Translations under genes and position numbers: made by a program
Source of the DNA: Abditibacteriaceae bacterium
Lineage (GTDB): Bacteria > Armatimonadota > Abditibacteriia > Abditibacteriales > Abditibacteriaceae
NCBI GenBank assembly: GCA_031425655.1
Contig: JANPJS010000171.1
Span: 1 to 26,082 of the forward strand
Length of the DNA stretch: 26,082 bases
Direction: 5' to 3'
Shown here: in pieces, positions 1 to 26,082 of the stretch
Position numbering within the stretch: the stretch's first letter is position 1
How the letters are laid out: each line of letters begins with the position of its first letter
The notes under the pieces: generated by a model
Told to the model about the DNA's origin: nothing
Seen by the model: only the letters and a program-made list of their open reading frames with translations
The model's database searches: none

Positions 1-19
1 AAGCAATTTTGTCCCGTCA

Positions 20-127
20 CACCCCATCAAAATGGGGCGCAACCTTCAAAATGTCCGCCTTCGCGCACTCTATTTTTCGACCGCGAAGGCGCACTTCGTA
101 AGATTAGCACCCCATTTTAATGGGGTG
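20..127. repeat. Nested REP-like palindromic element
   Basis: Outer arms CACCCCATCAAAATGGGGCGCAACCTT (20-46) and AAGATTAGCACCCCATTTTAATGGGGTG (100-127) are near reverse complements, and each is itself a CCCCAT..ATGGGG hairpin. Inner arms 53-65 and 82-94 pair at 12/13. Confidence 0.75.
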
Positions 128-189
128 GGAGCGGCAAAGTCGCTTTTGAAGATCGAAAATTACATTTCTTTGCTTAAGTTGATGGCTAT

Positions 190-211
190 GGAACACGCCG
201 CGTGTCCCTAC
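190..211 (-). repeat. Single GTAG-type REP sequence
   Basis: Minus strand reads GTAGGGACACGCGGCGTGTTCC: a GTAG tetranucleotide followed by an imperfect hairpin. It shares the GTAGGGAC start with the pair at 1732-1797. Confidence 0.55.
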
Positions 212-212
212 G

Positions 213-246
213 AAAAACGGGACAGCCGATTGGCTGTCCCGTTTTT
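213..246. terminator. Intrinsic terminator, potentially bidirectional
   Basis: Perfect hairpin AAAAACGGGACAGCC-GATT-GGCTGTCCCGTTTTT at the stop codon of the 245..1720 gene, with A/T tracts on both sides. Confidence 0.85.
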
Positions 247-1720
247 ATTTGGTGGGCGTGGCCCACACTTCGGCTTCAATGTATTGATTCTGCGGATCGC
301 TGGTGCTGCCGCGACTGTAAAACCGCACGAAACGCGCTTTCTGCGCCTTAATCGGAATCCAGCCACCCTGCGCGGCTTCGTAATATTCGCGGTCTTTTCC
401 GGGGCCGAGGCCCGATGAATTGTCCGCATCATTGTTGTAAACGGTGCGGACGTTCTTCATAAAATCGGGATCATCAGACAATTGAACCACGACATCACGA
501 TAAACGCGCGATTCGCCGAAGTAATGCCAGAGCAAAACCCCGTGAATGTCGAACGTCTTTTCCAGATCAACTTGCACCCATTGCGTGCTGGGGCCAAGCT
601 CAACCCACTGTCCTTCTTCCTCGCCTTTTTCGCCGTTGGTTATCAGCGTCAAATCGCCAATGATCGGCGCATCGTCACTGGCCGTCACCGGCTTATGCAG
701 CGCGACGTTCTTGGAGCCTTTGGGCAAATAAACCGGGCCGCGCGGCTCAAAGCGCGGAAATGACGCCATCGTTCCAGGACTGGACAAGCGTGAAATATAA
801 GGCGGCGATGGCAACCTAAAACGTGCGATTTCATAGCCGGGCGGCGCCTTTTTGGGCGCCGGAGGCAGCGTAACCGGCGCGAAACCCGTCGCCGATTTGC
901 GCGGAACAGGCCGATAATAACTCGGCTTTGGCAGCAGGAATGGAGCGGTGTGAGGCGCGGAAACCGCTTTGCGCGAGATGGGAATTTTCGGAGCGGTCTT
1001 CGTCGCTTTGATCGGCGTGGCCCACACTTCGGCTTCGATATATTGGTTTTGCGGGTCGCTGCTGTTACCCCGGCTATAAAGCCGCACGAAACGCGCTTTC
1101 TGTGCCTTAATCGGAATCCAACCACCTTGCGCGGCTTCGTAATACTCGCGGTCGGTGCCTTTGCCAAGGCCGGACGAGTTGTCGTCATCGTTGTTGTAAA
1201 CGGTGCGGACATTTTTCGTGAAATCGGCGTTGTCAGCGAGTCGAATAATCACGTCGCGGTAAACACGCTGGCGTTCGCCCCAATAATGCCAGAGCAAAAC
1301 GGCGTGGATATTGAAAGCCTTTTGCAAATCAATTTGCACCCATTGTGTTCCGGGCATCAATTCTACCCAACGGCCATCCTCAGCACCCTTTTCTCCATCG
1401 GTAATTAGCGTCAAATCACCAATAATCGGTGCGTCATCACTGGAAGTTACAGGTTTATGTAGCGCGACATTTACAGAACCTTTAGGCAGGAAGACGACAC
1501 CACGCGACTTCCACTCCGGCGCAGTGGAATCCTTCTTGACAGGCTGATAACTTTCGTAAGACGCGGGTGGCAACACAAACTTTGCTTCTTCGTAGCCGGG
1601 CGGCGGAGTTTTTGGCGCAGGCTTCGCGGTCGCTTTCGCGGCGGGTTTTGGCGCCGCTTGCGCGCAAAGCGGGACAGCCTGAGTCATAGTGAACAGAGCG
1701 AGTAAGAACTTCGTTTTCAT
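245..1720 (-). CDS. Secreted protein with two tandem discoidin (F5/8 type C)/galactose-binding-like domains
   Basis: Signal peptide (MKTKFLLALF...AQA) and Pro/Ala/Lys linker. Two near-identical units with NVALHKPVT.S, QWVQ.DL, ARFVR.YSRG and YIEAEVWA motifs typical of discoidin-like beta-sandwiches. Confidence 0.75.
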   Translation of the reverse strand: MKTKFLLALFTMTQAVPLCAQAAPKPAAKATAKPAPKTPPPGYEEAKFVLPPASYESYQPVKKDSTAPEWKSRGVVFLPKGSVNVALHKPVTSSDDAPIIGDLTLITDGEKGAEDGRWVELMPGTQWVQIDLQKAFNIHAVLLWHYWGERQRVYRDVIIRLADNADFTKNVRTVYNNDDDNSSGLGKGTDREYYEAAQGGWIPIKAQKARFVRLYSRGNSSDPQNQYIEAEVWATPIKATKTAPKIPISRKAVSAPHTAPFLLPKPSYYRPVPRKSATGFAPVTLPPAPKKAPPGYEIARFRLPSPPYISRLSSPGTMASFPRFEPRGPVYLPKGSKNVALHKPVTASDDAPIIGDLTLITNGEKGEEEGQWVELGPSTQWVQVDLEKTFDIHGVLLWHYFGESRVYRDVVVQLSDDPDFMKNVRTVYNNDADNSSGLGPGKDREYYEAAQGGWIPIKAQKARFVRFYSRGSTSDPQNQYIEAEVWATPTK

Positions 1721-1731
1721 CTTCGTTTTCT

Positions 1732-1797
1732 TGTAGGGACGCAGCCTGCTGCGTCCGCCGTTTTACGATTTTGGACGCAGCAGGCTGCGTCCCTACA
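1732..1797. repeat. Inverted pair of GTAG REPs (REPIN-like)
   Basis: TGTAGGGACGCAGCCTGCTGCGTCC (1732-1756) and its exact reverse complement (1773-1797), separated by a 16-nt spacer. Confidence 0.85.
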
Positions 1798-2181
1798 TCA
1801 GGCAAGTATTGAGAGATTCTCTAAAATGCCCTTGATGTCCTCGGCTTGAAGCGGTTTGGTGAAGTAGGAAGCGGCGCCCAAACGGGTGGCGCGTTCGATG
1901 TCGGCGGGCGCGGGGCTGCTGGTGAGGAGCACGACGGGAATATCGCGCGTGCGCTCGTCGGCTTTGATGAGAATCAGTAGCTCGAAGCCGTCGCGGCCCG
2001 GCAGTTTGATGTCGAGCAGGATTAAATGGGGCAAATGCTCGCGCAGCCAATCGAGCGCCTCGCCGCTATCGGCGGCGTGGTGCAACTCGAAAGGCAGACC
2101 GCACTTTTTCAATTCGCGGCGCGCTAAAAAGGCGTGGTCGGGGTTGTCTTCGATCAATAAAATTTGCAGGGGCGTGTTCAT
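1798..2181 (-). CDS. Single-domain response regulator (Rcp1/CheY-like)
   Basis: IEDN acidic pocket, LILLD phosphoacceptor, LTSS and FTKP motifs. Overlaps the kinase stop by 4 nt. Confidence 0.92.
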   Translation of the reverse strand: MNTPLQILLIEDNPDHAFLARRELKKCGLPFELHHAADSGEALDWLREHLPHLILLDIKLPGRDGFELLILIKADERTRDIPVVLLTSSPAPADIERATRLGAASYFTKPLQAEDIKGILENLSILA

Positions 2182-4265
2182 AAAGCTTCACTTTCGGGAA
2201 TATCGGGCTTCTTGCTCAGTGTAAAGTAGAACGTCGTGCCCTGCCCTGTGCCGGGGGAAACCGCCCAAGAACGGCCTCCATGCGCTTGCGCGGCGCGTTG
2301 CACGATGCTCAGACCGATGCCGCTGCCCGGCGCGGCGGAATTGCCCACGCGCTGAAAAATGCCGAAGGCTTTTTCCAAATGGCCAGACTCCAAGCCCAAC
2401 CCGTTATCGCTGACCGCGAACTGCCAGTGCGTCGGCGTTTCTTCGCACGAAACCGCCACGGTGCGCGATGGTTTGGCCGGGTCGGAGTATTTAATGGCGT
2501 TGTCGAGCAGGTTTAAAAACATCTGGCGCACGCGCTTGCGTTCGCAGCAAACGGCGGGCAAATCGTGCGCGATTTCGATTTGCACCACTTTCGCTTGCGC
2601 CTGTAAAGTCAGTTCGGCGGCGGCTTCGCGCGCTAATTGGCGCGTGTCGGCCATTTCCCATTGTTCGCGCACGCGCCCGATGCGCGAAAGCTCGATGAGG
2701 TCGCCGATTAAACTTTCGAGCTGCTTGGAATTGGAACCGATGCGCTCTAAATAATGCTTGGAATCGGCGGGTAATTCGTCGCCGAAGTCTTGATGCAGCG
2801 CGTCCAAATAGCCTTGAATCGAAATTAAAGGCGCCTTCAAATCGTGCGATACGGTATAAACGAATTCTTCCAGTTCGCGGTTTTTTGCGCGAAGCTGCGC
2901 GCCGCTGACGCCCAGCGCATCGTGCGCCGCGCGCAGTTGCTCGGCGCGCTGCTCGCTTTCGCGCAACAAACGCGCGTTGTCCAAAGCGACGGCCACTTGT
3001 GCCGCGACGTGCTGCAATAATTCGCTTTCAGCAGGCTGCCAATCGCGCGGCGTGGTGCATTCGAGCGCGATTAAACCGGCGGTTTGGTCGCGCAAAAGCA
3101 GGGGCGCCGCCAAAAACGCGCGCGTGCCCTGCGCGTGCAGCGAACTTTGCGCCGGGTCGGGCCAGTTTTCGCTGTCGGGGATGCTCAGCACGTCTTTGTT
3201 TTGCAACACGCGATGCCACGTTTGCGGCAAGGCTTGCGGCGTGCAGAGCGCATTTTCGTGCGGCGCGATGCCGGGCGCCGTCCATTGAAAAAACAGAGGC
3301 CCGCCGTCCTCGGACTGGCGAGGCAGACACAGCACGCAGCGCGAAGCATTTAAGGCCTCGCCCAATTCGCGCGCTGTGGTTTGCAAAACCGTCGCGGTAT
3401 CCAAAGAGCGCGTTACGGCGCCGGTGATGCGTCCCGAAAGGCGTTCGCGCTCCAATCGCGCAGCAATCGAGGTCGTCATGGCGTTCATGGCGCCGGTCAC
3501 TTCGCCGAATTCATCGTTGCTCACGACGGGCGAAGGTGCGTAGTCGCCGGCTTCGATGCGCCGCGAACGCTCCACCATCGCCGACAGCGGCAAGGTGACC
3601 GAGCGCGCCAAACCGACGCCAATCCAGATGGCCATAATCAGCGCGGCGGCTTCCATCGCTAAGACGCTGAGCGTCGAATACCAGCGATAGCGGTCGGCGC
3701 CGGCTAAGGCGTTTTTCCGGTAAAGCATCAGGTCGTCGCGCGCGGCGCCGAAGGCGCTTTCGGCCTCGTCGAAGGAACGCCACGTCGTTTGCGCGTCCGG
3801 CGCTTTGGGGTCGCGTAACGCAGTGGCGAGTGGTTCGGCGACTTCGCGCTGCCATTGCAGCCCGGCGTCGTAAAATTCGGTCAGGCGCGTTTCCAATGAT
3901 TCGGATGGCGACTGCGCGATGGCACTCTGATACGCTTTCTCGAACGCGGCTTTGGCGTCACGATAGGGCATCACGAAGGCTTTTTCGGCTTCATCGGCAC
4001 TCGTGGCCGGCGCGCCGGAATCGTTGCTTTGCAGCCATAAATGCAGGCCGCGCGCGTGATTGTCCATCGCTTCGGCGCTTTGTTTCATCTGCGTGGAATC
4101 GGTCAAAAGCGCATCGGTTTTAGCGATAATGTCGCGGTATTGCTCGACGGTATCGGCGGTGACGCGGAATTGATACCACGCCAAAAGCGCCAGCAGAAAC
4201 GGCACGAAAAGCAATCCGAGACGCACGCGCCACGCGATGTTCCAGCGACGAGGAGAGAGGATCAT
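2178..4265 (-). CDS. Membrane sensor histidine kinase (extracytoplasmic helical sensor-HAMP-GAF-HisKA-HATPase)
   Basis: Two hydrophobic helices, HAMP (NDEFGEVTGAMNAM), GAF (FLAAPLLL...AAQVAVALDNARL), H-box VSHDLKAPL, N-box NLLDNAIKY, DNGLG and GSGIGLSI boxes. Confidence 0.92.
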   Translation of the reverse strand: MILSPRRWNIAWRVRLGLLFVPFLLALLAWYQFRVTADTVEQYRDIIAKTDALLTDSTQMKQSAEAMDNHARGLHLWLQSNDSGAPATSADEAEKAFVMPYRDAKAAFEKAYQSAIAQSPSESLETRLTEFYDAGLQWQREVAEPLATALRDPKAPDAQTTWRSFDEAESAFGAARDDLMLYRKNALAGADRYRWYSTLSVLAMEAAALIMAIWIGVGLARSVTLPLSAMVERSRRIEAGDYAPSPVVSNDEFGEVTGAMNAMTTSIAARLERERLSGRITGAVTRSLDTATVLQTTARELGEALNASRCVLCLPRQSEDGGPLFFQWTAPGIAPHENALCTPQALPQTWHRVLQNKDVLSIPDSENWPDPAQSSLHAQGTRAFLAAPLLLRDQTAGLIALECTTPRDWQPAESELLQHVAAQVAVALDNARLLRESEQRAEQLRAAHDALGVSGAQLRAKNRELEEFVYTVSHDLKAPLISIQGYLDALHQDFGDELPADSKHYLERIGSNSKQLESLIGDLIELSRIGRVREQWEMADTRQLAREAAAELTLQAQAKVVQIEIAHDLPAVCCERKRVRQMFLNLLDNAIKYSDPAKPSRTVAVSCEETPTHWQFAVSDNGLGLESGHLEKAFGIFQRVGNSAAPGSGIGLSIVQRAAQAHGGRSWAVSPGTGQGTTFYFTLSKKPDIPESEAL

Positions 4266-4267
4266 AG

Positions 4268-4333
4268 AGAGTTTTGAGTTTTGAATTTTGAATTTTGAAT
4301 TAAATACAATTCAAAACTAAATCTCAAAACTCT
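4268..4333. repeat. Inverted heptamer tandem repeat (TTTTGAR)n
   Basis: AGAGTTTTGAGTTTTGAATTTTGAATTTTGAATT followed by the complementary arm AATTCAAAACTAAATCTCAAAACTCT. Confidence 0.8.
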
Positions 4334-4361
4334 GTTCGCAAAGTGATTTTCGGTTTTTACG

Positions 4362-5597
4362 TCAGCCTTCGACAGTGTTAACTTCGAGTTCGGCTCTGCG
4401 TCTTCGGTATTCGGTCGTTTGCGTTCCGGTTTCCGGCTTTGGATTATGGATTTCCTCGCAGCGCGGCAGTGCCAGACAAAATGTGGCGCCTTCTCCGGCT
4501 TGCGGCGGTGCGGCTTCGAGCTTGCCGCCGTGCGCTTCGATGATGCGCCGGCAAATGCCCAGTCCCAACCCGGTGCCTTTCACGATGCCGTCGGTTTTAG
4601 TGGTGAATCCGCTTTCAAACAAGTGCGAAAACGCTTCGGGAGCGATGCCCGGCCCTTCGTCCTGCACGCTGGCCACAACTTGCCCGTCTTCATTTTCTTC
4701 GATGGCGATTCTCAGCGTGCCCTGCTCTTTGCCGGCCATTTGCAGAGCCTGCGCCGCGTTGCGAAACAAGTTGATGAAAACCTGCTTTAGCTCATCGCGA
4801 TTGGCGACAACTAAGCCGCGCGTGTGATAATCGCGCTCCACGATCACGCGATGGCGAAAAGCGCGGTCAAAGCGCATGAAGGCTAAGGTTTCGTCTACCA
4901 AATCGGCGAGCAGCATCGGGGTGCGTGCGCCGTGCGCTTGCGGATTGGTCAGCACTTCGTCTAAAACGCGATTGAGATGCGTGCAATTGTCAGCAATGGC
5001 CCGCGCGCATTCGCGCAGTTGATCGGGCGGCAGGCGGTCGAGATTGTCGCGCAGAAGGGAGGCCATGCCGGAAATAACCGTCATCGGATTGCGTATTTCG
5101 TGGGCGATGCCCGCCGCGACTTCGCCGATGGCCGCCAATCGCGCGAAACGAACGTGCTCGGATTCAAGCTGCTCGTTGCGGCTCCTCATCTTTTCGCGCT
5201 CGACGACCTGTTCCACCACAGCGGCCACGATGCCGCCGCCCGTCCCGGCTTTGACGATGTAATCGCTGGCGCCGCGCCGCATCGCTTCGACGGCAATCGC
5301 TTCGCTGCCCTGTCCCGTCATGATAATGACCGGCGTGAGATTTTCGCGTTGTCGCAAGAGTGACAGCACATCCAGACCGCTCATGTCGGGCAGGCCGTTG
5401 TCCAATAAAATCACATCAAGCGGCAGGGCATTTTCGGACTGGACTTGCGCGATCAGGCGCAACGCATCGGCGCCGCTCTGAGCCGACAAGACCTCGCAAG
5501 TCAGATGACTTTGCAGTTCGCGGCGCGTCAGAAAAATGTGATCGGCGTTGTCATCCACTAAAAGGATGCGTAGCTTCGCGCAATTGGTGTCTGGCAT
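4362..5597 (-). CDS. Cytoplasmic hybrid sensor: N-terminal receiver plus NtrB-like histidine kinase
   Basis: LLVDDN, VILLD, MTGQG and DYIVK receiver motifs. H-box AHEIRNPM, NLFRNAAQA, DEGPGI, FTTK and GTGLGL. Confidence 0.92.
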   Translation of the reverse strand: MPDTNCAKLRILLVDDNADHIFLTRRELQSHLTCEVLSAQSGADALRLIAQVQSENALPLDVILLDNGLPDMSGLDVLSLLRQRENLTPVIIMTGQGSEAIAVEAMRRGASDYIVKAGTGGGIVAAVVEQVVEREKMRSRNEQLESEHVRFARLAAIGEVAAGIAHEIRNPMTVISGMASLLRDNLDRLPPDQLRECARAIADNCTHLNRVLDEVLTNPQAHGARTPMLLADLVDETLAFMRFDRAFRHRVIVERDYHTRGLVVANRDELKQVFINLFRNAAQALQMAGKEQGTLRIAIEENEDGQVVASVQDEGPGIAPEAFSHLFESGFTTKTDGIVKGTGLGLGICRRIIEAHGGKLEAAPPQAGEGATFCLALPRCEEIHNPKPETGTQTTEYRRRRAELEVNTVEG

Positions 5598-5663
5598 GGT
5601 CAGAATCGCGTTGTCGGGTGCAAAATAACGGCCTCACAGACGGCATTTCTACTGAAGACAGAC

Positions 5664-5796
5664 TTTCAATAGAACACGGAGCTTCGCTATCCTGCCCAGA
5701 GGGCGCCCGAAACGACACGGATTTACACAGATCAATCCAAAAACCGTGTTAATCCGTGGTTGTTTCCGCGTAGCGAAGCTCCGTGTCCCATTGAAA
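5664..5796. repeat. Long palindromic intergenic element, copy 1 (carries a 19-nt insertion at 5690-5708)
   Basis: Arms TTTCAATAGAACACGGAGCTTCGCTA... and ...TAGCGAAGCTCCGTGTCCCATTGAAA. The core CACAGATCAATCCAAAAA is shared with 13551-13660. Confidence 0.85.
5690..5708. mobile_element. 19-nt micro-insertion TCCTGCCCAGAGGGCGCCC
   Basis: Breaks the symmetry of the palindrome. The opposite arm and the sister copy at 13573-13576 both show CGCG here. 18/19 identical to 14893-14911. Confidence 0.65.
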
Positions 5797-5815
5797 ATAA
5801 GGGCATCGCAAAAAC

Positions 5816-6517
5816 TTAGCGATGCTGATTAGCCTTTGCGACCGCGACGGCGGCGCGAATCGCTTCTTCCAATCGCCGCGCGGCGACTTCGCGTTGTTCG
5901 CGCGCCGGCAAATGCGCTAAATCGGCGAAAGTAATCGCTTCGCCGAAGTGAACGCGCACCGGCGATAACGTCGGGCGCGGCTTGACTTCTTTATAAGGCA
6001 GCACTTTGTCCAATCCGACGATGCCGGCGGGCACAATCGGCACTTTGGCGCGCAGTGCGATCATCACGGCGCCGGGCAGAACCGGCCCCATTTCGCCCGT
6101 CGGAGAAACGCGCCCTTCGGGAAAAATCACCAGACCGTAGCCGCGTTTGAGAATCTCTTCGCAGCGGCGCAGCGCGGCGCGGTCGGGGCTGCCGGGGTCA
6201 ACTGGAAAGGTTTGCCAGAACGAAATCAGCGGCCCGACGATGCGGTCGGCGAACAGTTCGCGCTTGCCCATCCACCACAAAGGCCGGAACACGCTCGACG
6301 AAATCAGCGGCGGGTCGCCGTCGGAAGTGTGATTCGGGCAAATCAAAACCGCGCCGCGCACCGGGATATTTTTGCGTCCGGTTACGCGCAGATTCGGCGC
6401 GCAGCAGCGCACGACGGTTCGCACAATCAGATGCACAATCGGCCCGAAAATGTGAAAGTTACGGGTAGATTCCAGATGCTCGTCCGGCTTCAATTCGTAG
6501 GTTTTTTTCTCGCTCAT
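5816..6517 (-). CDS. plsC: 1-acyl-sn-glycerol-3-phosphate / lysophospholipid acyltransferase
   Basis: NHTSDGD (HxxxxD) motif, FPVD, IFPEGR and VPIVP blocks of the PlsC family. Confidence 0.88.
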   Translation of the reverse strand: MSEKKTYELKPDEHLESTRNFHIFGPIVHLIVRTVVRCCAPNLRVTGRKNIPVRGAVLICPNHTSDGDPPLISSSVFRPLWWMGKRELFADRIVGPLISFWQTFPVDPGSPDRAALRRCEEILKRGYGLVIFPEGRVSPTGEMGPVLPGAVMIALRAKVPIVPAGIVGLDKVLPYKEVKPRPTLSPVRVHFGEAITFADLAHLPAREQREVAARRLEEAIRAAVAVAKANQHR

Positions 6518-6527
6518 GTCTCATTCA

Positions 6528-7271
6528 ATGCTATCATTTTTCGCGCGGCTGTTGGCTTTCCTTTGCGCTATCGCTGTTCTCAGCGGCCCGGCCCACGCCG
6601 CCAAAACCCTCAAGTTTGGCGGCTACGAATGGCAGGTGCGCCAATCCGCTTTAGCCGGGCCGGGGCCGAATCTGTGGGACGAAAACAACGTTTGGCTCGA
6701 TGAACAAGGCCGGATGCACCTGAAAATCGCGCTCCGCGACGGCAAATGGAGTTGTGCCGAAGTAAATCTCAAAGAAAATCTGGGTTTTGGGCGTTATCAA
6801 TGGCAAATCGTCGGACGACCCGACAAATTTGATCCGCAAATCGTGCTTGGCTTGTTCAACTATACGCGCCCCGAAGTCGGCCCGGACGGCACCAATGAAA
6901 TTGACATCGAGTTCGCGCGCTGGGGCGATGCCGCCAAACCGGTCGGTAATTTTTCCGTCTGGCCTGCCGTCAAAGAAGTCAAATACCAAACCCATCCGTT
7001 CGATTTCAAACTCGATGGCGATTACACCACGCAGCGTTTCGATTGGTCATCGAAAACTGTGAATTTCCAAATGCTCGGCGGCCACCGCGACGACGATAAA
7101 AACGTCATCGAACAGTGGAAATACGCGCCAAAAGAGCCGGAAAAGTTCATCGCGCAGCAGGCGTTGCCGGTTCATCTCAACTTCTGGCTTTTTCGCGGCA
7201 AGCCGCCGCAAAACGGGCAAGAAGCCGAAGTCATTATCAGCAAATTTTCGTTCACGCCGGAGAAAAATTGA
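6528..7271 (+). CDS. Secreted GH16-like glycoside hydrolase (beta-glucanase-like)
   Basis: Signal peptide ending AHA, ENNVWLDEQGRMHLKI, GFGRY and catalytic EIDIE motif. Start taken at the second ATG because 6516 overlaps the plsC start. Confidence 0.8.
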   Translation: MLSFFARLLAFLCAIAVLSGPAHAAKTLKFGGYEWQVRQSALAGPGPNLWDENNVWLDEQGRMHLKIALRDGKWSCAEVNLKENLGFGRYQWQIVGRPDKFDPQIVLGLFNYTRPEVGPDGTNEIDIEFARWGDAAKPVGNFSVWPAVKEVKYQTHPFDFKLDGDYTTQRFDWSSKTVNFQMLGGHRDDDKNVIEQWKYAPKEPEKFIAQQALPVHLNFWLFRGKPPQNGQEAEVIISKFSFTPEKN

Positions 7272-7299
7272 TTGGTGCAACTGCTGTGTGACAGCAAAT

Positions 7300-10200
7300 T
7301 CACAAATACTTCTGCAAAACCGCCGCTTTTTGCGCGCCGACTAACGCCAAACGTATTTCAGCTTCGGCGATTTCGCTTTCCCACACTTCGATTGCGGCAA
7401 CCAGTTTTTCCTGCTCAGCTAAAGGAGGCAGAGGGATTTTTATCGCTTCAATGCGATTCAGCGCCAGTTTGGGCACACCCATCTGGTGAGTTTTGTCTTT
7501 AATTTGCTGCTGCCCAAATTCCGACGCCAAACATTCCACCAAAAACTTTTTATGAAGTGCGTTTTTGTCGAGAATGACGAGTTTGGCGGCGTTTTCCGTC
7601 AGCGACTTTCCGTCTAATTCGGCGGGAACCGTTCCCACCAATCCGATTGTTCCGGCGATGGAAATGTAAACGTCTTCGGCTGAAATGACGTAATTTTTGA
7701 TCTGAGCGAAAATCTCCGGCGTTATGTATTGCAGGCCCGATAAACCAACCGATTTGTTTTTGAAGTCGGTAACGCGGATATAGGGATAATCCGTCGGCGT
7801 GTTGAGCAAAGAATAGCCTTTGGGCACTCTTTTGCCACCTTTAACAGCACAAACTTTCTCTATTTCAACCGATTTTCCCGCTGCGAAGCTTTGAAGGCTG
7901 GCGTTGATTTTCTCAACTATTTGCATCCGCGCCTTTTCGATGCTGTCCTGCGCTGCTGCCGCGTCCGCGTCGATTGCTTCGCATTCGGCGACGATTTGTT
8001 GTTGCGTGGTGGCATCGGCAATCGGGAGCTTTACCTCTTCAAAGGTTTTCATGGTGATTGCGTCGAATTTGCTGCCGGTTGCCTGTGATTTAAGCTGCTG
8101 GATTTCTCGCTTCAAAACGTAAAAGAGATAATCGTTTGAAACTGAGTTCTTAGCGCGCAAGCCGTAGCAGGATTGATTGAACGCCATTGGCGTGGTTAAT
8201 TGCGCCATCGCGCCGACGGTGCCGCGCGCTGAGATAATAATGTCGCCAGGTTGAAGCAATTTCGTGCTGCTGCTGTCCAGTCCCACCTGCGTGATGGATT
8301 TTTCGGCTTCGGATACAAAGCGAACTTTCTTGCTGAAGTCCGCAACGCTAAGCCACGGAATATCGCCGTCCCAATACAGAGCATTGTTCGTGTCGGGCGT
8401 GCCGCCGCTGATAATGTCCACAATGTCGGAAACGCTTTTGAGCGGCCACTTACTCTGCACTGCTACCGACTTTTTCGCAGCCAGCGCAATCTGCTTCTCG
8501 AAATCGTCGCGCGAAAAGTCGAGCAAATCGGGCAGCGGCAGCAGCGAAAGATATTCTTCGAGCGCCGTCGGTATGGCGTTCAAATCGCCTTTAAAATTAG
8601 AAGCGATGGCGGCGTTGATTTTTTCAGCGTTGTCGCGGTTGGTTTCGTCGTAAAGCGGCGTGAGGTGGCGGCCTTGCGCGTCTTTTATTGGTTTGATGCC
8701 TTCGTCGCCTTTGGCGCCGCTCCATTCGTAGCCGAGAAATTTCCGCCGGTCTTTGGTTTCGGTGGGACTGGTAACAATCAGCACCCGATTCGGCTGCTGC
8801 GTGGCCAGAACGAAGTGCAGCAAATTATCGCGTTCGATGGCTTGCGCGAAGGCCAGAAATTTCTTATTGAGTTCAGCTTCTTGCTGAGCGGCGGGCTTGG
8901 CCTGAAAGCTTCGTTGCTTTTTCAAATTCTTAACGTCCGTGCTGTTATCGAAGGTGCGGCGGTATTTCGCAAAGGTATCGTGCGAAAGCAAAGCGACGGC
9001 GGGCGCGCCGGTCAGCAGCGTTTTATAATCGGCGGGCGCAAGGCCAATGTGCGCCGCATATTGGTCAATGAGGTGTTCGTCTTGATAATCCGTTTGGCCC
9101 GCGTCATGCGCAAACCACGCGGCCACACGCTCTTTGTAGTGCTGCGCGGTGTCGGGGTTGGTCGCTTTGCGGCGCAGAAACAAAGTGACGGTGTTGGTGT
9201 TGGTTTTCCCAAACGTGCCGGGTGGCAATTCGGCAATGGCGACAAGATCGAAGAATTGCAAAAGAATTTCACGGGCGCGAATGTAGGTGCCGCCGCCGTT
9301 GGAAAGCAGGCTGGCCGGAAAAATCACAGCCGCGATGCCGCCGGCTTTGAGCAGTTGCTTAGCGCGTTCGAGAAAAAAGGTTTCGATGCTGTTGGCCGTA
9401 TCGAGATTGTTGATGGTTTCGGTGAGCGCATACTTGGCGCGTTCGATTTCGGGCAAAGTTTCGAGAAAGCCCTTGACGCTAAAAGGTGGATTTGCCACCA
9501 GCAAGTCGAAGCTGTCGTCTTCGATTTCAGGATGCATCGCGTGGCTGGGAATCAACCCGTCGCCATAGCAAATTTTAATGCGCGGCTGCCCATACATAAA
9601 CGCCGACACTTTAGCGATTTTGGAAAGGCGATACTCCTTTTCGATGCCGCAAATGGCGGCGTGATAATCCTCGATGTCTTTTTGCGGATGGTGCTTTTCG
9701 GCCAACGGCTTGATTTGCAGCGCCAATTCGGTGAGAAAGTGCCCGGCGCCGCAAGCGTAGTCAACGGCTTTGGGAGGCGCGGCACTGTTTTGCACCAGCG
9801 TTTCCAGCGGCAGGCTGCTCAGCAGAAAACGGCAAATCGGCGTCGGCGTGAAGAACTGCCCTTCGCTTTGCTTGACGCCCTGATCGAGAAAGCCCTCGAA
9901 CATATCGCCGAGAAACTGATTGTGCTGATGGTCACCAATCAGTTTGATCTCCTGCCACATTTGCAGAATTTCCAAAAGCACGGTGGCGTTCTGATAAAAG
10001 AGTTTTTCGTTATGCACGTCAATAAACGAAAAATCGTTGTTGGTGAAAAACTTCTGGCGGCGAAACAAATCCCAGACGGCGCGCTGCGTGGCGTCCGGGT
10101 CGCGGCGGACAAAGCGCAGCGCGTTAGTGACTTCTTTTTCGTTGATGTAGGTGATTTCTTCGCCGAGGAACTTGCCCATGCCGGCTTTGTAAAGCAGTTG

Positions 10201-11127
10201 CAGCCGGTCGAACAAATCGAAATGGGTGTCGTAGGCCACGCCTTTCCAATAGAATTTTAGGTCGTCGGGATTTTCGGTTTCATCCACCAGCTTGCACAAA
10301 AAGAGATTCACCAGTTTGTCAAAAGCGTTTTCGCGCCCCGATACGTTGTGTTGGCGTAGGATAGTGGCAAAGACGTGATATTTCTTTTGCCGGTCGGAAT
10401 CGGAAATAGGACGCAGGTCGTTCTTAGTGTATTTGTTTTTTCCGATGTGATAGGCCTGAATGCTCGGCTCGAAGAGGCCGCTTTCGGTGTAAGCAAATTT
10501 ATAGGTTTCGCGCCAGACGTTGAAGCGGGCGCGCACGTCGGCGGCATCGCGGAAGCCTTTTAATTTCTCGTTGTCACGCAGATAGTCGGCGTTATCACGG
10601 TGGACGACGACGTGGCTGACGTAACACAGCGCGCCATCCTCGATAAACGAGGCATACAAGCAAAGAAACTGCGTTTCGCTGATTTGCTGCGCGTAGCTGA
10701 AAAGCTGTCCGCCATCTTGAAGCGTGTCTTTCCAAGCGCGCTCAAATTCGCGTCCGGCGGTTTTACATTCGATAAGCAGTAGTGGCTTGGCCTTCTTGTC
10801 CTTAACCAAAATATCGGCGCGCCCGCCGCTGGCGCCGTGCCCCAGCTTCCATTTCGGCTCCAATTCAATATCCTGCGGATGGTAGCCTTTTTCCAGTAAA
10901 CGATGAACGCATTCAAAAACCACGAAATTTTCCGGCGCGGAAAAATTGCACGTCTGGCGCTCATTAACAGTCAATCCGTTGGCTTCGGGATAAATCAACT
11001 GCTCGTTTGCCACATCCACCGAAAGCCACGTCGCCCCGATGATTTTCGTCCACAAGCCGTCCCCCTGTGTAAAACCGAGGGCCGGTAAGAATTCGAGAAA
11101 GGTGTCTTTGTTAATTGGATTACCCAT
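7300..11127 (-). CDS. Single-chain restriction endonuclease-N6 methyltransferase-specificity fusion (Type IIG/IIB-like, two HsdS-type TRDs)
   Basis: N-terminal PD-(D/E)xK-like GRADILV...LIECK. Methyltransferase motifs GQFFTP, DYACGAGHF (motif I) and NPPF (motif IV). C-terminal two HsdS-like repeats (GGTP...IPWL...ARGTVG; YIRVTDF...IAGTIG...IPLPPLAEQ). Confidence 0.9.
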   Translation of the reverse strand: MGNPINKDTFLEFLPALGFTQGDGLWTKIIGATWLSVDVANEQLIYPEANGLTVNERQTCNFSAPENFVVFECVHRLLEKGYHPQDIELEPKWKLGHGASGGRADILVKDKKAKPLLLIECKTAGREFERAWKDTLQDGGQLFSYAQQISETQFLCLYASFIEDGALCYVSHVVVHRDNADYLRDNEKLKGFRDAADVRARFNVWRETYKFAYTESGLFEPSIQAYHIGKNKYTKNDLRPISDSDRQKKYHVFATILRQHNVSGRENAFDKLVNLFLCKLVDETENPDDLKFYWKGVAYDTHFDLFDRLQLLYKAGMGKFLGEEITYINEKEVTNALRFVRRDPDATQRAVWDLFRRQKFFTNNDFSFIDVHNEKLFYQNATVLLEILQMWQEIKLIGDHQHNQFLGDMFEGFLDQGVKQSEGQFFTPTPICRFLLSSLPLETLVQNSAAPPKAVDYACGAGHFLTELALQIKPLAEKHHPQKDIEDYHAAICGIEKEYRLSKIAKVSAFMYGQPRIKICYGDGLIPSHAMHPEIEDDSFDLLVANPPFSVKGFLETLPEIERAKYALTETINNLDTANSIETFFLERAKQLLKAGGIAAVIFPASLLSNGGGTYIRAREILLQFFDLVAIAELPPGTFGKTNTNTVTLFLRRKATNPDTAQHYKERVAAWFAHDAGQTDYQDEHLIDQYAAHIGLAPADYKTLLTGAPAVALLSHDTFAKYRRTFDNSTDVKNLKKQRSFQAKPAAQQEAELNKKFLAFAQAIERDNLLHFVLATQQPNRVLIVTSPTETKDRRKFLGYEWSGAKGDEGIKPIKDAQGRHLTPLYDETNRDNAEKINAAIASNFKGDLNAIPTALEEYLSLLPLPDLLDFSRDDFEKQIALAAKKSVAVQSKWPLKSVSDIVDIISGGTPDTNNALYWDGDIPWLSVADFSKKVRFVSEAEKSITQVGLDSSSTKLLQPGDIIISARGTVGAMAQLTTPMAFNQSCYGLRAKNSVSNDYLFYVLKREIQQLKSQATGSKFDAITMKTFEEVKLPIADATTQQQIVAECEAIDADAAAAQDSIEKARMQIVEKINASLQSFAAGKSVEIEKVCAVKGGKRVPKGYSLLNTPTDYPYIRVTDFKNKSVGLSGLQYITPEIFAQIKNYVISAEDVYISIAGTIGLVGTVPAELDGKSLTENAAKLVILDKNALHKKFLVECLASEFGQQQIKDKTHQMGVPKLALNRIEAIKIPLPPLAEQEKLVAAIEVWESEIAEAEIRLALVGAQKAAVLQKYL

Positions 11128-11170
11128 GAAGTTCAGTCGCCAACACTAATTTGTTGATGATGTTCCATCC

Positions 11171-11179
11171 ATTTTATCA
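11171..11179 (-). promoter_or_regulatory. Candidate extended -10 promoter of the R-M gene
   Basis: Minus strand TGATAAAAT (TGnTAnnnT), about 44 nt upstream of the start codon. Confidence 0.4.
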
Positions 11180-11246
11180 CGCGCCTAAATTACCCAAGAC
11201 ACAAAACAAACCACTCTGCGGTTATGTAGTGGCAGGATGAAAGCGA

Positions 11247-12323
11247 CTACTTTTTAGCTGTAGGTTGATTTTTCAGACAATCGGCGTCCGGTTCCGCCGG
11301 TTTGCCGACTTCTTCGACGGGATGCGTGAAAAGATAGCGCCAGACAGGTTCAAAGAGGAATTTGCCGGCGGCGTCTTTGGGCGAAGCGCCGCCGGGCGTG
11401 ACCGAAGAGTGCGCGCGATTGGCATCGTTTTTCACATCGGCGGCAGAAATGAGGCGCCGGCTGTTGTCGTAGGGCGGCGCCGTATTATCCACATTCACGA
11501 TGGCGCCGAATTGGTGCAGGCCGAGCAGTTCCCACGAGCGACAGTAGTGATCGCCCGTCCAGCCGCCGTCCAGCACATGACTGAAACCGAAGAAACGATT
11601 GGCGGGCGTTGCGGAAGGCAGTGCCTGCCATGTTTCCTGTTGATCGCGCGGCCCGCAAAACATCACAACACGATCCACGCGCTGATGCTTGGCAAAGCGT
11701 GCCGCCGTCGTCGCGCCGTGCGAAGCGCCCGCCAAAATGACGCGCTCCCAACGCAGTTCCTGCCCGTTTTCGGCCAGAAAATAGTCCCAGCGGCCCTGCG
11801 GATTTTCTTTGGCCAGCCATTTCACGAATTGAAAAGCCCGTTCGCGGATGGCATCGGGCCGGGGAATGTCCACCACGTCGCTGAAATCCTCGCCGGTCGC
11901 CGCTTCGAGGCGAATTTTTCCGAGAAACTTGTCATCGCCGGGCGGCGCCGCGTTGCCGAATTTACCAAACCAGCCATTGGCATAATGCACTTGAATCGCG
12001 TGTAAACCGTAGCTCGACACGCGCTCGAATAACGGCGCGCTGTGTCCCATCAGCCAGATAACGAGCCTGCCGCGCGGCGCCACGCGCGTGTCCACGCAAG
12101 CGTTTTCTATGTCCTGCGGCTTGCCGTCCTTCTCGAAGAGAAAACCAATTTCAGGATGGGCACGCGCCCGTTCATCAATCTGACTGGCGCGGGCCTTGAA
12201 TTCATAGCGGCGCGGCGCCGGATCGTTGAATAGCAGCGGCACCTCGGCAGCATACGCCGGCGCGTGCGCGGTGCATAACAGACCGGCTAAAGCGAAAATA
12301 ATTTGTTCCATTGGGAAGAGCAT
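11247..12323 (-). CDS. Secreted alpha/beta-hydrolase-fold protein (BPSS1187-like)
   Basis: Signal peptide (AYA), GASHG nucleophile elbow, FGFSHVLD and AHSSV motifs. Family name is from recall, not from a search. Confidence 0.65.
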   Translation of the reverse strand: MLFPMEQIIFALAGLLCTAHAPAYAAEVPLLFNDPAPRRYEFKARASQIDERARAHPEIGFLFEKDGKPQDIENACVDTRVAPRGRLVIWLMGHSAPLFERVSSYGLHAIQVHYANGWFGKFGNAAPPGDDKFLGKIRLEAATGEDFSDVVDIPRPDAIRERAFQFVKWLAKENPQGRWDYFLAENGQELRWERVILAGASHGATTAARFAKHQRVDRVVMFCGPRDQQETWQALPSATPANRFFGFSHVLDGGWTGDHYCRSWELLGLHQFGAIVNVDNTAPPYDNSRRLISAADVKNDANRAHSSVTPGGASPKDAAGKFLFEPVWRYLFTHPVEEVGKPAEPDADCLKNQPTAKK

Positions 12324-12332
12324 AGCAACGCG

Positions 12333-13526
12333 CTATTCCTTCGGATAATCGCGCCAGAGCCAGCGCAACGTGTCAGGAAAAATGGCGCGGCCATGCGTGT
12401 GGCTGTGCGCGCCCTGGCCAAAGACGAATTTGTAATCGTAATTCGCATAAGCCAGCGCCAGCGCCATCTGCTGATTGGCGAGGGGCCAGTTGCCGTTGGC
12501 GTTGTCTAAATCGTTGACGCCGTCCTGCAAAAAGACGCGAATCGGTTTGGGCGGCGTTTTGCGAATCAGAGCCTCGTAGTTGTGGCCGCCTTCGCGCATC
12601 GTCGCGCCGTGGGCGATGTTGGTAAAGCTGCCAATCCACGACACGACTTTGGCGAACTGATCGGGCTTTTGCCACGCGACCGTGAAGGCGCAAATGCCGC
12701 CGCTGCTGGCGCCACAAATCGCGCGAGAAGCCGCGTCGTGCTTCAATTTCGTGGTTTTCTCGACTTCGGGCAGGATTTCTTCCAATAAAAAGCGCGCGTA
12801 TTGATCGGAAAGCGTATCGTATTCAAAACTGCGGTTCTTTTTGTCGTTCGGCAAGACGCCGGGATCAATAAAAACGCCGACTGTGACCGGAATTTCGCCC
12901 TTGTGAATCATGTTGTCGAAGACTGTAGGCACCCAGTTTTTGTAGCCGCCGCCATCTTGAAAGACCATCACGCAGGCTGGTTTTGCGTCCGTATATTGCG
13001 CGGGAACGTAAGTCCACCAACTGCGCTCGGTATTGGGGAAAATCGTGCTCTTCCAACGTGGCATTTCCCGAAGGGTGCCTTTGGGCGCGCCCTGTTCAGT
13101 CGCTTCGACGGGCGTTTTATAAACCTCCAAAAAGTAGCCTCCGATGGCTTTGGTTTTATCGTCCATTTCGTAGTGCCATTTCATGCCGGTGCCGTCGGGC
13201 AGCGTTGCCGCCGCCGTCCACACATCGGAGGCGCCGAGTTTGGCTAAGGGCAAGCGCCAATCGCTGGTGCTTGAAACCACGCTGATATTTTGCGCGCCGG
13301 GCACTTCAATGGCCCAGACCACATCGAGTTGGTCAATTTTCGGATTCGGCCCCTTTTTCAAATTTTCCCCTCCGAACCAGCCGCGCAGACGATTGGCAAG
13401 CTGCATCGCGGCCTCGCCCTGCGGTTTGGCAGCTAAGGCCGCCTGCGCGGTTTGGGGCGTTAGAGGCTCCTGCGCGTGCAACGGCGCTATTAAAAGCGCG
13501 GCGGTTAAGCCAATGATTAATTTCAT
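12333..13526 (-). CDS. Secreted enterochelin-esterase-like alpha/beta hydrolase with an N-terminal beta-sandwich domain
   Basis: Signal peptide, YVPAQY, VFQDG, RSFEYDTLSDQYARFL, GASSGG nucleophile, C-terminal GAHSH. Good RBS (AAGGAAAGGA). Confidence 0.85.
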   Translation of the reverse strand: MKLIIGLTAALLIAPLHAQEPLTPQTAQAALAAKPQGEAAMQLANRLRGWFGGENLKKGPNPKIDQLDVVWAIEVPGAQNISVVSSTSDWRLPLAKLGASDVWTAAATLPDGTGMKWHYEMDDKTKAIGGYFLEVYKTPVEATEQGAPKGTLREMPRWKSTIFPNTERSWWTYVPAQYTDAKPACVMVFQDGGGYKNWVPTVFDNMIHKGEIPVTVGVFIDPGVLPNDKKNRSFEYDTLSDQYARFLLEEILPEVEKTTKLKHDAASRAICGASSGGICAFTVAWQKPDQFAKVVSWIGSFTNIAHGATMREGGHNYEALIRKTPPKPIRVFLQDGVNDLDNANGNWPLANQQMALALAYANYDYKFVFGQGAHSHTHGRAIFPDTLRWLWRDYPKE

Positions 13527-13550
13527 TTTGTTTCCTTTCCTTAAACGATC

Positions 13551-13660
13551 AATGGAACACGGGCCTTCGGCACGCGGAAACAGCAGAGATTTTCACAGAT
13601 CAATCCAAAAATCCGTGTGAATCCCTGTCGTTTCCGTGTGCCGAAGGCCCGTGTTCCATT
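13551..13660. repeat. Long palindromic intergenic element, copy 2 (no insertion)
   Basis: AATGGAACACGGGCCTTCGGCACGCGGAAAC ... GTTTCCGTGTGCCGAAGGCCCGTGTTCCATT. Homologous to 5664-5796. Confidence 0.85.
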
Positions 13661-13682
13661 TAAAAGTTCTAAACTGCGCCCC

Positions 13683-14696
13683 ATGAAAAAAGTGCTTTCG
13701 CTGCCGCCGCTCTCGCATATGGAAATGATGTTCGCGCCCGATGTGTGGGCGGCGCTCAAAAGCGAATGCGACGTTGTGGAAAACACCCTTGCGCGCCAGA
13801 AAACCTCGCAGGAATTGCGCGAAACCATCGGCGACTTTGACGCGGTTTTGACCGGATGGGGCAGTCCGCGTTTCACGCGCGAGGTTTTGCAAGCTGCGCC
13901 CAAATTGCAAGTCGTGGCGCACACGGCGGGCACGCCGCGCGCGATTTTCGACGACGACGTGGTAGGCGATATTCTGATTCCGCGCGGCATCGCCGTTTAT
14001 TCAGGCGCGGGCGGCATGGCGCACAACGTGGCCGAAATGACCCTCGGCCTGATGATCATGGCCGCGCGCCGCCTGCCGCAGCACGAGGCGGCGTTTCGCA
14101 GCGACAAAAGAGGCCGCGCCAACTTTCCGCGCAACGAACGCGGCTTAATGGGCGCGACGGTCGGACTGGTTTCGGCGTCGTTAGTTGGTCGTCAGGTGCT
14201 TCGCGTTTTGCAGCCGTTCGGCTGCGAGATTTTGCTTTACGATCCGCTGATTTCAGAAGAGCAGGCACGTCATTTGGGCGCGCAATTGGTGGATTTGGAC
14301 ACGCTGTTTTCACGAAGCGACATCGTCAGCCTGCACGCGCCGAATTTGCCGGCCACGCAGAAAATGATCGGCGCCGCGCAACTGGCAAAACTGCGCGACG
14401 GCGCGATTTTCGTGAACACTTCGCGCGGCTCGGTCGTGGATCACGACGCGCTGCTGGCCGAGTGCAAAAGCGGGCGCATCGCCGCAGCCTTAGACGTGAC
14501 GGAACCGGAGCCTCTGCCGCCCGATAGCGAGTTCTGGCATCTGCCGAACGTGATTCTCACGCCGCACCTCGCCGGACAAGGACAGGCCGGCTTCGAGCGC
14601 ATCGGCGCCGGTGCCTTGCAAGCTCTGCGCGACTGCTTCGCCCAGCGCCCCATCGCCGGCGCCGTGCCGCTGCAACGCTGGGAATTCGTGGCGTGA
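13683..14696 (+). CDS. D-isomer-specific 2-hydroxyacid dehydrogenase
   Basis: TGWGSP, NVAE, DIVSLHAP, NTSRG (Arg), DVTEPEP (Glu) and TPHLAG (His). Start moved to MKKV because 13617 lies inside the palindrome. Confidence 0.9.
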   Translation: MKKVLSLPPLSHMEMMFAPDVWAALKSECDVVENTLARQKTSQELRETIGDFDAVLTGWGSPRFTREVLQAAPKLQVVAHTAGTPRAIFDDDVVGDILIPRGIAVYSGAGGMAHNVAEMTLGLMIMAARRLPQHEAAFRSDKRGRANFPRNERGLMGATVGLVSASLVGRQVLRVLQPFGCEILLYDPLISEEQARHLGAQLVDLDTLFSRSDIVSLHAPNLPATQKMIGAAQLAKLRDGAIFVNTSRGSVVDHDALLAECKSGRIAAALDVTEPEPLPPDSEFWHLPNVILTPHLAGQGQAGFERIGAGALQALRDCFAQRPIAGAVPLQRWEFVA

Positions 14697-15039
14697 ACAG
14701 CGATTTTATCTCTCGCAAAGACGCAAAGACGCCAAGAAAACGTTGAGAATCAACCTTTTTGGCCGCTTCTTTATTCTTTGCGCCTTTGCGTCTTTGCGAG
14801 AGACAATTTTCCCATGCATCTCGAACTCGTCGTCGCACGCTATCAAGTGCAACGCTGGGAATTCGTGGCGTGAACAGCGATTTTATCTCTCGTCCTGCCC
14901 AGAGGGCACCCGACGCAAAGACGCGAAGAAAACGTTGAGAACCAACCTTTTTGGCCGCTTCTTTATTCTTTGCGCCTTTGCGTCTTTGCGAGAGACAATT
15001 TTCCCATGCATCTCGAACTTGTCGTCGCGCGCTATCAAG
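14671..15039 (+). repeat. Tandem duplication (177 nt + 192 nt) of gene end, intergenic palindrome and next gene start
   Basis: Copy 1 is 14671-14847 and copy 2 is 14848-15039. They differ by a few substitutions and the net +15 micro-insertion. Each contains a TCTCTCGCAAAGACGCAAAG...CTTTGCGTCTTTGCGAGAGA palindrome, with the left arm interrupted in copy 2. Confidence 0.92.
14893..14911. mobile_element. 19-nt micro-insertion TCCTGCCCAGAGGGCACCC
   Basis: Present only in copy 2 of the duplication, replacing CAAA (14716-14719 in copy 1). Confidence 0.7.
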
Positions 15040-15671
15040 AAGAATTGAATTGGCTGCGACGCGTGCCGAAAGCGTGGCGCATCACGGTCTACGATAAAAG
15101 CGCGGCGCCGGAGCCGGGCGCTCTTGTTTTGCCCAATATCGGGCGCGAAGCGCACACTTATTTGCATCATATTATTACGCGCTACGATTCGTTAGCTGAG
15201 TTCACGATTTTCTGTCAGGGCAAGCCGTTCGATCACGCCTTCGATTTCCACAAAACGCTGCGTGCTTTCATCGAAAATCCTGCCGAACTGCGCGATTTCA
15301 CACCGTTCGGGCACATTGTAGATACCGACGACGCCAAAGGGCTGCGCCTTTTCGCGCAGTGGAGCAAAAACGAAGACGGGCACCAACTCAATATGCGCGG
15401 CTTTCACCGGGCGCTTTTCGGCGGCGACGGGCCGGACGAATACACTTTTCGCTTGGGCGCCCAATTCGGCGCAACACGAGACTTGATTCACAAGCGTCCG
15501 CGCGAATTTTACGAGCGCGCGTTGCAAATTTCGACCGATTTTCCCGACGCCGCGCACTGTTTCGAGCGCAGTTGGGATTTGGTTTTTGGCGTGGCGAATC
15601 CCGATTCAGAGTGGCTAAACGGCGCGAAAACGGCTTATTTGAAGCCGATTCGCCGGCTGTCGGAAAACTAA
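15006..15671 (+). CDS. DUF3431-like protein
   Basis: LVVARYQEELNW, LPNIGREAHTYLHHIITRYDSL, GAQF and HCFERSW motifs characteristic of DUF3431. Start at MHLELVV. Confidence 0.8.
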   Translation: MHLELVVARYQEELNWLRRVPKAWRITVYDKSAAPEPGALVLPNIGREAHTYLHHIITRYDSLAEFTIFCQGKPFDHAFDFHKTLRAFIENPAELRDFTPFGHIVDTDDAKGLRLFAQWSKNEDGHQLNMRGFHRALFGGDGPDEYTFRLGAQFGATRDLIHKRPREFYERALQISTDFPDAAHCFERSWDLVFGVANPDSEWLNGAKTAYLKPIRRLSEN

Positions 15672-15674
15672 ACC

Positions 15675-16664
15675 ATGCTTCTCACCATCACGCCCAATTT
15701 GTGCATCGAGCGCACCGTTCAAGTGCCGGATTTTGCGCCCGGCGCGGTGCATCGCGTGGCGCCGGAGCAACTGATCGTTAATGCCGGAGGCAAAGGCATC
15801 AACGCGGCGCGCGTGGCGGCGCGGTTGGGCTGCGAATCGCGGGCTTTGACGTGGGTTGGACGGCGCCAAAAAGTGTGGTTCGCAGAGCAATTAGAGCGCG
15901 AAGGTGTGAGGCACGCATTGGTCGAAGTGGAAGCCGATACGCGTGTGTGCCTCAATATTTTGGCGAAAAACGGCGAACGCACGATAAAAACCGAAATCGT
16001 CGAGGCCGGCGCGGCATTGGGCGTGGACGACGGCACGCGAATGCTGGAAAAATACGCCGAACTGCTGCCAAAAGCCGACATGATAGCGATTTGCGGCTCG
16101 TATCCGCCGTCGCTCGATGCCGCGATGGATTCGCATCTGGCGCTGCTGGTGCAAATGGCGCATCGCGCCGGCAAGCGCGTGTTGGTGGACGGCAAAGGCC
16201 GCGCTTTTGAAATCGCGCTGCACTCGAAAACGCCGCCGTGGGCCATCAAACCCAACCTCGAAGAAGCCGCCGCGTTTTTGCGCCGCGACATCGGCACTGC
16301 GCAGGAAGAACGCCGCGCCGTGCGCGATTTACTGCGTTTGGGAATCGAATTTGTGATGCTCTCGTGCGGCGAGCGAGGCGCCTATTTAGGCACGGCGCAG
16401 GGCATAGATTTCGTGCGGGCGCCGCGTGTGCAAGAAGTCTCCCCGGTCGGCAGCGGCGATGCGCTGGTCGGGGCTTTTTGCGCTAAATGGCTGGAAACCG
16501 CCGATTTGCAAACGGCGCTGCGCTGGGGTGTCGCGGCGGGCGCGGCCAACGCCGCCGAGGCCGCATCGGCTTTCATTGGGCCACGCGAAATCGAGCCGCT
16601 GCTGGCCAAAGTCAAAGTCGAAACGGCGGAATTGCGCCTCGTGCCTGCCAACCGCAAAAATTAA
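15675..16664 (+). CDS. PfkB-family sugar kinase (1-phosphofructokinase / tagatose-6-phosphate kinase-like)
   Basis: TITPN, AGGKGINAAR, IKPNLEEA and SPVGSGDA signatures. Confidence 0.9.
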   Translation: MLLTITPNLCIERTVQVPDFAPGAVHRVAPEQLIVNAGGKGINAARVAARLGCESRALTWVGRRQKVWFAEQLEREGVRHALVEVEADTRVCLNILAKNGERTIKTEIVEAGAALGVDDGTRMLEKYAELLPKADMIAICGSYPPSLDAAMDSHLALLVQMAHRAGKRVLVDGKGRAFEIALHSKTPPWAIKPNLEEAAAFLRRDIGTAQEERRAVRDLLRLGIEFVMLSCGERGAYLGTAQGIDFVRAPRVQEVSPVGSGDALVGAFCAKWLETADLQTALRWGVAAGAANAAEAASAFIGPREIEPLLAKVKVETAELRLVPANRKN

Positions 16665-16668
16665 GAAG

Positions 16669-16825
16669 CAGTCTGAAAAGTCTGATTAAGACCATTCAAA
16701 GAAGAGTGTGGTCATCCTGAGCTTGGGAAGGATCTTGGCATAATAGATTCGATCACGCCGAGATCCTTCGCAAGCTCAGGATGACACTCCGCTTACTTTC
16801 GGCGTTGATGCAACTTTTTAAACTG
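16669..16825. repeat. MITE-like palindromic element
   Basis: Inner inverted repeats 16711-16739 and 16757-16785 (GTCATCCTGAGCTTG.GAAGGATCT.GGC, 27/29). Weak outer inverted ends CAGTCTGAAAAGT / ACTTTTTAAACTG (11/13). Confidence 0.7.
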
Positions 16826-17085
16826 ATCCCAAGAGAATTTCATCGTTTTTGCCCCGCGCACATTGGAACTTTTGCCGAGATTGGCACGTCGGTTGGCGCC
16901 TGATAACTGCAGGGTGCCCGTCGAGTTTGTTTTTCTACAAATTTTTGGTGCCTAAACGCACGAAGAATTGCTAAAAACAGTCGTTTAGCATGACGCTGCG
17001 CGGTTAGACTTAAGTGTTCTTTTATCAGCCCTGATTCCGCCCGTTTTCGCGGGCATTTTCTAATTTGCCGGAGCCTTTCCTTTCC

Positions 17086-19137
17086 ATGCAGCAACCGCCT
17101 TCCGTTTCGCCAGCCACCTTTGTTCCCGACGCCGACACCTCGGAATCTACGCTTGATTCGTCACGTTTAAACGCCCGCAAAATTGACCGCGCCGGGCTGT
17201 GGTCGTGCGTGCCTGTTGTTCTCTTTTGCAGTTTTGGCATAGCGTTGCGCACTCCAGAGCCGGGCGCGCAAACGCTGGCCGATTCCAGCGCCGTCGCGGC
17301 GATGCGCACGGCGGAAATCAAGCAGGGCGCGCCGCGTTTGGCCATCGCCGGAGTGCTGGCGGCGGACGAAACCATGATTACATCGCTGCGTTCGGCGGGC
17401 GGTTATGCCACGCTGCGCGGCGAATTGGCGCCGGCCATTCAAGTGCGCGGCGAAGCGCCGATTGGCGGGCGCGTGACGCAGGTTTTGGTCCGAACCGGCC
17501 AGCAAGTCCGAGTCGGCGACCCGATTATGCGCGTCGAAGGCAAAGTCAACGCGCCCGGCTCGAAGTCCGCCGAGAGAAAGCAGGACGCGGCGGAAAACGC
17601 CCAAGTCGCGGTGTCGAATCAGCAAAACACGTTGCAAAGTAAGCTGATGGCGCGTCAAACCAAGCTGCAAAAAGTGCAGCAGCGCGTCACGGCGGCCCAA
17701 AAGCGCGTGGCTTTGGCGCGCGAAGTGGTGCAGCGCATGGCGCGCGGCGAAAGCGTGACGCGCCCCGACGTGGCAGCCATCGCCACACCGCAATTATTCA
17801 CACGGCTGGCGGCGCGCGGCGCGTCTTCCAGCGCCGAGCGCGCCACAAATGCCATCCGCGAAACCGAACGGCGCGAGGCCGAGCAAGCGGCGAAGCAGTC
17901 GCGGCGCGAGGCCAAATTGGCTCTGGATGCCGCTGAATTGGCGCAGCGCGAGGCCGAGGCCGCAATCAAGCTGGCGCAGTCGAAAAAGCAGGCCGCCAAA
18001 GACGCTCAAACGCAGATTGCCAAAGCCGAAGCGCAACTGGCGGCAGGCACTCTGAAAAGCGCCGATGTCGAGGCCGCACGCGCTCTTTCAACAACGGCGC
18101 AAAATGCCGCTCAGGAAAGCGCCGCCAAAGCCGAAACGGCCCAAAAGATAGCCGATGCGCGCGAAGCCGACGCCGAAAAACTACGCGCCGCCGCGACTTT
18201 CTCCGATAAAAAACTGACGCAACTGCCGGAAGTTGAAACGCCATTGCCGACGAGCGCGCCGACAAGTTCGCCCGCGCCGCTGAGCGCCGACGAAGCCACG
18301 CAAATCGCGCAAAGTGCCATCGAGGAAAGCGCCGATGCCTCTGCCGAAGCCGAGCGACTCAAACGCGAAATCAATTCCTACGCGCGCCAGGTCAAGTCGC
18401 TTCATACAAGGCTGACTAACGCCGGGGAAAACCTGGAAGCGGCGCAAATGGATGTCGTCGAATCGAAAATAGCCGAGAAACTCGAAGCCGTTCGCTCGCC
18501 GGCCAGCGGCATCGTTTTGAATGTCGCCGCGTCGTCGAGTCAGGTGTCGCAGGGAGAAACCATCATCGCGATTGGGCGCCCCGATCAACTGGAAATTCGC
18601 TTTGAGGACGTTTCCGACGCCTGGAAATCGCTGAAACCGGGCGCTTTGCTGCCCGCCGTGGTGCAATCCGGCAGCGAGGCGATCCCCATAATGGCCGAAT
18701 TGCGCGAAATTACCGCGCCGAAAACAGCGGGCGCCGCCGCGATTTTGTTGACAAATATCGCTAATCCACGGGCGGAAAACCGCAGCGGGCGACGTTTTCA
18801 GTCGGGCTTGAAAGTGACGTGTTCGATTCCGCGTCCCGGCACGCGCGAAGCTCTCAGCGTGCCGTCCACCGCGCTCTGGCGCGACGAAAGCGGCAAAAAT
18901 CTTGTCGCCGTGCTGTCGCCGCTTGTTCATGCGGTGCCCAGCGCGACCGATATTTTGGCTCCGACCGATTTGTATCGCGTGGAATGGCGCGCCGTGACGA
19001 CCGGATTGGGCGATGGCGTGGCGCGTGAAATTGACGGCGGCTTACAGCCCGGCGAGCGTATCGCGCTGCGCGCCGAACCGCTGCGCCAACTCACGCAAAC
19101 TCACGGCCCCGACGCCGTTGTCAAACTGAGCGCCTAA
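17086..19137 (+). CDS. Membrane-fusion (periplasmic adaptor/HlyD-like) protein with a very long Ala-rich coiled coil
   Basis: N-terminal hydrophobic helix. Split lipoyl-like halves (APIGGRVTQVLVRTGQQVRVGDPI; VRSPASGIV). Membrane-proximal VPSTAL...VTTGL...GLQPGERI. Start could alternatively be TTG 17065. Confidence 0.7.
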   Translation: MQQPPSVSPATFVPDADTSESTLDSSRLNARKIDRAGLWSCVPVVLFCSFGIALRTPEPGAQTLADSSAVAAMRTAEIKQGAPRLAIAGVLAADETMITSLRSAGGYATLRGELAPAIQVRGEAPIGGRVTQVLVRTGQQVRVGDPIMRVEGKVNAPGSKSAERKQDAAENAQVAVSNQQNTLQSKLMARQTKLQKVQQRVTAAQKRVALAREVVQRMARGESVTRPDVAAIATPQLFTRLAARGASSSAERATNAIRETERREAEQAAKQSRREAKLALDAAELAQREAEAAIKLAQSKKQAAKDAQTQIAKAEAQLAAGTLKSADVEAARALSTTAQNAAQESAAKAETAQKIADAREADAEKLRAAATFSDKKLTQLPEVETPLPTSAPTSSPAPLSADEATQIAQSAIEESADASAEAERLKREINSYARQVKSLHTRLTNAGENLEAAQMDVVESKIAEKLEAVRSPASGIVLNVAASSSQVSQGETIIAIGRPDQLEIRFEDVSDAWKSLKPGALLPAVVQSGSEAIPIMAELREITAPKTAGAAAILLTNIANPRAENRSGRRFQSGLKVTCSIPRPGTREALSVPSTALWRDESGKNLVAVLSPLVHAVPSATDILAPTDLYRVEWRAVTTGLGDGVAREIDGGLQPGERIALRAEPLRQLTQTHGPDAVVKLSA

Positions 19138-19157
19138 GTTCAACCTACGGAAGTTCC

Positions 19158-20585
19158 ATGCTGAAATTGCCCCTTGCTCCCGCCTTCTTAGCTTTCACCG
19201 GCGTTTCGCTGACTTTGTGCGGCGCCCATGCCGCGCCCCACGCCGCGCGCCTCACGTCACCGATTCCGGCCTCGTTGAGCGCGCTGCAAACACTGCGCGG
19301 CCTGCCGCAACTGGCGACGGCGGGGCTTGATTTCGGCGATACCGCCTTTACGCACGCGGTTACCGAATTGGAGCAGCGCCGGCTGGCACAGGCGCGAGCC
19401 GAGCGTAAGGTCGCACGCGGCGCGCTTTCGCGCAAGTCGCTCGAAACTTTTCGGGATGCGACGCGAAAAGCGCAAGCGTTGGTAGAAAAACTCCGAGGTT
19501 TGCGCGCCGCCCGCGCGGTGGCCGATAGCGTGGTTATCGTGGTTGACGGCGGCGGAATCAACACGTTTTCGCCCGATGCAGCCGCTTCGCCGGTATCATC
19601 GATTGTCACGCCGTCAGGAACCGCAAATATCATCAACGCACCGCGCACGGCTCGTGCGATGCTTCCCAGCACCAGCGTTTCCGTTTCCGTCACGCCGTCG
19701 GCGCAAGGAAGCGGCGCGGCCCTGCCTTCCGAGATTGTTGCCGCGCCGCCTCGCGTGCCACAAACCGTGACCGCGCGGGCACTTTTAGCCGCCTCGCCGT
19801 CGCTAATGCGACCCGAATTGCTGCGCGACGGCAGCATCAGCGCGCCGGCTTTTGGCAAGCGCGCCTTGTTGGAATTACCGCAGAAAGCCGGTGCGCGTCC
19901 TGCCACGATACCGCTCGCCTCGTTGCCCGCAGCGTTGATTGTTCCTAAAATCACGGCGCCAAAAGTCACGCCGCCCCCCATTTCGGTTCTTGCCGAAGTG
20001 CGCCCGGCGCCGAACGGAATCAAACCGGCGCGGAATACGCAAAATCAGGATCGCACTCGTTTGGCGCAACTCGAAGCGCAGCTTAATTCCGCGCAAAAGC
20101 GCCTGAACGCCGCAGACGCGGCATTGAGCGTAGGCCAGCGCCAGTTGGCCCAATTCGCCGGCACGCTGCGCCAGGCGATGCTCGAAGCCGGCCCGGAAGC
20201 GACGGGTTTGCATCCTTTTGTCAAAGTCTCGGAAAAATACGCCGGCACGCCTTACGTTTGGGGCGGCGAATCGCGCCGCGGCTTCGATTGTTCGGGCCTT
20301 ATTATTCTCGTCATGCGCGAACTGGGATACAAAACGCTGCCTCACTCGGCGGCGGAGCAGTTTAAATACGGCGTTTCCATCGCACAGCCGCTTCTCAAGC
20401 CCGGCGACCTGGTTTTCTTCGCCAACACTTACAAACCCGGCATCTCGCACGTCGGCATTTATCTGGGCAAGCGCCGCTTCATCCACGCCGCCGGAACGGG
20501 CAAAGGCACCATTGTTTCCTCGCTCGACACCGCGAAATTCCAAGCGAAATACGCCGGTGGCCGCCGCCTTGTGCAAGCGCGCTAA
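19158..20585 (+). CDS. Secreted NlpC/P60 (C40) peptidoglycan endopeptidase
   Basis: Signal peptide, Pro/Ala-rich linker and coiled coil. C-terminal GTPYVWGG...FDCSGL, PGDLVFF, SHVGIYLG and FIHA give the Cys-His-His triad. Confidence 0.92.
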   Translation: MLKLPLAPAFLAFTGVSLTLCGAHAAPHAARLTSPIPASLSALQTLRGLPQLATAGLDFGDTAFTHAVTELEQRRLAQARAERKVARGALSRKSLETFRDATRKAQALVEKLRGLRAARAVADSVVIVVDGGGINTFSPDAAASPVSSIVTPSGTANIINAPRTARAMLPSTSVSVSVTPSAQGSGAALPSEIVAAPPRVPQTVTARALLAASPSLMRPELLRDGSISAPAFGKRALLELPQKAGARPATIPLASLPAALIVPKITAPKVTPPPISVLAEVRPAPNGIKPARNTQNQDRTRLAQLEAQLNSAQKRLNAADAALSVGQRQLAQFAGTLRQAMLEAGPEATGLHPFVKVSEKYAGTPYVWGGESRRGFDCSGLIILVMRELGYKTLPHSAAEQFKYGVSIAQPLLKPGDLVFFANTYKPGISHVGIYLGKRRFIHAAGTGKGTIVSSLDTAKFQAKYAGGRRLVQAR

Positions 20586-20588
20586 GCC

Positions 20589-21617
20589 ATGCTGAACAAG
20601 GCCGCGCCGCTTGCCACGCCGAAACATGATCTGCGGCGACGGCGTTTGGTGCGAGCTGTAATTGGCCTGCTTTGCGGCTTTTTAGCCGCCATTTACTGGT
20701 TTTTTACCACACCAACTTCAGGCGGCGGACAGCCGGACGGCTTTTGGGCCGCGCGCTTGAAAAATCAAGTTTACGCTTCGCTCGACCCGCGCGATGAAAT
20801 CGGTTTCGCGCGCCTGACCGCAGGCAATATGCCCGGATGGCATAGCGCGGTCGCCGAGCCGGTGCAGACTTTCCAAGCCTATCGTCGCTTGCGTCCCGTG
20901 CGGCCTACTTCAGCGCGGCGCACCATCGTTTTGCAGCCCATCGGCCCTTTCGATGCCGAGCGCACGCGCCTTTTGCGTGATCTGCGTGATTTTTGCGCGG
21001 CTTATTATCAATTGCCGGTGCGCATCGCGCCGCCGCTCAGCCTCGAAATCGGCGCCGCGCACCGCCCTTCGCGCGCTCCTAATCCCAACGCCGTTGTCGG
21101 ACGCGGACAATACAAAGCCACTGATTTCCTCGGCCTTTTAGCGCAGCGTCTGCCCGACGATGCCGTGCTTTATTTAGGCGTGACGATGGCCGATTTATGG
21201 AGCGAGGGTCTCAATTACGTTTTCGGTCAGGGCAGCTTGGTCACACGCACCGGCATTTACAGTTTGTGCCGCTATTATCCTGAATTCTGGAAGCAACCAC
21301 GCCGCAAAGGCGATGAAACCGTGGCCCTGCGCCGCGCCTGTCAGGTTTTGGCTCACGAAAGCGGGCATATGTTCGGCCTGCCGCACTGCGTCTTTTTTCG
21401 CTGCGTCATCAACGGCGCGGTCAGTTTGGGCGATGCCGACGCTTCGCCGCTCGATTTCTGCCCCGTTTGCCACCAGAAAATCCTGTGGAATCTCGGCTGC
21501 GACGGCACCAAACGCTACGCCGATTTGCTGGCCTTTTATCGCCGTCACGGCTTAACCAAAGAAGCGCAATGGACAGCCGCGCGCCTGCAAAACTGGCGCA
21601 AAGTGAAGCAGCAATGA
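20589..21617 (+). CDS. Membrane-anchored archaemetzincin-family (M54) zinc metalloprotease
   Basis: N-terminal transmembrane helix, NYVFGQ, HESGHMFGLPHC-x4-C...CPVC. Confidence 0.85.
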   Translation: MLNKAAPLATPKHDLRRRRLVRAVIGLLCGFLAAIYWFFTTPTSGGGQPDGFWAARLKNQVYASLDPRDEIGFARLTAGNMPGWHSAVAEPVQTFQAYRRLRPVRPTSARRTIVLQPIGPFDAERTRLLRDLRDFCAAYYQLPVRIAPPLSLEIGAAHRPSRAPNPNAVVGRGQYKATDFLGLLAQRLPDDAVLYLGVTMADLWSEGLNYVFGQGSLVTRTGIYSLCRYYPEFWKQPRRKGDETVALRRACQVLAHESGHMFGLPHCVFFRCVINGAVSLGDADASPLDFCPVCHQKILWNLGCDGTKRYADLLAFYRRHGLTKEAQWTAARLQNWRKVKQQ

Positions 21618-21652
21618 CGCGAATTGAAGAAATAAAGTCGCTCCGCCACGAT

Positions 21653-21683
21653 TTCAACCTGCTCGACAACCGGCCTTTTGTGT
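21653..21683 (+). repeat. 31-bp direct repeat, left of the TA module
   Basis: TTCAACCTGCTCGACAACCGGCCTTTTGTGT, 30/31 identical to 22295-22325. Confidence 0.9.
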
Positions 21684-21702
21684 GAAATGTAAACTTCTCA
21701 CC

Positions 21703-21948
21703 ATGAAAAACAGCACCTTAAATTGGGATCGTGTGGTGGATGAGTTGGCGGAGATGCCGCCGCGCCGCCTAAAGTCGTTCTTGGAAAAGCTGCAAAAGCG
21801 CCGTCGTGCAATCGTGCAGCGCGAAGGCTATGCGGCACTTGCTAAGCTTTCTTTCGACGATGTGCCTGCCGCTGACGACTGGCTTACATTAGAAAATGAA
21901 GCCTTGCGTTTGGTGGAGGCTGAGATTCATGCGAATTCACAAAGGTGA
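21703..21948 (+). CDS. Putative antitoxin
   Basis: 81-aa ORF with an acidic C-terminal half, directly upstream of and overlapping the MazF-like toxin by 20 nt. Confidence 0.65.
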   Translation: MKNSTLNWDRVVDELAEMPPRRLKSFLEKLQKRRRAIVQREGYAALAKLSFDDVPAADDWLTLENEALRLVEAEIHANSQR

Positions 21949-22268
21949 CGTTTCCCTCGCCGACCTCGACCCGGCTTTCGGGCACGAGCAGCAGGGCAAG
22001 CGCCCGGTGCTGATCGTGCAAAATAACATCGCCAATCAAGAATTACTCACCGTGATGGTGGCGCTACTAACATCCAACACGCAGGCCGCGTTTCCCCTCG
22101 ACGGTGCTGATCGCCTCTGGCGAAGCTGGTTTGACAAAAGATTCCGTCGCCCTGATTTTTCAAACGCGCACACTCGACAAACGGCGTTTAGAAAAACGCT
22201 GGGGCCGCGTTTCCGCCGCTACGATGGAAACCATCAACGCCGCCATCCGCGAAAGTTTTGATGTCTGA
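21929..22268 (+). pseudogene. mazF: MazF/PemK-family toxin with one frameshift near 22086-22100
   Basis: First frame: MRIHKGDVSLADLDPAFGHEQQGKRPVLIVQNN...LTS. The +1 frame continues FPSTVLIASGEAGLTKDSVALIFQTRTLDKRRLEKRWGRVS...FDV*, the canonical MazF C-terminal half. Confidence 0.85.
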
Positions 22269-22294
22269 AACCGGACCAACGAAACCGTCGCGCC

Positions 22295-22325
22295 TTCAAC
22301 CTGCCCGACAACCGGCCTTTTGTGT
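22295..22325 (+). repeat. 31-bp direct repeat, right of the TA module
   Basis: TTCAACCTGCCCGACAACCGGCCTTTTGTGT. Confidence 0.9.
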
Positions 22326-22367
22326 AAATTTAGCCGAGCCAGTAACACAGCCGTAGGCGTCACCAAA

Positions 22368-22410
22368 GCAAAAGCGCGCCGCCTGAGAACTTCAGGCGGC
22401 GCGCTTTTGC
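22368..22410. terminator. Bidirectional intrinsic terminator between convergent units
   Basis: Perfect 19-bp stem GCAAAAGCGCGCCGCCTGA / TCAGGCGGCGCGCTTTTGC with a 5-nt loop. Confidence 0.85.
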
Positions 22411-22420
22411 GTCTGGTGTC

Positions 22421-22897
22421 TCAAGCGCCGAGCGTTTTTTTGCCGCCGGTTTTATGCACCCAAATGTCGTAGATGGCTTTAAAGGCTTGCGCGCCGCCTG
22501 TGCTTTCAAACGGCATCACGTTGTCTACGTGATCTTTGGCCAGCTTCATTCGCTGGCCGACTTCGGCGGTGCGGCCATTGTTGGTGGTTTTGAAGTGAAT
22601 CGCAATCTTCACGTTGATGGCCGCGCTCTGGATTTTCATGTCGGTGATGCCCTCGTAAGGATATTCCTTGACGCTGGCGCCGGTCGCACCGGCCTGCGAG
22701 TCGCCGGTTTTCACCGATAACACGCGCAAAGGCGTGGCGATTATGGTAACGCTGGAACCTTCGTTGGAAATCATCACCAAAACCGGCTCGTTGGCGCCTA
22801 AAATTGGGCGCACGGCTTGTTTGGCGGCATCGGGAATCGGAAAGCGCACCGGCTCGAAGCCGTCCGGCAGTCCCCATAAATTGGCGGCGTCACTCAT
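22421..22897 (-). CDS. Hypothetical protein, possibly bacterial PH-domain fold
   Basis: ILGANEPVLV...IIATPLRVLSVK...KEYPYEGITDMKI resembles the bPH pattern (E.v...aT..Rl....p...I..v). Confidence 0.55.
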   Translation of the reverse strand: MSDAANLWGLPDGFEPVRFPIPDAAKQAVRPILGANEPVLVMISNEGSSVTIIATPLRVLSVKTGDSQAGATGASVKEYPYEGITDMKIQSAAINVKIAIHFKTTNNGRTAEVGQRMKLAKDHVDNVMPFESTGGAQAFKAIYDIWVHKTGGKKTLGA

Positions 22898-22904
22898 AGT
22901 TTTT

Positions 22905-22975
22905 AGGGGCTGGGGGTTAGAGGCTGGAGGCTGGTATTTCCGATTCCAGTCTCCAGCCTCTAATCCCCAGCCCCT
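22905..22975. repeat. Inverted heptamer tandem repeat (GGCTGGR-type)
   Basis: AGGGGCTGGGGGTTAGAGGCTGGAGGCTGG paired with CCAGTCTCCAGCCTCTAATCCCCAGCCCCT. Confidence 0.8.
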
Positions 22976-22979
22976 CTCC

Positions 22980-23771
22980 TTATTTGGCGTCTTTAGCGCA
23001 GCGAAAGCCGATCCACTCCGAGCGATTTTGCGGTCGGGCTACGCTGCGATACGCGGAATTATAAATCCAAGGAAAGCCGGGCAGCGAATCGAAGCCTCCG
23101 CCGCGCACGACTTTGTATTTCTTGCCGAATTCGGGCAATTGCTGCGGCGATGCGGGGTATGCCAGATACCAGTCGGCGACCCATTCAAACACGTTGCCGG
23201 CCATATCCAACGCGCCGTAAGGCGAAGCGCCGTCGGGTTTGCTGCCGACGGGCTGCGGCTTAAGCTGGCGTGTGACCACGCGGTCGGCGTCCCAAACTGC
23301 GCCCCACGGAAACATACGCGCATCGGTGCCGCGCGCCGTTTTTTCCCATTCGGCTTCGGCAGGCAGCCTTTTTCCGGTCCACGCCGCGTAAGCGTTCGCT
23401 TCCCACCAGCTTACGTGCGTGACCGCCACAGCGTCTTCGCCGGCGGGAAACGTGTTGTTTTTCCAGTGCGGCGGCAAGCTTTGGCCCGTCGCCTCGCAGA
23501 ATTTCTTGTATTGCGCGTTGGTCACTTCGGTTTTGTCAACGTAAAACGCCGGCAGGTTGACTTTGTGTTCCGGCTGCGCGTCGCTGAAAAGGCGAATGTC
23601 GTGGGTGCCGTGCAAATCGCCGCGAATGCTGCCCATCGTGAACTCGCCCGCCGGAACGTAGACCATGCCTTCCGGCGTTTTTTTCGCTAAAGGATCGTCC
23701 TGCGATGCCGCCGGGCTTTGTCCCAGCGATGCAAATAAAAGAAGGTAAAGCGTGTTGCGAAGGAGCTTCAT
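22980..23771 (-). CDS. Secreted formylglycine-generating-enzyme (SUMF1/FGE-sulfatase) fold protein
   Basis: MVYVPAGEFTMGS, TEVTNAQY, RLPAEAEWEK, GALDMAGNVFEW, VVRGG and IGFRC. Signal peptide from MKLLRN. Lacks the catalytic Cys pair of true FGE. Confidence 0.88.
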   Translation of the reverse strand: MKLLRNTLYLLLFASLGQSPAASQDDPLAKKTPEGMVYVPAGEFTMGSIRGDLHGTHDIRLFSDAQPEHKVNLPAFYVDKTEVTNAQYKKFCEATGQSLPPHWKNNTFPAGEDAVAVTHVSWWEANAYAAWTGKRLPAEAEWEKTARGTDARMFPWGAVWDADRVVTRQLKPQPVGSKPDGASPYGALDMAGNVFEWVADWYLAYPASPQQLPEFGKKYKVVRGGGFDSLPGFPWIYNSAYRSVARPQNRSEWIGFRCAKDAK

Positions 23772-23783
23772 GCCTTTAAAACG

Positions 23784-23821
23784 ACACATTGCGGAATGCG
23801 AAGTTGCATCCCGCAATGTGT
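23784..23821. other. Intergenic hairpin
   Basis: ACACATTGCGGAATGC-GAAGTT-GCATCCCGCAATGTGT, one mismatch, no clear U-tract. Confidence 0.6.
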
Positions 23822-23839
23822 TCCAAGCTCCGACGACGC

Positions 23840-24865
23840 CTAACCGGCGGGCAGTTCGCCGCGCTGCGCCATCTGGATCATCTGCACCGCTGCCGGCCCC
23901 AAAATCACGATAAACAACGCCGGAAAAATCAGCAAAACCAGAGGCAGCATCATCTTGACCGGCAGTTTGCCGGCTTGCTCCTTGATGAAGGCCATGCGGC
24001 GCTCGCGGATTTCCTGCGCTTGCAAACGCAGCGCGCTCGCCAGACCGATGCCGGTTTTGCTGGCCTGATCAATCGAAGCCACCAGAAGCGACATATCGGG
24101 CATTTTGACGCGCTCGGCCATGTCGCGGAAGGCATCGCCCTGCGGCTTGCCGACGCGCACTTCGTCCAAGACGCGGCGCAATTCATCGGTCAGAGGGCCG
24201 CTGGTTTTGCTGACGGCTTCGCCCACCGCCATGTCGAAACCCAGCCCGGCTTCGATGGAAAGCACGATCAAATCCACTACGTCGGCCATAGCTTTACGAA
24301 TGAGCTTGATGCGCTTGCCGACAATGCGGCGCAGCCAGAATCCGGGGCCGGAATAGCCCAAAAACGCGAAAACCAGCACCCAGAGCAAGTAACCCATCGT
24401 CGCCAGTTGCGGGTCGGACGGCACGCCCGCGAAGTTCAAAACCATGTTGATGGCCGGCACCATCGTGAAGATGGCAAATATGAAAAGCGTGGCCAGAGCC
24501 AGCACTTTCAAGCCCATGAATTCGGGATAATTCATGCCCAGAGGATGCCCGGCCTGTTCCAGCATATCGCGGATTTGCTGCCCGGCGGCGTTGTTGGCGC
24601 GCGACTTCATTTTGCGCCCCATTTTTTGTAGCACAGGCGAGATAAGGCGTTGCGCTAAGCTTTTGCCCATCTCTTCGGCCTTGCGCTCCGCGACGAGGTC
24701 GTCCATTTCGTCTTCGGTCGGCCCGGCCAAAGCTTCGGCCATGCGCTTTTGAAACGTGGTCTTGACCAGACGCGACGAAATCCAGAAGCCCATGCACACG
24801 AAAAAGCCCAGCCACACCAGAATGATGATGGGCAACAGCGCCGGAAGATTGTTGACTGCGTTCAT
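23840..24865 (-). CDS. tadC: Tad pilus assembly protein TadC (T2SS F family)
   Basis: DLIVLSIEAGLGFDMA, GPLTDELRRVLDEVRVG, LRLQAQEIRERR and KLPVKMMLPLVLLIFPALFIVILGPA. RBS AAGGAG. Confidence 0.92.
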   Translation of the reverse strand: MNAVNNLPALLPIIILVWLGFFVCMGFWISSRLVKTTFQKRMAEALAGPTEDEMDDLVAERKAEEMGKSLAQRLISPVLQKMGRKMKSRANNAAGQQIRDMLEQAGHPLGMNYPEFMGLKVLALATLFIFAIFTMVPAINMVLNFAGVPSDPQLATMGYLLWVLVFAFLGYSGPGFWLRRIVGKRIKLIRKAMADVVDLIVLSIEAGLGFDMAVGEAVSKTSGPLTDELRRVLDEVRVGKPQGDAFRDMAERVKMPDMSLLVASIDQASKTGIGLASALRLQAQEIRERRMAFIKEQAGKLPVKMMLPLVLLIFPALFIVILGPAAVQMIQMAQRGELPAG

Positions 24866-24878
24866 GATTGCTCCTTCG

Positions 24879-25026
24879 GGGGGTTTTGGGTTTTGGGTGT
24901 TGGGTGTTAGGTTGTGGATTCTGAACCAAGACGATCATGCCCACACCCACGACATAGCACCCAAAACCTAACACCCAAAACCCAACACCCAAAACCCAAA
25001 ACCCAAAACCCAAAACCCAAAACCTA
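24879..25026. repeat. Inverted heptamer tandem repeat (GGGTTTT)n / (CCCAAAA)n
   Basis: About five GGGTKTT-like units, a spacer, then about nine CCCAAAA-like units between tadB and tadC. Confidence 0.88.
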
Positions 25027-25983
25027 ATTATCGAAATCCAACAACTTCTTAATCCAGTAAATGCCGCCCATTTGCATGAAAAACCACACGTAAAGCCCAA
25101 TGCCGCCTTCGGGCGTGTTGGTGAGCAGGGCCATGTATTCGGGATTGATGATTCTCAGCATGACCGCGATGCCGATAGGCATACAGATCAACATACCGCC
25201 GCTGATGCGACCTTGTGCCGTCAAGGCGGCGATTTCGCGGCGCAGGCGAATGCGGTCGCGGATAGTCACGGCGATGCTGTCCAACATCACCGACAAGTTG
25301 CCGCCGACCGAAAGCTGGATATTGGTGGCGCTGACCGTCATGTCGTAGTCATACGAATTGACGCGCTCGGATAATTGCGTCAAAGCGCGCTGCGTGTCTA
25401 AACCAAGCTGCACAAGGCGAATTACGCGCAGGAATTCGTCTTTAATCGGCGGCTGTAATTGCTGCGAGGCCATGTCCAAGCCTTGCACGAACGAAAAGCC
25501 GCCGCGCAGCGCCGAGGCGATAATCGCTAAGGCATCGGCCAATTGGTATTCCAATTTGGTTTTTCGCTGGCTCGATAGAAAACCTAAAATCCAGCGAGGA
25601 ATATTGAAACCGAGCCAGATCGAAACCAGCACGATGCCGGTGCGCCGCACCATGGAAAACAAGCCGCCGTCATTCGGCATCCGGTTCAAGGCGACCAATC
25701 CCACTAAAATGGCAAGGCCGACGATCACCAGATTGATCATGTAGAACTCGCTGGGCTTGATTAAAAGCCCGGCGCTGACCAAATCGCGCTCGATTTTCGA
25801 GGACTTGCCTTTGCCGCGCAGCAGGCGCGAGATGAAAGCGAAGCGTTCCTCTTTATCGCGGGTCACAGCGACTTGTGCCGCCTCGACCGAAAGTCCGTCC
25901 TCGGTCACCGCCGAGCGGCGCAGTCGGGAAGCTACTAAAAACAACACATTAAGGCCGATCAAAACCCAGACTGCGGTTGCCAT
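25024..25983 (-). CDS. tadB: Tad pilus assembly protein TadB (T2SS F family)
   Basis: QLADALAIIASALRGGFSF, PPIKDEF, VGGNLS, TIRDRIRLRREIAALTAQGRISG and NPEYM. RBS AAGGAG. Confidence 0.92.
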   Translation of the reverse strand: MATAVWVLIGLNVLFLVASRLRRSAVTEDGLSVEAAQVAVTRDKEERFAFISRLLRGKGKSSKIERDLVSAGLLIKPSEFYMINLVIVGLAILVGLVALNRMPNDGGLFSMVRRTGIVLVSIWLGFNIPRWILGFLSSQRKTKLEYQLADALAIIASALRGGFSFVQGLDMASQQLQPPIKDEFLRVIRLVQLGLDTQRALTQLSERVNSYDYDMTVSATNIQLSVGGNLSVMLDSIAVTIRDRIRLRREIAALTAQGRISGGMLICMPIGIAVMLRIINPEYMALLTNTPEGGIGLYVWFFMQMGGIYWIKKLLDFDN

Positions 25984-26001
25984 AAAGTCTCCTTGCGGAG
26001 A

Positions 26002-26082
26002 AGTTTTGAGTTTTGAGTTTTTTGTTTTTAGTTTATTTGTAAATCAAAAATAAAAAATAAAAAATAAAAAAAACATAAATAA
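26002..26082. repeat. AT-rich inverted heptamer repeat, truncated by the window edge
   Basis: AGTTTTGAGTTTTGAGTTTTTTG... followed by (TAAAAAA)n. Same TTTTGAG unit as 4268-4333. Confidence 0.65.

What the first reader, a model, noticed from the sequence alone, without database searches (positions are those of the whole stretch)
5690..14911. A 19-nt micro-element inserted twice into unrelated palindromes, each time replacing 4 nt (net +15)
Seen: TCCTGCCCAGAGGGCRCCC occurs at 5690-5708 and 14893-14911 (18/19 identical). Both sites have two internal empty-site controls. Site 1: the opposite arm of the palindrome and the sister element at 13551-13660 both give CGCG at that position. Site 2: the duplicate copy and the opposite arm both give CAAA. 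In both cases there is no target duplication, the net gain is 15 nt, the insert is followed by GA, it sits in the same orientation in the left arm of a long hairpin, it folds (TGCCC-AGA-GGGCR), and it has no internal stop codon in any of six frames. The one variable base matches the second base of the displaced 4-mer, so the true junctions may differ from those drawn. Inference: a very small, frame-preserving mobile or templated-editing element that targets cruciform or hairpin DNA. It is conceptually like the 21-27 nt small dispersed repeats of Nostoc-type cyanobacteria, but I do not recognise this sequence. The simplest reading is that site 2 was filled after the recent tandem duplication, implying recent activity.
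Basis: partly seen in the sequence, partly recalled or inferred. Interest (0 to 1): 0.8.

Follow-up and report, generated by a model that had tools for sequence, protein, structure and literature searches.

The report
Tiny mobile DNA that overwrites targets
An 18-base piece of DNA with no gene of its own has copied itself about 300 times in this bacterial genome and occurs unchanged in other bacterial phyla, usually replacing five bases of its target instead of duplicating them, by an enzyme not yet identified.

Summary
Confirmed and much larger than reported. The motif has 235 exact and 71 one-mismatch copies in this Abditibacteriaceae genome. The unit is an 18-nt core, CTGCCCARAGGGCRCCCG, plus 1-2 variable junction bases. 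It replaces 5 nt, not 4, with no target duplication (net +15 in 164 of 212 copies with an empty paralogue). Here the lost 5-mer starts with C (35 of 39 site classes). The window's empty sister site is filled in one contig of a related strain. The same core occurs in 11 of 26 family genomes, 15 of 121 Thermomicrobiales-order genomes, Verrucomicrobiota and phage contigs. It sits mostly in unrelated REP-like repeats, but also in-frame in transposase, phage and Calx-beta genes and in a tRNA, so hairpins are not required. Reverse transcriptase, Y1/RAYT, NucS, GxxExxY and DUF559 do not track it; the enzyme is unknown. Best reading: a non-autonomous micro-element patched into a 5-nt staggered cut. 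The closest known kind is Nostoc SDRs (recalled; paper not held). This scan noted similar micro-elements of other sequence on other DNA; none of those listings mentions target deletion.

The parts
5690..5709 (+). Element copy 1 (20 nt): 2 junction bases plus the 18-nt core at 5692-5709; replaces a CGCGG-type 5-mer
   Evidence: X1 contigs match with 0 differences
5664..5796 (.). Host palindrome 1, a REP-like inverted repeat between a response-regulator/kinase gene and an acyltransferase gene
   Evidence: fold z -9.0; flanking genes; not seen at the orthologous spacer of G002 or G003
5766..5770 (-). Empty site in the opposite arm of host 1 (reads CGCGG on the minus strand)
   Evidence: sequence
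13551..13660 (.). Sister palindrome of the same host family, empty in this genome
   Evidence: (I1)
13573..13577 (+). Empty target CGCGG; filled by the element in one contig of a related strain (run X2)
   Evidence: tables 4 and 8: record 13, 256 nt, 13357-13597, 8 other letters, 15 inserted, depth 2.8
14671..14847 (+). Tandem copy 1 (177 nt): end of the 2-hydroxyacid dehydrogenase gene, empty host palindrome 2 (target CAAAG at 14716-14720), start of the DUF3431 gene
   Evidence: (D4, D15)
14848..15039 (+). Tandem copy 2 (192 nt), filled; 4 further substitutions relative to copy 1
14893..14912 (+). Element copy 2 (20 nt): 2 junction bases plus the 18-nt core at 14895-14912; replaces CAAAG
14886..14995 (.). 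Host palindrome 2, a REP-like family unrelated to host 1; empty opposite arm at 14984-14988
   Evidence: fold z -5.1

Best explanation
A non-autonomous micro-mobile element with an 18-nt core, moved in trans by an unidentified enzyme through a cut-and-patch reaction. SHOWN: it is dispersed, recently mobile, orientation-specific, precise at its 3' (right) junction, ragged by 1-2 bases at its 5' junction, and usually removes 5 target bases without duplication. INFERRED: a nuclease cuts the target with a 5-nt stagger. A single-stranded copy of the element's bottom strand is joined to, or primed from, the 3'-OH at the right junction. The small hairpin loops out. One base is matched to or copied from the first target base, one untemplated base (mostly A, read as T on the top strand) is added, and the ends are sealed with loss of the overhang. 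INFERRED: targeting is loose. Copies survive in dispensable DNA (REP-like repeats, IS and phage genes, a tRNA array, repeated surface domains), then multiply with their host repeats by duplication and arm-to-arm conversion. The same core in several phyla implies horizontal spread, plausibly on phages and IS elements, which carry it.
For: Copy number versus shuffled controls. Net +15 in 164 and +14 in 33 of 212 copies with an empty paralogue. C first in 35 of 39 target classes against a 0.30 background and in 59 of 59 distinct +15 contexts. First junction base T 29, C 15, A 14, G 1 of 59; it depends on the base 5' of the site (p 0.002; p 0.001 outside Armatimonadota). Second junction base matches the purine/pyrimidine class of the first lost base in 21 of 22 Chloroflexota contexts. 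Orthologous filled/empty pairs: run X2 and a phage portal gene. In-frame 5-aa insertions against paralogues. Patchy, bimodal cross-phylum distribution. Five host families are only 14-34% filled.
Against: No enzyme was identified and no intermediate was seen; the staggered cut is inferred from junctions only. Outside this genome the length rule is looser: 29 of 61 Chloroflexota contexts at +15, 14 at +14, 18 other, partly ambiguous in C runs; in this genome that test gave 87 of 123 at +15. The junction-base association is not significant in the Armatimonadota set alone (p 0.09). Empty alleles are mostly paralogues, not ancestors. The X2 pair rests on one low-depth contig and could be conversion from another filled copy. 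Preferences at target positions 4 and 5 are weak (p about 0.03 each, uncorrected). Enrichment in repeats (222 of 290 intergenic copies against 24% of intergenic DNA) cannot separate targeting from survival and amplification.
Confidence: 0.55

Rival explanations
1. RNA-templated insertion (target-primed reverse transcription, like natural prime editing) by a reverse transcriptase that is divergent, unassembled or brought in transiently by a phage.
For: An untemplated A at the end of a new bottom strand fits reverse-transcriptase behaviour (own knowledge). The stem pair at the variable position is T-A or T-G, which RNA tolerates. An RNA route was proposed for SDRs (recalled).
Against: No RVT_1 match in G000 or in 7 of 19 other positive genomes, including G001, G002, G350 and G354; present in 12 of 12 negative family genomes. 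No sense/antisense bias (72 versus 60). No Rfam match. No RNA data were available.
Confidence: 0.15
2. HUH single-strand transfer by a RAYT/Y1 transposase or a relaxase-like enzyme that recognises the small hairpin.
For: TnpA(REP) cuts at C|T and needs a 3' C for transfer (PMC8266576, passages), echoing the C rule. G000 has 6 Y1 matches. The T-headed junction resembles an IncP-type relaxase nick motif (recalled; a search for it found 0 papers).
Against: Y1 not found in 7 of 10 positive Thermomicrobiales-order genomes and found in 12 of 14 negative ones. The C is lost here rather than kept. Y1 transfer is not known to delete 5 nt (own knowledge). No GTAG/CGTC tag. Relaxase families were not profiled.
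Confidence: 0.13
3. Excision footprint of a larger transposon or integrative element that visits these sites and leaves 15 extra bases.
For: A constant sequence with a constant net gain is what a footprint looks like. The 20-mer's first and last five bases are near-repeats (identical in a few copies).
Against: No larger element ending in the motif was seen among about 300 copies in G000, 2.38 Mb of G303, or the other loci. Adjacent and nested copies 20-45 nt apart occur. No IS catalogue could be searched.
Confidence: 0.12
4. Library adapter or assembly artefact.
For: MAG contigs often end near copies, and a few copies join flanks of two host families, which may be misassembly.
Against: Two freely varying positions; present in one-contig and few-contig assemblies (G011, G009, G305); shared at one site by diverged phages (84% identity) and by two MAGs (L052, L055); lineage-restricted; reversed-pattern controls 0-1 per genome. 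Not compared with an adapter list.
Confidence: 0.01

Closest known systems
Small dispersed repeats (SDR1-8) of Nostocaceae (Elhai et al. 2008, Genome Res 18:1484). Paper not held; features recalled, except passages in PMC4390886, PMC2884548 and PMC3116915
   Same: About 20-nt gene-less dispersed element; nests in heptamer repeats, other repeats and next to itself; precise insertion; enzyme unknown. SDR5 inserts precisely between bases 3 and 4 of HIP1 (passage).
   Different: Unrelated sequence as far as recalled (not compared); shorter core; deletes 5 target bases and adds junction bases (I recall no such deletion for SDRs); spans several phyla rather than one cyanobacterial clade; no fixed target octamer.
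REP/REPIN elements with RAYT (TnpA-REP); GTAG- and CGTC-tagged REPs, including REPs inside 'target palindromes' and intragenic REPs (PMC3733652, PMC8266576, PMC3116915; passages read)
   Same: Short, hairpin-containing, mostly intergenic, sometimes in-frame in genes, can sit inside other palindromes; a C-dependent step.
   Different: No GTAG/CGTC tag, only a 4-5 bp stem, no RAYT linkage; it parasitises REPs of many families and replaces target bases.
MITEs and Rickettsia palindromic elements (RPE), as summarised in PMC3733652 (passages read)
   Same: Non-autonomous; in-frame insertion into proteins.
   Different: MITEs are 70-300 bp with terminal inverted repeats, and duplicate targets (own knowledge); this has neither.

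Membership tests
SDR (Nostocaceae) | Gene-less dispersed repeat of 21-27 nt (recalled) | tested here: inconclusive
   Dispersed and gene-less, but an 18-nt core with a 19-20 nt insert, below the recalled range
SDR (Nostocaceae) | Filled and empty sites showing recent mobility | tested here: met
SDR (Nostocaceae) | Embedded in heptamer repeats, other repeats or itself (recalled) | tested here: met
SDR (Nostocaceae) | Sequence identity to SDR1-8 | not testable with these tools
   paper and supplements not held
SDR (Nostocaceae) | Confined to a cyanobacterial subgroup (recalled) | tested here: not met
SDR (Nostocaceae) | Structure supported by compensatory changes (recalled) | tested here: inconclusive
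   Only a T-A/T-G exchange and a loop change; stem nearly invariant; fold z weak
REP/REPIN-RAYT | GTAG or CGTC tag at the hairpin foot | tested here: not met
   consensus
REP/REPIN-RAYT | Cognate Y1 transposase present | tested here: not met
   Not found in 7 of 10 positive Thermomicrobiales-order MAGs, which may be incomplete; none recurrent beside copies
MITE | Terminal inverted repeats | tested here: not met
   consensus
MITE | Target site duplication | tested here: not met
   5-nt loss instead
Retroelement-driven editing (retron, DGR, group II intron) | Reverse transcriptase in the genome, co-varying with the element | tested here: not met
   (Pfam RVT_1 only)
Retroelement-driven editing (retron, DGR, group II intron) | Template RNA expressed | not testable with these tools
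   no RNA holder listed
EndoMS/NucS break repair | NucS gene present | tested here: not met
   1 of 48 genomes

The most novel reading that the evidence does not exclude
The 18-mer is a self-sufficient selfish oligonucleotide with no dedicated partner gene. It hijacks a conserved host repair or replication activity to overwrite five bases with itself, so arrival of the bare sequence on a phage or IS is enough to infect a new phylum. That would be a natural sequence-replacement reaction and among the smallest mobile units known.
Probability: 0.25. Interest if true: 0.92.

Novelty: new variant of a known kind. Interest (0 to 1): 0.72.

Why it matters
How 20-nt mobile repeats move has been open since SDRs were described, and no enzyme is known to me. 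This family leaves a readable junction signature (precise right end, 5-nt loss, 1-2 added bases). It also has a sharp presence/absence pattern across related genomes in two phyla, which makes the enzyme findable by comparative genomics and the reaction testable. A natural replace-type insertion without duplication would be a new chemistry among mobile DNAs and of interest for small precise edits. It also inserts 5-residue peptides into proteins and interrupts transposase, phage and tRNA genes.

Tried and rejected
Driver search, all negative: RVT_1; Y1_Tnp; NucS, tried because it is recalled to leave 5-nt overhangs at mismatches (1 of 48); GxxExxY at E<=1e-15 (8 of 10 positive versus 4 of 14 negative Thermomicrobiales-order genomes, but 10 of 12 negative family genomes); DUF559 at E<=1e-28 (8 of 10 versus 8 of 14; 6 of 10 positive Armatimonadota versus 8 of 12 negative). 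The panels held 45-48 of the genomes scored, chosen by me, and kin are not independent. GIY-YIG, four-helix-bundle, relaxase, IS110, LigD/Ku and primase-polymerase families were not profiled. Genes beside copies: the recurrent neighbours were ordinary gene families or transposase genes that the element had interrupted. G000 proteins against 2.38 Mb of the 5.2 Mb G303: only housekeeping proteins, repeat-associated small proteins and an SRAP-like protein (labels by eye) reached 48-71% identity; the other 54% of G303 was not examined. Hairpin requirement rejected. Palindromic (P-type) junction bases fit CA|TG but fail for most other contexts. No Rfam hit; no meaningful plasmid hit. No RNA holder listed; this says nothing about expression. 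Literature: searches found no description of this motif or of a target-deleting micro-element; most subscription journals are outside the library. Eight single hits and 17 that looked like chance coding matches (L022, L023, L034, L042, L045, L056, L064, and L091 only) were dropped before junction statistics, and L008 as a duplicate; L091 later clustered with an interrupted transposase.
Full report
OBSERVATION. The empty controls are in the sequence. The window is contig C171 of G000 (5.98 Mb, 97% complete). Loci of its congeners match records titled Abditibacteriaceae (L007 and L013).

ANATOMY. G000 holds 235 exact, 71 one-mismatch and 30 two-mismatch copies of the 17-nt core; five shuffled patterns gave 0 exact and 0-1 one-mismatch hits. 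The following G is 94% conserved, so the invariant unit is CTGCCCARAGGGCRCCCG, with all four combinations of the two R positions present. Of 315 copies with usable flanks, 212 had an empty paralogue; the net gain was +15 in 164 and +14 in 33. The usual event is X-t1..t5-Y becoming X-n1-n2-core-Y. There is no duplication. In 39 independent site classes t1 is C in 35 (background 0.30, p about 1e-14), and in 59 of 59 distinct +15 contexts. Other preferences are weak: X = A, t4 = C, t5 = G (p 0.02-0.03, uncorrected). n1 is T 29, C 15, A 14, G 1 and n2 is C in 58 of 59. In Chloroflexota (G303 and G350 pieces) t1 is G 10, C 8, A 4 among 22 contexts, and n2 has the same purine/pyrimidine class as t1 in 21. 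There the length rule is looser (29 of 61 at +15). So the C rule is lineage-specific and the left junction is made at the target.

WHERE IT SITS. Only 12 of 306 copies lie in predicted genes, although 85% of the genome codes (home-made gene caller). By a strict exact-16-mer test, 222 of 290 intergenic copies abut repeats that cover 24% of intergenic DNA; by eye most of the rest are diverged members of the same families. Hosts are many unrelated REP-like palindromes and heptamer arrays, some hit at several positions. Five host families are 14-34% filled. Both arms are often filled (34 cases), so copies outnumber events. Hairpins are not required. In-frame 5-residue insertions occur in two Calx-beta domains of G000 relative to paralogues and in transposase genes. 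Pfam confirms rve and DDE_Tnp_1 domains for four of these; the family names IS1, IS3, IS110, IS256, ISL3, ISAs1 and Tn3 are my labels from recalled motifs. One conserved codon of ISAs1-like genes is hit in G000, twice in G350 and in a metagenome contig, with different R variants. IS256-like and ISL3-like genes are each hit twice at one site. Eight viral contigs carry it, four of them twice, including prohead-protease and portal genes. A tRNA-Arg in a seven-tRNA array on C61 is interrupted. For 32 such coding or phage sites, local folding is no stronger than nearby controls.

MOBILITY. A contig of run X2, 97% identical over 13357-13597 including unique gene sequence, has the element in the window's empty sister site. 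It is one contig at depth 2.8. A phage portal gene is filled in one phage and empty in a relative. Congeners lack both host palindromes at the orthologous spacers examined and lack the site-2 duplication, so hosts and element are younger than the genus.

DISTRIBUTION. Exact core matches: 13 of 301 Armatimonadota genomes (G000, 11 of 26 others in its family, and G072). In the order of G301 (titled Thermomicrobia) 15 of 121 match, 12 of them with 8-89 copies; without the unpublished G315 and G334 this is 13 of 119 and 10. Two Verrucomicrobiota genomes have 1 and 3 copies, in repeat-like contexts. It is present in single-contig and few-contig assemblies (G011, G009, G305).

MECHANISM. The precise right end, constant 5-nt loss, t1-matched n2 and T-biased n1 fit a 5-nt staggered cut patched with a single-stranded copy whose bottom strand ends in an untemplated base. 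This is inference from junctions. Reverse transcriptase is not found in G000 or in 7 of 19 other positive genomes, and is found in 12 of 12 negative family genomes. Y1/RAYT is not found in 7 of 10 positive and is found in 12 of 14 negative Thermomicrobiales-order genomes. NucS is in 1 of 48. GxxExxY and DUF559 are common in negatives. MAG incompleteness weakens each absence. No gene family recurs beside copies except genes it interrupts, and 46% of G303 showed no unusual protein shared with G000. I put 0.9 on 'recently mobile micro-element' and 0.55 on that plus the staggered-cut patch by an unidentified DNA enzyme; RNA-templated 0.15, HUH 0.13, footprint 0.12, artefact 0.01.

COMPARISON. It works like the SDRs of Nostocaceae but is not filed as one: the clade restriction is not met, the sequence could not be compared, and I recall no target deletion for them. 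The SDR paper was not held; I saw only passages citing it in PMC4390886, PMC2884548 and PMC3116915. It fails the REP/RAYT and MITE tests; for those I read passages of PMC3733652 and PMC8266576. NucS papers were seen as search listings only. Seven literature searches found no description of this element. Earlier scan notes list micro-elements of 18-40 nt in other genomes, also without an enzyme; a look-up by this sequence found none, and those listings mention no target deletion.

VERDICT. A real, active-looking, cross-phylum micro-element with an unusual replace-type junction; a new variant of a rare known kind; enzyme unknown. Interest 0.72.

Noticed in passing
G000 C28:22513-22723, C135:7889-8099, C138, C39, C42, C165, C194, C235: A separate MITE of about 210 bp with terminal inverted repeats and an apparent 10-12 bp target duplication, also inserted into REP-like repeats.
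   Followed up: partly
G000 C101, C306 and one more copy: A 23-nt variant with a six-base loop (net +18 if the same rule holds), 3 copies; also a 22-nt variant with an extra AG, 3 copies.
   Followed up: no
G000 C25:8810(-), C13:12491(-): Copies whose left and right flanks belong to different host families: recombination between element copies, or misassembly.
   Followed up: no
G000 C253:390, C86:7686, C126:7414, C267: Fold-back derivatives in which part of the element is followed by the reverse complement of its own left flank, consistent with template switching in the host repeats.
   Followed up: no
G000 C61:85-845: Array of seven tRNA genes on one strand, one interrupted by the element.
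   Followed up: partly
G000 C51, C109, C114, C128, C150, C202, C267; loci L011, L086, L126, L127, L134: Host REP-like and heptamer repeats themselves inserted in-frame into ordinary genes, RPE-like, with the element nested inside.
   Followed up: partly
L281/L282: Five copies within 1.8 kb of one metagenome contig, in non-palindromic contexts.
   Followed up: no
window 7300-11127 (-): A 1275-aa ORF that looks like a fused restriction-modification enzyme in a lower-GC stretch (label by eye).
   Followed up: no
window 17-130, 1732-1797, 4256-4301, 16711-16785, 22905-22975, 24881-25030: At least six further unrelated REP-like or heptamer repeats in the window, all without the element.
   Followed up: no
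Thermomicrobiales-order panel: Y1 transposases look anti-correlated with the element (3 of 10 positives, 12 of 14 negatives); possibly just shared ancestry.
   Followed up: no
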